Shown here piece by piece: positions 1 to 64,000 of a stretch of DNA of 64,000 nt. How positions within the stretch are numbered: position 1 is the stretch's first letter; each line of letters opens with the position of its first letter. Below the pieces are notes generated by a model. The model was not told where the DNA came from and did not search any database. It saw only the letters and a list, made by a program, of their open reading frames with translations. A program made the translations under genes and the position numbers. The stretch comes from an uncultured delta proteobacterium. Lineage in GTDB: Bacteria; Myxococcota_A; Polyangia; Haliangiales; Haliangiaceae. Location of the stretch: assembly GCA_963772655.1 (NCBI GenBank), contig CAVYYE010000003.1:2801341-2865340 (forward strand), in the 5' to 3' direction.

Positions 1-957
1 CGTGTACTTCGCCGCCGCTCCGATCGGATCGAAGATCGGATCCCATCCCCCCACCAGCTTCGCCTGCCGCTGGAGGGCGTGATACGCGAGCGCGCGTGCA
101 CTCTCGATCCCGGCGTACATGCGGCCGAACGATGCCTGCACGTTCTGCATCTCGACCAGCGGCTTGCCGTAGCGCATCGTCTTGTCGAGCGAATCGATGC
201 ACATCTCGAACACCGCCTGCATCCGACCCAGCGCTCCGCAGGCCAGCAACGTACGCCGCTCGTTGAGGAACTGCTGCGCGTGCGTGATGCCGTCGTCCGC
301 GCACAGGATCCGATCCTTCGGCAGCCGCACCGCATCGAGGCGGAGCGCTGCCAACCCCGCCGCGCGCAGGCCGGTGACCTCGACCGGCGTGACCTCGACG
401 CCCTTGTCCGCGCGCTCGATCAACACCACCATCAGATCGCGCGATTCGGGATCCCGCAGGTATGTCATGTAGACGTCCGCGTCGGCACCACCCGTCACCA
501 GCAGCTTCGCGCCCTCGGCGATCCAGTCGTCGCCGTCGCGCTTGAGCTGCGAGTTGAACGCGAACGCGTCGGCACCGTCCGAGTACGCGAACGAGCCTCC
601 CAGCTCGCCGCGAACCATCGGCTTCACGTACTTGTCGTCGAGGTCGGCCCTACCGGCGCCGTGGATCGCGTTCGCGATCGCGGCACGGATGCTGATCACC
701 AGCGGAAACGATCCATCGTCCGCCAGGTAGCCGAGCTGCTCGAGCGTGATCCCCCACCGGTACGCGTCGAGCCCTCCCCCACCGCACGTCTTCGGCATGC
801 CGAGCGCCCACAGCCCGCACTTCACCGCCTCCAGGAGGATGTCGCGGGAGAACGTGACGCCGAGTCGATCGCGTTCGTCCGAGCCCGGATTGACGAACTC
901 CCGCACGTACGACGCGAACCGAGTTCGTGCCTCCCGTGCGATGACCTCGGCATCCAT
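1..957 (-). CDS. Acyl-CoA dehydrogenase family protein (5' part; C-terminus lies beyond window start)
   Basis: Minus-strand frame with no stop before the window edge reads MDAEVIAREARTRF...GMPKTCGGGGLDAY...IYAGIESARALAYHA, typical ACAD N-terminal and central motifs. The listed 79..1701 + ORF is the Arg-rich antisense artefact. Confidence 0.65.
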   Translation of the reverse strand, partial: MDAEVIAREARTRFASYVREFVNPGSDERDRLGVTFSRDILLEAVKCGLWALGMPKTCGGGGLDAYRWGITLEQLGYLADDGSFPLVISIRAAIANAIHGAGRADLDDKYVKPMVRGELGGSFAYSDGADAFAFNSQLKRDGDDWIAEGAKLLVTGGADADVYMTYLRDPESRDLMVVLIERADKGVEVTPVEVTGLRAAGLAALRLDAVRLPKDRILCADDGITHAQQFLNERRTLLACGALGRMQAVFEMCIDSLDKTMRYGKPLVEMQNVQASFGRMYAGIESARALAYHALQRQAKLVGGWDPIFDPIGAAAKYT

Positions 958-1126
958 CGTGATCCAGTCAAACAGAAAGCCCAAATCGTCGCAATGAGAG
1001 GGGTTCGTGTCCGGTGTGCGTGGGTCTCCGACAGTCCGACCCGTCCGATCCAACAACCCACGCAACCTCCAACACGTAGGGCCGATGGCGAGGTCCATGG
1101 CACATGGAATCGAGTATGTTCGCGGC

Positions 1127-2443
1127 ATGAAGTGGGTGGCGTTGTTGATGGCGCTCGGCGCGGCTACTGGCTGCTCGAAGCGCAACCCGGAGGCGTGTTG
1201 CACGACACAGGCAGACTGCGACGCGATCGGCCTCCCGCTCGGCACCGATTGCGACGACGGCCTGACCTGCATCGGCAACCGGTGCGTCGCGTCGACGACC
1301 TGCCAGGCCGACTCCGACTGTCCGTCGGCAACACCGCGTTGTGGCGATGCCGGCGTGTGCGTCGAGTGTTTGGTCGAGAACGACGAGTGTGGAGATCAGG
1401 TGTGCAACGCCGCCGGACAGTGTGCGGCATGTACCGCGAACGAGGAGTGCTCGAGCGGTCTGTGCATCGAAGGTGCTTGTCGGACCTCGATCATTCCCAA
1501 GTACCTACCGAACGAGTGCGACAGTGTCGTTCCCACCGATCTCGTGGTCGGCGACACGATCGATACGGAAACGGACTGCACGACGATCGTCCCCCAAGGC
1601 AGTGGAGCACCCGAGATTTGCGTGATTCACGCGAGCACGATCTCGGTTCCGGGCACGACACGTGTGGTCGGGTCTCGAGCTCTCGCCTTGGTAGCCGATG
1701 AGGTCGTGTCGATCGAAGGTGTACTGGATGCGGCCGCGAGCAAGTCCACTGCGGGTCCTGGTGCAGGCGGAACATCGGGCGGTGCCGCGACCTCGAATAC
1801 TGGTGGTGGTGGTGCAGGCTTCAAATCATCCGGCGGATCCGGTGGTGCGGGAGCCGATGGCGGCGCGATGAACGGCGGAGCGGCAGTTCCAGATCCGGCT
1901 CCCCTCTCGGTGTTTCTGGGTGGTGCGAGCAGCGCGGGCGGTGGCGGGGGCGGCGGTGCGGTCACGTTGATCTCGTGCCGAAGCGCGGTGAATGTCACCG
2001 GACTCGTCGATCTGGCCGGTGGCGGTGGTGGTGGTGGAACAGCGGCCGGAACCACTCCTGGCAGTGGCGGCGGCAGTGGCGGATACCTCGTCATTCAGGG
2101 CGTCGAGATCACGGTTTCCGGATCGGTGTTCGCGAACGGTGGCAGTGGTGGTGATGGAGCGATCACCGGAAACCTCACCCGCGACGGAGGTTCGGGGGCC
2201 GACGGCACACGATCCGCGACCGAACCAGCAACGAGCCGAGCGAATGGCGGCGCAGGTGGATTCGCGTCCACGTTGCCGGGTACCGGCGGTGCCGAGATTG
2301 CAGGAGCTCAGACACTGCATCCGGGCGGTGGCGGTGGCAGTGTCGGCTTCTTGCAGACGTACACGCCAGGAAGCGCGCCCGACGTGGCCTCGGCCACGGC
2401 ATCTCCCGCCTTCGAAGCCAACCTCGAGATCAGTACGAAGTAG
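1127..2443 (+). CDS. Secreted lipoprotein: Cys-rich N-terminal repeats (CxxxxC) followed by a Gly-rich repeat region (GGSGGxxVIxG..VSGSVFANGGSGG); paralog of 54088..55242
   Basis: Internal Met with lipoprotein signal MKWVALLMALGAATGC. Cys-rich Myxococcales-type repeat and long Gly-rich beta-helix-like repeats. Homologous blocks shared with the 54088..55242 protein. Confidence 0.7.
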   Translation: MKWVALLMALGAATGCSKRNPEACCTTQADCDAIGLPLGTDCDDGLTCIGNRCVASTTCQADSDCPSATPRCGDAGVCVECLVENDECGDQVCNAAGQCAACTANEECSSGLCIEGACRTSIIPKYLPNECDSVVPTDLVVGDTIDTETDCTTIVPQGSGAPEICVIHASTISVPGTTRVVGSRALALVADEVVSIEGVLDAAASKSTAGPGAGGTSGGAATSNTGGGGAGFKSSGGSGGAGADGGAMNGGAAVPDPAPLSVFLGGASSAGGGGGGGAVTLISCRSAVNVTGLVDLAGGGGGGGTAAGTTPGSGGGSGGYLVIQGVEITVSGSVFANGGSGGDGAITGNLTRDGGSGADGTRSATEPATSRANGGAGGFASTLPGTGGAEIAGAQTLHPGGGGGSVGFLQTYTPGSAPDVASATASPAFEANLEISTK

Positions 2444-2503
2444 ACCGAAAACACGGCGGGCCCGTCGATCGACGGGCCCGCGTGTCGGTCGATCGAGACT
2501 TTG

Positions 2504-3823
2504 CTACTCGATGACCAGCAGCTGGTACGGGTCGTTGGCCGGCTGGTAGCCCAGCAGGACCAGCGCGAATAGCGACGGCTCCACCTTGATGAAATAGGTG
2601 CCGGCAGCCGGTGCCGTAAAGGTGAAGTCCTCACCGAGATCAACATCGACGTCGTCGAGGCTCGTCGTGCCGTCGGTATCGATGACCTCGACCTCGGGGT
2701 CGGTCGAGCCGGAACCGCTGGTGGCGACAATGCGGATCGTCTGATCCTGGGTGAGCGTGACCGCGACGAAGTCGACATCGTTCTCGTCGGTGATCGTGCC
2801 GTTGAACATCGACACGGCGCCGCTCAGCGCCTGCGACGTGCCGCTGTCGTCGTTGGGCTCCGCTTCGGTCACCGGCGTGACACCGTTGAGCGAGACCACG
2901 CTAGGGGTGAGGTCGAACGAGTAGCCATCGACGCCCGCGTTATCGAGCACGACGAGATAGAACTTGTCGCCTGCGGCCACGACCTCGGCGTCGGTCGAGT
3001 GGCCACCGAGGCTATCGGCCCACTTGCCGCTGCTCGGCAGCAGCACGAAGAACGGGTCGGCATCGGTGTTCGCGGTGGTGACGTCGAGGGTCAGCAACTC
3101 GGCTTCAGATGCAGTGATCTCGAACAGCGACGTGGTCGAGAGCGTGTCGGTCGACGCCGTGCCCTCGGTGAGCACCGTCGCGGTGCGGGGCTCGACTGCC
3201 AGCGTGCCACCGGGCGAGGTCACGGTCGTGCCCCCGTCGGTGCTCGTCACGGTGAGATCGCCGGACTCGCCATCTACATCGACCAAGACGGTGACGTTGA
3301 TCTCGTAGGCCGACGCGTCGTTGATGAACACCGTGGTGCCGGCGCCGCCGGTCACGTTGAGTCCGGTGAACGCACCGGTGTTGGGATCCGTCGCGACGTT
3401 GAATGGCGTCTCGGGATCGTGGCTGGTGATCGTGAACGTCGCGAGTCCACCCTGCGGAATCGGAGTGGTGTCGTCGACGGTGATCGGATTGACGAGGTTG
3501 TACGCGCCCGCCAAGGTGAACGTGTCGCCACCATCGGTGACCGTCACGTCATGGGCTCCCTCTCCTGCATCCGGCGCGATCGTGAGATCGACGATCAAGG
3601 TGGACGGGCCCACCAATTCCACACCGTCGACCGTCACGCCATCACCGAAGTTCACGGTGGTGGACGCGTCCCAAGACGTGGCATCGCCACTGACGAGCAC
3701 CTGCTGGTGCCGGCCGAGTAGCCCGGTATCCGGGAACACTGCAGCAGCGTCACCAGGGTCATCGGATCCGCAGGCTGCCGCGGCAAGCGGCAGTGCGACT
3801 AGCAGGAGATGAAAAGCTCGCAT
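2504..3823 (-). CDS. Lipoprotein with C-terminal pre-peptidase C-terminal (PPC) domain
   Basis: Signal/lipobox MRAFHLLLVALPLAAAAC. C-terminus has EAEPNDD..A..L...FNGTIT...DVDFVAV, the PPC domain signature. Thr/Asp-rich beta-rich body. Confidence 0.7.
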   Translation of the reverse strand: MRAFHLLLVALPLAAAACGSDDPGDAAAVFPDTGLLGRHQQVLVSGDATSWDASTTVNFGDGVTVDGVELVGPSTLIVDLTIAPDAGEGAHDVTVTDGGDTFTLAGAYNLVNPITVDDTTPIPQGGLATFTITSHDPETPFNVATDPNTGAFTGLNVTGGAGTTVFINDASAYEINVTVLVDVDGESGDLTVTSTDGGTTVTSPGGTLAVEPRTATVLTEGTASTDTLSTTSLFEITASEAELLTLDVTTANTDADPFFVLLPSSGKWADSLGGHSTDAEVVAAGDKFYLVVLDNAGVDGYSFDLTPSVVSLNGVTPVTEAEPNDDSGTSQALSGAVSMFNGTITDENDVDFVAVTLTQDQTIRIVATSGSGSTDPEVEVIDTDGTTSLDDVDVDLGEDFTFTAPAAGTYFIKVEPSLFALVLLGYQPANDPYQLLVIE

Positions 3824-4004
3824 CGATATCCTCGTAGGTTGAGGCCGGCACCGTACACGAGGAGAACCCGCAACAAAGTAGTTTTTCACACAAACGGCAC
3901 GGTATTGCGGTCTGGCTCACACTTCGGGTCGTATGGCATCAGACTCGGAAAAAGCCCCACGGTTACCCGTATGTACAGGAGAACCCCGATAGACTGGATG
4001 GTGC

Positions 4005-4808
4005 GTGTCGCGCACCCGCACCATCGAACGACAAAGCCTGGCGATCCGGCGCGTTCTCGATGCCCGTGACGTGAAGATCGTCTACCAGCCACTGGTCGAC
4101 CTGCGGACCCACGAGGTGTTCGCCTACGAGGCGCTGGCCCGCTCGAAGGCACCCGAGTTCAAGTCCCCGATCGATCTGTTCAAGGCGGCAGTCGATCACT
4201 CGTGCGCGGGGGAGCTCGGACGGGTCCTGCGCGAGATGTCGGTGCAGAACTGTCCCGACCACCCGCTGTTCATCAACATCCACCCGGCGGAGCTCAACGA
4301 GCCGTTCCTCGTCCGCCCCGACGACCCGATCTTCGACCACGACGACGACGTCTATCTCGAGATCACCGAGTCGGTTCCGCTCAGCCACTTCGCGCTGTGC
4401 CAGTCGATCCTCGAGGAGGTGCGGGGCCGGGGCGTGTACCTCGTGGTCGACGACCTCGGCGCCGGCTACTCGAACCTCAAGTACATCGCCGACCTCGCAC
4501 CGCGCGTGGTCAAGCTCGATCGCGAGCTCGTCGCCGGACTGGTCGAGGACTCGCGACTGTTCAAGCTGGTGTCGGCCATCGTCGTGATGTGCGAGGACCT
4601 CGGAGCCAAGGTGGTGGCCGAGGGGATCGAGACCGAGGAGGAGCTCGGTGCGGTGGTGGCCGCGGGGGCGCACTTCGGTCAGGGATACCTGCTGGCGCGA
4701 CCGGCCTATCCGTTGCCCGAGGTGAACTGGCCGGCAAACCTGGCCGAGGCGCAACCGAGGCGCAAAGCCCGCCGCTCGGTGCATCCCTGGGGTGGCCGTC
4801 GTCGGTGA
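4005..4808 (+). CDS. Standalone EAL-domain protein (c-di-GMP phosphodiesterase, catalytic motifs intact)
   Basis: YQPLVDL...EALAR, EITES, DDLGAGYSNL, KLDR, AEGIETEEE, GQGYL: all canonical EAL catalytic motifs present. Confidence 0.8.
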   Translation: MSRTRTIERQSLAIRRVLDARDVKIVYQPLVDLRTHEVFAYEALARSKAPEFKSPIDLFKAAVDHSCAGELGRVLREMSVQNCPDHPLFINIHPAELNEPFLVRPDDPIFDHDDDVYLEITESVPLSHFALCQSILEEVRGRGVYLVVDDLGAGYSNLKYIADLAPRVVKLDRELVAGLVEDSRLFKLVSAIVVMCEDLGAKVVAEGIETEEELGAVVAAGAHFGQGYLLARPAYPLPEVNWPANLAEAQPRRKARRSVHPWGGRRR

Positions 4809-4842
4809 TGTCACGGCGACCGGGTTCGCATACGCTTAACGA

Positions 4843-5271
4843 GTGCGGCTCGAACGCTCGCTCGCCTTCGCCCTGACCCTCGTCCTGGCCCTCGTCCTGG
4901 CCGCGACGACGTTTGCGGGTCCGGTCCACAAGCCGTCGGCGCCCTTCTGGGTATCGCTGACGGCGCAGCGCGTGGACCGCGGCTTCGAGGTCACGCTGAC
5001 CGCGATCCCGACGCGCGACGTCCCGAACGTCGAGCTCGTGCTCGACGGCGAGCACCGGCGGTTCGGTGCGACCGCGAAGGGCGAGCGCCGCGAGCTATCG
5101 CTACGGATCGCGATCGCGACCGGCAAGGGTCGCGACATCGTGGGCGGTGCGATCGCGGCGCGCCGGAGCAAGGCCGCCCTGATCCGCATCGGCACCCCAC
5201 GCGCGACGCCGCGCCGCGCACGTACGACCCGACGACTTCCCGATGGTCGCGAGATCGAGGAGGTGCGGTGA
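4843..5271 (+). CDS. Small secreted hypothetical protein, translationally coupled (GTGA overlap) to downstream metalloprotease gene
   Basis: N-terminal signal-like LAFALTLVLALVLAATTFAG. Stop overlaps the GTG start of the 5268 gene. Confidence 0.45.
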   Translation: MRLERSLAFALTLVLALVLAATTFAGPVHKPSAPFWVSLTAQRVDRGFEVTLTAIPTRDVPNVELVLDGEHRRFGATAKGERRELSLRIAIATGKGRDIVGGAIAARRSKAALIRIGTPRATPRRARTTRRLPDGREIEEVR

Positions 5272-6467
5272 TACCCCAAGGGCACTTGTTCGCCTCGCGG
5301 CTCGGCGTGCGCGCACAGCTCGCGATCGCAGCGATGGCCGCGATGGCACTCGCCGCGTGCGGCGACGACCTCGTGCCACCGGGCGAGCCCGGACACTTCA
5401 CGGTGTCGGGCACGATCCGCTACGAAGATCGGCCGCCGCTCGACACCGGCGCGCTCGGTCCGGCGACGCCAGTGCCGGCACGCGGCGTCCAGGTCGCGGT
5501 GATCGCCGAGGATGACGGCGCCGTCCTCGCGATGACGGTGGCCGATGACGACGGAGCGTACACGGTCGACTTCGATGCCAACGAGGGCGAGCCCGTCCAC
5601 GTGCTGGCGGCGACGACGAGCGTGGTCGCCACGCGTCCGATCGACGTCCGCAACACGTCGACCGAGAACATCCACGGCTTCGGCGGTCCGACGTTCGCCG
5701 CGGCGAGCACCACGGCCGACGTGCTGGTGACGGTCGACTCGGGCGAGGCGCAGGCGTTCAACATCTTCGACAACCTGGTCGACGTGATGGACCGCATCCC
5801 GACGCTGTTCCCCGGCCGCACGCAGGAGCCGATCGAGGCGTTCTGGAGTGCGAACAGCTTCGACGGCACCTACTACGACAACGGTGCGCTCCGCCTGCTC
5901 GGCGATCCGTCGGACGACGACGGCTTCGACGACGCGGTGATCCTCCACGAGTGCGGCCACTGGATCGAGGATGTCTACGGCCGCAGCGACAGTCCGGGCG
6001 GCGATCACGACGGCAGTCCGACCCTGCCGACGCTCGCGTGGTCCGAGGGCTTCGCGACGTACTTCGCGATGGCGATCCGCGACGTGCCGATCTACAGCGA
6101 CTCGAACGCGGCCGGCGGGTTCTCGTACAACGGCGACACCACCAACACGAAGGCCAACCCCAACCTCGCGCTCGACCAGAAGGTCAGCGAGGACATGGTC
6201 ACCGAGATCCTGTGGGACATGGGTGACGCCCCCGATCCCGACGACGACACCGTCGAGGACACCCACGACCACGTGATCGGAATCGAGGGCTACCTGCACG
6301 ACGCCGCGCTCCGTGCGGTCGGCTCTCCCGGCGTCGATCTGGTCGACGCACTCGACGGATGGTTCACCGATCGGGGGCTCGGCACCTGCAGCGGCATGCG
6401 CGACCTCCTCGATACCCGCCACACGTTCCCGTACGACTACGGTTCGGGTGCCGGTACCTGCCCGTAG
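5268..6467 (+). CDS. Putative zinc metalloprotease lipoprotein (HExxH)
   Basis: Lipobox AMALAAC. The N-terminal FTVSGTIRYED region is carboxypeptidase-regulatory-like. HECGH (HExxH) motif at AVILHECGHWIED. Asp-rich. Confidence 0.7.
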   Translation: MIPQGHLFASRLGVRAQLAIAAMAAMALAACGDDLVPPGEPGHFTVSGTIRYEDRPPLDTGALGPATPVPARGVQVAVIAEDDGAVLAMTVADDDGAYTVDFDANEGEPVHVLAATTSVVATRPIDVRNTSTENIHGFGGPTFAAASTTADVLVTVDSGEAQAFNIFDNLVDVMDRIPTLFPGRTQEPIEAFWSANSFDGTYYDNGALRLLGDPSDDDGFDDAVILHECGHWIEDVYGRSDSPGGDHDGSPTLPTLAWSEGFATYFAMAIRDVPIYSDSNAAGGFSYNGDTTNTKANPNLALDQKVSEDMVTEILWDMGDAPDPDDDTVEDTHDHVIGIEGYLHDAALRAVGSPGVDLVDALDGWFTDRGLGTCSGMRDLLDTRHTFPYDYGSGAGTCP

Positions 6468-6473
6468 GTCCGG

Positions 6474-7388
6474 ATGCCACCGGCGCTGGACGAGCTCGAG
6501 GCCGAGATCCTCGCGACCTGGAACCGCGAGACCATCGAGGTCTACGGCGACCAGCTGCAAGCGCTCGGCGATCCGCGCGGCGAGATGATCGCGATCGATC
6601 TCGCGATCGAGGACGGCGGAGCGACTCCCGAGCTGACCGCACGACGCACCGAGCTGATCGACGCCTGGCTTGGCGACACGATCCCGAACGGCCGCGTACG
6701 GTGCGGATTCGTCGACCTCGATGCGACCGGTGCGGATCCGGTCGGCCAGATCCGACATGCGTTCGACGGCCCCGCGTCACGATTCGTGCGCAGCGTGGCG
6801 ATCGTCGGCTCACCCGCCACCATCATCGACACTGCGTCGGCGCTCACCGAGGAGGTTCGACCGTCGTTGACACGGCTCCGCATCCTGCAATGGAACGAAC
6901 GCGAGCGCGCGACCATCATCGCCACTCAGGCGCAGCAACTCGCGGCTGCCGTGCCTCATCTTCGCGAGCTCGCGATCGAGGGCCGCCGCGTGATCGCCGA
7001 CTTCGCACATCCGCAGCTCGCACGCCTGACCCTGTCGGGATTCGACGGCATCGGCTCGTTGCTCGACGACGCGCTCGCGTTGCCCGTGGTGGCGACGCTC
7101 GACCTCGCTCTGTTCGGTCACCTCGCTCGACGCGAACCCGCGCCACCGAACGACCTGTTCGCCCGGATCGGCGGCGGCATGCCGGAACTGGTCGAGCTCG
7201 ATCTGTCGCGCAACCGGCCCGGCTACCTCGATCCCGATCGCCTCGGTGGTGACGCTCCGATCGCGACCATGGTGCGCTCGCTCGCGATCGCCGAACGGCT
7301 GCGCACGTTGCGGATGCCGTCGTCGACCTCGCCCGTCGACCTCGCGAACCTGCGGGTCGCGTTTCCGTCGGTGGCGATCAGTCGGTAG
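6474..7388 (+). CDS. TIGR02996 repeat-companion domain protein with leucine-rich C-terminal region
   Basis: N-terminus EILATWNRETIEVYGDQLQALGDPRGEMIAIDL matches the ...yaDWLeErGDPRGEfI signature of the Myxococcales/Planctomycetes repeat-companion domain. The C-terminal part has LRR-like L-rich repeats. Confidence 0.6.
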   Translation: MPPALDELEAEILATWNRETIEVYGDQLQALGDPRGEMIAIDLAIEDGGATPELTARRTELIDAWLGDTIPNGRVRCGFVDLDATGADPVGQIRHAFDGPASRFVRSVAIVGSPATIIDTASALTEEVRPSLTRLRILQWNERERATIIATQAQQLAAAVPHLRELAIEGRRVIADFAHPQLARLTLSGFDGIGSLLDDALALPVVATLDLALFGHLARREPAPPNDLFARIGGGMPELVELDLSRNRPGYLDPDRLGGDAPIATMVRSLAIAERLRTLRMPSSTSPVDLANLRVAFPSVAISR

Positions 7389-8917
7389 CGGGTTCGGCGT
7401 CCGGTGCGGCCTTCTCGGGGGCCGGTTCGGACTTCGCGGATCCCGCGAGCGTCCACTCGTCGCGCCAGAACCCGACGACGAACGCCGGCACCAGCGGCCA
7501 GATGATCAGCGCGAGGTTGGGCTGCTTCAACACGCCGATCAGCGACAGTGCGAGGTAGAGCCCGAGCATCGCGACGCGCGCCTTCGCGTACTGGATCCGC
7601 CGCTTCATCGGCAGGAACAGCAGCAGGATGTCGAGCGGGAGCAGGATCGAGCAGGCTCTCGTTGGACGTCACGTACGGCAGCGGCGAGATGATCGCGAGG
7701 AACCACAGGATCCCGCCGACCAAGAACTGCGGCACGATCGCGATCGTCATCGCCACCCGTGGGAACCGCCCGTAGTAACGCGCGAGGATCACCGGCGACA
7801 CGAGGATCAACAGGATCACGGCGAGCGGGATCCGCCCCGACTGATGCGCCGTGTCTTCCTCGGCATCGGAGAGGCCGTTGCCGTCGGCATCGGCGAGCGA
7901 CGCGCCGGCGAGCTCGGGATGCTCGCGCGCGGGATCGCGCTGGTAGATGATGATCGGCTTCGCGCCCCACGGCATCTTCGCGACCGCCTCGCGCAGGTAC
8001 TGTGGCAGGAACATGCGGTCCCAGTAGTCGGGCACGTGATCGGTGCTCGCTCCCATCGCGATGTCGGTGGCGAGGAGCGGCAGCGGCAGGCCCTTGATCT
8101 TGAGCCCGAAGAACCCTTCGCGCGCGAGATCGCGGAACGTGCGGCCGTCGGTCGGCGTGTCGCGCAGCTTGCTCAGGCTGCCACCGGTCGCGCGATCGAG
8201 GATGTCGCGCACGCGGGTCGTGCAGTTGTCGTCGAAGTGGTCGTACGCGTAGTGCAGGTTCTTTGCATCGGCGTACTTCGGATCGAGCTCGCTACGGACC
8301 GCGCGACGCTCCTGGTAGATGTTGAACAGCTCGGGGTGTTCCTTCGGATCGTAGACCGGCTCCTCGGTCGGGTCGTAGCGCGGAGCCGAGTCGCGATACA
8401 GCTCCCCGCGGATCTGGTCCTTCTGCGCCTTGGTCAGCGTGAGGGGCTGCACCCACACCGTGCGGTTGCGACCGGCGTACACGCTGATCAGCGTCGACAC
8501 CGGCTGCTCGCCCGCCCAGAAGCTGTGGGTGCCTCGGAAGAATCCCCACGCCATCGACATCGGCTTCTCGAAGCTGCCGATGCCGTAGTTGAAGCACATG
8601 TCCTTCGACGAGTCGTGCCAGCGGATGCACATCGCGATGTGGCCGTGGCGCTCCCAGATCAGCGAGCCGATACCCATCGTGACCAGCTCGAGGGTGGGTT
8701 CCTCGTCGTAGAGCTTGGCGACCTGGGGGGGACAGCCATCCTTCGCCATGCCGCACGTCGTCAGGTTGGGGACGCTCAGTCGGACCGGGTGGATCTGTGG
8801 CGCGGGCTGCTCGTTCGAGCATGTATAGACCCCGACACCGAGTATCAGCACCAGCAGGATGCCGACGGGGCCGTAGCGACGAAGCACACGCGCAGTGTGA
8901 GCCATTGACCAACCCAA
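7378..8917 (-). CDS. Membrane protein (N-terminal signal anchor, large periplasmic domain, C-terminal TM helices) with apparent frameshift near 7650-7670
   Basis: The 7223..8917 frame is protein-like down to ...ISPLPYVTSNE, then becomes low-complexity. The hydrophobic continuation (ILLPLDILLLFLPMKRRIQY...GFWRDEW) is in another frame and ends at 7378. Confidence 0.5.
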
Positions 8918-8936
8918 CGCTACCCCGGAACATCGA

Positions 8937-10091
8937 GTGGTGGATCGGTTCGGGCGCTATCAGGTATTCGAGTGCCTCGGCGCCGGCGGGATGGCCACGG
9001 TGCACCGCGCCACGATCGACGTCGGCGACGGCATCGTCCGGGAGGTCGCCCTCAAGCGGATGCTGCCCCAGCTCGCGGACGACAAGAAGACGCTCGACGA
9101 CTTCATCCGCGAGGCCAAGCTGGCCGCCCACCTTCACCACCCCAACATCGTTCGCATCCTGGAGCTCGGCCGGAGCGACGGCACCTACTTCATCGCGATG
9201 GAGCTGGTGCGAGGTCACTCGCTGCTCCACCTGATGCGCGCGATGGTCGGCCACCGCGAGACCGCGCCGGTCGGGATCGTGATCGCCCTGTTGTCGGAGC
9301 TGTGCGACGCGCTCGACTACGCCAGCACCGCGGCCGACGACGACGGTGCGCCGATGGAGATCGTCCACCGCGACCTGTCACCGTCGAACCTGATCGTCGC
9401 CGACGGCGGGCACGTCAAGATCATCGACTTCGGGATCGCCAAGAGCGTGAGCGGTCGGTTCATGACCAGCTCGGGTCTGGTCAAAGGAAAGCTCGGCTAC
9501 ATGGCGCTCGAGGCCCTCGCCGGCAAGGCGATCGACAAGCGGGCCGACGTGTTCTCGCTCGGCGTCGTGGCGTGGGAGCTGCTCACCGGGCGCCGGCTGT
9601 TCACGGGGATCAACGAGTACGAGGTGATCATGACGATCCGGCGCGGCGTGCAGCAACCGCCGTCGGCGTTCAACCTCGAGTGTTCGCCCGAGCTCGACGA
9701 GATCGTGATGCACGCACTCAGCCGCAAGCGCGACGAGCGGTGGCCGAGCGCCGGCGTGATGAAGCGCGCCCTCGACACCCTGCGCCGCACCTATCGCGAC
9801 GGCCCCGCCGAGGTCGACGCCTGGCGGAGGCGCCTGATCCCGGATCCCGCTGACGACGACAACACGACGACCGAGCTCGAATCGCTACGCGAGGTCATGC
9901 TCCGCGACTCGGTGCCGAGCATCACCCGCACCACGCTCGTCCGGCGCCCCGAGGTGCAGATCAACGACGAGCCCGAGATCGGGGAGCAAGACCCGACGGA
10001 GCTGACCGTGCTCCCGCCCGAGCTCGCACCCGACACGCTGGTGCCGGACTCGCTCGCGACGGATCCCGAGGCGACGCCGCTCGACGACTAG
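8937..10091 (+). CDS. Ser/Thr protein kinase (Hanks-type; atypical catalytic loop HRDLSPSN and ALE in place of APE)
   Basis: GAGGMATV (G-loop), VALK, HRDLSPSNL, IIDFGIAK, GYMALEAL. GTG start. Confidence 0.85.
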   Translation: MVDRFGRYQVFECLGAGGMATVHRATIDVGDGIVREVALKRMLPQLADDKKTLDDFIREAKLAAHLHHPNIVRILELGRSDGTYFIAMELVRGHSLLHLMRAMVGHRETAPVGIVIALLSELCDALDYASTAADDDGAPMEIVHRDLSPSNLIVADGGHVKIIDFGIAKSVSGRFMTSSGLVKGKLGYMALEALAGKAIDKRADVFSLGVVAWELLTGRRLFTGINEYEVIMTIRRGVQQPPSAFNLECSPELDEIVMHALSRKRDERWPSAGVMKRALDTLRRTYRDGPAEVDAWRRRLIPDPADDDNTTTELESLREVMLRDSVPSITRTTLVRRPEVQINDEPEIGEQDPTELTVLPPELAPDTLVPDSLATDPEATPLDD

Positions 10092-10130
10092 CCAGGCGGT
10101 GCGGAACCGTCGAAGGACGGGCCGATCGGC

Positions 10131-11528
<1,398 letters not shown>

Positions 11529-11637
11529 GGCAGGGTTGTCTTTCCAATGGGGCAGCAAATGCAAGCCCCTACGATTGGTTTGAGTGAGTTTCGTGGCAGG
11601 AACCGGCCGGCCGGTCCGCCCAGGGCCCGGGATCGGT

Positions 11638-12477
11638 CTACTCGAGGCCCTCGAGCGACGGCAGCTCGGAGATGTTGGGCTGGAGGACGATCTCGATCCG
11701 CCGGTTGAGGGCGCGGTTCCGATCGTTGTCGTTGGGGGCGACCGGGTCGTACGGGCCGTACCCGGCGGCCGCCAGCACCTTGGGCTGCATGCCGTTCTTG
11801 ATCAGGAACCGCACCACGGTGACGGCCCGCTCGGTCGACAGCTCCCAGTTCGAGGGGAACCGGGCACTCTTGATCGGGATGTTGTCGGTGTGACCAGCGA
11901 TCAGGAAGTTGCGATCCCCGATCGTCGCCAGCACCTCGGCGACCTTCGCCAGCGTCTTCTGACCCGCCTTCTTGAGCTTGACGCTACCCGAGTCGAACAG
12001 GATGTCGTTCGGCATCGCGATGATCAGGCGGCCGTTGCGGGGCAGCACCTGCAGCTCCTTGGTGCTGATCATCGACTGCAGCTTCTGGACGAGCTTGCGG
12101 AACGTCGCCAGCCGGGCCTCGGCCGCGGCCTTCTGGCGGCGGAGCTCGGCGAGCTGGGCGATCGCGTACTTGTTGGCGGCGGTCAGCCCCTTCACGTTCT
12201 GGCCGAGCTGGCGCAGCCGGTCCTCCATCGCCGCGTTGGTGGCGGTGGTGATGTCGATCTCCTTCTGGAGCGCCGCCTTGTCGGTCTTGAGCGTGTCGCG
12301 GTCCTTGGTCAGGTCGTCGAACTTCTTCTGGAGGTCGGACTCGCGCTTCTTCTCGCTCGCCATCGCGGCGTCGTGCGCCGCCTTGGCCTCCGCCATTTGC
12401 CGCTTGTGGGTGCCCGTCGTGACGCACGCCGGGAGCGCGAGGGACGAGACGAGCAAAACCGACGCCAGCTTCCGCAT
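11638..12477 (-). CDS. OmpA/MotB-domain lipoprotein with coiled-coil region
   Basis: Lipobox LALPAC. Long coiled coil. C-terminal OmpA-like domain (GHTDNIPI...NRRIEIV). Confidence 0.85.
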   Translation of the reverse strand: MRKLASVLLVSSLALPACVTTGTHKRQMAEAKAAHDAAMASEKKRESDLQKKFDDLTKDRDTLKTDKAALQKEIDITTATNAAMEDRLRQLGQNVKGLTAANKYAIAQLAELRRQKAAAEARLATFRKLVQKLQSMISTKELQVLPRNGRLIIAMPNDILFDSGSVKLKKAGQKTLAKVAEVLATIGDRNFLIAGHTDNIPIKSARFPSNWELSTERAVTVVRFLIKNGMQPKVLAAAGYGPYDPVAPNDNDRNRALNRRIEIVLQPNISELPSLEGLE

Positions 12478-12514
12478 GGCGGCGGTTGTAACACGGTGCC
12501 CGGCCGACTCGCGG

Positions 12515-13861
<1,347 letters not shown>

Positions 13862-13873
13862 CGAGGGCGGAGA

Positions 13874-14932
13874 CTACGCCGGACGCGCCGCCGCAGCTAG
13901 CTTCTCCTCGACCATGATGTCCGCGACCTTGTAGGTCGGTGCGGCGAGCTTCTTCGAGCGTTCGCAGATCTCGTAGATCGTGTCGAAGATCTTCATCGTG
14001 CGCTCGCGCGCCGCCTTCGCGTCGTAGCCTTTGACCTCCTGCGCGACGTTGACGAGTCCGCCCGCGTTGATCGCGTAGTCGGGTGCGTACAGGATGCCGC
14101 GCGCGTGGAGGTCGTCACCGTGCCGAGGCTCGGCGAGTTGGTTGTTGGCCGCGCCGGCGACGATCGGCGTCTTGAGGTGCGGGACGGTGTCGTCGTTGAT
14201 GCCGGCACCGAGTGCGCACGGTGCGAACACGTCACACTCGACGTGGTGGATCTTGTCGATGCCGACCACCGCCGCGTTGAACTGACGCTGGCAGCGCTCG
14301 CTCTTGAGCGGATCGACATCCGCCACCGTGAGCCGCGCGCCCTGCGCGTGGAGCTCCTTGCACAGGTGGTAGCCGACGTGGCCGACCCCCTGGATCGCGA
14401 CGTGAACGCCCTCGAGCTTCGACTTGCCGAGCTTGAACTTCACGCACGCTTCGATCCCGCGACGCACGCCGAGCGCCGTGAACGGCGACGGATCGCCCGA
14501 GCCGCCATGCGACGGATCGATACCGGTGACGTGCTTGGTCACGGTACGCACGATCTCCATGTCCTCGAGACCGGTGCCGCTGTCCTCGGCGGTGATGTAG
14601 TGACCGCGCAGGTCCTCGATGAACCGTCCGAACGCGCGGAACAGCGCCACGCGATCGAATCGCGCCTTGGGGCGGATGATCACGCTCTTGCCGCCACCGT
14701 GCGCGAGGCCGGCGAGCGCCGCCTTGTAGGTCATGCCGCGCGCGAGGCGAAGCGCATCGGTATACGCGGCCTCGTCGGTGTCGTACTCGATGAATCGACA
14801 CCCACCGAGGGCCGGGCCGAGCCGCGAGTCGTGAACCGCGACGATCGCCTTGAGCTGCGTCGCCTTGTCGAGCCGGAAGTGGACCTCACCGAAGTCGTAG
14901 GTGTTGAGCTTGCCGAATACGTCCATCGGCAA
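13874..14932 (-). CDS. Leucine dehydrogenase (Glu/Leu/Phe/Val dehydrogenase family)
   Basis: GPALGGCRF, ALRLARGMTYK, GGGKSVI, ITAEDSG, VQGVGHVG, FAPCALG, ANNQL. Collinear with Bacillus LeuDH. 352 aa. Confidence 0.9.
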   Translation of the reverse strand: MPMDVFGKLNTYDFGEVHFRLDKATQLKAIVAVHDSRLGPALGGCRFIEYDTDEAAYTDALRLARGMTYKAALAGLAHGGGKSVIIRPKARFDRVALFRAFGRFIEDLRGHYITAEDSGTGLEDMEIVRTVTKHVTGIDPSHGGSGDPSPFTALGVRRGIEACVKFKLGKSKLEGVHVAIQGVGHVGYHLCKELHAQGARLTVADVDPLKSERCQRQFNAAVVGIDKIHHVECDVFAPCALGAGINDDTVPHLKTPIVAGAANNQLAEPRHGDDLHARGILYAPDYAINAGGLVNVAQEVKGYDAKAARERTMKIFDTIYEICERSKKLAAPTYKVADIMVEEKLAAAARPA

Positions 14933-15020
14933 GCTTCATAGGCGGGGCGCGCGGAGCTTGTCCATGCACACCCGCCGGTTTCGCGGTGCGATCCGTGGTG
15001 ACGCACCGAGCCAACCACCG

Positions 15021-16364
15021 CTAGGCCAACCGGATCGCGCCGGCCGCGAACAGCACCGCGATCGCGGCGAGCACGGCGAGCAGCGCGATCCACGGTCCCC
15101 ACGTGCGCAGGCGGTGTGGTCGGTTCTCGGGAGCCACCCGAGGCGGTGACCGCGGCAGTAGGGGCATCGACAACGGCGGCACCGTTCCGGAGGGCTTCGG
15201 CGTCGCGAACCGGATCGCCGGCTCGGTGAACGGACGACCGAAGGGCTCGCTGTGTTCGTCCGGGCGACGGACCGTGATGCGGCGTGCGTTCTCGTCGAGG
15301 TCGGCCGGATCACTGACCAGCTCGAGCATCCGCCGCACGTGCGAGAGACTCGGACGCTGCTTCGGGTCCTTGGCCAACATCTCGAGCACCAGGCGATCGA
15401 TCTCCTCGGGCACCTCGGGTACCAGCGACGAGGGCGCCGGCGGCTCCATCGTGAGGTGTGCCGTGATCATCTCGACCGCGTTCTTCGCGAGAAACGGTGG
15501 ACGCGCGGTCAGACACTCGAACGCGATCGCACCGAGCGAGTAGACGTCGGATGCGAACACGACCTCGGTGGGAGAGCTCGCCTGCTCGGGTGCGATGTAC
15601 ATCGGCGTCCCCAGCAACTGTCCGCGCCCGGTGAGCACCATCGCGCGCTTGTCGTTGGCGAGCTTGGCGACGCCGAAATCGAGCAGCTTCACGAGCGGCT
15701 CGTCGTGGGCGATGTCGGCGAGGAAGATGTTCTCGGGCTTGATGTCGCGGTGGATCACCCGCTTGTCGTGGGCGGCTTCGAGTGCGCGCGTGACGCTCTT
15801 CACCGTGCGCGCCATCTGGACGAGCGACATCCGTCCGCGGCGCAGGCGCTCGCGCAGCGTCTCGCCGACCAGCCACTCCATCGCGAAGTAGCGGCGGCCA
15901 TCGGGCATCTCGCCGAACGCGAAGATGTCGACGATGTTGGGGTGACCGATCTGGTTGACGATCCTCGCCTCGGTGATGAACCGCTCGATCGTGGTCGGGT
16001 CCTCGCAGAACTGATGCTTGAGCACCTTGATCGCGGCGCGCTTGCCGATCAGCGGATGGATCGCCGAGAACACCGTGCCCATCCCGCCCTCTCCGAGCTT
16101 GCCGAAGATCTCGAAGTCACCGAGCGTCGAGCCGCGCGAGAGCTCGTAGTCGGAGAGGTTGAGGACGTCGGTGTCGCGCGTGATCGCCGTGCGGAATTTC
16201 CCGGACGGAAGGGTGTCGGGCTCCTGCGTGACCGGTGTCAGCTGGTCGCTCGGCGGACCTTCATACGCCAGCGAGCTGTCAGGCGAGCCAGTGCCCTCGG
16301 GGTAGGGGGTGACCTCCGTTATTTGGTTGGAGATCGGCTTGGAGCCACGAGGTGAGTCCACCAT
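15021..16364 (-). CDS. Ser/Thr protein kinase with C-terminal transmembrane anchor
   Basis: GEGGMGTV, AIKVLK, HRDIKPEN, LLDFGVAK, APEQ. C-terminal hydrophobic WIALLAVLAAIAVLFAAGAI. Confidence 0.85.
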   Translation of the reverse strand: MVDSPRGSKPISNQITEVTPYPEGTGSPDSSLAYEGPPSDQLTPVTQEPDTLPSGKFRTAITRDTDVLNLSDYELSRGSTLGDFEIFGKLGEGGMGTVFSAIHPLIGKRAAIKVLKHQFCEDPTTIERFITEARIVNQIGHPNIVDIFAFGEMPDGRRYFAMEWLVGETLRERLRRGRMSLVQMARTVKSVTRALEAAHDKRVIHRDIKPENIFLADIAHDEPLVKLLDFGVAKLANDKRAMVLTGRGQLLGTPMYIAPEQASSPTEVVFASDVYSLGAIAFECLTARPPFLAKNAVEMITAHLTMEPPAPSSLVPEVPEEIDRLVLEMLAKDPKQRPSLSHVRRMLELVSDPADLDENARRITVRRPDEHSEPFGRPFTEPAIRFATPKPSGTVPPLSMPLLPRSPPRVAPENRPHRLRTWGPWIALLAVLAAIAVLFAAGAIRLA

Positions 16365-16412
16365 CGACCAGTATCGCATGCACCGGGTCCCGAGCGCCCC
16401 GGTTTCGGCCGG

Positions 16413-17111
16413 TCAAGGTTGGCAGCCGCCGATGCCGAAACCCTCGGCGGGCGCGATCTGGACCCGGGACTCGGTCATCGGTCCCCACTGGCCATCCTCG
16501 TCGATCAGATCGTCGGGGGCGTTCCGGTTCCACAGGCGCTGGAACGCGAGCACGTCGGCGCCGCGGATGTCGGGCGAGGCCAAGTGGTCGAAGTGCACGG
16601 GGTCGCCGGGGACCGAGTGATCCCATCCGTGATCTGCGAATACGGTGATCCAGGCATCGTAGTTGGAGACGTCGAGCGCTCGCCCGCTCTCGTGGTTCGA
16701 CCGGCCGGGTTCGGCGGCGGCGGTGATGCCGCAGCGTCCGAGGTCGAACCATCGGCGAAGCAGGTACTGCTGGACCACGGTGCGGAACCCGCTCGTGATC
16801 TCGACGGTATCTGTGCCCGCCGCCGCTGCGGCGAAGAGGTCGTCGCGTGCATCGGCGGCGAGGTACGGCAACACCGCGGATCCCACGAACGCGACCCCCG
16901 CCGCCTCGTCGAAGCGTTCGAGCTCGCCCGGCATCATGCAGCCGACCTCGTCGGCGATCTGGATCGAGAGCGCGAGCACGTCGGCGGTGCTACACGAGGT
17001 CATCTCGAAGCTACTCACGGGGGTGCCGTCAATCGAGGGCATCGGGCCATCGGGCGGCTCGGGGTCGGTCCCGCAAGCTGCCAGGACCGCACAGGCGAGG
17101 AGCCACCGCAT
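16413..17111 (-). CDS. Peptidase M15 (VanY/D-Ala-D-Ala carboxypeptidase-like) lipoprotein
   Basis: Lipobox VLAAC. SGFRT, SNHESGRALDV, HFDH: the zinc ligands and motifs of the M15 family. Confidence 0.75.
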   Translation of the reverse strand: MRWLLACAVLAACGTDPEPPDGPMPSIDGTPVSSFEMTSCSTADVLALSIQIADEVGCMMPGELERFDEAAGVAFVGSAVLPYLAADARDDLFAAAAAGTDTVEITSGFRTVVQQYLLRRWFDLGRCGITAAAEPGRSNHESGRALDVSNYDAWITVFADHGWDHSVPGDPVHFDHLASPDIRGADVLAFQRLWNRNAPDDLIDEDGQWGPMTESRVQIAPAEGFGIGGCQP

Positions 17112-17243
17112 CGACCCATCGTGTCACAACTGGGAACCCACCGGCGCGCATGCGAAAGCCATTGGCGCGGAGTCCCTGTGACCGCCGGCACGTCCGAAAC
17201 CATCTTGATACGCCGGAGCCCCGATGCGCTAGTGTCCGCCTCG

Positions 17244-19205
17244 ATGCGGACCGTCGTGTTTCTGTCACTGTGCGTGCTCGCCGCCTGCGGCGACAACAAC
17301 ACCCGCGAGTTGCCCACGCCCCAGGAGTGCAACCCGCTGGGAGGAACCAGCTGCATCACGCCGTGGCCGAGTGCGCTCTACGAGGTCGACGACGCGACCA
17401 CGATCAGCGGCAAGCGACTCGCGATTCCGGTCGGGGCGCTGCCCACGAACATCGACGACATCACGATCGATCCCGAGCTGTTCGACAACCTCGACGGGTT
17501 CTCGTCGGCGGCCCCGATGGTCACCGCGTTCTCGACGGGCGTCGACGGATCGAACCTGGTGCCGTACGCCAACCTCGCGGCCAGCGTCACCGACGCCAGC
17601 CCGACGGTGATCGTCGACATGTCGACCGGCGAGCTGGTCGAGCACTGGGCCGAGCTCGATGCGAGCGCTGCGGACACGCCCGACAAGCAGGCGCTCTACA
17701 TCCGGCCGTCGAAGCTGCTCAAGGGCAGCACGCGGTACGCGGTCGCGATCAAGAAGACGCTCAAGGCCAAGGATGGCGGCGAGCTCCCGATTCCCGAGGG
17801 CTTCCAGGCGATCCTCGACGACGAGCCGACCTCGCACGTCCTGCTCGAGGCCGCGCGCTCGCGCTACACCGACATCTTCGCGGCGCTCGAGGCCCACGGC
17901 ATCCAGCGCACCGACCTCGTCACCGCGTGGGACTTCACGACCGCATCGCGCGAGTCGATTCGCGCCGACCTGGTCAACGCGCGCGATACCGCGCTCGCGA
18001 TGATCGGGACCAACGGCGCCAACCTCACCTTCACGATCGACAACGACGAGGTGCCCTCCGACGCGCGGTTCGCGCGCCGGATCGACGGCACCTACGACGT
18101 CCCGCTGTTCCTCACCAACAACGGTATCGCGTCCGGGTCGTCCCGGCTGCAGCGCGACGCCGAGGGCAAGCCGATGGCGACCGGCATGTATCGCGTGCCG
18201 TTCACCGCGCTGGTCCCGCAGTGCGCGATGACTGCCACCGATCCCGTGCCGATGATGATCTACGGCCACGGTCTGCTCGGCAAAGCCATCGATCAGGTAT
18301 CGAGCGGTGGCGCCAAGAACGCCGCCGCCGGCGTGTGCGCCGTCGTGCTCGGCACCGACATGCGCGGCATGTCCGAGCAGGACGTCCCCAACGTCGCGCT
18401 GTCACTCAACGACGCCAACAACGGGCGCTCGATCTTCGACGTGCTCGTTCAGGGCATGGTCAACCACGTCGTGCTGGTCCAGCTCGCGCGCGGTGCGTTC
18501 ACCACCGACGTGTTCACCAAGACGGCGAATGGCCCGTCGCTGGTCGACCCCGACAAGTTCTACTACTACGGGATCTCGCAGGGCGGGATCATGGGCACCA
18601 CCGTGTGCGCGATCGATCCGGTGATCGAGAAGTGCGTGCTCCAGGTCGGCGCGATCAACTACTCGATCCTGCTCGAGCGGTCACACGACTGGGAGACCTA
18701 CAGCACGATCCTCCGTGGCGCCTATCCCGACCCGCTCGACCAGGTCCTGATCATCAACCTCATGCAGACCCAGTGGGACCGCACCGAGCCCACCGGTGTC
18801 GCCGACGTGATCGTGGGCGATGGCTTCCCGGGTACGCCGAAGAAGCACGTGTTCATGCAGTTCGGGATCGGTGATGTCGAGGTCTCCAACCTCGGTAGCG
18901 AGTATCAGGCGCGCACGATGGGCATCCCGGTGATCACGCCGTCGCCGTACATCCCGCAGGGCCTCGTCGGTACCGACCAGCCCGTCGAGAGTGGCGTGGT
19001 GATCTACGACTTCGGCGTCGGCGACACGATCCCGACGACCAACACGCCGCCGCCGGAGAACGACGTGCACTCGAACCTCCGCAACAAGCAGGCGACGGTC
19101 GACATGATGAAGCACTTCTACGAGACCGGCGAGATCGTGCAGATGTGCACCGGCGAGAAGGGCTGCGATTGCACCGAGGCGGGTGCCTGCGGCGCCGGCC
19201 TGTAG
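17244..19205 (+). CDS. Secreted lipoprotein, alpha/beta-hydrolase-like (GISQG nucleophile elbow) with Cys-rich C-terminal tail
   Basis: Internal Met with lipobox MRTVVFLSLCVLAAC. YYYGISQGG (GxSxG). C-terminal CTGEKGCDCTEAGACG. The upstream part of the listed 928-aa ORF is antisense to the M15 peptidase gene. Confidence 0.7.
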   Translation: MRTVVFLSLCVLAACGDNNTRELPTPQECNPLGGTSCITPWPSALYEVDDATTISGKRLAIPVGALPTNIDDITIDPELFDNLDGFSSAAPMVTAFSTGVDGSNLVPYANLAASVTDASPTVIVDMSTGELVEHWAELDASAADTPDKQALYIRPSKLLKGSTRYAVAIKKTLKAKDGGELPIPEGFQAILDDEPTSHVLLEAARSRYTDIFAALEAHGIQRTDLVTAWDFTTASRESIRADLVNARDTALAMIGTNGANLTFTIDNDEVPSDARFARRIDGTYDVPLFLTNNGIASGSSRLQRDAEGKPMATGMYRVPFTALVPQCAMTATDPVPMMIYGHGLLGKAIDQVSSGGAKNAAAGVCAVVLGTDMRGMSEQDVPNVALSLNDANNGRSIFDVLVQGMVNHVVLVQLARGAFTTDVFTKTANGPSLVDPDKFYYYGISQGGIMGTTVCAIDPVIEKCVLQVGAINYSILLERSHDWETYSTILRGAYPDPLDQVLIINLMQTQWDRTEPTGVADVIVGDGFPGTPKKHVFMQFGIGDVEVSNLGSEYQARTMGIPVITPSPYIPQGLVGTDQPVESGVVIYDFGVGDTIPTTNTPPPENDVHSNLRNKQATVDMMKHFYETGEIVQMCTGEKGCDCTEAGACGAGL

Positions 19206-19208
19206 TCG

Positions 19209-20360
19209 CTACTTCTTCGAGCGCCACATGATGATCAGGTGGTTCCGGAACTTGATGTCCGGATACCCGAACCGGAAGTTCAGCTTCCGATGCGGCTGCG
19301 CCTTGAACATCTTCGCCCACACCGGCGAGAACGGCGCACCGGGATCCATCTCCGAGCGCTCGAAGGTGCCGTAGGTCTCGTACTTGAAGCCCGCCGGCTT
19401 GCCGTACTTCGGCGATAGCCCGGTGGCATCGGACACCATCCAGTCGACGTCGTCGATGATGTACTGCCGCATGGTCTTGAAGTTGGTGAACGACAGCAGG
19501 AACGACGCCGCCTTGGTCATCGCCGCGACGTGACCCTTCTTGTGGAGGTGGGCGAGGATCGCGGGGTGCTTCTTCAGGTGGGCGTCCTCGAGGTTGGCGA
19601 CGATGTGGCGATAGACCTGCTCGTGCTTGCTGCCGAGCTTGCGGAACTTGATCTCGACGTTGGCGAGCGTCTGGTTGCGCTTGTTCTGGTTCCGGATCTT
19701 GTCGGCCTTGTCGAGGTCCTGGGCGGTGAGGTAGCGAATGCCGCCGTCGTCGGTGAGCTCGAAGTACTTCATCGAGGTCGGCTCGTAGCCATAGAGCCAC
19801 AGCGCGGACAGGCTGAAGATCAGCTGCGTCGGCAGCTTGGCGCCGCGCATGAAGTCCATCATGTCCTTGGTGTGGGAGTAGTTGCGCCGGTACAGGAGCT
19901 CCATGCCCTTGGCCGACAGCTGGAGCTGCCGCTTGACCTCGCGCGGCTTGAGCTTGGCGAGCGCGCGAGGATCGCCGGCGGGCTCGAGCGCGATCGTGGT
20001 GATCTCGTCGGCGTCGGGAAACACGGCGAGTGCCGATCCGAGGTCGCCACCGGCGAACGGGTAGACCACGGTCTTGGGCACGGTGTTCGGCACGTGGTCG
20101 TGGAAGAACGCCGTGGCGTGGGCCTGCCACGACGCCTTGTAGGCCGCCTGCATCTTGTGCATCGCCCTGCAGTGGGCGGCGATCGTGGCGGGCTTGACCG
20201 TGGTGGGCGTGCCGTCGGCACACACCCCGACGACCATCAGCTCCTTGGCCTCGTCGAGCAGCTGCGCCGGTCGATCGGCGACCGAGACCCGGTCGGCGCG
20301 CGCGGGCGCGGTGGCAGCGAGACAAAGCCCGGTAGCGAGAATAGGTAGCAGGCGGCGCAT
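19209..20360 (-). CDS. Secreted hypothetical protein, uncharacterised family (paralog A of 27443..28657)
   Basis: Signal MRRLLPILATGLCLAATAPARA. Shares VVYPFAGGDL, LPTQLIFxL, GSKHEQVYRH, MTKAASxLLS and FRFGYP blocks with the 27443 protein. Confidence 0.7.
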   Translation of the reverse strand: MRRLLPILATGLCLAATAPARADRVSVADRPAQLLDEAKELMVVGVCADGTPTTVKPATIAAHCRAMHKMQAAYKASWQAHATAFFHDHVPNTVPKTVVYPFAGGDLGSALAVFPDADEITTIALEPAGDPRALAKLKPREVKRQLQLSAKGMELLYRRNYSHTKDMMDFMRGAKLPTQLIFSLSALWLYGYEPTSMKYFELTDDGGIRYLTAQDLDKADKIRNQNKRNQTLANVEIKFRKLGSKHEQVYRHIVANLEDAHLKKHPAILAHLHKKGHVAAMTKAASFLLSFTNFKTMRQYIIDDVDWMVSDATGLSPKYGKPAGFKYETYGTFERSEMDPGAPFSPVWAKMFKAQPHRKLNFRFGYPDIKFRNHLIIMWRSKK

Positions 20361-20437
20361 GGGCGGGAATCTCCCACGAGTCGAACGCGTGGTCGACATC
20401 CGGCATTCAACCTCGCGGGTCGATTTTCGAGGTCGCC

Positions 20438-22255
20438 CTACCGAAACATCAGCTCGCGGTAGAGCGCCATCTTCTTGTACTGGTGGGTCTCCATCCGTCG
20501 CAGGATCGAATCCAGCGTGTGAACCGCGCGGGCGATGTAGGCGCCTTTGTTGAGCATCACGCACTCGGCGCGCACCGACATCGCGGCATCGGTGATCTCC
20601 CCGCGCGACGGCAGCCCGGTCTTGGCGAGGTTCTCGAGCACCTGGGTCGCCCAGATCACCGGCACGTGCGCCGCCTCGCACAACCACAGGATCTCCTCCT
20701 GGAGCTCGGCGAGCCGTTCGAAGCCGACCTCGACCGCGAGATCGCCGCGCGCGATCATCACGGCGACCGGGTGATAGCGCAGCGCCTCGAGCAGCAGCTC
20801 GGACAGGTTGCGGAACCCCGACGAGGTCTCGATCTTGAGCACGAGCCCGATGTCGTCGCGCTCGGCCTCCGCCAGCACCTTGCGCATCACGCGCACGTCC
20901 TCCGCGGAGCGCACGAACGACAGCCCGATCATGTCGGCGTGCTCGAGCGCGAGCACGAGGCTGTCGCGATCCTTGTCGGAAATCGCGGCGAGCACGTCGA
21001 GGGTTGGCGTGTCGGGGAGGTTGATCCCCATCTCGCCGCGGATCCGGAACCGCTTGGCCGGCGTGCGCACGACCCGGAGCAGCACGCGTCCGGGCGCGGT
21101 CTCGACGGCGACCGCCTCGAGCTTGCCGTCGTCGACGAACACGCGATGGCCGACCGCGACCTCCGCGAGCAGGTTCGGCAGCGACATGCCGACCTCGAGG
21201 AAGCCACGCGACGCGTCGCGATCGATCGCCGACGGATCGGCGACCAGCCAGAACCGATCGTCGACGGCGAGCCCGACGCTGGTCTCGACGAGCGGCAACG
21301 CACCGGGAGGGAACCGCGCGAGCTCGCGGCCACCGCGCCGCAAGCTCAGCTCGGTGTGGTCGGTGAGGTACGTGGTCTCCTGCAACAGCGCCTCGACGCG
21401 ACCATCGTCGACGCGCGACACGATCACGCGTCGCTTCTTGCCGCGCGCGTCGCGGAACCGCAGCTCGTCACCGGGTTGCAGTCGTGCGAGCTGCTCGGCC
21501 GGGATCGGGATCGACGTCGGCGACGACTCGGTCGAGAGCTGCACGGCGAGTGCACCGGCAACGGCACCGAGCTCGTTCTTCGGCGGACGCAGTTTGTGGA
21601 CATGGACTCCGGGGCCGAGCGGGAGCGTGCGCAGCTTGGGGCCTTCGAGATCGATCAGGATGCGGACGTCGCGGTCGAGCGCGCGAGCGGTCTCGCGGAT
21701 CGTCGCGATCGCGCGCCGCCAGCCCTCGGCATCGTCGTGTGCGGTGTTGAGGCGAAAGCAGTTGGCGCCAGCCTCGAGCACCTCGCGCACCCAGGCCGGC
21801 GTGACGTCGCGGGCAGCGGGCAAGGTGACGAGGATGTAGACGTGGCGCGGCGACGGCTTGGGACCGAACAGCGCTCGCGAGTTTTCGTGGAGAAGCTCCT
21901 CGGCCTCGGCCGGCGTGATCGACGGAGCCGTCTCCGCGTCGCCGGAACGCGCGCGGTTCGCGATGTCGATTCGCGCGACCCCGCACATCTCGCCAAGTCG
22001 TGCGCGAACCTGCTCCAGGCTGTGTTGCACCCGGGCCTCGCACCGCCCGAGCGAGCTGAGCCCGAGCTCCGAGAGCTCCATCTGGAGCCGGCGCAAGTCG
22101 TGGCGGCGAAGGGCGAGGTAGTGAACCAGGTTGACGGCGCTCGCGGTGTTACGCGGATCGACGAGGCGCAGGGACTCCCCGGCCTCGACGACCTCACCGT
22201 CGAGAGACTGCAGCAACTGATCGAGTCGGTCGACGAGTGCACGCGGGTCGGGCAT
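20438..22255 (-). CDS. Pyruvate kinase-like protein (long atypical form)
   Basis: LKIETS, MIARGDLAVE and IWATQVLE: PK barrel catalytic motifs. GGAGG Shine-Dalgarno 3 nt upstream of ATG at 22255. Confidence 0.75.
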   Translation of the reverse strand: MPDPRALVDRLDQLLQSLDGEVVEAGESLRLVDPRNTASAVNLVHYLALRRHDLRRLQMELSELGLSSLGRCEARVQHSLEQVRARLGEMCGVARIDIANRARSGDAETAPSITPAEAEELLHENSRALFGPKPSPRHVYILVTLPAARDVTPAWVREVLEAGANCFRLNTAHDDAEGWRRAIATIRETARALDRDVRILIDLEGPKLRTLPLGPGVHVHKLRPPKNELGAVAGALAVQLSTESSPTSIPIPAEQLARLQPGDELRFRDARGKKRRVIVSRVDDGRVEALLQETTYLTDHTELSLRRGGRELARFPPGALPLVETSVGLAVDDRFWLVADPSAIDRDASRGFLEVGMSLPNLLAEVAVGHRVFVDDGKLEAVAVETAPGRVLLRVVRTPAKRFRIRGEMGINLPDTPTLDVLAAISDKDRDSLVLALEHADMIGLSFVRSAEDVRVMRKVLAEAERDDIGLVLKIETSSGFRNLSELLLEALRYHPVAVMIARGDLAVEVGFERLAELQEEILWLCEAAHVPVIWATQVLENLAKTGLPSRGEITDAAMSVRAECVMLNKGAYIARAVHTLDSILRRMETHQYKKMALYRELMFR

Positions 22256-22363
22256 GGTCCTCCGAAAGACGTGCATCCCGAGGGCCAGTGCTGCGCAGGA
22301 ATTTTCGCGCACGACGTGCGTGACGATCGTGTCGCAGGTGTCTGGGTGGCCGCTCGCGAAGTC

Positions 22364-23337
22364 TTACGGCATCGGGTGGGCCTGGAAGAACGCCATCACC
22401 TGCTCGCCCCACGTGAAGCTGTTGGGAAGCACGCAGGGGATCGCGTACTGCGCGGCGTAGGGATCGGTCGTGCTGCCCGCGATGCAGTGTCCCTTGGCGC
22501 TCGCGAACGGGCCGTCGGACACGGTCTCGTACGAGTGCTCGAAGGTCTCGATCAGCTCGCCGTCGGGACCGGTCCATCGGTTGTGGGTGTAGGTGGCGTC
22601 GCCGTCGACGGGCGTCGGTCCGGTCGCGTTGTACTCGGCGATCGCGGCGTCGCGGATCGTCACCATGCTCTGAAACCCGACCGAGGCGTCGGTGCGGCCC
22701 ATCATGAACACGATCGGGATCGGGCGCGACGGCGTGCGACCGGTCTCGAAGCAGGTCTGCTCGCCGAAGTTGGTGCCGCGGCCCGCCCCGGCCGGCGCCG
22801 CCGACGCGAACAGGTCGGCGTGATCGCAGAGCAGGCGCCAGGTCACGAACCCGCCACGCGAGAACCCGGTGACGTGAATCCGCTTGACGTCGACGCGAAA
22901 CACGTCGCGGAACTGCCCCACGATGTCGACCAGCGTGGCGTCGTTGCTCGCGTGCCAGGTCGAGCCCTGAAAGCCGCCGCCGAACGGCGGACCGGTCGGA
23001 GCGACGACGACGTATCCGTTCTGCTCGCCGAGGTCGCGCATCTGGATGTGGCCGTCCATGAGGAGGCCGTTGCCGGTGTCGCCGTGAAGCACGAGGATCA
23101 GGCCGCAGCCCGGTGCCTCGCACACCGCCGGGATCCGCGCGTCGACCTGGAGGCCGCCGCAGCTGTACACGTGATCGCCCGCGCTGATGTCGTCGATGCA
23201 GCCGGCGGGCACCGGCGGATCGGCCGGAGCGTCGGCGGGCGGCGCATCGTCGCCGGTAGCGGGATCGCTGCTGCCACCACACGCCATCGCCCCCAGGATC
23301 GCAACGAGGATCGCGAGAGCCAGCCCGATTCGCACGG
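22364..23337 (-). CDS. Esterase / PHB-depolymerase-family lipoprotein (alpha/beta hydrolase)
   Basis: GTG start giving VRIGLALAILVAILGAMAC lipoprotein signal. ILVLHG, HVTGFSRGG (GxSxG). The rest of the listed 1052-aa ORF is read-through antisense to the 23417 gene. Confidence 0.7.
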
Positions 23338-23416
23338 ATCGATTGTAACCAACGCGGGGGCCGATCGGCGGCCGGATCGATCGAGCGCCCCGGGCGGTGT
23401 GCGTTAGGGTCCGCCC

Positions 23417-25468
23417 ATGCGTAGATCGCTGCTGACCGCCGTCGTCACCGCCGCTGCTGTCTGGGGATGTTCCTCGAGCCCGAAGAAGATCCCGCCGGGA
23501 CCACCGCAGCCACCGGTCGGTGATGGCTCGGCCACCGCCGACCACGACGTGCCGCCGGATACCGGGCACGTCGAGAAGCGCACGCTGACCGAGGACACGC
23601 CGAGCACCACCGTCACCGGCAACAAGTTCATCGCGCCGGCGGGATGGCGCATCTGGGTCGACGGTCCGGCGACCGTGCTCGAGCCTCCCGAGGGCGGCTC
23701 GATGATCGCGCTGGTCGATGTCCAGGCCAAGGATTCGGAGGCGGCGCTCGCGGCGGCGTGGGCGGCGATCGAGCACCCGCCGAAGTGGAAGGTGCTGAAC
23801 CACACCGAGACACCGGACGCCAACGGGTGGAGCCACAACACGGGCTACGCCTACGATGTGCCCCCCAACGCCAAGCGCGTGGTCGCCGCCCACACGGCAT
23901 TCGCCAACGGCACGTGGACCGTGGTCCTGATCGACCTGGCGCAGGCGATCGCCGAGAAGCGTGGCGGCCAGCTCGGCGTGCTGTTCGGGCGCTTGCTTCC
24001 CAAGGGTGAAGAGGTCGAGTCGTTCGCGGGCAAGCAGCCCCACCCACTCGACAAGGCGCGGATCGCGGAGCTGTCCAAGTGGATCGAGGGCGCGCAGAAG
24101 CTGATGGACGTCGAGGGCGTCGGCCTCGGCCTGATCGACAAGGGCAAGGTCGTGTTCGCAGGCGGGTTCGGTGTTCGCACGCTCGGCAAGCGCGCGAAGG
24201 TCGATGCCAACACGCGGTTCATCATCGCGTCGAACTCGAAGGCGCTCACCACGCTGATGCTCGCGAAGCTGGTCGACGAGAACAAGCTGACGTGGGACAC
24301 GCCGGCGACCAAGCTGTTGCCGGAGTTCAAGCTCGGCAACGCCGACACCACGAAGCAGGTGCTGGTGAAGCACCTGATCTGCGCGTGCACGGGGATGCCC
24401 CGCCAGGATCTCGAGTGGCTGCTCGAGTTCAAGAACCTGACGCCGAAGGGCGTGCTGACGGCGCTGGGCAACATGCAGCCGACCAGCAAGTTCGGCGAGC
24501 TGTTCCAGTACTCGAACGTGATGGCCGCGGCGGCCGGCTTCCTCGGCGGGCACGTCGCGTATCCCAAGCTCGAGCTCGGCAAGGCCTACGACAAGGCGAT
24601 GCAGACGCGCGTGTTCGGTCCGCTCGGCATGCGGTCGACCACGCTCGACTTCAAGAAGGCGCAGCGCGGTGACTACGCGATGCCGCACTCGTTCGATATC
24701 GATCTGAAGCCCGCGCTCGCGGTCCACGCACTCAATTACTCGGTGATCCCGGTGCGTCCGGCGGGTGGCGTGTGGAGCACGGTCAACGACATGCTCGAGT
24801 ACGTCCAGATGGAGCTCGCCGACGGCAAGCTCCCCAACGGCAAGCAGTACGTCTCGAAGGAGGCCCTGCTCGCGCGGCGTGCGCCGCAGGTCGCGGTGTC
24901 CGAGGACACCACCTACGGCATGGGCCTCATGGTCAACACCCGCCACGGCATCCAGGTCGTCAGCCACGGCGGCGATCTGATCGGCTACCACAGCGACATG
25001 ATCTGGCTGCCCGAGTTCGGCGTCGGTGCCGTGATCCTCACCAACAGCGATCGCGGCAGCACGATCCGCAGCCTGTTCAAGCGCAAGCTGCTCGAGGTGC
25101 TGTTCGACGGCAAGCCCGAGGCCGACGCCCGGCTCGCCGCCGCCGACAAGAACTTCCGCGAGACCTACAAGGTCCAGCGCAAGCTGATCGAGGTCCCGGC
25201 CGATGCCGCCGAGGTCGCCAAGCTCGCCGCGCGCTACACCAACCCGTCGCTCGGGGAGCTCGCGGTGATCCACAAGGGCAAGACCACGACGTTCGACTTC
25301 GGCGAGTGGAAGTCCGAGGTCGCATCGCGCAAGAACCCGGACGGCTCGGTGTCGTTCCTCACGATCGCCCCGGGGATCACCGGCCTGGAGCTCGTCGTCG
25401 GCACCGGCGACAAGAAGACGCTGGTGATGCGCGACGCGCAGCACGAGTACACGTTCACCGCGCGCTGA
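23417..25468 (+). CDS. Class C beta-lactamase-family serine hydrolase (peptidase S12-like) lipoprotein
   Basis: Lipobox AVWGC. IIASNSKALT (SxxK). YSN and HGG downstream motifs. 683 aa. Confidence 0.85.
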   Translation: MRRSLLTAVVTAAAVWGCSSSPKKIPPGPPQPPVGDGSATADHDVPPDTGHVEKRTLTEDTPSTTVTGNKFIAPAGWRIWVDGPATVLEPPEGGSMIALVDVQAKDSEAALAAAWAAIEHPPKWKVLNHTETPDANGWSHNTGYAYDVPPNAKRVVAAHTAFANGTWTVVLIDLAQAIAEKRGGQLGVLFGRLLPKGEEVESFAGKQPHPLDKARIAELSKWIEGAQKLMDVEGVGLGLIDKGKVVFAGGFGVRTLGKRAKVDANTRFIIASNSKALTTLMLAKLVDENKLTWDTPATKLLPEFKLGNADTTKQVLVKHLICACTGMPRQDLEWLLEFKNLTPKGVLTALGNMQPTSKFGELFQYSNVMAAAAGFLGGHVAYPKLELGKAYDKAMQTRVFGPLGMRSTTLDFKKAQRGDYAMPHSFDIDLKPALAVHALNYSVIPVRPAGGVWSTVNDMLEYVQMELADGKLPNGKQYVSKEALLARRAPQVAVSEDTTYGMGLMVNTRHGIQVVSHGGDLIGYHSDMIWLPEFGVGAVILTNSDRGSTIRSLFKRKLLEVLFDGKPEADARLAAADKNFRETYKVQRKLIEVPADAAEVAKLAARYTNPSLGELAVIHKGKTTTFDFGEWKSEVASRKNPDGSVSFLTIAPGITGLELVVGTGDKKTLVMRDAQHEYTFTAR

Positions 25469-25539
25469 GTCGCCCGCGCGCACGGATGCGCGGCGAGTGC
25501 CACCCGGATCGCCGAGGGACACGTGGCCTACTCGGAGTG

Positions 25540-25585
25540 GTTATAACGAACGTTATAACGGTCTCGTTATAACGTCCGTTATAAC
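25540..25585. repeat. Array of four 10-bp palindromes (G/C)GTTATAAC(G/C) spaced 12/14/12 bp: candidate operator or iteron-like binding-site array
   Basis: Copies at 25540, 25552, 25566 and 25578 (ggttataacg, cgttataacg, cgttataacg, cgttataacc). AT-rich palindromes in a 70% GC genome, intergenic. Confidence 0.8.
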
Positions 25586-25612
25586 CACCTCGACTAACTA
25601 AGAACGGATCCT

Positions 25613-26110
25613 GAAATTCAGGTTCCCGGTTCCGCTTCCCTACTCCCTATTCGTCAGAGCGGACCCGTAGCCTGCGCGAATGAAGGGCGAGAACATCGCG
25701 ACGCGACTGCTTGTGTTCGGGGCCGGGGTCGTTCGACTGTGCCGGCGACTGCCGGACGACGCATCGACCAAACACATCGCGCGACAACTGGTGCGGGCAG
25801 CGCGGACTTCATCCACAAGGTTGGAATCGCGAACAAGGAGCTGCGCGAGGCGCTGTACTGGTTGCAGCTGACCGAGGAGGCGGCGCTACACCATTCCTGA
25901 CAGAATCGTGCGGCTCGGAATCGGCGGCCGTCCACGCCTCGGTCCCTTCGGGATCGGAGGAAGCAGCGCCTCTACGTGCTCCCACAATGCGTCCGGAATC
26001 TCGGCGAACTTGGTCTCCACACGCCGCGTAGATCACGAGCGATCCGGCGCAGCAATCAGTGGCGACCGAATAGGGAACAGGGAAGCGGAACCGAGAAGGA
26101 GAACGGCCCG
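25613..26110. mobile_element. IVS-like relic: ~27-bp inverted repeats flanking a disrupted four-helix-bundle (TIGR02436-type) ORF
   Basis: IR-L ...cggttccgcttccctactccctattcg (25627..25653). IR-R cgaatagggaacagggaagcggaaccg (26067..26093). Reverse complements match at 25/27. Possible 7-bp flanking direct repeat agaacgg (25601-7, 26099-105). Confidence 0.5.
25680..25900 (+). pseudogene. Four-helix-bundle protein (23S rRNA IVS protein family) remnant, frameshifted with internal deletion
   Basis: Frame 1 reads ...KHIARQLVRAARTSS (matches QLxRAAxS...). Frame 2 continues DFIHKVGIANKELREALYWLQLTEEAALHHS*, the family C-terminal helix. The central NIAEG region is missing. Confidence 0.55.
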
Positions 26111-26189
26111 TTGTGATGTTTCGGATCGCCCGGCGCCCGGGATCTGCGGGTCCGGTGGTATCGGACACGCATCTCGGTGCGCACGCCAG

Positions 26190-27446
26190 CTATGGGGTGA
26201 CGCCGATCGCGCCGTCGATGTTCTCGAGTCCGCTGCCCATCGCGAGCGAGCCGACGTCCTCGACGGTGCCGTCGGCGTGAAACGCGAGCTGGCGCACCGA
26301 GACGTTCTCGGACACGAACACGCGACCCTGCAGGGTGCCGCGCTCGATCATCGCGAGGTCGCCGGGGAGCTGCGGCGATGCGCCGGTGTACGGGACCTCG
26401 CCGCGCACCTGCCAGGTGCCGCCGGCACCGTTGGCGTCGAGCACGAACAGCGCGTCGCCGAACGCGCTCGCGACGATCGCGACATCGCCGAACGGCGAGG
26501 CCACGATCGCTTCCGGATCCTCGACGTCGACCGAGCCGAGCGGCGTCATCGTGCCGCTGCCGGCGATCTTGACCGCCGCGACGCGGTTGTCGATGCCCGA
26601 GAACTGGCTGACGTCGCCGACCAGGAACGTGCCGCCGTCGAACGTCAGTGCGGTACCGCCGACGATCTGCATGTTGTCGGGGAACGCGTCGGCACCCGAC
26701 GTGCGGGTTGCCGCACCGTCGAGCGTGGCGAGGTGGACGTCGTCGCCGGCCGGCGAGTCGAGCAGACCCTTCGCCGCGACGATCGCGCCGCCGTCGGACG
26801 TGAACACCATCCCGCCCGGCAGGTCGGCCGCGGCGACGAGGCCCATGTCGGTCGGCGTACCGTCGCAGCCGATCGCGACCTCGTAGATGCCGCCGTCGTT
26901 GCCCAGCGTGTCGGGATCGATCACGTAGGCGCGGTCGCCGCGCGGATCGACGACCACGCGGTCGGCGTAGAACGATCCCTCGAGCACCGTGATCGGCGTC
27001 GGCGTGCCGTCGGCGTCGAGCCGGAACACGCCGAGCTTGCCGTCCTCGGTCGCGACCAGGCCGATCTCGCCGTCCGGGGTGAACGCGATCGTGCCGACCG
27101 CCGCGCGCCCGAGCGTGAACGTGCGCCCCGGTCGGGTCAGCTCGCCGGTCTGCGACAGGTCGAGGACCTCGAACGTATCGGCCTTGTTGCCGTCGGTGTC
27201 GTAGGGGTGCGCGACCACGACGTGACGCGCGCGATCCGCCGCCGCCGGCATCCGCGCGCACGCGGCCGGGCCGTCGTTGCCACCGTCAGGCGGCGGCATG
27301 TCGTCGGCGACCTCGGAGTGGCCACACGCCGCGCCGGCGAGCCCGATCGCTTCCAACGCGACCGCGATCGCGAGTCGCGACGTCGTTGTTGCCCGACTTC
27401 GCGTCCGCGGTCGACCTCCCGGCTGGGTGCCCGCTCGCGAAGTCAC
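26190..27446 (-). CDS. Lipoprotein with beta-propeller-like repeats, carrying conserved leader VTSRAGTQPGGRPR
   Basis: GTG start overlaps the stop of the 27443 gene (GTGA). Signal/lipobox LAIAVALEAIGLAGAAC. Repeated Gly/Asp-rich beta-strand blocks. The R-rich 26056..27261 ORF is an alternative frame of this gene. Confidence 0.65.
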   Translation of the reverse strand: MTSRAGTQPGGRPRTRSRATTTSRLAIAVALEAIGLAGAACGHSEVADDMPPPDGGNDGPAACARMPAAADRARHVVVAHPYDTDGNKADTFEVLDLSQTGELTRPGRTFTLGRAAVGTIAFTPDGEIGLVATEDGKLGVFRLDADGTPTPITVLEGSFYADRVVVDPRGDRAYVIDPDTLGNDGGIYEVAIGCDGTPTDMGLVAAADLPGGMVFTSDGGAIVAAKGLLDSPAGDDVHLATLDGAATRTSGADAFPDNMQIVGGTALTFDGGTFLVGDVSQFSGIDNRVAAVKIAGSGTMTPLGSVDVEDPEAIVASPFGDVAIVASAFGDALFVLDANGAGGTWQVRGEVPYTGASPQLPGDLAMIERGTLQGRVFVSENVSVRQLAFHADGTVEDVGSLAMGSGLENIDGAIGVTP

Positions 27447-28636
27447 CGCGAGGCCTTCCGGACCGGCTTCTTCTTCGTCACCGGCTTGGGGCCGCGCTTC
27501 ATGAACACCATGTGGCCGTTGCCCTCGCCGTTGGGGTAGCCGAACCGGAATGCGAGGTCGCGGTGCGGCTTGGACGCGAACAGCGCCTTCCACGTCCACC
27601 GCACCGAGCCATTGCCGGCGTTCATGTTCGACTTCTTCCAGTCGCCCCAGGTCTCGTACTCGAACCCGGCGGGCTCGCCGATCGACGGCGGGATCCCGGT
27701 GGTGTCGCTGACCATCCAGTCGACATGCTGGATCAGGTAGTTCCGGAACCTGCTGAAGTTGCCGTACGAGAGCAGGTAGCTCGCGGCCTTCGTCATCCCG
27801 GCGACATGGCCCTTCGCGGCGAGGTACTGGAGCGGTGCGTTCCACTTCGCGAGGTGCTCGTTGTCGAGGTTGGCCATCAGGTGGCGATACACCTGCTCGT
27901 GCTTGCTGCCGTGCTTGCGAAACCGCAGCTCGACGTTGCCGAACACGCGATTGCGCGCGGCGGCGTTGCGGATGCGCTCGCCGCGCTTGATGTCGCGCTC
28001 GGTCAGGTAGACGACGCGCCCGCGGTTGTCGAGGCGGAAGTACCGCATGCCGAGCAGCTCGTAGCCGTGGATGTCGAGCGCGGCCAGGTTGAAGATCAGC
28101 TGCGTCGGTAGCTGGCCGCCACGCATCGCGCCGATCATGTCCATCGTCTTCGAGTAGCTGGCGCGGTATAGCTCGCCGAGCTCGTAGTCGACGACGCCGA
28201 GCGCCTTCTCGAGTTGCTTGTCGTCGAGCCGTTTGAGCGACCGCGGGTCCCCCGCTGGCTCGAGCGACAGCGTGGTGATGTCGTCGGCGTCGGGGAACAC
28301 CGTCAGTGCGGTCACCAGGTCGCCGCCCGCGAACGGATACACCACCGTGGTCGGTAGCCCCGAGGGCATGTGGGCGCGGAAGAACTTGGTCGCCGGGGCG
28401 AGCCACGCCTTGCGGTAGTCCGCCTGCGCCGCGTGCACCTTCTCGCAGTGCGCGGAGATGATCTCCGAGCGGTGATCCTTGCCGGTCGGTGCCTTGCCGG
28501 CGCACGCGCCGATCGAGAGCAGCTGGTTCGCCTCGTCGAGCATCTCGACCGGCGCCGCCTTGTCGGCAAACGCGCGGGACGACCACGCGATGGATGTGAG
28601 GAGCACCAGCGAGACGGCGAACAGCAGGGAACGCAT
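27443..28636 (-). CDS. Secreted hypothetical protein, uncharacterised family (paralog B of 19209..20360)
   Basis: Signal MRSLLFAVSLVLLTSIAWSSRAFA. Conserved blocks shared with paralog A. Basic C-terminal tail. Confidence 0.75.
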   Translation of the reverse strand: MRSLLFAVSLVLLTSIAWSSRAFADKAAPVEMLDEANQLLSIGACAGKAPTGKDHRSEIISAHCEKVHAAQADYRKAWLAPATKFFRAHMPSGLPTTVVYPFAGGDLVTALTVFPDADDITTLSLEPAGDPRSLKRLDDKQLEKALGVVDYELGELYRASYSKTMDMIGAMRGGQLPTQLIFNLAALDIHGYELLGMRYFRLDNRGRVVYLTERDIKRGERIRNAAARNRVFGNVELRFRKHGSKHEQVYRHLMANLDNEHLAKWNAPLQYLAAKGHVAGMTKAASYLLSYGNFSRFRNYLIQHVDWMVSDTTGIPPSIGEPAGFEYETWGDWKKSNMNAGNGSVRWTWKALFASKPHRDLAFRFGYPNGEGNGHMVFMKRGPKPVTKKKPVRKASR

Positions 28637-28768
28637 CGGCCGAGGACTCTGCCGCAATTGCGACCGCCGCGCGAGCCCCGATGTTCGTGGCTGGCATCAC
28701 GGTCGCAAGTGCGGTTGGCCTCGGCAAAAGTCCTGGACCGAACCTCCGGCCCCACCTACGCTCCGCCC

Positions 28769-29674
28769 GTGCGGAGGGTGATCGTCTCGGCCGTGTTGGT
28801 GGTGCTCGGGTCCGCGTGTACGCGGACGGTCGCGCACCCACCCGACGCCGACCCGTCGCTGCCCTACCCACCCGCGCGCACCGATCTGGTTCCCGCGGTC
28901 GGCGCCGACGAGACGCTGGAGATCGCGACCTGGAACATCGAGAACTTCCCGATGCGCCCGACCACGCCGCAGATCGTGGCCGACATCATCGCCTCGCTCG
29001 ATGTCGACGTGGTCGTCACCGAGGAGATCGCCGATGAAGATGCGTGGAACGAGCTACTGGCTCGCCTGCCCGACCGCGACGGCATCCTGTCGACTCACCA
29101 GTACAGCCCCGGCAACTACCAGAAGATCGGCGTGATCTACCGGCGCGACCTGGTCACCGCCGGCGAGCCGACCCTGCTGTTCACCAGCGACGGCTACAAC
29201 TTCCCGCGCCCGGCCCTCGCCGTCCCGATCACCGTCGACGGCAACACCTTCGAAGTGATCGGCATCCACCTCAAGGCCGGCACCGGCACCGAGGACGCCG
29301 CCCGCCGCACCGCTGCCGTCGCCTCGCTCGACAACTTCCTGCGCGCCCAGATCGATGGCGGCGGCGAGGACGAGGTGATCGTGCTCGGCGACTACAACCA
29401 GCGCGTCGACACCGCCGCCCAGCGCGCCGTGCTCGCTCCACTCCTCGACGCGCCCGATCGCTACACCGTGCGCACCGAACCCGGCGCCAGCGCCGGCGGC
29501 GCGACCTACCTCGGGTTCGGCGGCGAGTGGATCGATCACGTCACCACGACGACGGCGCTCGATGCCCGGTGGTCGTCGGTCGCCGTCGCGGTGCCCGGCC
29601 TGCAGGGCGAGATCTCGAGCTACATGCAGCTCGTCAGCGATCACCTGCCGGTCGTGCTGGTCGCGCCGCGCTGA
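28769..29674 (+). CDS. Endonuclease/exonuclease/phosphatase (EEP) family lipoprotein
   Basis: GTG start giving VRRVIVSAVLVVLGSAC lipobox. LEIATWNIENF, LGDYN and SDHLPV: EEP-fold motifs. Confidence 0.7.
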   Translation: MRRVIVSAVLVVLGSACTRTVAHPPDADPSLPYPPARTDLVPAVGADETLEIATWNIENFPMRPTTPQIVADIIASLDVDVVVTEEIADEDAWNELLARLPDRDGILSTHQYSPGNYQKIGVIYRRDLVTAGEPTLLFTSDGYNFPRPALAVPITVDGNTFEVIGIHLKAGTGTEDAARRTAAVASLDNFLRAQIDGGGEDEVIVLGDYNQRVDTAAQRAVLAPLLDAPDRYTVRTEPGASAGGATYLGFGGEWIDHVTTTTALDARWSSVAVAVPGLQGEISSYMQLVSDHLPVVLVAPR

Positions 29675-29713
29675 TCGTTCACGGCTCGATCGCAGCGACG
29701 TCGAGTCGACTGG

Positions 29714-30022
29714 TTAGTACCAGTGGTGGCGCTGCCAGAACCGCTTGGCTTGATCCCACCCGCCATAGCGATCGCGCACGTAGTGCGACGCCGCGTTGTA
29801 CTGGTCGCCGAGGTTGGTCGACTGCCAGTTGCTGCCCATGTACTGCTTGCGGGTCGCCTTGAGCATCTGGAACGCACCGAACGCGGTCGAGTGCGGGTTC
29901 TGTGCGCGCGGGTTGCCGCCCGACTCGTGCTGCATGATCCAGCGCGCCGAGGCGCCCATGCCGCCACTCGCGCGGCGAAGGGTTTCGGGATCGATCGTCT
30001 CGAAGGGGTTGTTGACGGACAT
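29714..30022 (-). CDS. Small lysozyme-like / transglycosylase-like protein (ESGGNP...FGAFQ motif)
   Basis: IMQHESGGNPRAQNPHSTAFGAFQMLKATR resembles the Lysozyme_like (PF13702) core. C-terminal W-rich tail. No obvious signal peptide. Confidence 0.5.
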   Translation of the reverse strand: MSVNNPFETIDPETLRRASGGMGASARWIMQHESGGNPRAQNPHSTAFGAFQMLKATRKQYMGSNWQSTNLGDQYNAASHYVRDRYGGWDQAKRFWQRHHWY

Positions 30023-30120
30023 GAGATGGCTCCTTGGTTTTGTGCTTCGGGGGCTGTCTTCGACGGAAGGAACCAACATCAAGTCCGGGGCCACGTCGAT
30101 CGCCCCCTCGATCGAGCGGT

Positions 30121-30202
30121 GGCGTCTACGCGGGTTACACGCGCGGGAACTCGGCGGTGAACGAATTCACGCGGATCGGCCGCGGCGTCTACCGCGGGTA
30201 AC
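30121..30202. promoter_or_regulatory. Two direct repeats GGCGTCTAC(C)GCGGGTTAC ~63 bp apart, upstream of the 29714..30022 gene
   Basis: 30121..30138 ggcgtctacgcgggttac and 30184..30202 ggcgtctaccgcgggtaac, in the intergenic region between two minus-strand genes. Confidence 0.35.
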
Positions 30203-30298
30203 GACGGTTCGGGGGCAACGTCCCAGACAGGGGAGCGGCTACTCGAGCCCCTACTGAAAGTCTGTAGCGCGCGCGGACGTGCGCGTCGCGTGCACGAC

Positions 30299-31279
30299 CT
30301 AGCTCTGACGCTTCGAGGCGCGATCGGTGTTGAGCGCGTCGAGCGCGCGCGCCTGGAGATCGTCCGCGGTCTCGTCGCCCGCCTCGACGATGCCCCACGC
30401 CGCCGTCAGTGAATCCTCGAACAGGTGAGCGTCGAGGATGTGGGCACGGCAGCGGTCGGCGACGATCTGCGCACCTGCCGCCGAGGTTCCCGGCATCACG
30501 ATCGCGAAGTCGTCGGCGGCGATCCGGAAGCAGGCGTCGATCGCGCGGGTGTTCTTGCGGAGGATGTTGGAGATCTCCCGCAGGGCCTCGTCACCGGCGG
30601 CCTGCCCGTGGCGATCGACCGCGGACTCGACCCCGTCGAGGTCGAGGATGCCGAGCGAGAACGAGTGACCGTAGCGCTTGTTGCGCGTGAGCTCGGCCTG
30701 GATCCGCTCGTCGAACGCGCGCCGGTTGCCGAGCCCGGTCAGTGCGTCGGTGGCGACGTCGTAGCGCGGGCGCGGATAGGTGTACGCGCGGTGGAGGGCG
30801 ATCGCGATGATCTGCGCGAGCAACCGCAGGGTCTCGACGTCCTCGTCGGTGAACTTGTTCGTGCGCGTGGTCAGCACCTCGAGCACGCCCACCGCGCTCT
30901 CGCCGTAGAGCAGCGGCACGCACAGGACCGCGGTGGCCCCGGTGCGTTCGCGGGTGTCGGGGTCGACGCGCTCGTCGTTGGTGGCGTCGTCGACGCGGAG
31001 CGGCGCGCCATCGGTGACGCACAGGCCCGGGATACTCGCCGTGCGCGAGATCCGGGTCCCCACGGGAATCGGTGCCGGCCGGGTGACCGCGCGATACGCG
31101 ATCTCCTCGCCCTCCTGGATCGCGACGATCCCGGTGGTGGCCGCGGTGAGGTCTCGCGCGCGTTCGGCGACGAACCCCATCACCTCGTCGGCGTTCATGT
31201 TGGTCGCCGCGATCGCGTTTTGCAGCTCGATGATCGACAACATCCGCTCGGGACGTGGCGTCGCTGCACCTGACATCAC
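30299..31279 (-). CDS. GAF domain plus degenerate GGDEF domain protein (AADDF in place of GG[DE]EF; likely non-catalytic)
   Basis: N-terminal GAF-like region. GLGNRRAFDE (GGDEF-domain start), LDLDGV, and the signature position reads RIAADDFAIV. Confidence 0.8.
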   Translation of the reverse strand: MMSGAATPRPERMLSIIELQNAIAATNMNADEVMGFVAERARDLTAATTGIVAIQEGEEIAYRAVTRPAPIPVGTRISRTASIPGLCVTDGAPLRVDDATNDERVDPDTRERTGATAVLCVPLLYGESAVGVLEVLTTRTNKFTDEDVETLRLLAQIIAIALHRAYTYPRPRYDVATDALTGLGNRRAFDERIQAELTRNKRYGHSFSLGILDLDGVESAVDRHGQAAGDEALREISNILRKNTRAIDACFRIAADDFAIVMPGTSAAGAQIVADRCRAHILDAHLFEDSLTAAWGIVEAGDETADDLQARALDALNTDRASKRQS

Positions 31280-31329
31280 GGTCGATTAGACCAGATGCAC
31301 CGCCACGGATCTCGCCGTGGCGGGACAAA

Positions 31330-31596
31330 TCACGCGTTGCGAGGCTGGATCCGGCTCGACACGGTGAGCTGGGTCGCCCGGCTGCGGGTCTCGATCTGGA
31401 TCTCGACCGCCTCGGCGTCGATCTCGACGTATTTGGCGATCACGGCCGCGATCTCCTCGCGCATCTCCTGCAGCCGCCCACCCTCCAGGCCGCTGCGGTC
31501 GTGGGCGAGCACGAGGTGGAGCCGCCCCTTGGCGACCTGGCTGGAGCGCCGGCCGGCGAGAAACGTCTTGATGTTGTGCCACATGGAATCGGCCAT
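31330..31596 (-). CDS. minE: Cell division topological specificity factor MinE
   Basis: 88 aa. MADSMWHNIKTFLAGRRSSQVAKGRLHLVLAHDR is collinear with the E. coli MinE N-terminus. Directly downstream of minD. Confidence 0.9.
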   Translation of the reverse strand: MADSMWHNIKTFLAGRRSSQVAKGRLHLVLAHDRSGLEGGRLQEMREEIAAVIAKYVEIDAEAVEIQIETRSRATQLTVSSRIQPRNA

Positions 31597-31604
31597 CCCT
31601 TCTC

Positions 31605-32399
31605 TCAGGCCGGGGTTGCCGACAGACCGAGCGCGCGGCCGATCCGGGTGAAGAAGCCGACCGACTCGGGGCGCTCGTTCTCGGAGCCGTCGAGCCGTCG
31701 AGCGATCCGAATCAGCTCCTTGGCCGCGAGCGACTTGCCCTCGAGCACCGCCGGGATGCCCTTGTTGGTGGTGGCGACGATCTGGTCGTCGAGCGGGATC
31801 GCACCGAGCATGTCGACCGCGAGGATCTCGATGACGTCGGCCTGCGACAGCATGTCGCCGCGCTTGACCAGCTGATGGGAGATCCGGTTGACGATCAGGC
31901 GTGCCGGCAGGTCGGCCGCGGCGAGTAGCCCGACCACGCGATCGGCGTCGCGGATCGACGACACCTCCGGGGTGGCGACCACGATCGCCTCGTCGGCGCC
32001 CGCGATCGCGTTCTTGAAACCTTGCTCGATGCCCGCCGGGCAGTCGATGAGCACGAAGTCGTGCGAGTGCTTGAGCTCGAACACCAGCGACCGCATCTCG
32101 TCGGGAGTCACCGTGTCCTTGTCGTCGGACTGCGACGCCGGCAGCATCCACAGGTTGTCGAGGCGGCGATCCTTGATCAGCGCCTTCTGCACCGAGCAGC
32201 GGCCTTTGATGGCGTCGACCAGGTGGTAGACGATGCGGTTCTCGAGTCCCATCACGACGTCGAGGTTCCTGAGCCCGATGTCGGCGTCGATCAACACGAC
32301 CGAATGACCGAGCTGCGCGAGAGCGCTGCCGAGGTTGGCGGTGGCGGTGGTCTTGCCGACACCTCCTTTGCCTGACGTGATGACGATTGCGCGACCCAT
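31605..32399 (-). CDS. minD: Septum site-determining ATPase MinD
   Basis: GKGGVGKTT deviant Walker A. LIDADIGLRNLD. C-terminal amphipathic helix. 264 aa. Confidence 0.95.
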   Translation of the reverse strand: MGRAIVITSGKGGVGKTTATANLGSALAQLGHSVVLIDADIGLRNLDVVMGLENRIVYHLVDAIKGRCSVQKALIKDRRLDNLWMLPASQSDDKDTVTPDEMRSLVFELKHSHDFVLIDCPAGIEQGFKNAIAGADEAIVVATPEVSSIRDADRVVGLLAAADLPARLIVNRISHQLVKRGDMLSQADVIEILAVDMLGAIPLDDQIVATTNKGIPAVLEGKSLAAKELIRIARRLDGSENERPESVGFFTRIGRALGLSATPA

Positions 32400-32411
32400 G
32401 GGGTGACTCCT

Positions 32412-33456
32412 CTAGCTCTGGCTTTTGGGGGTGGTGGACAGCGTGTCGGCGAGGCCGCGCGGCAGCCTCCCCTGGTAGCGTTCGACGACGATGCTGTCGT
32501 CGGTGAGGTAGGCGATCTCGGGCACCGTGGCGGTCTCGCCGTCGCTAGCACGCGCGACCGTGCGGCAGATGCGGAGCTGCTGCGGCTCGAGCCGGAGTGC
32601 GACGATGAACCCGGCGGTGGCACCGATGCCGGCGTGTGCGGTTCCACGCAGTCGCCCGAGCACGATGATGTTCCCCTCGGCGCGCACCTCGGCGCCCGGG
32701 TTGACGTCCCCGAACACGATCAGGTGACCGCGGTGATCGAGGATCACGCCCGAGCGCACGGGGCCGACGAACAGCCGCGTGGTCTCGGAGCGCAACGCGA
32801 GAATCGAGCTGGGCCGGCGACGGCTGGGCCGGCGACGGCGACGGCGACGGCGACGCGGGCGTCTCGGCGACCGGCTCCGGCGCCGGCTCGGTCGTGTCGT
32901 TGGCGGGAATCGGCGGGATGCTTGGCAACGCCGGCTGCACCGGCTCGGCGGCGCCGGGTCCGGTCCACGCGAGGCCCTGGCTCGCGGAGGCGATCGCGTC
33001 GGGCAGTCCGGGATCGGCGAGCGCCGGTGCGAGGGCGGCGGCGGTGGCGAGCACCGCGGAGCTCGGCTCGGGTGGTGCAGGCGGCATCGGTGCCGAGCCG
33101 GCGGCGAGCTGGACCTCGAGCCGGGGAATCGCATCGCGCTCGGGGGGTTTGGGCACGCTCGGCAGAGCGCCGACCTCGATGATCCGCAGCTCGAACCTGG
33201 CGGCGAGCTCGTCGAGTCGGCTCAGGCTGCCGGGAGGCAGCGGCCCCCCGTCGACACGGATCCGGACGTCGTTGTCCTTGAAGAACCCCGGAGCCTCGGA
33301 CAACCGCGTCGTGGCGGCGTCGACGATCGCGTCGAGCGGTGCTTCGCCGTCGACGACGATCTCGAGACCTCTCGTGCCGCCGCGCAGGATCGCGGCCGGG
33401 CGATCGGAGCGATCCGGACGAGCGACGATATCGAGCGCTGCATTCCCCGCGGTCAT
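32412..33456 (-). CDS. minC: Septum site-determining protein MinC, with apparent frameshift in Pro/Ser-rich linker (near 32790-32805)
   Basis: N-domain (MTAGNAALDIV...VRIRVDG) and PSPSPSPAQ linker are in one frame. The C-domain (TRLFVGPVRSG...GDVNPGAEV...LRGTAHAG) is in another. TATATAG lies 3 nt upstream of the ATG. Confidence 0.7.
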
Positions 33457-33570
33457 GGCTATATAAAAACCCCTATAGGCCCCCGCGAACGTGGGCAAGT
33501 TTTCGGCGGTGCCGCGCCGGCGCCGTCGCAAAAGTCGAGGCGCCGATCTCCACGCCCTACAATTTCGGTC

Positions 33571-33774
33571 GTGAATCGCCTCCCCTACGCGGACCTCACG
33601 ATCGCCGCCCTGCTCGTCGTGCTCGGCGCGGCGATCGCCGCGTATCCGTGGCTCGGCGACCGGTTCCTCTACGGATCGCTCGCCGTCGGCGCGCTGCTCG
33701 CGATCGGCGGATTGGGCGCGGCGAGCGCGCGACGCCCGCGCGACGTGGTCTCCGGTCAGATCCCGTGGACCTGA
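33571..33774 (+). CDS. Possible small two-TM membrane protein
   Basis: GTG start. Hydrophobic LTIAALLVVLGAAIAA...LAVGALLAIGGLGAA. No clear RBS, so weak. Confidence 0.3.
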   Translation: MNRLPYADLTIAALLVVLGAAIAAYPWLGDRFLYGSLAVGALLAIGGLGAASARRPRDVVSGQIPWT

Positions 33775-33800
33775 CGGCCTCAGTCTCGTAGGGTCGTGAC

Positions 33801-34481
33801 GTGGAACGGTTCGAGCGACTGGCCGCGTTACGGGGAGATTCGGTCAAGGGGATCCCGGCGAGTGCGTGGGCCACCAACCTGAACGATGTCGATCGCGAGG
33901 TCTTGATCCGCGCCCTGATCGAGGCAACGCGCACGTTGATCCTCGACGAGTGGACCAGCAAGCGACCCGACGATCTCCGACCCAAGGCCGCCCTCGACGC
34001 GACCGAGGCGTGGCTCGCCACCAAGTCCGAGGAGGCCGTCGCGAATGCCAAGGCCGCCGCCAAGGAGTGCACGGCCGCGCGCAACGACACGTTCGGAACC
34101 GATCACCGGATCGCCGAGGCGGCACGATCGTGCGCCTGGGCGATCACGGCGAAGGACAGCAAGGACATCTGGGAGGGGCTCGCCTCGATCGAGGGCGAGC
34201 TCCTCGCGCGCGTCAACCTGGTCGCCGAGTACCACCGCATTCCCGAGCAGCGCAAAGCCCTGATCGCCGTGCTCCAGCGCGTGATCGAGCCGCCGCCCGT
34301 CGAGGAGGAGCCACAGGTCACCGGGCCGGTCCCGTACTCCGCGAGCGGGAACTTCCAGGTCGGTCAGCAACTCGTGCACGCCAAGTTCGGTGACCTCGTG
34401 GTCACCGCCGCCGGCGACAAGTGGATCGACGTCCAGCTCCCGGACGGGACGACCAAGCGGCTCGCCCAGAAGCCGAAATAG
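33801..34481 (+). CDS. Hypothetical protein with C-terminal UvrD/Rep-C-terminal-like Tudor domain
   Basis: C-terminus FQVGQQLVHAKFGDLVVTAAGDKWIDVQLPDGTTKRL resembles the UvrD C-terminal tail (GQRVRHAKFGEGTIV...). The N-terminal 180 aa are helical with no recognisable match. Confidence 0.6.
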   Translation: MERFERLAALRGDSVKGIPASAWATNLNDVDREVLIRALIEATRTLILDEWTSKRPDDLRPKAALDATEAWLATKSEEAVANAKAAAKECTAARNDTFGTDHRIAEAARSCAWAITAKDSKDIWEGLASIEGELLARVNLVAEYHRIPEQRKALIAVLQRVIEPPPVEEEPQVTGPVPYSASGNFQVGQQLVHAKFGDLVVTAAGDKWIDVQLPDGTTKRLAQKPK

Positions 34482-34505
34482 AGACGGCGTCCCCGCGCCG
34501 AGCAG

Positions 34506-35288
34506 TCAGCCGAGCCCGACCGCGTCGAGGTTCTCGAGGTGGTGCGCGCGCATCCCGACCACGTCGGTCGCGCGCGGGAGCTCGAGCGACAGCGCGAGGT
34601 CGCGCGACCGTGCGGCCGCGGCTCCGAGGAGCCCGTCGAGGTACGTCACATCCGCGCGCGCGATCGCGAGCGCTTCTTCGGGAATCAGTTGCGGGCCGTG
34701 CCCGGGGATCACGATCTCGGCGTCGCGCACCAGCTCGATCAGCCGCTCGAGGCTCGCGCGATACGCGACCGCGTCGTCGACGAACGGGATCTCGCACGGC
34801 GACAGGTAGTCGCCGACCAAGAGCGTGCCGTCGATCGCGAGCGCGATCCCGTCGGGGCTGTGTCCGGGCACGTGGGTGACGCGAAGCTCGGTACCACCGA
34901 GATCGAGGCACTCGCCATCCGCCAGCCCGCGCCGGCGCTCGGGCCAGTGATGCCCGTGCTCGCGCGGCACGTACCACCGCGAGTCGAACTCGCGCGCATC
35001 CTCGAGGTACTTGGCGGCGCGGGGGTCGTCCGTCGCGATCGCGGACTCCAGCGTGCTCGAGAGCCACACCGGTGCGTCGAACATCGCGTGCCCCATCACG
35101 TGGTCCCAATGGCCGTGCGTGAACACCACCGCGTCGACGTCTCGCCCGGCGCGCTCGGCGATCGCTGCGAGCTCGCGCGGGAAGTACGCGGGGTCGATCA
35201 CGATCCGCGCGTCGCCCGACGACACGATCGTCGAGGTGGTCTGCCAGATCCCGCTGGTCAGGATGTCGATACCGGTCGTGCTCGCCAT
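34506..35288 (-). CDS. MBL-fold metallo-hydrolase
   Basis: THGHWDH, HVPGHSPDG and IPGHG metal-binding motifs. Confidence 0.85.
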   Translation of the reverse strand: MASTTGIDILTSGIWQTTSTIVSSGDARIVIDPAYFPRELAAIAERAGRDVDAVVFTHGHWDHVMGHAMFDAPVWLSSTLESAIATDDPRAAKYLEDAREFDSRWYVPREHGHHWPERRRGLADGECLDLGGTELRVTHVPGHSPDGIALAIDGTLLVGDYLSPCEIPFVDDAVAYRASLERLIELVRDAEIVIPGHGPQLIPEEALAIARADVTYLDGLLGAAAARSRDLALSLELPRATDVVGMRAHHLENLDAVGLG

Positions 35289-35341
35289 GCCCGCACGCTG
35301 CCACCTCGGCGCGATCGGGTCCACCGCGTTACCCTGGCGAC

Positions 35342-37102
35342 ATGGTCGAGGACCCCGCAGCACCAGCCTCCGATGTCGTCGAGCTTCCCCCCGAGGGCTA
35401 CGACCTCGGCGACGAGCTCGGACGTGGCGGCATGGGCGAGGTGCTCGCCGCCCACGACCTCCGGATCGGACGAGACCTCGCGATCAAGCGGCTGCACGGC
35501 TCGCGTTCGCCGCGCGCGGTGGCGCGATTCCTCCGCGAAGCGCGCGTGCAGGCGCAGCTCCAGCACCCGTCGATCCTGCCGGTCCATCGCCTCGGGATCG
35601 ACGACGAGGGCCGGCCGTTCTTCGCGATGAAGCGGCTATCCGGGGACACGCTCGAGCAGCGGATCGCGGATCGTGCACCGTTGCAGGCGCTGCTCCGCGC
35701 GTTCGCCGAGGTGATCGGCGCGATCGCGTTCGCGCACGCGCGCGGCGTGGTCCATCGCGATCTCAAGCCGACCAACGTCATGCTCGGCCAGTTCGGCGAG
35801 GTCTACGTGATCGACTGGGGACTGGCGCGCGAGATCGACGCGCCAGCCGACGATCGCGACGACGACGATGACGATGACGATGACGCCGCCGCCCTCCCGC
35901 GCCCCGCCCCGCGCGTCAGCTCGCCGGAGATCGCGACCCGCGTCGGCGCCGTGCTCGGCACGCCCGGTTACATGGCCCCGGAGCAGGTGCGCGGCGAGAC
36001 CAGCGGTCCGCCCGCCGACGTCTACGCGCTCGGCGCGATCCTGTTCGAGATCCTGACCGGCGGCGAACCGCTGCACCCGCGCGGTGACGACGCGATGGTC
36101 TCGACGCTGACGTCCGCGCCGAGCTCTCCCGCCGCGCGCGCTCCCGATCGCCCGATCGCGCTCGAGCTCGACGAGCTATGTCTCGCGATGCAGGCCGAGA
36201 ACCCCGACGATCGCCCGACCGCACGCGCGGTCGCCGAGACGCTGCGCCACTACCTCGACGGCGATCGCGACCTCGAACGCCGCCGCACCCTCGCCGCCGA
36301 ACAGCTCGCGCTCGCGCGGACCGCGTTCGACGGAGGCGGTGCGCCCGCCCACATGACGGCACTGCGCCACGCCGCACGCGCGCTCGCCCTCGATCCCGAA
36401 TCCGCCGACGCCGCCGACTTCGTCGGGCAACTCGCGCTCGCGCGCCCGACCGAGATGCCACCCGCGCTGGTCGACAGCCTCGACGAGCTCGATCGCGACG
36501 CGATCCGCAAGCGGTCGCGGCGCGCCGTGCGCTCGTACGGCGCCGTGTTCGCGCTGCTCGCCGTGGTGCCGTTCCTCGACGTCGAGAGCTGGCCGTGGCT
36601 CGGTGCGTGCTTCGGCATGCTCGCCGTGCTGATCGGAGTCGCGTGGCGCGGCACGACCACGGGCACCGTGTCGCCGCATCTCTCGATGCTGGGCAACTGC
36701 TTGTTGACGGTAGCGTGGAGCCGGGTCGCCGGACCGTTCGTGCTCACCCCGGTGATGATCTGCGGCGCGTCGATCGCCGTGGCGTCGCATCCGTGGAACC
36801 AGGAACGGCCGTGGACGATCTTCGCGTGGGGCGCGATCACGGTGGTGGCGCCGTTCGTGCTCGAGGCGCTCGGCGTGTTCGGTTCGACGTGGTCGATCCA
36901 CGGCGGCTCGCTCGAGATCACGTCCGCGGTGTTCGCGCTCCGCGGGCACGTCGAGGCCGGCGTGTTGTTCGCGGTCGACCTCGGCTTCGTACTGCTGGTG
37001 GGCGGGTTCGCGTACACGATCACGCGCAACGGCCGGCAGGCCTCCCGCGACCACCACATCCAGGCCTGGCACCTGGGTCATCTGATTCCCGAGCACGCCT
37101 AG
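35342..37102 (+). CDS. Ser/Thr protein kinase with C-terminal multi-TM domain
   Basis: GRGGMGEV, AIKRL, HRDLKPTN, VIDWGLA, APEQ. C-terminal ~200 aa with several hydrophobic helices. Confidence 0.9.
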   Translation: MVEDPAAPASDVVELPPEGYDLGDELGRGGMGEVLAAHDLRIGRDLAIKRLHGSRSPRAVARFLREARVQAQLQHPSILPVHRLGIDDEGRPFFAMKRLSGDTLEQRIADRAPLQALLRAFAEVIGAIAFAHARGVVHRDLKPTNVMLGQFGEVYVIDWGLAREIDAPADDRDDDDDDDDDAAALPRPAPRVSSPEIATRVGAVLGTPGYMAPEQVRGETSGPPADVYALGAILFEILTGGEPLHPRGDDAMVSTLTSAPSSPAARAPDRPIALELDELCLAMQAENPDDRPTARAVAETLRHYLDGDRDLERRRTLAAEQLALARTAFDGGGAPAHMTALRHAARALALDPESADAADFVGQLALARPTEMPPALVDSLDELDRDAIRKRSRRAVRSYGAVFALLAVVPFLDVESWPWLGACFGMLAVLIGVAWRGTTTGTVSPHLSMLGNCLLTVAWSRVAGPFVLTPVMICGASIAVASHPWNQERPWTIFAWGAITVVAPFVLEALGVFGSTWSIHGGSLEITSAVFALRGHVEAGVLFAVDLGFVLLVGGFAYTITRNGRQASRDHHIQAWHLGHLIPEHA

Positions 37103-37179
37103 ACCCTCGCGATTTCACGGCGTTGGGAGGCCATCAGGGTGTTGACATACCCCCCGCCGCAAACCAGACTGCCGCTCCC

Positions 37180-37698
37180 ATGCGCACGCATCTCCTCGCC
37201 CTCGCCCTCGTCCTCCCGCTCGCCCCGCTGTCGACCTCCTGCTCCAAGGAGCCCGAGGCCGCGACGGTCAAAGCTGCCGCGCCGGCGAAGACGACGTCGT
37301 TCGGCGCCGGCGTCACGGTTGCCGAGGTCACGCCGGTCGACAAGATCCTCGCCGAGCCGCTCACCTATCGCGGCAAGACGGTGCGCGTCGAGGGCACGGT
37401 CGTCGACGTCTGCAAGATGCGCGGGTGCTGGTTCGAGGTCGCCGGCGAGAAGCCGGGCGTCAAGCTCAAGTTCAAGGTCACCGACGGCGAGATGGTGTTC
37501 CCGGTCGAGAGCAAGGGCATGTACGCGGTCGCGCAGGGCAAGGTCTCGGTCCGCGATCTGACGCTCGAGCAGTCCAAGGAGTACGCGGCGGAGATCGCGC
37601 GCGAGAACGGCAAGACGTTCGACCCCGCCTCCGTCGACAAGCCGGTCCAGATCGTTCGCCTCGACGGCACCGGCGCCGTGTTCCGCGATCGCAAGTAA
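37180..37698 (+). CDS. DUF4920-domain lipoprotein
   Basis: Lipobox [22 protein letters not shown] motif typical of DUF4920. TTGACA at 37142..37147 upstream. Confidence 0.75.
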
Positions 37699-37710
37699 GG
37701 CGCGGATCGC

Positions 37711-38286
37711 GTGACGAAGAAGCGCGTCCGGTGGCGCCACTGGTTCCGGGTGCTGCACCGGGACATCGGCTACACCTGCGTCGCGCTCACGCTCGCGTAC
37801 GGCCTGTCGGGGATCGCGGTCAACCACATCGCGGACTGGAACCCGTCGTACGCGTTCGCCGAGACCGAGGTCGACATCGGTCCGGTCCCCGCCGGTGCGC
37901 TGGGCGAACAGGAAACGTTCGTGGTGCGCGCGCTCGCCCTCGATCCCGACGAGGTGCGCGGTCACTTCGCCGAGACCGAGACTCGCCTCCACGTGTTTCT
38001 CACCGAGGGACAGGAGGCGATCGTCGACACCACGACCGGGCACGGCACGCTCAAGACGCTGTCGCGCCGCCCCGTGCTGTTCCAGGTCAACACGCTCCAC
38101 CTCAACAACCTCAAGGGTGCGTGGACCTACGTCGCCGACGTGTTCGCGTTCGCGCTCATGATCCTCGCGATCACGGGCATGGTGATGATGAAGGGTTCGC
38201 GCGGCCTCTACGGGCGCGGCAAATACTTCGTGGGCGCCGGGCTCGCCGTACCGATCGGGTTCCTCGTCTATCTCTACAGCGGTTAG
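37711..38286 (+). CDS. PepSY-associated TM helix protein
   Basis: [21 protein letters not shown] (PepSY_TM N-terminal signature). Second TM near the C-terminus. GTG start. Often paired with DUF4920. Confidence 0.7.
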
Positions 38287-38303
38287 CGGCGTATCGTCCG
38301 CCC

Positions 38304-38804
38304 ATGACCACGGTCGAAGTCTCCACCAACCACGGCAACTTCACGATCGAGCTCGACGACGCGCACGCACCGAAGTCGGTCGCCAACTTCCTCGCGTACG
38401 TCGACGCCAATCACTACGACAACACGGTGTTTCACCGCGTGATCCCGACGTTCATGATCCAGGGCGGCGGCTTCGATCCGCAGCTGTCCAAGAAGCCGAC
38501 CAAGCCGCCGGTCGAGAACGAGGCCGACAACGGACTCAAGAACACGCGCGGCACGGTGGCGATGGCGCGCACCTCGGATCCGCACTCGGCGACCGCGCAG
38601 TTCTTCGTCAACGTCGCCGACAACGCGTTCCTCGATCACAAGGCCAAGGAAGGTCCCGGCTGGGGCTACGCCGTGTTCGGACGCGTGACCTCCGGGATGG
38701 AGGTGGTCGACAAGATCAAGGACGTGAAGACCGGCCCCGCGGGTCCGTTCGCCAAGGATGCCCCGGTCGAGCCGGTGGTCATCCACCACGTCCGTCGCAC
38801 GTAA
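38304..38804 (+). CDS. ppiB: Peptidyl-prolyl cis-trans isomerase (cyclophilin type)
   Basis: [34 protein letters not shown]: cyclophilin signature. Confidence 0.9.
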
Positions 38805-38869
38805 GCCTCCGCTTTTCATGTGCGATCCTGAAGGGGCATCTCGCGGTCCGGCACCGTATTAGGCAGACC

Positions 38870-41800
38870 GTGGCTGGCGGGAACCGCACCCATCGTGGTC
38901 GTTCACCGTTCGGTGAGGGGGATCACTGGCAAGACTCGGGGCCGACGCCGGGCAAGAAGTCGCTGACCCAGGAGCTCGGCAAGGCGACCCGCACCTCGGC
39001 GACCGTTCCGGGCAAGCGTGCGATGACCGACGTGTTCCCGACCCACCGTGCGAACCACATGGCGAGCCCCGACAAGGTTCCGGCATCGGTCGCGGGTGTA
39101 CTCGCGAACGCGAAGGGAAAGCCACTCGCGAACTCGCGTGCGTGGTCGAAGCGCATGGGGTCGAACGTCGATCACGCCCGCGTGGTGACCGGAGAGGGTG
39201 CCCCGGATGCGGCGCGGGAGCTGGGTGCACGCGCGTTCACGATCGGCAACCGCGTGTTCTTCGGAGCCGGTCACGATCCGTCGACCGACGGTGGCAGCCT
39301 GCTCGAGCACGAGCTCACGCACGTCGTACAGCAGAAGCACGCGAAGCCACCCACGGACTTCGAGAGTGCGTCGATCGTTCCGTACGGCGATGGCCGCGAG
39401 AGTGAAGCGCGCGACAAGGGAAAACCGACCGCCGGATCGAGCGAGCAGGCGATCGCGCGCGACGCCGAGAAGGATCTCGACGCCACGCCGTATCGCACGC
39501 GGTTCGCCAAGGAGATCGGCGATGGCGTCGCCGCCTACCTCGGCACGCACGAACTGCCCACGGGATCGCGGTTCGTGACGTTTCCGATCCCGATGTCGGC
39601 GGCCAACGCGATCGTGGGTGCGACTGGGAAGGAGCTGAACGAGAAGCTCGATTCGTGGTTGACGCGCGGCAAGGTCGAGCAGCTGATCGACAAGGCGCGT
39701 CCGATGGGCCGCGAGCGAGTGACCGACGGCGACAAGACCTGGGTCGCCGACAAGATGGGCGAGGGTCCGGCGCGGTGGTTTCCCGATATCGCCACCGAGA
39801 TCGCAGCTGCGTTGTTCGCGTTGCTCCGACAGTCCCTCGATCGCGTCGTGCCGCGCTATCAGAGTGCTGCGGTCGCGCTCGGCGTCGAGGCCGACGACAA
39901 GGAGCAAGCGAACGTCATCGATCCTCCAAAACCGACCGTCGCGGACATCGTGCCCAGCCACCCGATCGATGTCGCGACGATCGCCGCGCTCGTAAACGTC
40001 GCTCGATTCGACTACCAGACCTATCGCGCGACCTACCCGAACGAGAAGGGACAGCGCGGCAAGCTGCGCCCGATCACGTCCGTGAAGTGGCACGCACCCA
40101 ACAACGGCACCTACTTCGCGCGCGTCGAACCGGCGGACGCCACCATCGAGGAGGTCGCGAACGAGCTGTTCGGTACGCCGACGAAGTCGTCGCAGATCAA
40201 GATCTCGGCTGCACCGCTGTTCGGTCTCGACTGGGCCGGCGACGTCAAGCCGGTGCATCTCGAGTCGCTGAAGAAGCTGGGAGCCGATCCGAACAAGCTC
40301 GGCGATGCCGGCAAGGAAGCGACCACCGGCGAGCTCGCCGACGAGATCGCGAAGCTGCAGGGAAGCAAGGTCACCGCCGGAAAGGCCGCGACCAAGGACG
40401 CCGTGCTGCGAACGATCGACGAATCGCTCGCGATCGTTCCGACGATCGAGAAGGCCGGCGCGGCGTTCGGCATGGGCAAGAACCCGATGGTCGGGTCGCT
40501 GGCCCCACTGACCAAACGCCTGGAAGACCGGCGCGCGAAGATCGCGGTCGCGAGCGAAGAAGACGCCCTGAAGTGGGCGGGGCAGACCGAAGCGCAACAG
40601 CAGGTACTGACGTCGATCTCGTTCGACTTCGATCGCGAGTCCAAGCGGCTTGCCGACCTCACCAAGATGGTGACCGATCCGCAGCTCAAGCTCGGCGGCT
40701 TCAACCTACCCCCGCACGTGCGCGAGGCGATGGTCCATGTCGCGATGGGTTACGCGGATACGGCGCTCCTGTCCGACGCACCGCAGACGGCGCAACACAA
40801 GCTGGCGGCGGTCGAGGACGAGGCAGGGGCCCTGCCGATCACGTTTCTCGAGGGCACGCTCGCATCGATCCAGCGCTCGCTCGACGACGCGCGCGATGCG
40901 AAGCACGGCAAGTCGGAACACGCGTCGTACGGCGTGACGGGGATGGCCGGCCGCGAGCAGAAGCTCAAGGAACGGCTCGCCGCCGTCCGGGCGATGATCA
41001 AGACCGATCCGGAGGGCGCCACCAAGGAGCTCAAGGAGGTCTCGAAGCTGATCACCGATCTCCAGCTCGAGACCGAGATGGTCGCGAACATGGACCAGAT
41101 CGACGCTGCCTGGCAGGCGCTCGACGACGGCATCAGCTTCTGGTGGACGAGCGTCTTCACGCAGCTCCACGCCAAGGATCTCAAGGCCAAGGGCGACGAG
41201 CTCCACGCGCGGTGGAAGCAGATCTTCAAGGCGTGGAAGACCAACGATCCCGAGAAACAGAAACAGGCCAAGGCCGATCTCGAGGGTCTGCGCAAGGATC
41301 CGGCCCTGGGCAAGTGGCTCGGCGAGGTCCAGTCGGTACTCAAGGACGCGCGCATCGAGCGGCTGATCGGCGAGTTCGTCGCGATCATCGCGATCACGAT
41401 CGTCACCGCGGGTGTCGGGGATCTGGTCGCGGCAGGCGCGGCGGGCTGGGAGCTCTCCGCCGGATCGACGGCACTCCTCGCGGGTGGCGCTGAGGCCGCG
41501 ACCTTCACGATGCTGTCGCAGATCTTCCTCGACAGCGATCATAGCTTCGGCCACATCGCCTACGAGTTCGCGAGCAACTGGGCGCTGTTCGGTGTGTTGC
41601 GGCGATTCCAGGCGTTCGCGGAGGTCGCCAAGCTATCCAAGGTCGAAGCGGTCGGCGGAAACGTGCTGCTCCTCGCCGCGACCACCTACGCGAAGGCGGA
41701 CCTCGACAAGTACATCAAGGAAGGTCGCCACCTCAACGCCGACGAGGTCAAGCAGGTCGCGCTGCAGGGCATGGCGATGGCGATCGCGATGCACGCGATC

Positions 41801-53305: not shown

Positions 53306-53992
53306 GACCCCTCCTCGTAACTGCGGCGTTGTTGTGGAAACAGAATGGATCGGGCGTCTGATCTCGAGACAAAGCTCCCCTGTCGGCAGACGTCCATCCG
53401 GATTGCCTAACTGCCGATTCGTTCAGGGAAAATCTGTTTCTAGGTCAGTGCCCTTGCTGAGCTCGATGACGACTTGGATGGCGAAACGGAAAGGACCTGT
53501 ATCAGGTGCCTATGACTGCGCGGGTCGAAGAACCGAGCCCGAGAGCTGGACTGCCTCGAACGGACAGCATCCAGCGGCGACCAGGCCGCCAAACAGCGGC
53601 CTAACGGTGACCAGGCCGCGGTACAGCGGCCAACGGCTAAGTGCGGGCGACGGCGTGTGATCCAAGCTGGGCATCGCGACGGAGTTCCCTTTTAACGAGG
53701 CCGAAATAAGAGGGCAAGAAAAAGAGGCGCTAGATTTAGTGGCTCATCTTCCGATGGGTCCTACACATAGTGTGGTCACGGGTGAGATATCCACGTGGAC
53801 AGGTTGTGAATTGCCAGTGAATTGAGGTGAGGGACGACAGGGTTTCCAGCGCGATTCCGAAGTGTTGATAGATGCTGTGGATAAGGCTGTGAGTCTCTGA
53901 AAAAGCGTGAATTGACGCGGCGAGTCTTCGCGAGATCTCGCCCCCAAAAAAATTTGCGCTCAGTTCCGGATTGAGGTGGAAAGAAGATTTTC

Positions 53993-54012
53993 GGGGCCGA
54001 TCTCTCGGCCCC
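53993..54012 (+). other. Stable hairpin (8-bp GC stem GGGGCCGA/TCGGCCCC, loop TCTC) followed by GATTTGTC, in the divergent intergenic region
   Basis: Perfect inverted repeat read directly from the sequence. Could be a weak terminator or a 5'-UTR structure for the 54088 gene. Confidence 0.4.
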
Positions 54013-54087
54013 GATTTGTCACGGTGCTGCCGCCGTTTCGAGGAGATCGTGACTTCGTCAAACCAGGACGTTTACTCTCGTTTCTCG

Positions 54088-55242
54088 ATGCGGGTGCTGG
54101 TCCTGTTGTTCGTTCTCGCGGGGTGCCGCCAGCTCCTCGGGTTCGACGAGCCGGTGCCACTCGCGGGAGATGGTCCGTCTGCCGATTCTCCGGCCGACGC
54201 CACGCCCGATGGGGACGACGGTCCGACGAGCGATGCGTGTACGAGCTTCTCGTCGGTGATCGACACCTGCGTCGCCACGCCGAGCGACCCGCTCGAGATC
54301 GACGTCCCGACCACCTACGACACCGACACCGGCCAGCTGCTCTCCAACCAGGGCTCGTCGATGCCACAGCACGTGGTGTTCTCGACGGACACCGGCACGA
54401 TCGACGCGGTGTTCGCGACCTCGATCTCGATCGGCCCGACGGCGGCGCTGACGGTCACCGGCTCGCGGCCCGTCGCCCTGGTCGCGACCGGGACGATCAC
54501 GGTCGAAGGCACGATCGATCTCGACGCGGGTGGTGCGGGCGTGCCGTTCTCCGGCTGCAACATCGAGATCGGTGGTGACGGGCAGAACGATACCGGCGGC
54601 GGGGCCGGTGGTGGCGGCGGTGGGTTTCGCGGGGCCGGCGCCGACGGTGGCAACGGCGATCAGGACATGGGTCAGTCGACGCACGGCGCCGGCGGCCAGA
54701 TCGTGGCGCTTCCCGCCGCGCCCCGCGCGGGTTGCGCGGGTGGTCGAGGCGGCAACGGGAACGCCCCCGGTGGAACCGCCGGGGTTGCGGGTGGCGCGAT
54801 CCTGATCGCGTCGGAGTCTTCGGTCTCGGTGTCGGGAACGATCTCCGCGAGCGGTGGCGGCGGCCAAGGCGGCCACGCACCCGATGGCGGTGGGGCCGGC
54901 GGCGGCAGCGGCGGGATGATCGTGATCGAGGCGTCTTCGCTCGTGGTCACGGGCGCGCTCGTCGCCAACGGTGGCGGTGGCGGCGAGGGTGCGGCCAACT
55001 CCAACGGCAATGACGGCGCGACCGGCAACGCCACCGGTGCACCCGGTGGAGCCGGTGGTACATCGCTCGGTGCCGACGGTGGCAAGGGCAGCGGTCCGGT
55101 CGCACTGTTCGGCCAGTCACCGACGTCCGTGCAGGTTGCCGGCGGCGGCGGAGGTGGCGGCGGCGCGGGCTTCATCGGGCTGCGCGCCGGGAACCAGACG
55201 ATCGGCGGCACCGTGTCGCCGCCGTCCGTTCCGTGGCCGTGA
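54088..55242 (+). CDS. Secreted Gly-rich repeat protein (lipoprotein), paralog of 1127..2443
   Basis: Internal Met with MRVLVLLFVLAGC lipobox. GAILIASESSVSVSGTISASGGGG and GGSGGMIVIEASSLVVTGALVANGGGG repeat blocks are homologous to the 1127..2443 protein. Confidence 0.7.
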   Translation: MRVLVLLFVLAGCRQLLGFDEPVPLAGDGPSADSPADATPDGDDGPTSDACTSFSSVIDTCVATPSDPLEIDVPTTYDTDTGQLLSNQGSSMPQHVVFSTDTGTIDAVFATSISIGPTAALTVTGSRPVALVATGTITVEGTIDLDAGGAGVPFSGCNIEIGGDGQNDTGGGAGGGGGGFRGAGADGGNGDQDMGQSTHGAGGQIVALPAAPRAGCAGGRGGNGNAPGGTAGVAGGAILIASESSVSVSGTISASGGGGQGGHAPDGGGAGGGSGGMIVIEASSLVVTGALVANGGGGGEGAANSNGNDGATGNATGAPGGAGGTSLGADGGKGSGPVALFGQSPTSVQVAGGGGGGGGAGFIGLRAGNQTIGGTVSPPSVPWP

Positions 55243-55245
55243 CCG

Positions 55246-57952
55246 CTACATGCGATCGAGCTCGGCCTGCGCACGGGCCCGCGTCGCGGCGCGCGGATGG
55301 TCTCGCGCCGTCTCCTCGAGGTACTCCCTCGCGGGCGGCCCGATGTCCACGCGCAGGAACGTCGCGAGATCCTCGCGATAGTCGCCCGACGCGATGAACG
55401 CGCGGAGCACCGTCTTGATCAGCTCGGGATCGGCCCGGTAGGTCGGGTCGATCGCGAGCACCTCGCGGAACTCCTCGAGGCCGACGGTCCACCAGTCTCG
55501 ATCGAAGTCGATCTTGCCGGCGAGGTAGGCGAGCCGCGCGTCCTTCGGGAACACCTTGCGTGCGGCGCGCACCCGTTCGAGCGCGGCGTCGGTGTTGCCG
55601 GCCGCGAGGAGCTCGGTGATGCGCGCGACCTGATCGTCCACGGCACCACCGCCGTGCGAGGTGTCGCCGCCCGCGACGCCGGCCGACCCGGTTGGCTTCT
55701 CGGGGGTGGGCGTCGACGACTTCGAACCGCGCGTCGCGGTCGCGATGATCGCGATCACGACGATCAACCCGACCGCGACCGCCACGCCGATCTTGAAGTG
55801 GTGGGGCCTGATCACGCGGGGAGGACGCGGACGCAGCTTGCCCTCGGGCTCGGCGACGGCAGAGGCATCGGCCGCATCGAGCGGGGAGGGACCGGTCGGT
55901 GGCGCGCCCCGGAACGCCACCGTTCCCTTCGCGTCGGTGATCGGATTGCCGTCGGCATCGAGCAGGGCTGCCGGGCTCGCCGCCGCCGCCGCCCGCCGCC
56001 GCCGCCGGAGGACGCATCGCGCCGGGTGCCACGCCCGTGCTCGTCGTATCCGACTGCGAGGTCGGAGGGCTCGACTTCGGCGAGCTTGCCGTCGCCACGC
56101 CGCCCGTGACCGCGAGCCCCGCGCTCGTCGCGACGGTCTTCGATCCGGGGGTCGCGTTCGCATCCGCGTTCGCTTCCCCGTTCCCTTCCCCGTTCCCTTC
56201 CGCGTTCGTATCGACGGTGGCGCCGCGATCCGCGTCCGGTACCGTCGCACTCGCATCGACGCCCGCAGCGTTGGACGCTGCCTCCGTGCTTGCAGGATCC
56301 GACGCATCGCGCGCGATCGGTGCGGAGACCTCCCCCGAGCGCTCGAGGATCGGGTTCGCCGCTTCGGGGATCGCCAGCGACATGTCGAAGCCGGGTGCGA
56401 TCCCAGCCGGCCCGGCCGGCCCGGCGGCCGGCGGGCTCGGGATCGCGGTCGATAGATCGAAGCCCGTGGGCAGCCCGCGGCGCGGCTCGCTGGCGGTCGC
56501 GGCGGGCATCACCGGCGCGCTCGGAGTCGCAGCTACCGGTGCACTCGGACTCGCGGCACTCGGCGTGCTCGGCGCACTCGCACTCGGCGCACTCGGACTC
56601 GCGGCACTCGGCGCACTCGGCACCGGCGCACTCGGCGCACTCGGCGCACTCGGCGCACTCGGCACCGGCGCACTGGGCGCACTCGGCACCGGCGCACTCG
56701 GACTCGCGGCACTCGGCTTGGTCGGAGCTCCACCGGCGGGCGTCGGGACGCGCCGGCCATAGGGCGCGGGGATCGCGCGCCCGGTACGGGGCGCGACGAT
56801 CGGCGTACTCGCGACGGGACCCGACGGCGGGATCGGTGCACTCGTGATCGGCGCGGCCGGTGCTGTCACCGGCGCGGACGGCGCGTCGCCCCAACCATCG
56901 TCGACCGACGGCGTGCTCGGGGCGGCGGCTGGAGCCGGCGTGGTCGGCGCGGCAGGCGCCTGCGAGGGAGCGGGTTCCGGCCCGTCGGGGAGTGGATACA
57001 TCGACGAGCGCGCGTCGGCGGGTACCGCCCACCCGGTCTCCGTGGCGGCCACGCTCGGCGGCACCACCGGTGTGTCGATCGGTCGTGATTGGCGCTTGGG
57101 AACGATGTCGAGCGCCGACCCGAACTCGACGGCGGTCGCGTAGCGATCGTCGGCCTGCTTCGCGAGCGCCTTCGCGACGATCGCCTCGAGCGGTCCGAAG
57201 TCGATGCCGGGCTGTCGATCGCGGAGCGCGGGTGGCGCCTGCTTGAGATGCATCGAGCACACCTCGACCGGATCGTCGGCCTCCGAGATGAACGGCTTGG
57301 TGCCGGTCAACAGCTCGAACAGCAGCACGCCGCACGCGTACAGATCGGCGCGATGATCGATCGGCGTGCCGCGGATCTGCTCGGGCGCCATGTACGACGG
57401 CGTACCGACGACGATGCCGGTCGTGAGGTTCGACGTCGAGGTCTCGAAGCGCGCGAGGCCGAAGTCGAGGATCTTGACGTGATCGCCGAGGCCGGCCTTC
57501 TGCGACAGCACGATGTTCGCCGGCTTGATGTCGCGATGGATGATGCCGTGCTCGTGGGCGTGCGCGAGTCCGGACAGCACCTGGCGAACGATCTCGACCG
57601 CGCGCGGCAGGGGAACCGGGCCGCGCGCGATCAGGTCGCGCAGGCTCTCGCCGCTGACGAAGTCCATCACCACGAACGGCTTCTCGTCGTGGATGCCGAC
57701 GTCGACCACGGCCGCGCAGTGCGGGTGCTCGAGCTTGGCCATCGCGATCGCCTCGATCTCGAAGCGCTGGCGCGCGGACATCTCGGACGGAATCTCGTCG
57801 TGGAGCAGCTTGATCGCGACGATGCGTCCGAGCTTGAGCCGCTCGGCGCGATACACGACCCCCATCGCGCCCTCGCCGATCGTTTCGATCACGCGGTAGC
57901 GGCCGTCGAGCACCACCCCGATGAGGTCGCCCGGATCCACGCCATCCACCAT
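55246..57952 (-). CDS. Ser/Thr protein kinase, Pro/Ala/Ser-rich repeats, TM, TPR-like C-terminal domain; frame changes inside a (GGC)n tract near 55975-56010
   Basis: Kinase motifs GEGAMGVV, AIKLL, HRDIKPAN, ILDFGLA, APEQ, then APSAPSAP repeats in one frame. TM (IGVAVAVGLIVVIAIIATA) and helical C-terminus are in the frame of ORF 55246..56307. Confidence 0.7.
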
Positions 57953-57984
57953 ACCTCGTTCCCCCGGTGGGGGTGTGATACGCA

Positions 57985-58848
57985 GTGCACGTGCGCTGGC
58001 TGTGGATCGCGATGCTGCTGGTATGCGCGTGCGACCGGTCGACACCGTCGGACGGGACCGCCGGCAGTGGCGCCGGCCGCGCGCACCGACCCGCGCCCCG
58101 GATCGTCTCGCTGACGCCGAGCGCGACCGAGGTCGTGGCCGCGCTCGACGCGACGCCCGATCTGGTCGGCGTCGACGACTTCTCGCCCTACCCGCCCGAG
58201 GTCAAGAAGCTACCCAAGGTCGGTAGCTTCTTGACGCCGAACCTCGAGGCGATCGTGCGCCTGCGTCCGAGCCTGGTGATCGTCGACGACGTTCACGGCA
58301 GCACGGCGGGCGCGCTGCACGACGCGAACATCCCGACCATCGAGTGCGCGATCCACGCGTTGCCCGATGTCGAGAAGGCGCTGCGCGCGGTGGGCGCGAA
58401 GCTCGGCCGCGCCGAACAGGCCGATCGCGTGGTTCACCGCATCGAGCGCGCGCTCGATCGCGCGGCCGCGCACCGCCCGACGGGCAAGCGACCGCGCGTG
58501 CTCGCGGTGATCGATCGCGAGGCCGGCGGGCTCGGCGGCCTGGTCGCGGCCGGGCCCGGGAGCTGGCTCGACGAGCTGCTCGCGGTGGTCGGCGGCGACA
58601 ACGTGCTCGCGAGCTCGGGGATTCGCTATCCGAAGCTGTCGATGGAAGAGGTCCTGCGCGAGCGCCCCGAGGTGATCCTCGACGTGTCGTACGCGGGGGA
58701 GCAGTCGGGCGCCGGAGCGTGGGATTCGGTCGACGTGCCGGCGGTGCAGGCCAAGCGGGTGCGCGTGCTACCCGAGCAGTACCTACGTGCCCCGTCGCCG
58801 CGCGTCGAGCAGGCCCTCGACGCGCTCGCGAAGGCGATCGCCCCGTAG
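57985..58848 (+). CDS. ABC transporter periplasmic substrate-binding lipoprotein, cobalamin/Fe-siderophore (BtuF/PBP type 8) family
   Basis: Lipobox LLVCAC. RIVSLTPSATEVVAAL...LVGVDD, LKPDLVI-like and VIDRE blocks typical of BtuF-like binding proteins. Confidence 0.75.
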   Translation: MHVRWLWIAMLLVCACDRSTPSDGTAGSGAGRAHRPAPRIVSLTPSATEVVAALDATPDLVGVDDFSPYPPEVKKLPKVGSFLTPNLEAIVRLRPSLVIVDDVHGSTAGALHDANIPTIECAIHALPDVEKALRAVGAKLGRAEQADRVVHRIERALDRAAAHRPTGKRPRVLAVIDREAGGLGGLVAAGPGSWLDELLAVVGGDNVLASSGIRYPKLSMEEVLRERPEVILDVSYAGEQSGAGAWDSVDVPAVQAKRVRVLPEQYLRAPSPRVEQALDALAKAIAP

Positions 58849-58882
58849 CGCCGTCCGCGAATTTCTCCTGGTCAGCACGAGC

Positions 58883-59578
58883 TCAGGGCCGGCCGGCGTC
58901 GGGCTCGACGTAGGCCGGCGTCGCGTCCGACACCAGGGTGTCGAGCGGATGGAGCCGGAACCGATCCATGTAGCGGCGCTGGCCACCGCCCCACGCCGCT
59001 CCGAGCCCGAAGATGATCGTGGTCTCGCGGCCACCCATCGTCGGCCCGGCGCCGACGTCGCGGGCCGCGATCTGCGTGGGGTCGTAGCGCGAGGTCATCA
59101 CCCGCACGAACAGGCGCGACTCCGCGATCAGGTTGGAGAACTCGGCATCGCTGCCACCGCGCAAGCGCAGGCACGCGCCGAAACCGTAGGCGGTGCGCGG
59201 CTCGTCGGCGCCGTCCCACCACGCGCGCTCGACGACACCGTGCAGCTCGATCCCGAGCTCGACGTCGCGAGGCTCGAACAGCGACGACACCATGCGGTCG
59301 TACGCGAGCACGCGCAGGCTGCCACCGAGCGTGGCGTTGATCGGCGAGCCGCCGACCATGTCCCAGCGTCGCGCGCCCTCGGCCGCGATCCCGATGCGTC
59401 CGTACCACCACGCCGCCTCGAGTCCGACGCCGAACAGCTGGGTCGCGTCGGTATCGTCGACGCGCGCGGTGACCATGCTGCCGCCGATCGTCGGCGTGGC
59501 CTCGCCCTCGGCGTGCGCGGCGGATGTCGATCCGAGCACCATCACGACGACGCCCGTGGCGCTCCCGATCGCTCTCAT
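58883..59578 (-). CDS. Hypothetical secreted / outer-membrane beta-barrel-like protein
   Basis: Signal MRAIGSATGVVVMVLGSTSAAHA. Alternating hydrophobic beta-strand pattern with aromatic residues, and C-terminal F. Confidence 0.5.
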   Translation of the reverse strand: MRAIGSATGVVVMVLGSTSAAHAEGEATPTIGGSMVTARVDDTDATQLFGVGLEAAWWYGRIGIAAEGARRWDMVGGSPINATLGGSLRVLAYDRMVSSLFEPRDVELGIELHGVVERAWWDGADEPRTAYGFGACLRLRGGSDAEFSNLIAESRLFVRVMTSRYDPTQIAARDVGAGPTMGGRETTIIFGLGAAWGGGQRRYMDRFRLHPLDTLVSDATPAYVEPDAGRP

Positions 59579-59645
59579 GCGCCCAGTATGGAGACCGCGC
59601 CCGACCCGTACAACACGCAGTTTGACAACCGCGCCTGTCAGGTTG

Positions 59646-60740
59646 TCAGGATGCCGGTGCCAGCTCGGCGAACGGCTCGGGCTCGCGTGTCGCTTCGTCA
59701 CAGCACCGCGCGTGCTCGAGGAGCAGATGGGTGATCGACGAGTCGACCTCGGGATTGTCGTGTGACGGAATCCCCGACGACAGCTCGAAGTAGCCATCGT
59801 TCCAGCCGAGTACGGACATCACGATGTGGCGGGAGTCGGCATCGAGCGCGTTGGACCGCGCGCGGATGATCCGGCCGTCGACCACGTCGATGAACGCGAC
59901 CAGGTGCTCGCGCGTCACCGACAGCTGACCGCTCTTGCGCTCCTGCTCGAACATCGACAGGAGCGACGGCAGGCCGAGCTCGGCGAGCGTGCCGCGCAGG
60001 ATCACGCGATCGACCTCGCGCTGGCTGGCACGTGCCCACCGGCGGGCGCGCAGGATGATCTCGAGCACGGTGAACGGCTTCGCGATCACGTCGGCGGCGC
60101 CGAGTTGCAGGGCCTCGAGCCGGACCAGATCGCTGGCATCGGACGCCATCACCATCACGGGCACGCCGGCCAGCTCGGCGTGGCGTCCCATCTCGCGCAG
60201 CACCTGGACACCGTCGAGCACCGGCATGTCGCGCTCGACGAGCACGACGTCCGGCGCGTGGGTCAAACACGCGCTGATCGCCTCCATGCCGTTGGTCGCG
60301 GTCGCGACCGAGAACCCGGCGAAGTCGAGCGAGGTCGACAGCCGCTCGAGCAGTCGCGGCTGCGGATCGGCGACCACGATCCGGATCTCGCCCGACTCGA
60401 AGGTCGCCGTGTGGCGGAGCAGCAGGCGGCCGATCGCCTCGGCGAACCGTTCGTCGCCGGCACGCACCGGCTCGCGCAACACGATGCCGACACCCGGCGA
60501 GCGCCCGAGCGTGCATGCCTCCGCCTCGCAGAGACGGTGGGTGACCGTGCCCGAGGCGACGTGGCGCTCGCCGTCGAGAGAGATCGCGATCGTGACCGGA
60601 GTGCCGACGGGTAGCGGCGGTGTCAGCCGTACGAACATCCCGTACGGCGACAGATCCTGCGTGACCGCACGAAGCTTCTTACCGCCGGTGATCAACTCGA
60701 CCGGCAGGCTCATCGCGACGCGGTTATTGCGACGGCGCAC
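59646..60740 (-). CDS. PilZ domain - response regulator receiver - DUF4388 protein
   Basis: N-terminal PilZ (LRAVTQDLSPYGMFVRL). REC domain (IVVADPQP...DVVLVERDMPVLDG...). C-terminal DUF4388-like region (ELGLPSLLSMFEQERKSGQL). Confidence 0.8.
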   Translation of the reverse strand: MRRRNNRVAMSLPVELITGGKKLRAVTQDLSPYGMFVRLTPPLPVGTPVTIAISLDGERHVASGTVTHRLCEAEACTLGRSPGVGIVLREPVRAGDERFAEAIGRLLLRHTATFESGEIRIVVADPQPRLLERLSTSLDFAGFSVATATNGMEAISACLTHAPDVVLVERDMPVLDGVQVLREMGRHAELAGVPVMVMASDASDLVRLEALQLGAADVIAKPFTVLEIILRARRWARASQREVDRVILRGTLAELGLPSLLSMFEQERKSGQLSVTREHLVAFIDVVDGRIIRARSNALDADSRHIVMSVLGWNDGYFELSSGIPSHDNPEVDSSITHLLLEHARCCDEATREPEPFAELAPAS

Positions 60741-60875
60741 CAGTGTCTAGGTACATCAGGATTCGTCGCCGGGCCAAAAACCCAACCGGAGCCGGTGCTA
60801 GGCCGCGATTCTTCACGGTTATCGCGACTGGCGGGGGGCCGTGATCGCGCGGCGGATACCGTATGGTAGCCGCCG

Positions 60876-61672
<797 letters not shown>

Positions 61673-61676
<4 letters not shown>

Positions 61677-62722
61677 GCTTCGTCAGCGGCACCGGCAAGC
61701 GGCTGACCGGCAAGCGACTCGCGGTCACGCTCCTGATCTGTCTCGCGATCGCCGCGGCGATCGGGGTGATCGCGCCGTTGTTCGGCGTCACGATGGCGCG
61801 CGGCGGCCGCGCGATCGAGTGGCTCGGTCCGTCGGCGTTCGACCCGAGCTCTCCCGATCACCCGATCCTGTGGATCCGGATCCCGCGCGTGCTCGCATCG
61901 TTCCTGGTCGGCGGCGCGCTCGCGGGCGCCGGGTGCGCACTGCAGGCACTGCTCCGCAACCCGCTGGCCGAGCCGTTCACGCTCGGGATCTCGTCGGGTA
62001 GCTCGCTCGCGGCGGTGCTCGCGATCCGGCTCGGGCTCGAGGGTGGCGGCTTCGGGATCAACTTCGCGGCACTGCTCGGTGCGGTCGCCACGCTGTTCGT
62101 GGTGTGGCGACTCGCGGCGATCGGTCGCCAGTTGCCACCGGCCACGCTCGTGCTCGCCGGCGTCACGGTGTCGATGTGGTGCTCCGCCGCGAGCGTGCTG
62201 ATCCAGTACACGAGCGACTTCTCCGACGTCAGTCACATGCTGCGGTGGATGATGGGCGGGCTCGATTCGATGCGCCTGTCCTCGGTGGGCTATGCCGCCG
62301 GACCGATCCTGTTCGGGATCGTCGTCCTGATCGCGTTCGCGCGCGAGCTCGATGCCCTCGCCGCCGGTCCCGAGGCCGCGGCGTCGGTCGGCGTGGCGGT
62401 GGCGCGCACCCAGGTGATCGTGTTCGCCGTGTCGTCGCTACTCGTCGGGGCGGCGATCGCGCTCGCCGGACCGATCGGCTTCATCGGGTTGATCGTCCCG
62501 CACGCGCTGCGCGCCGTGATCGGTCCCGGCCATCGCGCGCTCCTGCCCGCGAGCGTGCTCGGCGGCGGCGTGCTGCTGGTCCTGTGCGACACCCTCGCGC
62601 GCACCGCGATCGCACCGGCCCAGTTGCCGACCGGCGCGGTCACCGCCGTGCTCGGCGGGCCGCTGTTCGTCTCGATCCTGATCCGCCAGAAACGGCAAGC
62701 GGCGCTGTGGGGGCGGGGCTAG
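61673..62722 (+). CDS. ABC transporter permease, FecCD/BtuC family
   Basis: GTG start overlapping the ATPase stop (GTGA). About 9 TM helices. FecCD signature region GxxxxGPIGFIGLIVPH. Confidence 0.9.
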
Positions 62723-62766
62723 CCGGTTCCGTACCGGCGAGCGCCGATCACCCGAGGGGAGACCGG

Positions 62767-63765
62767 ATGTCATACGGTCTCCCCATGAGCTCCCCGGTGA
62801 TCGACCACGTCGTCGACTCGATCGTGCCGGCGTCGGCCACGCTCGCCGAGGCCGCACGAGCGCGGGTCGCGCATGCCGGCGCGCCGATCCTCGAACACCT
62901 CGCGGCCCGGATCGGCGGGGCGCGCCACGCGCACGAGCTGGAGGTCGAGCGCCGCGTGCTGGTCGTGTGTGCCGGTGATCACGGGGTCGGCGATCCCGGG
63001 ATCTCGCTCGGACCGAGCCACCCGACGATCGTCGCCGCGACCGCGATCGCCGATGGCACCGCCGCGCTCGCCGACGTCGCACGTGCCGGTCGCGCGCGCA
63101 TCGTGCTGGTCGACGCCGGGGTCGCCGAGTCGAACGAGATGCCCCCGGACACGATCGCGTTCGGGTCCCAGCCGTCCCGGGACCTGTTGCACGGACCGGC
63201 GCTCACCCCCGAGGCGGCCGTTCGCGGCGTCGAGGCCGGGATCGCCCTGGCGATCTCGCTGTCCGAGACCGGCCTCGACCTGCTCGCCGTCGGTGCCCTC
63301 GGCGTCGGTAGCGAGCTGGCGGCCGCCGCGATCCTCGGCAGTCACCCGCACGAGCTGAAGATGGCGCGTCTCGACCCCGAGCTGGCAGCCGCCTACAGGG
63401 CCGGGTGGAGCGCTCGCACCGCGACGGGCGATCGCTGGGCACGGCTGGTCGCGTTCGGCGGACCGGAGACCGCGGTGCTGGTGGGCCTCGTGCTCGGCGC
63501 CGCATCGCTCCACGTCCCGGTCGTGCTCGACGGTCATGCCACCGGGGCGGCGGCGGCGATCGCGGTCGAGATCGCGCCAGCAACGGCGGACTACCTGATC
63601 GCGGCACATACCGGCAACGTGGTCCACACGAGGTTGCTCTCGCGGATCGGGCTCGGTCCGATCTTCGGGGTCGGGCTCGGGCATGGCGAGGGGATCGGAG
63701 CGGCGATGGTGTTGCCGCTGGTCGATCAGGTCACGGCACTCGCGAGGACGAGCGGGTCGCGTTAA
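62767..63765 (+). CDS. cobT: Nicotinate-nucleotide--dimethylbenzimidazole phosphoribosyltransferase (CobT)-like
   Basis: VVCAGDHGV...GISLGPSHPT...ALGVGSELAAAAILG matches the DBI_PRT fold motifs. Confidence 0.8.
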   Translation: MSYGLPMSSPVIDHVVDSIVPASATLAEAARARVAHAGAPILEHLAARIGGARHAHELEVERRVLVVCAGDHGVGDPGISLGPSHPTIVAATAIADGTAALADVARAGRARIVLVDAGVAESNEMPPDTIAFGSQPSRDLLHGPALTPEAAVRGVEAGIALAISLSETGLDLLAVGALGVGSELAAAAILGSHPHELKMARLDPELAAAYRAGWSARTATGDRWARLVAFGGPETAVLVGLVLGAASLHVPVVLDGHATGAAAAIAVEIAPATADYLIAAHTGNVVHTRLLSRIGLGPIFGVGLGHGEGIGAAMVLPLVDQVTALARTSGSR

Positions 63766-63776
63766 AACCTAGACGT

Positions 63777-64000
63777 GAGCGAACGCAAGCGTCACACGGG
63801 GACGTTCGAGGTCGAGCGCACGACCGGTTCGCACGAGGTGCTCGACCGGCTGTTCGTCTACGGCACGCTCCGCAGCGGCCAGACGGCGCGCTCGTTGCTC
63901 GCGAACTCGATCGTCAAGACGGAGCCCGCGCGCGCCCGGGGTCGGATCTACGCGTTTCCGATGGGACACCCCGGGTACTCGGACGAGGACCAGACCCAGC
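63777..64000 (+). CDS. Gamma-glutamyl cyclotransferase (AIG2/GGACT)-like protein, 5' fragment running off window
   Basis: LFVYGTLRSGQ motif of the GGCT-like family. GTG start. Confidence 0.5.

Follow-up and report, generated by a model that had tools for sequence, protein, structure and literature searches.

Results

The array lies between two convergent gene ends

The DNA analysed here, referred to below as the window, is a stretch of 64 kb in which a cluster of short palindromes occupies positions 25540-25585. It follows a plus-strand gene (23417-25468) for a serine hydrolase of the beta-lactamase family (Pfam PF00144, E 3e-52), the product of which has its nearest named relatives, about 70-72% identical, in Nannocystaceae; the organism is a myxobacterium close to this family. 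The first palindromic core begins 72 nt past the stop codon of this gene, and a larger palindrome that encloses all the cores begins 61 nt past it. An earlier reading of the letters alone (the sequence-only reading) had placed the array correctly, 3' of the beta-lactamase-family gene and just 5' of an IVS-like element. According to GC3 frame analysis, and in agreement with a homologous 3' end in a related contig (L114), the next real gene (26190-27446) is on the minus strand; its product matched no Pfam family, and its start codon is approximate. The array is therefore situated between two convergent gene ends, and its far end would be about 70-95 nt from the opposite stop codon if the IVS-like element were removed. 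Given this arrangement, there is no gene at this place for an operator to control.

The genes near the array are those of chromosomal housekeeping, including a pyruvate-kinase-like gene, an alpha/beta hydrolase, genes of the Exo_endo_phos, SLT and GGDEF families, minCDE and a cyclophilin. Our Pfam scan covered the ORFs within about 12 kb on each side and small ORFs elsewhere, which is about half of the predicted ORFs, those outside the scan being mostly larger and far from the array. Among the scanned ORFs there was no integrase, Rep, ParB/KorB, repressor or member of any other DNA-binding family, and the sole ParA-like ATPase was MinD, inside minCDE (31330-32795). No homologues or gene remnants of AbrB/MazE, Doc or TetR were detected in the window by tblastn, and the search of 25300-26300 for sigma-70-like promoters came out negative. 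When plasmid and phage collections were queried by BLAST, nothing matched. Thus, the scanned ORFs offer neither the nearby ParB/KorB-like or repressor gene nor the rep or par genes of the plasmid or phage iterons, or of the partition array, that the sequence-only reading had considered. Its further suggestion of an integrated element is not borne out either, given the chromosomal genes, the lack of an integrase among the scanned ORFs and a flanking gene order that is the same in a related metagenome contig.

This syntenic contig, L114, carries an orthologue that is 74% identical, and its two convergent stop codons are only 2 nt apart, so that the 721 bp between the stop codons in the window (25469-26189) are extra DNA of the window's lineage. 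These 721 bp contain both the array and the IVS-like element, and most of them belong to the latter. A prophage or genomic island is not supported, given that there is no integrase among the scanned ORFs and that the extra DNA relative to L114 amounts to only 721 bp.

The IVS-like element (25599-26132, plus strand; right end uncertain, 26110-26132) is a decayed mobile element that begins 2 nt past the end of the palindrome. It has 31-nt inverted repeats at 25623-25653 and 26067-26097 and contains a four-helix-bundle gene that starts at 25680 and is broken; its spliced reading matches TIGR02436 (E 1.3e-7), with PF05635 homologues that are up to 74% identical. On the minus strand, a fragment at 25889-26032 looks like the N-terminal part of an IS4/5 transposase (PF13340, E 1.8e-5, under the Pfam cut-off). 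Four other myxobacterial contigs (L125-L128) have copies of the element, placed immediately behind stop codons and with the ends TAAGAACGGATCCTGAAATTCAGG... and the inverted repeats in common. None of these copies contains GTTATAAC, the core of the array, even when one mismatch is allowed. We therefore rule out that the array is part of the element, as these copies possess the ends of the element and no array; the two are separate, and the position of the array beside such mobile-element debris fits acquired DNA. In its own right, this small family of IVS-like mobile elements in Myxococcota is now defined and can be tested directly.

Four identical cores form two tandem 20-bp units

The region 25525-25600 reads ...ACTCGGAGTG GTTATAAC GAAC GTTATAAC GGTCTC GTTATAAC GTCC GTTATAAC CACCTCGACTA..., with the four copies of GTTATAAC at 25540-25547, 25552-25559, 25566-25573 and 25578-25585. 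No further copy was found when both strands of the 64-kb window were searched. In dinucleotide shuffles of the 64 kb, GTTATAAC occurred 0.04 +/- 0.20 times, and four or more copies were reached in 0 of 100 shuffles, so the clustering is far beyond chance. The palindrome cluster noticed in the sequence-only reading is thus real, its four copies are confirmed, and its claim that chance would not produce them agrees with the 0.04 copies expected in 64 kb.

Several details of the earlier description need adjustment. The coordinates it gave hold for the 8-bp cores but not for the 10-mers, which start one position earlier, at 25539, 25551, 25565 and 25577. Perfect 10-bp palindromes, as it described all four, are found only for the inner two (CGTTATAACG at 25551-25560 and 25565-25574), whereas the outer two, GGTTATAACG (25539-25548) and CGTTATAACC (25577-25586), are perfect over 8 bp only. 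The 8-bp cores are spaced 12, 14 and 12 bp from start to start, which is neither uniform nor exactly one helical turn. The low-GC island is a real but modest dip: GC content falls to 0.545 in 25500-25699, while the remaining 200-nt steps between 22000 and 30000 have values of about 0.62-0.75.

Tandem Repeats Finder described the array with a period of 12 (3.7 copies) and a period of 26 (2.0 copies), and a repeat finder returned a 26-nt direct repeat within it. The natural description is therefore two tandem 20-bp units of the form GTTATAACGnnCGTTATAAC, each consisting of two GTTATAAC palindromes 12 bp apart. Unit A (GTTATAACGAACGTTATAAC, 25540-25559) and unit B (GTTATAACGTCCGTTATAAC, 25566-25585) form a direct repeat in which the second starts 26 bp past the first. 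The spacers (AA, GGTCTC, TC) are all unlike one another.

The array also forms one 68-nt composite palindrome

All four cores are enclosed by a single near-perfect palindrome of 68 nt (25529-25596), on which the sequence-only reading was silent. Its arms, 25529-25560 and 25565-25596, are 32 nt each and 88% complementary, separated by a 4-nt loop, GTCT, and among the short-loop hairpins found in the window none is longer. The predicted RNA fold has a free energy of -36.8 kcal/mol on the plus strand (z -7.8) and -44.1 kcal/mol on the minus strand (z -9.9), and the DNA fold has a z of -6.6. The stem is predicted to have one 1x1 mismatch and zero bulged bases; in minus-strand RNA this single A.C mismatch becomes G.U, which gives an unbroken stem of 25 bp. 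No known RNA family was matched by the array at gathering thresholds, and a match to a microRNA hairpin at relaxed thresholds was sub-threshold and judged meaningless.

These properties could suit a structural hairpin, formed in RNA on read-out from either of the convergent genes or as a cruciform in DNA. It could act as a 3'-end stabiliser, as a target of RNase III or as an insulator or terminator between the genes, and the repeated GTTATAAC would be merely what the stem is made of. We consider this unlikely, even though the folds are very stable on both strands and the longest hairpin of the window stands between convergent genes, 61 nt past a stop codon. A stem has no need of four identical self-complementary 8-mers, so the requirement for a hairpin alone cannot explain the array. 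The stem is AT-rich in a genome of about 68% GC and is followed by no U-tract. An intrinsic terminator was rejected for the same AT-rich stem with no T-run behind it and for the lack of any terminator-like site in 25300-26300. Moreover, other convergent pairs in the window have spacers of 0-39 nt (crude gene call), and no other comparable long AT-rich hairpin was listed across the window. As the convergent genes of the closest syntenic relative manage without any spacer, a hairpin structure is not needed at this locus.

A further argument comes from where the arms disagree. Instead of being spread along the stem, mismatches between the arms avoid the units: they number 0/20 inside the units and 4/12 in the spacers and outer flank (hand count; one-sided Fisher p about 0.014). 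Together with the differing spacers, this distribution is the signature of sites, not of a stem. However, the dyad symmetry reaches about 10 nt past the units, where 7/10 positions are complementary (hand count; p about 0.004), and binding sites alone do not explain this extension, which is a point in favour of the hairpin. It suggests either that a half-element was duplicated in inverted orientation or that the hairpin has been under some selection.

The 20-bp unit recurs in operator position in other genomes

An exact-pattern scan for GTTATAACG-N2-4-CGTTATAAC in one genome per species, covering 185,579 species, returned 71 loci, the window's own locus not being among them. It should be kept in mind that these loci were chosen by the pattern itself, which makes them subject to ascertainment. 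At 19 loci, each from a different species and all alphaproteobacterial, the 20-mer stands directly upstream of a two-gene operon encoding a PF04014 MazE/AbrB-fold antitoxin and a PF02661 Doc toxin. The ORF caller places the antitoxin start codon 15-16 nt past the 20-mer in 12 of the 19, and the same placement of the ATG is visible in most of the sequences of the remaining alphaproteobacterial loci. In four Streptosporangiales, of the genera Nonomuraea, Actinomadura and Microtetraspora, the 20-mer precedes the gene for a TetR protein whose C-terminal domain is LmrA/YxaF-like, and a second, degenerate site is present about 35 bp off. It also adjoins a weak AbrB-like ORF in a Bdellovibrionales MAG, and a Nocardioides MAG has a related site about 95 nt ahead of a gene for a small ParA.

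The exact sequences of the two units are found among these loci. Unit A, GTTATAACGAACGTTATAAC, is identical to the 20-mer upstream of the TetR gene of an Actinomadura (L069), and unit B, GTTATAACGTCCGTTATAAC, is identical to the 20-mers of a Hyphomonadaceae (L066, before antitoxin-doc), a Nonomuraea (L076, before TetR) and Bdellovibrionales (L044/L077). Judged by its placement, the 20-mer is a recurrent candidate operator-position motif which at least two different protein folds adjoin; since these folds are unrelated, the analogy does not identify the binder.

In addition, a phage contig (L022) carries five copies of GTTATAAC-N4-GTTATAAC, and 4 of the 5 either immediately precede ORFs that run leftward or lie in a divergent intergenic region. 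Just past the sites, this contig and the window agree over 11 nt, ACTAACTAAGA; the agreement was set aside as a coincidence because the TAAGA in it is part of the conserved end that marks the IVS-like element. A literature search for the motif returned only primers and VCR oligonucleotides, and the operator-like 20-mer GTTATAACGnnCGTTATAAC of mazE-doc operons has apparently been undescribed so far. A conserved operator-like motif for this widespread toxin-antitoxin family would be the practical yield of the present analysis, and it is directly testable.

A second array in another myxobacterial genome

Exact-pattern scans of the 185,579 species genomes and a metagenome collection gave only one comparable array, in a Haliangiales MAG (L055). 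A metagenome scan for tandem double units gave 5 loci, 0 of them myxobacterial. The L055 array has four units, at 7911, 7923, 7938 and 7950 (spacing 12, 15, 12), with one substitution in each of two cores, and lies about 70 nt past a stop codon. Outside the units and in the flanks, the two arrays are not significantly similar; what has been kept is thus the sites with their spacing. Orthology of the "beta-lactamase" genes that precede the two arrays was rejected, the products being only 23% identical.

Neither array is present in the nearest relative available. The array of the window is absent from its closest available syntenic relative, L114, and that of L055 is absent from L124, whose orthologue is 88% identical. 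Both arrays therefore appear, by sequence comparison, to be lineage-specific insertions. The sequence-only reading had named uniqueness and lack of conservation as what would speak against its view, and the array is indeed unique in the window and absent from the closest relative. The L055 array bears on the structural hairpin in both directions: it folds too (-24.7 kcal/mol, z -3.6) at a similar place past a stop codon, but its two core substitutions are uncompensated on the plus strand (U.C and A.C).

Lineage-specific DNA in non-homologous places of two myxobacterial genomes may also be the trace of a small palindromic mobile or recombination element. This could be a foldback repeat like a REPIN or MITE, or an attC-like or dif-like site on which a tyrosine recombinase acts; it would have inserted downstream of a gene and would mark an insertion hot spot. 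Its length of 68 nt and its extragenic spot between convergent genes fit REP doublets, and the IVS-like element landed 2 nt from the end of the array. In our own reading, the 20-mer can also be given the layout of a recombinase core site, with a 6-bp centre between two inverted arms of 7 bp (GTTATAA-CGAACG-TTATAAC), and GTTATAAC is found at both ends of the attC repeats of Vibrio cholerae (VCR; PMC2095811, oligonucleotide table).

We nevertheless hold this explanation to be quite unlikely. There is no second copy in the 64 kb, GTTATAAC with one mismatch allowed was found nowhere in about 80 kb of other myxobacterial loci, and the species scan gave one match per myxobacterial genome, the Haliangiales genome included. 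The flanks of the two arrays are dissimilar, and the scanned ORFs include no transposase, RAYT family member or integrase. When the IVS-like element was excised in silico, RNAfold paired the flanks; this complementarity is not significant (score 19 against 16.3 +/- 3.0, reached by 19% of shuffles), and a larger palindrome of ~190 nt or MITE terminal repeats were rejected on this ground. An attC site is contradicted by the four identical boxes, the stem without extrahelical bases and the single occurrence. A dif (Xer) site was rejected as well, as a hand alignment to the E. coli consensus matched the XerC arm at 7/11 positions and the XerD arm at only 4/11, and there is no GC-skew switch in the window.

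The array could, on the other hand, still be working in a role that needs no promoter, bound by a protein encoded elsewhere in the genome. It might serve in partition, like a centromere, form a roadblock to transcription between the convergent genes, or titrate a regulator as a decoy; plasmid or phage iterons, an idea of the sequence-only reading, are grouped here as well. The cores are perfectly kept while the spacers differ, which suggests current constraint, the four-unit plan is common to L055, and the Nocardioides site before a ParA gene offers a precedent of a kind. We find this very unlikely all the same: the annotated ORFs include no par or rep genes and give no phage or plasmid context, the window has a single such array and its closest relative none, and iterons, being direct repeats beside a rep gene, are unlike what is seen here. 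Moreover, the L055 copy is already decaying, with substitutions in two of its cores.

Discussion

We show here that a stretch of lineage-specific DNA between two convergent genes holds four identical 8-bp palindromes, arranged as two 20-bp units whose sequence recurs elsewhere in front of antitoxin operons and regulator genes. The operator position of the 20-mer in other genomes, the layout that resembles the yefM-yoeB operator and the plan common to L055 lead us to read the array as operator-type sites on acquired DNA. By analogy, the array would be an orphan, a set of operator-type binding sites left by horizontally acquired DNA. We hold this reading tentatively, at a probability of roughly 0.45. 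The multi-site operator first proposed for this cluster is thus upheld in its anatomy and in the operator position that the 20-mer occupies elsewhere, but not in the present locus, which has no gene to control.

In this analogy, each palindrome of 8-10 bp would take one dimer of a small DNA-binding protein, for example an antitoxin of the AbrB/MazE fold, and neighbouring dimers, 12 bp apart, would bind cooperatively. Alternatively, one TetR-type dimer may occupy each 20-bp unit. Where the 20-mer has a partner gene, it stands just before what would be an autoregulated gene or operon, and binding would be expected to repress the promoter. The array of the window would then be the stranded remnant of a horizontally acquired autoregulated cassette, possibly still bindable and probably duplicated in inverted orientation, the genes of the cassette being gone or the binder being encoded elsewhere in the genome.

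The anatomy supports such an operator, as identical short palindromes with differing spacers are what a multi-site protein-binding array would have. A working operator is argued against by the absence of a downstream gene in either direction, of a promoter-like site in the region searched and of a cognate gene in the window. The array as such is a curiosity, well defined and probably inert. Should a protein encoded elsewhere bind it, the array would exemplify an operator cluster that has outlived its genes or moved without them, and the myxobacterial chromosome would then have in it a natural decoy or roadblock.

A bolder version of this idea would see the array as a self-standing module, present in at least two myxobacterial orders (the window and the Haliangiales L055) and moving without genes of its own. 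It might be a compact binding platform or a foldback element, perhaps acting in trans with a regulator or antitoxin encoded elsewhere, and might serve as a decoy operator, as a roadblock between convergent genes or as a hairpin-type mini mobile element. We regard this as very unlikely, and no such module is known for this motif.

The array may be set against known systems, and it lacks the defining features of several of them. Iterons are direct repeats of about 17-22 bp beside a rep gene or an origin; they are not supported, as the units of the window are palindromic, no rep gene is among the scanned ORFs and neither plasmids nor phages gave a match. A partition site is likewise not supported, with no ParB among the scanned ORFs and MinD as the sole ParA-like protein, and the motif differs from the parS consensus. 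A dif site would have an 11-6-11 layout with a conserved XerD arm and would be located at the GC-skew switch of the terminus.

Other systems have more in common with the array. attC sites, as in the Vibrio cholerae repeats, are imperfect palindromes of much the same length whose boxes are paired at a distance of about 12 nt, and a VCR ends in GTTATAAC. However, their R and L boxes are distinct from each other, and they come with extrahelical bases, a variable loop, cassette arrays and usually an integrase, whereas the window has neither distinct boxes, extrahelical bases nor a cassette array, and no integrase among the scanned ORFs. We therefore reject an attC site, the resemblance being limited to the VCR ends. 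REP doublets (REPINs), ERIC-type palindromes and MITEs are, like the array, imperfect extragenic palindromes of 60-130 nt that often lie between convergent genes. These families have tens to hundreds of copies per genome, in contrast to the single array of the window, for which no related copies were seen in the myxobacterial DNA examined.

The closest parallels are found among operators. Operators of the TetR family are palindromes of 15-20 bp that adjoin the TetR gene, mostly on its upstream side, or its divergent target. At the TetR loci, a 20-bp palindrome of the same sequence stands upstream of the regulator, and two sites are found side by side, which resembles the two units of the window; there, however, the second site is degenerate and separated by about 35 bp, and the searches of the window detected no TetR gene. 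Composite mazE-doc (tasAB-type) modules are widespread and mobile, on plasmids as well as chromosomes (PMC1626090). The operator-like 20-mer of the alphaproteobacterial mazE-doc loci is identical in its motif, GTTATAACGnnCGTTATAAC, to the units of the window, although one 20-mer precedes the antitoxin start there, and in the window two are present while mazE and doc are missing. More generally, the operators of type II toxin-antitoxin systems lie upstream of the antitoxin gene, within about 100 bp of it and in the known paired-palindrome cases within about 80 bp of its start codon, and overlap its promoter, whereas the array of the window is without either. In the yefM-yoeB operator, the L and S repeats are two short palindromes with an identical core, 12 bp from centre to centre, and each palindrome is thought to take one antitoxin dimer (PMC1802561). 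The window differs in having two tandem pairs that form one large palindrome and a core of GTTATAAC instead of TGTACA, and yet units A and B each have exactly this 12-bp paired-palindrome layout. While it does not stand upstream of a regulator gene, by analogy the array would work, or would once have worked, like a paired-palindrome operator.

IVS-like elements in Myxococcota

The element that begins 2 nt past the palindrome of the array is a member of a defined family of IVS-like elements in Myxococcota, roughly 320-530 bp in length, in which inverted repeats of 28-37 nt enclose a gene for a four-helix-bundle protein (PF05635/TIGR02436). Besides the copy in the window (25599-26132, with a right end that is uncertain within 26110-26132), copies are found in loci from elsewhere at L125:655-1175, L126:1036-1505, L127:263-580 and L128:223-540, and their outer ends are conserved (TAAGAACGGATCCTGAAATTCAGG...). 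The elements are inserted immediately 3' of stop codons, often between convergent gene pairs. Most homologues are carried on metagenome contigs shorter than 1 kb, as would be expected of a repeat at which assemblies break. The copy in the window has decayed, with a frameshift, an internal deletion and a truncated right end.

Within this copy, on the minus strand at 25889-26032, lies a fragment similar to the N-terminus of IS4/IS5-family transposases (KFAEIPDALWEHVEALLPP...GRPP), whose match to PF13340 (DUF4096; E 1.8e-5, 25.4 bits) falls under the Pfam cut-off. More than one mobile element has therefore struck this spot. In L115, a Nannocystaceae MAG, the orthologous hydrolase gene is followed at its 3' side by a 392-nt spacer framed by the two copies of a 19-nt direct repeat (GGCGACGACGAGGACGAGC, 8049-8067 and 8377-8395), and this arrangement suggests a further small insertion at the position equivalent to that in the window.

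Predicted RNA fold and the rest of the window

The predicted RNA fold of 25525-25600 is more stable for the minus strand (-44.1 kcal/mol) than for the plus strand (-36.8 kcal/mol). The minus-strand RNA is predicted to form a 25-bp stem without a break, since the sole mismatched pair in the plus-strand fold, A.C, is replaced by G.U. If RNA structure matters here, the predictions give a weak hint that the relevant transcript would be that of the convergent minus-strand gene at 26190-27446.

Elsewhere in the window, a complete minC-minD-minE cluster (PF03775, a ParA/MinD-type ATPase and PF03776) occupies 31330-32795 on the minus strand. By a crude GC3-based gene call, six stretches of 0.7-1.7 kb (985-2503, 6468-7222, 32796-33570, 53306-54314, 54564-55245 and 55816-57512) hold no ORF with the codon bias of the genome; they may represent foreign genes, RNA genes or more mobile debris. 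Rfam gave no match at gathering thresholds across the entire window.

Related motifs and the 20-mer in other genomes

A 7,967-bp phage contig of 48% GC that encodes a large terminase (L022) carries five copies of GTTATAAC-N4-GTTATAAC, at 396, 1584, 1815, 2355 and 3633. Three lie just 5' of leftward ORFs, a fourth falls between divergent ORFs and the fifth in an AT-rich stretch, so placed that the motif looks like a candidate phage promoter or operator; PHROGs offered no clue to what binds it. In a Nocardioides MAG, GTTATAACGTCAACGTTATAAC (L052:326-347) is accompanied by several more AACGTT repeats, and a small ParA-type ATPase (194 aa) starts about 95 nt downstream, making the site a possible partition-operon operator or centromere. 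On two metagenome contigs of 55-56% GC (L119:4103-4143 and L122:10384-10424), CCGTTATAACGG is repeated perfectly in tandem every 12 nt, as three full copies and a truncated fourth. The many repeats of Bifidobacterium primatium (L097:4630-6193 and L109:2460-2583), spaced 51 nt apart in both orientations and each beginning CGGTTATAACGCA..., appear to be a palindromic extragenic family with no relation to the array.

The 20-mer itself precedes genes of at least two kinds. In 19 alphaproteobacterial species of the Hyphomonadaceae, Caulobacteraceae, Parvularculaceae, Stellaceae and other groups (loci L054, L060, L061, L063, L066, L068, L071, L074, L082, L087, L088, L089, L092, L094, L096, L101, L102, L112 and L113), GTTATAACGnnCGTTATAAC lies immediately 5' of an operon for a MazE/AbrB-type antitoxin and a Doc toxin, in most cases 15-16 nt from the start codon. 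It thus looks like a conserved putative operator of this toxin-antitoxin family, and we know of no earlier description of it. In Streptosporangiales (Nonomuraea, Actinomadura and Microtetraspora), the 20-mer lies 5' of a gene for a TetR protein whose C-terminal domain is LmrA/YxaF-like (L056:750, L069:5907, L076:257 and L079:5927), with a second, degenerate site (CTATAACGnnCG...) about 35 bp away. The motif that precedes the antitoxin operons is thus paired here with an unrelated protein fold.

Follow-up and report, generated by a model that had tools for sequence, protein, structure and literature searches.

The unit at positions 25602-26128 of the window, by which is meant the whole 64-kb stretch of DNA analysed, very probably derives from a 1.34-kb insertion sequence (IS) of the IS5 family, which carries a four-helix-bundle (4HB) module, and is a dead copy with internal deletions. 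This identity follows from its end-to-end alignment with the complete elements at loci L033, L043, L055 and L057, with which it is collinear apart from three losses: 49 nt, 748 nt and the right tip. Three features assign the unit to the IS5 family. These are a DDE transposase, present in the intact copies and kept in the window as a pseudogene copy of codons 1-44 only; terminal inverted repeats at both ends, the left one being intact in the window and the right one lacking 4 nt; and the occurrence of multiple copies at unrelated loci (55 loci). A preliminary description, made from the sequence alone, had recognized a decayed selfish element with a 4HB gene as cargo. The decayed element is borne out, and profile searches confirmed the cargo as a TIGR02436/PF05635 gene. 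The same description had taken the element to lack a transposase, which proved wrong, as intact copies hold a full IS5-family DDE transposase and the window its first 44 codons. The window copy can make no transposase and is most likely immobile; being a relic, it should not be annotated as genes. Its features are collected in Table 1.

Table 1. Features of the window copy and spans of plasmid-borne 4HB modules
Feature	Sequence	Position	Strand	Basis or remark
Whole conserved unit (527 bp)	window	25602-26128		alignment and BLAST against intact copies
TAA trinucleotide, preceded by C, abutting the left terminus	window	25599-25601	.	family termini with TAA/TTA flanks
Left outer terminal inverted repeat GAACGGATCCTGAAATTCAGG, IS5-type end	window	25602-25622	+	outermost in every full copy
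Left inner arm, the inverted repeat of the preliminary description	window	25623-25653	+	array of ~7-nt units
4HB (TIGR02436/PF05635) pseudogene, ATG at 25680	window	25680-25886	+	profile match, homologue alignment
IS5-family transposase, first 44 codons, GTG start at 26020	window	25887-26020	-	PF13340, NF033580
Transposase gene 5' leader, right arm to start codon	window	26021-26066	-	kept in all transposase-bearing copies
Right inner arm, heptad array	window	26067-26106	-	contains the second 'agaacgg'
Right outer terminal repeat remnant (...CCCGTTGTGATGTTTCGGATCG)	window	26107-26128	-	alignments to L033, L043, L055, L057, L056
Plasmid 4HB module	L064	2434-3003
Plasmid 4HB module	L065	2320-2985
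Plasmid 4HB module	L066	2204-2925
Plasmid 4HB module	L067	1318-2078
Plasmid 4HB module	L068	1205-1991
Plasmid 4HB module	L069	1425-1853
Plasmid 4HB module	L070	1294-1877
Plasmid 4HB module	L071	1245-1913
Plasmid 4HB module	L072	1439-1874

Remnants of two genes in the window copy

The 4HB gene survives in two frames. Read from 25680, the first frame matches TIGR02436 weakly (profile positions 4-36, E = 0.089), and the +1 frame closing at 25900 matches profile positions 50-79 at 25.2 bits (cutoff 24). When both frames are joined, the score on TIGR02436 rises to 34.3 bits and a match to PF05635 appears, in agreement with the two-frame 4HB pseudogene of the preliminary description. The loss of its central NIAEG segment, also claimed there, holds as well: compared with intact copies, 49 nt are missing at ~25799/25800, a deletion which takes out TGGGANYEEARGAESR, the lineage version of NIAEG, and shifts the frame. 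Homologues of the window 4HB number 74, with identities of up to 76%; many are intact (132 aa or less), and the intact ones carry GGGANYEEARG, which contains the conserved N-x-x-E-[AG] motif of TIGR02436. The gene is cut at its 3' end too, after about codon 86 of 145, with profile positions 80-109 absent, and its frame continues directly into an antisense transposase fragment.

This fragment, read on the minus strand from 26020 to 25887, encodes METKFAEIPDALWEHVEALLPPIPKGPRRGRPPIPSRTILSGMV, which is like the N-terminal DUF4096 domain of IS4/IS5 transposases. It matches PF13340 with E = 1.4e-5 (25.7 bits, below the cutoff of 34.3) and NF033580 with E = 3.6e-4, and it is 84-93% identical to the transposase N-termini in five related loci. 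As a query, the 44-aa fragment is too short and returned a single 74-aa fragment; a full-length query returned thousands. According to alignment and BLAST, 748 nt are missing between about codon 86 of the 4HB gene and codon 44 of the transposase gene, and a 6-nt overlap of the BLAST segments (25882-25887) indicates that this loss was a microhomology-mediated deletion. Two such deletions, of 49 and 748 nt, destroyed both genes, and the right tip was lost in addition.

Neither of the two deletion junctions was found in any other copy compared. Locus L056, which is nearly equal in size, was considered as the same derivative and rejected, since its junctions differ from those of the window. Such deletions therefore recur, and the window form itself has not been amplified. 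The window copy is thus a relic that stands alone and does not belong to an amplified MITE family.

Ends and surroundings of the window copy

The 27-nt inverted repeats on which the preliminary description was built (25627-25653 and 26067-26093) are real, with mismatches at 2 of 27 positions, yet they represent merely the inner, 7-nt-periodic part of longer ends. The arms as a whole pair 25623-25653 with 26067-26097, over 31 nt and with 90% complementarity. For the 27-nt core, no third match exists in the 64-kb window at up to 3 mismatches and no match occurred in 100 shuffles; similarly, BLAST detected no second copy of the element within the window. The left inner arm is composed of the units GGTTCCC GGTTCCG CTTCCCT ACTCCCT ATTCG, the number of which varies among copies, and the right inner arm of the heptads CGAATAG GGAACAG GGAAGCG GAACCGA GAAGGAG AACGG. 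Beyond the left arm, the outer terminal repeat contains a small palindrome, CCTGAAATTCAGG, and shares homology with GAGCGGATCCCAAAAC, the terminal repeats (16-17 bp) that bound transposase-only relatives.

The bounds first proposed, 25601-26110, were too short, as conserved element sequence runs to 26128, where BLAST homology to L033 stops. The right end lacks the last GTTC (4 nt) and the TWA flank present in intact copies. The repeated 'agaacgg' (25601-25607 and 26100-26106), which had been read as a possible 7-bp target duplication, does not flank the unit: its first copy is the left terminus and its second lies inside the right end, so that it cannot be a target duplication. The left edge of the unit reads CTAA, and its TAA is probably what remains, on the left, of a 3-bp TWA target duplication whose right-hand copy has been lost.

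Two convergent host genes enclose the unit with their 3' ends; the one of the beta-lactamase family ends at 25468, the other, an unknown gene, at 26190. A scan of 25400-26300 for promoters and terminators found none. The relic is harmless in this position. Next to it, a palindrome, GTTATAAC, is repeated four times at 25529-25596 (25540, 25552, 25566 and 25578) and gives a hairpin with 32-nt arms, which starts ~60 nt past the stop codon of the beta-lactamase-family gene and leaves 6 nt to the element. Elsewhere in the window (68% GC) the octamer is absent, ~0.12 copies being expected. No other copy of the element adjoins such a hairpin, which therefore does not belong to the element; it may represent an array of protein-binding sites, a hairpin of terminator type or some other small repeat.

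The intact 1.34-kb element

Each of the complete copies (L033, L043, L055 and L057) contains a gene for a 263-aa transposase and a gene for a 145-aa 4HB protein, and the L033 copy measures 1338 bp. From the left, the order is TWA, the outer repeat GAACGGATCCTGAAATTCAGG, an arm, a leader of ~50 nt and the 4HB gene, followed by the convergent transposase gene, a leader of ~45 nt, the second arm, the outer repeat ...CGGATCGGTTC and TWA. The outer terminal inverted repeats of full copies are 16-19 bp long (GAAC[C/G]GATCC...) and stand in inverted orientation, and each arm, made of about five 7-nt repeats, lies directly inside one of them. The intact transposase scores 259.6 bits on NF033580 (cutoff 110), covering profile positions 4-258 of 258, and also matches PF13340, PF01609 and PF13586. 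The intact 4HB protein reaches 82 bits on TIGR02436, and its closest solved structure is 2rld_A (E = 4.9e-14).

Pairwise comparisons among copies gave dN/dS values of 0.03-0.2 (4HB gene) and 0.05-0.15 (transposase gene), with dS of up to 0.7. By this measure both genes are under purifying selection, and both have been kept functional through a long common history. The two genes converge and overlap by 86 nt (L033 1209-1294, L043 718-803, L077 939-1024), an overlap which is kept at L077 despite a transposase identity of 69%. Constraint on the transposase gene may be all that preserves the final ~30 codons of the 4HB ORF (145 aa), given that copies without a transposase stop inside the arm, at 121-131 aa. 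The transposase could also be under antisense control.

The 4HB gene could also recall Avd, the accessory protein of diversity-generating retroelements, which belongs to the same PF05635-like fold family (PMC10053308), and the unit might then be the remnant of such a retroelement. This is barely credible: the four flanking genes scanned (beta-lactamase-family, two unknowns and endonuclease/exonuclease/phosphatase-family) include no reverse transcriptase, and the intact copies, which contain only the transposase and the 4HB gene, have neither a reverse transcriptase nor template and variable repeats.

In a living copy of the IS5-family element, an L033-type transposase would cut at the outer repeats, at ends carrying GAACGGATCC..., and insert the element at C-TWA-G, probably duplicating TWA. 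The 4HB gene together with the heptad arms forms a conserved second module of the element. In a transcript, the arms would pair into a long RNase III-type stem enclosing the ORF, so that the element could reside in transcribed DNA, and the 4HB protein would act on the heptad arrays.

Copies in genomes and metagenomes

A scan of GTDB genomes with the arm core returned 8 loci, all from Kofleriaceae, Myxococcota or "Deltaproteobacteria" MAGs, and the same pattern gave 47 further loci in JGI metagenomes (soil), bringing the total to 55. Look-ups with the 4HB protein and the transposase fragment added 6 more loci, so that the census comprises the window and 61 loci, a few of which are one place sampled twice. 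The inverted repeats thus recur at other copies, the point on which the preliminary description had made its reading depend. Among the 62 entries, four are complete elements (L033, L043, L055 and L057), two have a full transposase gene with the 4HB gene damaged or missing, and one has a full 4HB gene and a damaged transposase gene. Five hold an intact 4HB gene and no transposase, two of them between core-type arms and the rest between diverged arms. Fragments only are found in eight, the window included. The remaining entries are ORF-less hairpins consisting of arms only, 6-272 nt apart (n = 21), several of which (such as L040, L046, L051 and L061) bear the same outer ends at either side, and single arms, mostly at contig ends (n = 21).

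Wherever compared among loci, the flanks differ, and they match only between repeat records of one locus; the copies are therefore independent insertions. Transposase clusters of 258 and 137 member sequences were found on contigs of ~1-1.3 kb, as expected of a multicopy repeat. A comparison of all flanks with all loci yielded no empty site and otherwise duplicate loci only. The flank of L038, homologous to window positions 12549-12888, was considered as an empty site and set aside as unusable, its downstream side not being conserved.

Some loci show further arrangements. Two arms-only hairpins stand side by side at L015 2838-3111, and at L006 3600-3850 an internal tandem duplication of ~110 nt lies between the arms. 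Contig L052 starts in one element end (1-59) and ends in the other (1494-1552), both facing outward. The octamer TAGTATTA is present, inverted, at both L052 junctions and also flanks L057 (75-82). This arrangement could reflect two neighbouring copies or an assembly effect.

Relatives, ends and target site

The layout of the element extends to a more distant relative. At L077, where the identity is 69% for the transposase and 63% for the 4HB protein, layout and overlap are unchanged: a 264-aa transposase and a 145-aa 4HB protein are encoded between similar outer repeats (GAGCCGATCCGAAAAC) and arms of the 7-nt type. Relatives at 58-66% transposase identity are without a 4HB gene, and one of them, L073, measures only 880 bp. 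Both L073 and L076 are bounded by terminal repeats of 16-17 bp (GAGCGGATCCCAAAAC, with the variant GAGCCGGTCTCAAAAC in L076) and by perfect TAA duplications, and they have no arms. These armless, transposase-only relatives imply that the outer 16-19 nt are the canonical IS5 ends and that the arms came with the 4HB gene.

In the family as a whole, TAA or TTA adjoins 30 of 46 termini, and C precedes 22 of these 30, which fits a C-TWA-G target. TWA stands on both sides in six copies, with identical flanks in three of the six. Target duplication is accordingly clear for the plain relatives L073 and L076 and only probable for the composite element. The mismatched TWA pairs might stem from exchange among copies.

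The joint presence of an IS5 transposase and a 4HB gene might in principle result from two unrelated events, that is, insertion of an IS5 element into a resident 4HB module followed by a deletion fusing the two. Nested insertion is known in the family, as the comparison of L011 with L012 reveals an IS3 element in the left arm of L011, and at L074 an IS5 relative lies beside an unrelated 4HB gene. This scenario is nonetheless highly improbable. The same order of outer repeat, arm, 4HB gene, transposase gene, arm and outer repeat is found at at least seven loci with unrelated flanks and persists in the lineage with 69% transposase and 63% 4HB identity, and outer repeats located outside both arms are not the product of a simple nested insertion.

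The two loci just mentioned have particularities of their own. L011 (4700-5990) and L012 (1040-1090) are the same locus sampled twice; the IS3-family element of L011 (HTH_Tnp_1 and rve) has gone in so as to separate the left arm from the start of a 4HB module that lacks a transposase. L074 (1-1500) encodes a transposase 64% identical to that of L033 and has a left end of the same type (CTAA|GAACCGATCC). Its transposase gene adjoins an unrelated 4HB gene of the NIAEG type, with a hairpin of GTTGCC/GGTAAG-type arrays between them and an IS630-type gene beyond. This locus was not counted in support of the composite element, its 4HB being of an unrelated subfamily and the locus rearranged.

Among plasmid matches, the closest annotated relatives of the transposase are IS5 copies on plasmids of pathogenic Leptospira (12 matches, 51-55% identity), and no 4HB gene lies beside them in the two inspected (L062 and L063). 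In the genus Leptospira, 23S rRNA intervening sequences (IVSs) also encode 4HB (S23p) homologues (PMC4990558). The co-occurrence of IS5 and IVS 4HB genes in Leptospira may be a coincidence.

Heptad arrays around 4HB genes on plasmids

A tblastn search of plasmids with the 4HB protein returned 29 records, nine of which were examined, from Nostoc, Anabaena, Planktothrix, Gloeocapsa, Candidatus Chlorohelix, Treponema, Bernardetia, Chondrinema and Monoglobus (six phyla). In all nine loci, the 4HB gene is bracketed by inverted arrays of tandem units whose best period is 7 nt, with a repeat score above every control position of the same locus. The arms of the Kofleriaceae element are likewise 7-nt periodic. 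The unit sequences on plasmids are lineage-specific (GTCGGAG, GTAAAAA, GATTTAC, GATTTTA, GAAAGTG, GATTAGT and CAGTnAn). A model in which a pentameric 4HB ring binds exactly five heptads was dropped, the unit numbers ranging from ~3 to >10.

None of the nine plasmid 4HB genes has a transposase directly beside it. Several modules occupy positions within operons: between cas2 and cas1 (L067), between hsdS and hsdR (L072), between DUF1156 and Swt1-HEPN genes (L065 and L069), between an RND adaptor and a permease gene (L071), and between a helicase gene and an unknown gene (L068). The DUF1156-Swt1 slot is occupied on both a cyanobacterial and a Chloroflexota plasmid. Free-standing 4HB modules often occupy the gap between neighbouring genes of a single operon, defence operons above all, as if they were tolerated 'intervening sequences' of mRNA. 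The literature searched contains no description of the pairing of IS5 with 4HB or of heptad arms around 4HB genes, an absence which is no proof of novelty.

Relation to 23S rRNA intervening sequences

The preliminary description had classed the unit as a relic of an element of the 23S IVS type. The likeness in architecture is real and seems general across phyla. The ORF is of the IVS type, that is, a PF05635/TIGR02436 gene, in the joined window frames as well as in intact copies. The predicted closing RNA stem has z = -2.9 in the window and z = -5.4 at the transposase-less L010. Descent from a 23S IVS, or transposition out of one, found no direct support, as no sampled copy lies in an rRNA gene. 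Rfam searches detected no family at gathering score in the 64-kb window, hence no rRNA gene, and no rRNA gene in 60 related loci, in which the sole match was an unrelated cobalamin riboswitch; membership among IVSs consequently fails on location. An IVS-borne copy for comparison was sought by tblastn of plasmids with the 4HB protein of the L074 type, which gave no match.

It may still be asked whether the unit is the relic of a transposase-less IVS-type element, either free-living or derived from rRNA, in which an RNase III stem surrounds the 4HB ORF and the transposase fragment is incidental. Units made of arm, 4HB gene and arm exist without transposase (L010 and L029, and L012 and L014 with diverged arms), the nine plasmid 4HB genes lie in inverted heptad arrays with no adjoining transposase, and RNA folding predicts that the arms close the entire unit. 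In the Coxiella IVS, RNase III cuts the stem at the start of tandem heptamers which precede the 4HB start codon (PMC4990558). This interpretation is nevertheless unlikely, as the transposase N-terminus, its leader and both IS5-type ends are arranged in the window exactly as in the intact 1.34-kb element, and no rRNA gene accompanies any of the loci searched. In addition, the arm sequences of the window place A-C mismatches, and not G-U pairs, at the two unpaired positions of the 4HB-sense RNA. These data favor a deleted copy of the IS5-family element.

Two accounts of the origin of IVSs, a 'remnant of a transposition event' and a 'mobile element whose ORF aids mobility', have not been decided between since the early 1990s (PMC4990558). 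An IVS-type gene within an inverted-repeat module is now tied to an IS with an intact transposase, many copies and derivatives, so that the question of the origin and mobility of IVSs becomes directly testable. A tentative extension, possible although doubtful at present, is that 4HB genes with heptad arrays constitute one class of small mobile cassettes spanning phyla, of which ORF-bearing IVSs are the members that landed in rRNA and the Kofleriaceae element is a cassette fused to an IS5 DDE transposase. If so, a concrete mechanism of mobility would be available for the first time for elements of the IVS type. The heptad arrays, in the form of either DNA ends or the RNA stem, would then be the suggested target of the 4HB protein, whose role would be to aid transposition or to make insertions in transcribed regions tolerable. 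A conserved 4HB gene under selection points to a function for a family without an assigned one outside diversity-generating retroelements.

Comparison with known systems

The ORF-bearing 23S IVSs of Leptospira, Coxiella, Xanthomonas and Brucella share with the present element a PF05635/TIGR02436 ORF within stem-capable inverted repeats. The tandem heptamers beside the ORF start in Coxiella and the frequent decay of the ORF are further common traits (PMC4990558). In contrast to 23S IVSs, the element is located outside rRNA genes and possesses IS5 terminal repeats and a transposase, and its stem is a prediction.

The element resembles IS5 members of the NF033580 type, here presumably the IS427 group, in its DDE transposase with DUF4096 and DDE_Tnp_1, its short terminal inverted repeats and its TWA target, with perfect TAA duplications in the relatives at 58-66% identity. 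Its transposase is 54% identical to the Leptospira plasmid copies, the closest annotated elements being Leptospira IS5 and ISMch9. It differs from these IS5 elements by a second conserved gene (4HB), convergent and overlapping, by 7-nt arrays which bring its matching ends to ~55-70 nt, and by its length of 1.34 kb versus 0.88 kb for L073. Moreover, its transposase is a single ORF, whereas the Leptospira copies have two, joined by a frameshift.

Like MITE-type derivatives, the window copy is a non-autonomous IS derivative that retains ends, in a family which holds 21 ORF-less hairpins; unlike them, it has private deletion junctions and a damaged right tip. Avd shares the 4HB fold family and serves as an accessory to nucleic-acid machinery that is mobile or mutagenic (PMC10053308); the partner of the 4HB protein in the element is a DDE transposase, and that of Avd a reverse transcriptase.

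ISs with passenger genes are called 'tIS' in the ISfinder literature. The element corresponds to them in carrying a non-transposase gene between IS terminal repeats. It departs from them in that the 4HB gene has been kept across at least 30% transposase divergence and is under purifying selection, which makes it look like an accessory component of the element and not like accidental cargo.

Follow-up and report, generated by a model that had tools for sequence, protein, structure and literature searches.

A candidate MIRU-like 60-bp repeat at stop/start junctions in an uncultured Haliangiales/Kofleriaceae-like myxobacterium

Two gene junctions that carry a 60-nt unit

The stretch of DNA that was analyzed (the window, 64 kb) contains two loci at which the same short sequence lies between a minus-strand gene and the minus-strand gene that follows it. 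The features of these loci, designated A and B, and of a partial copy elsewhere in the window are listed below.

27443..28657, minus strand: upstream gene of locus A, encoding a 404-aa secreted protein with no Pfam match
27443..27446, minus strand: GTGA of locus A, shared by the stop (TGA) of the 404-aa ORF and the start (GTG) that unit A provides
27387..27446, minus strand: unit A, 60 nt, 20 codons, GTGACTTCGCGAGCGGGCACCCAGCCGGGAGGTCGACCGCGGACGCGAAGTCGGGCAACA, read as V/M-TSRAGTQPGGRPRTRSRAT
27408..27440, minus strand: invariant 33-nt center of unit A, unit positions 7–39
27436..27444, minus strand: 5' terminal inverted-repeat arm of unit A, GACTTCGCG, which pairs with CGCGAAGTC
27395..27403, minus strand: 3' terminal inverted-repeat arm of unit A, CGCGAAGTC
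27375..27386, minus strand: 12-nt partial second unit or direct repeat of locus A, ACGACGTCGCGA = T-T-S-R, identical to unit positions 1–12 at 10/12
26190..27446, minus strand: downstream gene of locus A, encoding lipoprotein A (lipobox LAGAAC; 539 homologues at E ≤ 0.001)
45892..46986, minus strand: upstream gene of locus B, encoding an OmpA-family protein (PF00691)
45892..45895, minus strand: ATGA of locus B, where the ATGA of unit B1 overlaps the stop of the OmpA-family gene
45836..45895, minus strand: unit B1, 60 nt, ATGACGTCGCGAGCGGGCACCCAGCCGGGAGGTCGACCGAGGAAGCGACGTCGAGCAACC = MTSRAGTQPGGRPRKRRRAT
45776..45835, minus strand: unit B2, 60 nt, MTSRAGTQPGGRPRQRRRAT, head-to-tail with B1
45773..45775, minus strand: ATC codon of locus B at the ancestral start position, where relatives have GTG/ATG-AAC-CGN (V/M-N-R) overlapping the OmpA stop
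44747..45895, minus strand: downstream gene of locus B, encoding lipoprotein B (Stig1-like, Cys-rich, lipobox LAGC)
22342..22364, minus strand: partial copy C, AGACTTCGCGAGCGGCCACCCAG, 22/23 identical to unit A positions 2–24, beginning at the last base of a TAA

The initial annotation placed the element exactly at stop/start overlaps, and both junctions bear this out: GTGA joins the 404-aa ORF to the lipoprotein A ORF, and ATGA joins the OmpA-family ORF to the lipoprotein B ORF. The full repeat is a 60-nt unit of 20 codons that reads along the minus (mRNA) strand. The length of the unit is divisible by three, its sequence contains no stop in the downstream gene's frame, and its 5' end brings an RTGA of its own. 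Locus A consists of one unit and the 12-nt partial repeat, and locus B of two tandem units. The insertion site is the 4-nt RTGA overlap at locus B or the position right behind RTGA at locus A, in both cases within a co-directional gene pair. The proteins that flank loci A and B have nothing in common but a 24-aa leader; paralogy of the flanking genes between the two loci was considered and rejected, with none found. A paralogue of the 404-aa protein of locus A is present at about 19209–20400(-).

The 32-mer GGTCGACCTCCCGGCTGGGTGCCCGCTCGCGA occurs in three exact copies in the window (27409–27440, 45798–45829, and 45858–45889), and its expected number by chance is 0 (0 matches in 100 dinucleotide shuffles). 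The core was originally described as ~37 nt of 100% identity; the identity is exact for the 32-mer and does not hold for 27409..27446, where 36/37 positions agree and base 27441 is A in copy A and C in the B copies. Over the whole unit the identities are 53/60 for A/B1, 51/60 for A/B2, and 56/60 for B1/B2, with the copies differing at 4–9 of 60 positions. Copy A together with the 12-nt partial second unit is 90% identical to B1 over 71 nt. The flanks of the two loci are as divergent as first reported, being unrelated both upstream (9/40) and downstream (14/40). The 33-nt center of the unit is invariant, and the 9 variable columns all lie outside it, clustered at the ends (P ~0.009, placement-corrected).

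The original start positions of the two lipoprotein genes now read ATC (locus B) and ACG (locus A), which leaves the RTG of the unit as the only usable start. The ACG codon, 27386..27384(-), stands at the probable original start of lipoprotein A (M-T-S-R-LAIAVALEAIGLAGAAC). Ahead of either hydrophobic core there is no further in-frame ATG, GTG, or TTG besides the starts that the unit supplies. The public annotation (P0001, 362 aa) starts lipoprotein B at the ATG of unit B2.

Partial copy C has 1 mismatch in 23 positions, and 0.01 such matches are expected by chance. The TAA that it abuts is the stop of an esterase-like lipoprotein gene, 22364–23335(-). The copy covers the 5' arm and the beginning of the core; the remainder of the unit is absent or decayed. 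The suggestion that copies always precede lipoprotein genes fails at this site, where the copy lies ~109 nt upstream of a pyruvate-kinase-like gene and adjoins a stop codon, not a start. Every copy, partial copy C included, is co-oriented with the minus-strand genes, and an inverted partner of the unit was not detected within the 64-kb window (4 copies, one orientation). The full copies at two loci and the one fragment are all inside 24 kb of one genome.

Empty junctions in relatives and searches beyond the window

The closest relatives of the flanking genes are found in Kofleriaceae/Haliangiales MAGs. The OmpA-like/lipoprotein pair is kept in 59/61 related MAG loci, and the unit was not found by nhmmer in these 61 loci. 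The junction in 22 of these related MAGs is a bare GTGA/ATGA overlap, behind which a short signal peptide begins with V/M-(N/K/T)-R and continues through a hydrophobic stretch to the lipobox Cys. Junction B of the window reads GGAGAATGGCC-ATGA-[116 nt]-CACG-ATCA-ACCGG, a 120-nt in-frame insertion with an imperfect tetranucleotide repeat on both sides. The tetranucleotide "target duplications" are imperfect at both loci, ATGA/ATCA at B and GTGA/ACGA at A. The repeated stretch at locus A is 12 nt, not 4, a length that a partial tandem unit or homology-driven copying would explain no less well than transposition. Three related loci (L003, L004, and L030) contain an extra ~190–290 nt at junction B, of sequence unrelated to the unit.

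The leader is missing from the 40 closest lipoprotein A homologues that were read, whose N termini are short signal peptides such as MTRIAAGWILAFTAC and MTRLALVLAPLIALVAAC; the lipoprotein A homologues begin MTRL/MTRI. The leader is likewise in none of the 19 lipoprotein B homologues with an N terminus that was read. Very recent duplication was among the origins first put forward, and with 22 relatives showing an empty junction a recent duplication or insertion is the best-supported part of that earlier reading.

Searches for the core were extended to public collections. A 24-mer core had 0 matches in 185,579 GTDB representative genomes, a set that does not include the source genome. A 20-mer core had a single match in the JGI metagenomes (L002), a 24-nt identity in an unrelated coding region (VSVDLPAGWIAKDDP) that lacks both arms and is probably fortuitous. 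The core had 0 matches in viral contigs; an 18-mer had 4, which is about the chance level by a rough calculation, and the two that were read are low-GC phage contigs. With the GTDB scan empty and the lone metagenome match probably fortuitous, no repeat family is evident beyond the window. Protein searches for the leader (140 candidates with a six-frame query, none at E ≤ 10; 4 with a profile, none scored) are uninformative because the index misses the leader: the leader profile scores P0001 at E = 7.5e-9 locally, yet the protein word index does not retrieve it. No transposase or other mobilizing gene was detected among the 16 window proteins scanned. An independent Logan assembly (run ERR11594398) recovers the OmpA stop together with the unit's initial 31 nt before its contig breaks off inside the repeat.

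Codon usage, palindromes, and folding of the unit

The leader M/V-TSRAGTQPGGRPR was quoted correctly in the initial annotation, and the likeness extends to 21/24 residues. The codons of the unit's translated frame are atypical. GC3 is 0.55–0.70 compared to 0.90 ± 0.09, CAI is 0.32–0.45 compared to 0.72 ± 0.15, and the codon usage falls in the bottom 1–5% of 20-codon windows in the genes of the window. Identity spans all third positions of 13 codons, and the differences that change an amino acid pile up in the tail. The proposal of nucleotide-level conservation, as opposed to selection on the peptide, is upheld by the leader being on no homologue read, by the atypical codons, and by an invariant 33-nt center with variable ends. 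Selenocysteine insertion or read-through after the UGA was rejected, as the frame of the upstream gene meets another UGA after no more than 19 codons, which are poorly adapted. An internal Shine-Dalgarno function was also rejected, as the GGGAGG of the unit is 28 nt from the next ATG, which is too far.

The unit has imperfect terminal inverted repeats of 8–9 bp, of the type GACGTCGCG; those of unit B are GACGTCGC/GCGACGTC. GC-rich internal palindromes, GGTCGACC and GACGTC, can be read off the sequence. Pairing between the terminal inverted repeats holds in 93% of cells. Among the three sequences a single compensatory change occurs, from G-C in the B copies to U-A in A (T in the 5' arm, A in its partner); with three sequences this pair is not significant, and 182/500 shuffles do as well. 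Folded one at a time as RNA, the units have z-scores of −2.0, −1.8, and −0.6; folded as DNA, they range from −0.2 to −1.6, and none of these values is exceptional. Focused Rfam 15 scans gave only noise (E 0.7–3.3), and membership of a curated RNA family was rejected with no covariance-model match at gathering score in the window. A regulatory RNA structure had been offered as one possible function, and neither the z-scores nor the compensatory pair nor the Rfam result supports it.

Comparison with known repeats and origin of the unit

The properties of the unit were compared with descriptions of known short repeats. MIRUs (mycobacterial interspersed repetitive units) are described in PMC3184786 as 40–100 bp elements in polycistronic operons, with ORFs whose ends overlap the adjacent genes, with empty and filled sites that have tetranucleotide direct repeats, and with inverted repeats that are imperfect at the termini and GC-rich in the interior. 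PMC12548453, citing Supply et al. 1997, has them insert at start codons with −4 nt coupling. MIRUs have 40–50 copies per genome. The unit is similar in most of these respects. Its 60 nt fall within the size range, and it is single or tandem. It sits between co-directional operon genes and is always oriented alike, and the B pair is syntenic in 59/61 loci. The RTGA at its 5' end overlaps the upstream stop by 4 nt, its terminal inverted repeats are imperfect, and its internal palindromes are GC-rich. Empty RTGA junctions exist in the 22 relatives, and the flanking tetranucleotide repeats are here imperfect. The unit differs at its 3' end, which has no in-frame stop; it runs on into the downstream gene, whose start codon it supplants, whereas a MIRU is a separate mini-ORF coupled to the downstream start. 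The loci with the unit or a piece of it number 3 in 64 kb, compared to tens per genome for MIRUs. The host belongs to Myxococcota, not Mycobacterium, and the likeness is drawn from published MIRU descriptions. Because the relatives of the flanking genes are Kofleriaceae/Haliangiales MAGs, the unit is considered a MIRU analogue and not a member of the mycobacterial family with its classes I–III.

RPEs (Rickettsia palindromic elements) are palindromic selfish repeats that lie in-frame inside coding sequence and are translated at tolerant positions (Ogata et al. 2000, summarized in PMC10969869); their size is ~100–150 bp, and they are known from many kinds of gene, in Rickettsia only. The unit shares with them the in-frame fusion and the predicted translation with the host protein. 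Size (60 nt), position (a gene junction), and host (a myxobacterium) set it apart from the RPEs, and the tolerant position is here the cleavable n-region of a signal peptide. REP/BIME and MITE elements are short GC-rich imperfect palindromes with terminal inverted repeats that lie just 3' of stops between co-transcribed genes; REPs are extragenic and untranslated, they often stand in both orientations or as inverted pairs, and a genome holds hundreds of them, whereas a parent IS and defined target-site duplications are characteristic of MITEs (PMC3184786, PMC10969869). The unit resembles these in being a short GC-rich palindrome with terminal inverted repeats behind a stop codon. It is no REP/BIME, being a predicted N-terminal extension at two loci and having 4 copies in one orientation with no inverted partner in the window. 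It also has no known parent IS or RAYT gene. An integron attC site (59-base element) has the core sites R'' (RYYYAAC) and R' (GTTRRRY) at its ends and lies 3' of mobile gene cassettes. The ends of the unit, ATGACGTCG... and ...GAGCAACC, have no such core sites, and the genes on either side of it form a pair with conserved synteny instead of being cassettes. On the best reading of these comparisons, the unit would be a MIRU-like junction repeat that is fused in frame as RPEs are.

The explanation we prefer, with middling confidence, is that the element is a lineage-specific ~60-bp interspersed repeat of MIRU type in an uncultured Haliangiales/Kofleriaceae-like myxobacterium, known from one 64-kb window, and that it is selfish DNA which the host tolerates rather than a dedicated leader or regulator. 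Termination-reinitiation coupling would be kept, because the upstream stop still overlaps the start with a Shine-Dalgarno-like GGAG/GGAAGG ahead of it. Translation of the unit would lengthen the positively charged n-region of the lipoprotein signal peptide by 20 or 40 residues rich in Arg, Gly, and Pro. Signal peptidase II would cut off this unit-encoded region, so the mature proteins would be unchanged and the insertion nearly neutral. The unit may have spread between loci through an insertion resembling transposition or through recombination at the short homology RTGA(CGTCGCGA), and the tandem pair at B could come from re-insertion or slippage. The invariant 33-nt center may be the part recognized by whatever copies the element.

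A one-off, non-mobile event is a rival account, and we regard it as a minor but serious possibility. A 60-nt stretch from the 5' end of one lipoprotein gene (probably A, where a native M-T-S-R-L... is possible) would have been copied once by ectopic gene conversion or template switching at the RTGA micro-homology, followed by slippage, with no family and no function. The full loci are only two, 18 kb apart and on the same strand, GTDB representatives have no match, and metagenomes and viral contigs have essentially none. The 12-nt RTGACGTCGCGA repeat at A also resembles a native start for gene A, given that the homologues open with MTRL/MTRI. The partial copy at 22342–22364 does not fit this account: it extends from the "12-nt native" part into the remainder of the unit, and it does so at another stop codon, with 0.01 such matches expected. 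The center is also significantly better conserved than the ends, a pattern that a single recent copying would not give. An assembly artefact or chimeric join is a very improbable origin. The source is a MAG (2.89-Mb contig), and tandem duplications can be assembly errors, but the same sequence is present at two distant loci with the reading frames intact, the Logan assembly matches junction B up to the repeat, and assembly collapse or duplication would not produce copies that differ at 4–9/60 positions.

Two functional explanations were weighed against the same data. A cis-acting mRNA element, unlikely in our judgment, would use a hairpin with the overlapping stop/start at its base to tune termination-reinitiation, that is, the coupling of the downstream lipoprotein gene. 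The G of RTG and the GA of TGA are in the first pairs of the 8–9 bp stem, with the shared T forming a U-G pair beneath, and the compensatory change between A and B and the core that is invariant at synonymous positions point the same way. Against this, the folding is no better than that of shuffled sequence, the covariation among three sequences is matched by 182/500 shuffles, and there is no Rfam family, even with the threshold relaxed to E ≤ 10. The unit is also missing from the orthologous junctions, which have the bare RTGA in the 22 relatives read, and the 22.3-kb partial copy does not coincide with a start codon. A functional leader peptide, for example a sorting tag common to a set of lipoproteins or a targeting signal of extended or Tat-like form, would be held by protein-level selection, and we think this more doubtful still. 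The unit is in frame at both loci, before a lipobox signal peptide, and its Arg-rich sequence (RRRAT) is compatible with an n-region. The twin-arginine consensus is S/T-R-R-x-F-L-K, and the leader has no clear match to it. Selection on a peptide is at odds with its absence from every lipoprotein A or B homologue with an N terminus that was read, with codon usage among the worst 1–5%, and with identity at all third positions of 13 codons while amino-acid changes are in the tail; 2 tandem copies at B compared to 1 at A are unlike a fixed-length signal.

A MIRU-type selfish repeat remains our preferred reading. A bolder and rather speculative form of it is an undescribed Myxococcota family of mobile cassettes that target RTGA overlaps, bring their own start codon, and use the n-region as a safe harbor, with the 33-nt core as the site for a putative recombinase. 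Units of this kind mislead start-codon annotation, as in the public record that opens lipoprotein B at the second unit, inflate predicted signal peptides, and break short-read assemblies; they could also be VNTR-type strain markers for uncultured myxobacteria. If the present copies are all there are, the finding is a minor local duplication. If more copies confirm it, repeats that colonize translationally coupled junctions would not be peculiar to mycobacteria. The MIRU strategy of keeping the −4 overlap and leaving operon expression undisturbed would then have arisen independently in a distant phylum, and hiding in a signal peptide that is cut off would be a second route to neutrality.

Repeat units at gene junctions

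The initial annotation described an element repeated at gene junctions, and the repeat proved genuine. Exact copies of the 32-mer GGTCGACCTCCCGGCTGGGTGCCCGCTCGCGA lie at 27409-27440, 45798-45829 and 45858-45889 (+ strand), and the string has 0 matches in dinucleotide shuffles of the window. The 20-mer from its centre returned the same three sites in a window search, even with 3 mismatches. The identity quoted over 37 nt is near-complete at 36/37 rather than 100%; base 27441 differs. The repeat unit is 60 nt long, and the features of its two loci are as follows.

Repeat units and adjoining genes at loci A and B
27446..27387, minus strand: unit A, 60 nt
27386..27375, minus strand: 12-nt partial second unit ACGACGTCGCGA continuing copy A
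45895..45836, minus strand: unit B1, 60 nt
45835..45776, minus strand: unit B2, 60 nt
27443-28657, minus strand: 404-aa ORF with signal peptide, ending in the TGA of GTGA
26190-27446, minus strand: lipoprotein A ORF, opened by the GTG of GTGA
45892-46986, minus strand: OmpA-family gene (PF00691), ending in the TGA of ATGA

Pairwise identities are 53/60 (A/B1), 51/60 (A/B2) and 56/60 (B1/B2). Copy A continues into the 12-nt partial unit, which brings its alignment with B1 to 71 nt at 90% identity (repeat family D7). Beyond the unit borders the loci are unrelated, agreeing at 9/40 upstream and 14/40 downstream positions. The nine variable columns (1, 6, 40, 43, 44, 49, 54, 57 and 60) all lie outside an invariant 33-nt centre (P ~0.009, corrected for all block placements).

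The claimed stop/start overlap is present at the unit, as GTGA at locus A and ATGA at locus B. Lipoprotein A begins V-TSRAGTQPGGRPRTRSRAT-TTSR-LAIAVALEAIGLAGAAC..., a lipoprotein signal peptide, and the ATG at locus B opens MTSRAGTQPGGRPRKRRRAT-MTSRAGTQPGGRPRQRRRAT-INRSIGSVVVVGLIAILAGC..., a Stig1-like lipoprotein. On reading the sequence, we found no alternative in-frame ATG, GTG or TTG ahead of the hydrophobic core at A or B; thus the unit provides the sole usable start at both. Host-derived Shine-Dalgarno-like strings lie 8-9 nt upstream of the starts (GGAAGG at A, GGAG at B). Lipoproteins A and B have only a 24-residue leader in common (21/24), and the upstream proteins of the two loci are unrelated to each other. 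The 404-aa ORF has no Pfam match. Its paralogue 8 kb away (19209-20400, minus strand; 78% nucleotide identity over 114 nt, families D12 and D13) comes after a pyruvate-kinase-like gene, and its 3' end is without a repeat unit.

One more weak match in the window was obtained using nhmmer with the three-copy profile. This partial copy (22364..22342, minus strand) is a 23-mer, TGACKTCGCGAGCGGSCACCCAG versus AGACTTCGCGAGCGGCCACCCAG, with 1 mismatch; 0.01 matches are expected with up to 3 mismatches allowed, and no other window stretch equals its alignment score. Its first base is the final base of the TAA codon that closes an esterase-like lipoprotein gene (22364-23335, minus strand), and the SD-preceded ATG (22255) of the pyruvate-kinase-like gene follows ~109 nt downstream. 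Every copy in the window has the same orientation as the genes and adjoins a stop codon. Only two of the window copies lie ahead of lipoprotein genes. The mechanically listed 1052-aa ORF here (22364-25522, minus strand) is a chimera with a coding GC pattern only in 22364-23335; the remainder is a shadow ORF antisense to a beta-lactamase-family gene (23417-25468, plus strand). The window, at 68% GC, has many such long shadow ORFs.

The window holds other repeated sequence. Three tandem 99-nt repeats (10591-10887, 69-77% identical) lie in an OmpA/beta-barrel family gene (10131-11564, minus strand), and a dense array of short CGGCGCACTCGG-like repeats with spacings of 9, 15 and 24 nt occupies 56513-56733. 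Three paralogous Ser/Thr protein kinase genes (15021-16379 and 47552-49897, both minus strand, and ~57300-57910) have 65-80% identical segments in common (families D9, D16 and D17). The window also encodes a 1550-aa protein with an eCIS core (DUF4157-type) domain (38870-43522, plus strand) and a class II ribonucleotide reductase (50348-53305, minus strand).

Filled and empty junctions

A lipoprotein B homologue profile identified 61 loci in GTDB representative genomes, all in MAGs of Kofleriaceae, Haliangiales, Polyangiales or Sandaracinaceae. Identity reaches no more than 49%, which indicates as the source an uncultured Haliangiales/Kofleriaceae-like myxobacterium without a close relative in the collections. 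The OmpA-like and lipoprotein gene pair is kept in 59/61 loci. At the 22 junctions read base by base, the overlap is GTGA or ATGA with GGAG(G) 8-10 nt upstream, and the lipoprotein starts V/M-(N/K/T)-R, followed directly by the hydrophobic core and lipobox Cys. The window junction at locus B reads ...GGAGAATGGCC-ATGA-[116 nt]-CACG-ATCA-ACCGGTCGATCGG, and its ATC-AAC-CGG occupies the position of the relatives' GTG-AAC-CGN. By sequence comparison, locus B is the relatives' junction with an in-frame insertion of 120 nt (two units).

The unit was found in 0/61 related loci, and the leader is absent from 19/19 lipoprotein B homologues with N-termini read and from the 40/40 best lipoprotein A homologues read. 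The latter start with short lipoprotein signal peptides (MTRIAAGWILAFTAC, MTRLALVLAPLIALVAAC and similar), so the native lipoprotein A N-terminus was probably M-T-S-R-LAIAV..., and its original start codon is probably now ACG.

The three closest relatives carry a different extra segment of ~190-290 nt at the same OmpA-like/lipoprotein junction (contigs L003:5734-6060, L004:1042-1330 and L030:5658-5950). It begins at the GTGA overlap and contains internal repeats GCGCGACTGGCGC..ATGATC that read RDWRxAMIEMI; the frame is open in L003, and in L004 a stop breaks it. In this lineage, the junction seems to have gained sequence repeatedly.

The 24-mer core has 0 matches in 185,579 representative genomes, and the viral contigs gave nothing above chance. 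Two empty protein-level leader searches carry no weight because, in a local control, the word index missed the known carrier too. The 20-mer core matched one JGI metagenome contig (L002) over 24 nt only, inside an unrelated coding region. The common 24 nt, CACCCAGCCGGGAGGTCGACCGAG (L002:403-426), codes on the opposite strand for VSVDLPAGW, and the antisense frame of the unit (SVDLPAGC) likewise has coding-like GC3. The likeness may be fortuitous, or it may hint at a gene-fragment origin of the core.

Codon usage, folding and alternative explanations

GC3 of the units in the translated frame is 0.55-0.70 versus 0.90 +/- 0.09 in confident window genes. Their CAI-like index is 0.32-0.45 versus 0.72 +/- 0.15, which places them in the lowest 1-5% of 20-codon windows and is due to several CGA, GGA, GGT, AGG, CGT and GCA codons. 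Thirteen consecutive codons are identical between A and B at all three positions, and the amino-acid differences fall in the tail. The codon usage, the codon identity and the homologues without the leader argue against selection on the peptide; a functional leader peptide is poorly supported and highly improbable. The initial reading of a recent event at the nucleotide level was right, given the junction insertion, leader-less homologues and poor codon adaptation. The functions it suggested for the element are unsupported. Imperfect terminal inverted repeats are present in every unit; those of B read GACGTCGC...GCGACGTC and those of A GACTTCGCG...CGCGAAGTC, with a G-to-T change in one A arm matched by C-to-A in the other. 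The stem starts within the RTGA overlap, with the shared T in a U-G pair, and its first Watson-Crick pairs include the start-codon G and the stop GA. This single compensatory pair among three sequences is equalled in 182/500 shuffles, single units fold with z-scores of -2.0, -1.8 and -0.6 (RNA) and of -0.2 to -1.6 (DNA), and Rfam gave no match at gathering thresholds and noise only at E<=10. Support for a selected fold is weak, and a hairpin for translational control is a poorly supported, improbable explanation. A DNA-binding protein and an RNA fold would be equally compatible with the internal palindromes (GGTCGACC, GACGTC).

A single local copy-and-slip event would account for the copies as a local duplication and is possible but doubtful; it is disfavoured both by the partial copy at a third locus and by the unequal conservation along the unit. 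An assembly artefact is very unlikely. An independent Logan assembly (contig L001, run ERR11594398) agrees with the window through the OmpA stop and 31 nt into the unit, and it ends within the repeat; short-read assemblies typically end at repeats.

Relation to interspersed repeats

Where PMC3184786 summarizes Supply et al. (1997), mycobacterial interspersed repetitive units (MIRUs) are 40-100 bp units, single or tandem, within polycistronic operons. They carry ORFs whose ends overlap adjacent genes, show empty and filled sites with tetranucleotide direct repeats, and have imperfect terminal inverted repeats at their bounds and GC-rich inverted repeats inside. MIRUs 'insert themselves at start codons', and the -4 nt coupling means that expression is hardly disturbed (PMC12548453). 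The features of the window unit closely match this description, but the unit's own frame lacks a stop. The unit forms an N-terminal extension of the downstream protein, and in this it resembles Rickettsia palindromic elements (RPEs), which extend proteins inside genes (PMC10969869). Insertion would be tolerated with the extension placed in the basic n-region of the signal peptide, with that region removed by signal peptidase II, and with the RTGA overlap, hence coupling, kept. Any mechanism of mobility is one that we infer. On these comparisons, the best description of this myxobacterial unit is a MIRU-like junction repeat.

The public annotation of lipoprotein B (P0001, 362 aa) begins at the second-unit ATG (window 45835). 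The protein more likely starts at the first-unit ATG, the one in overlap with the OmpA stop. Units like these make start-codon calls ambiguous.
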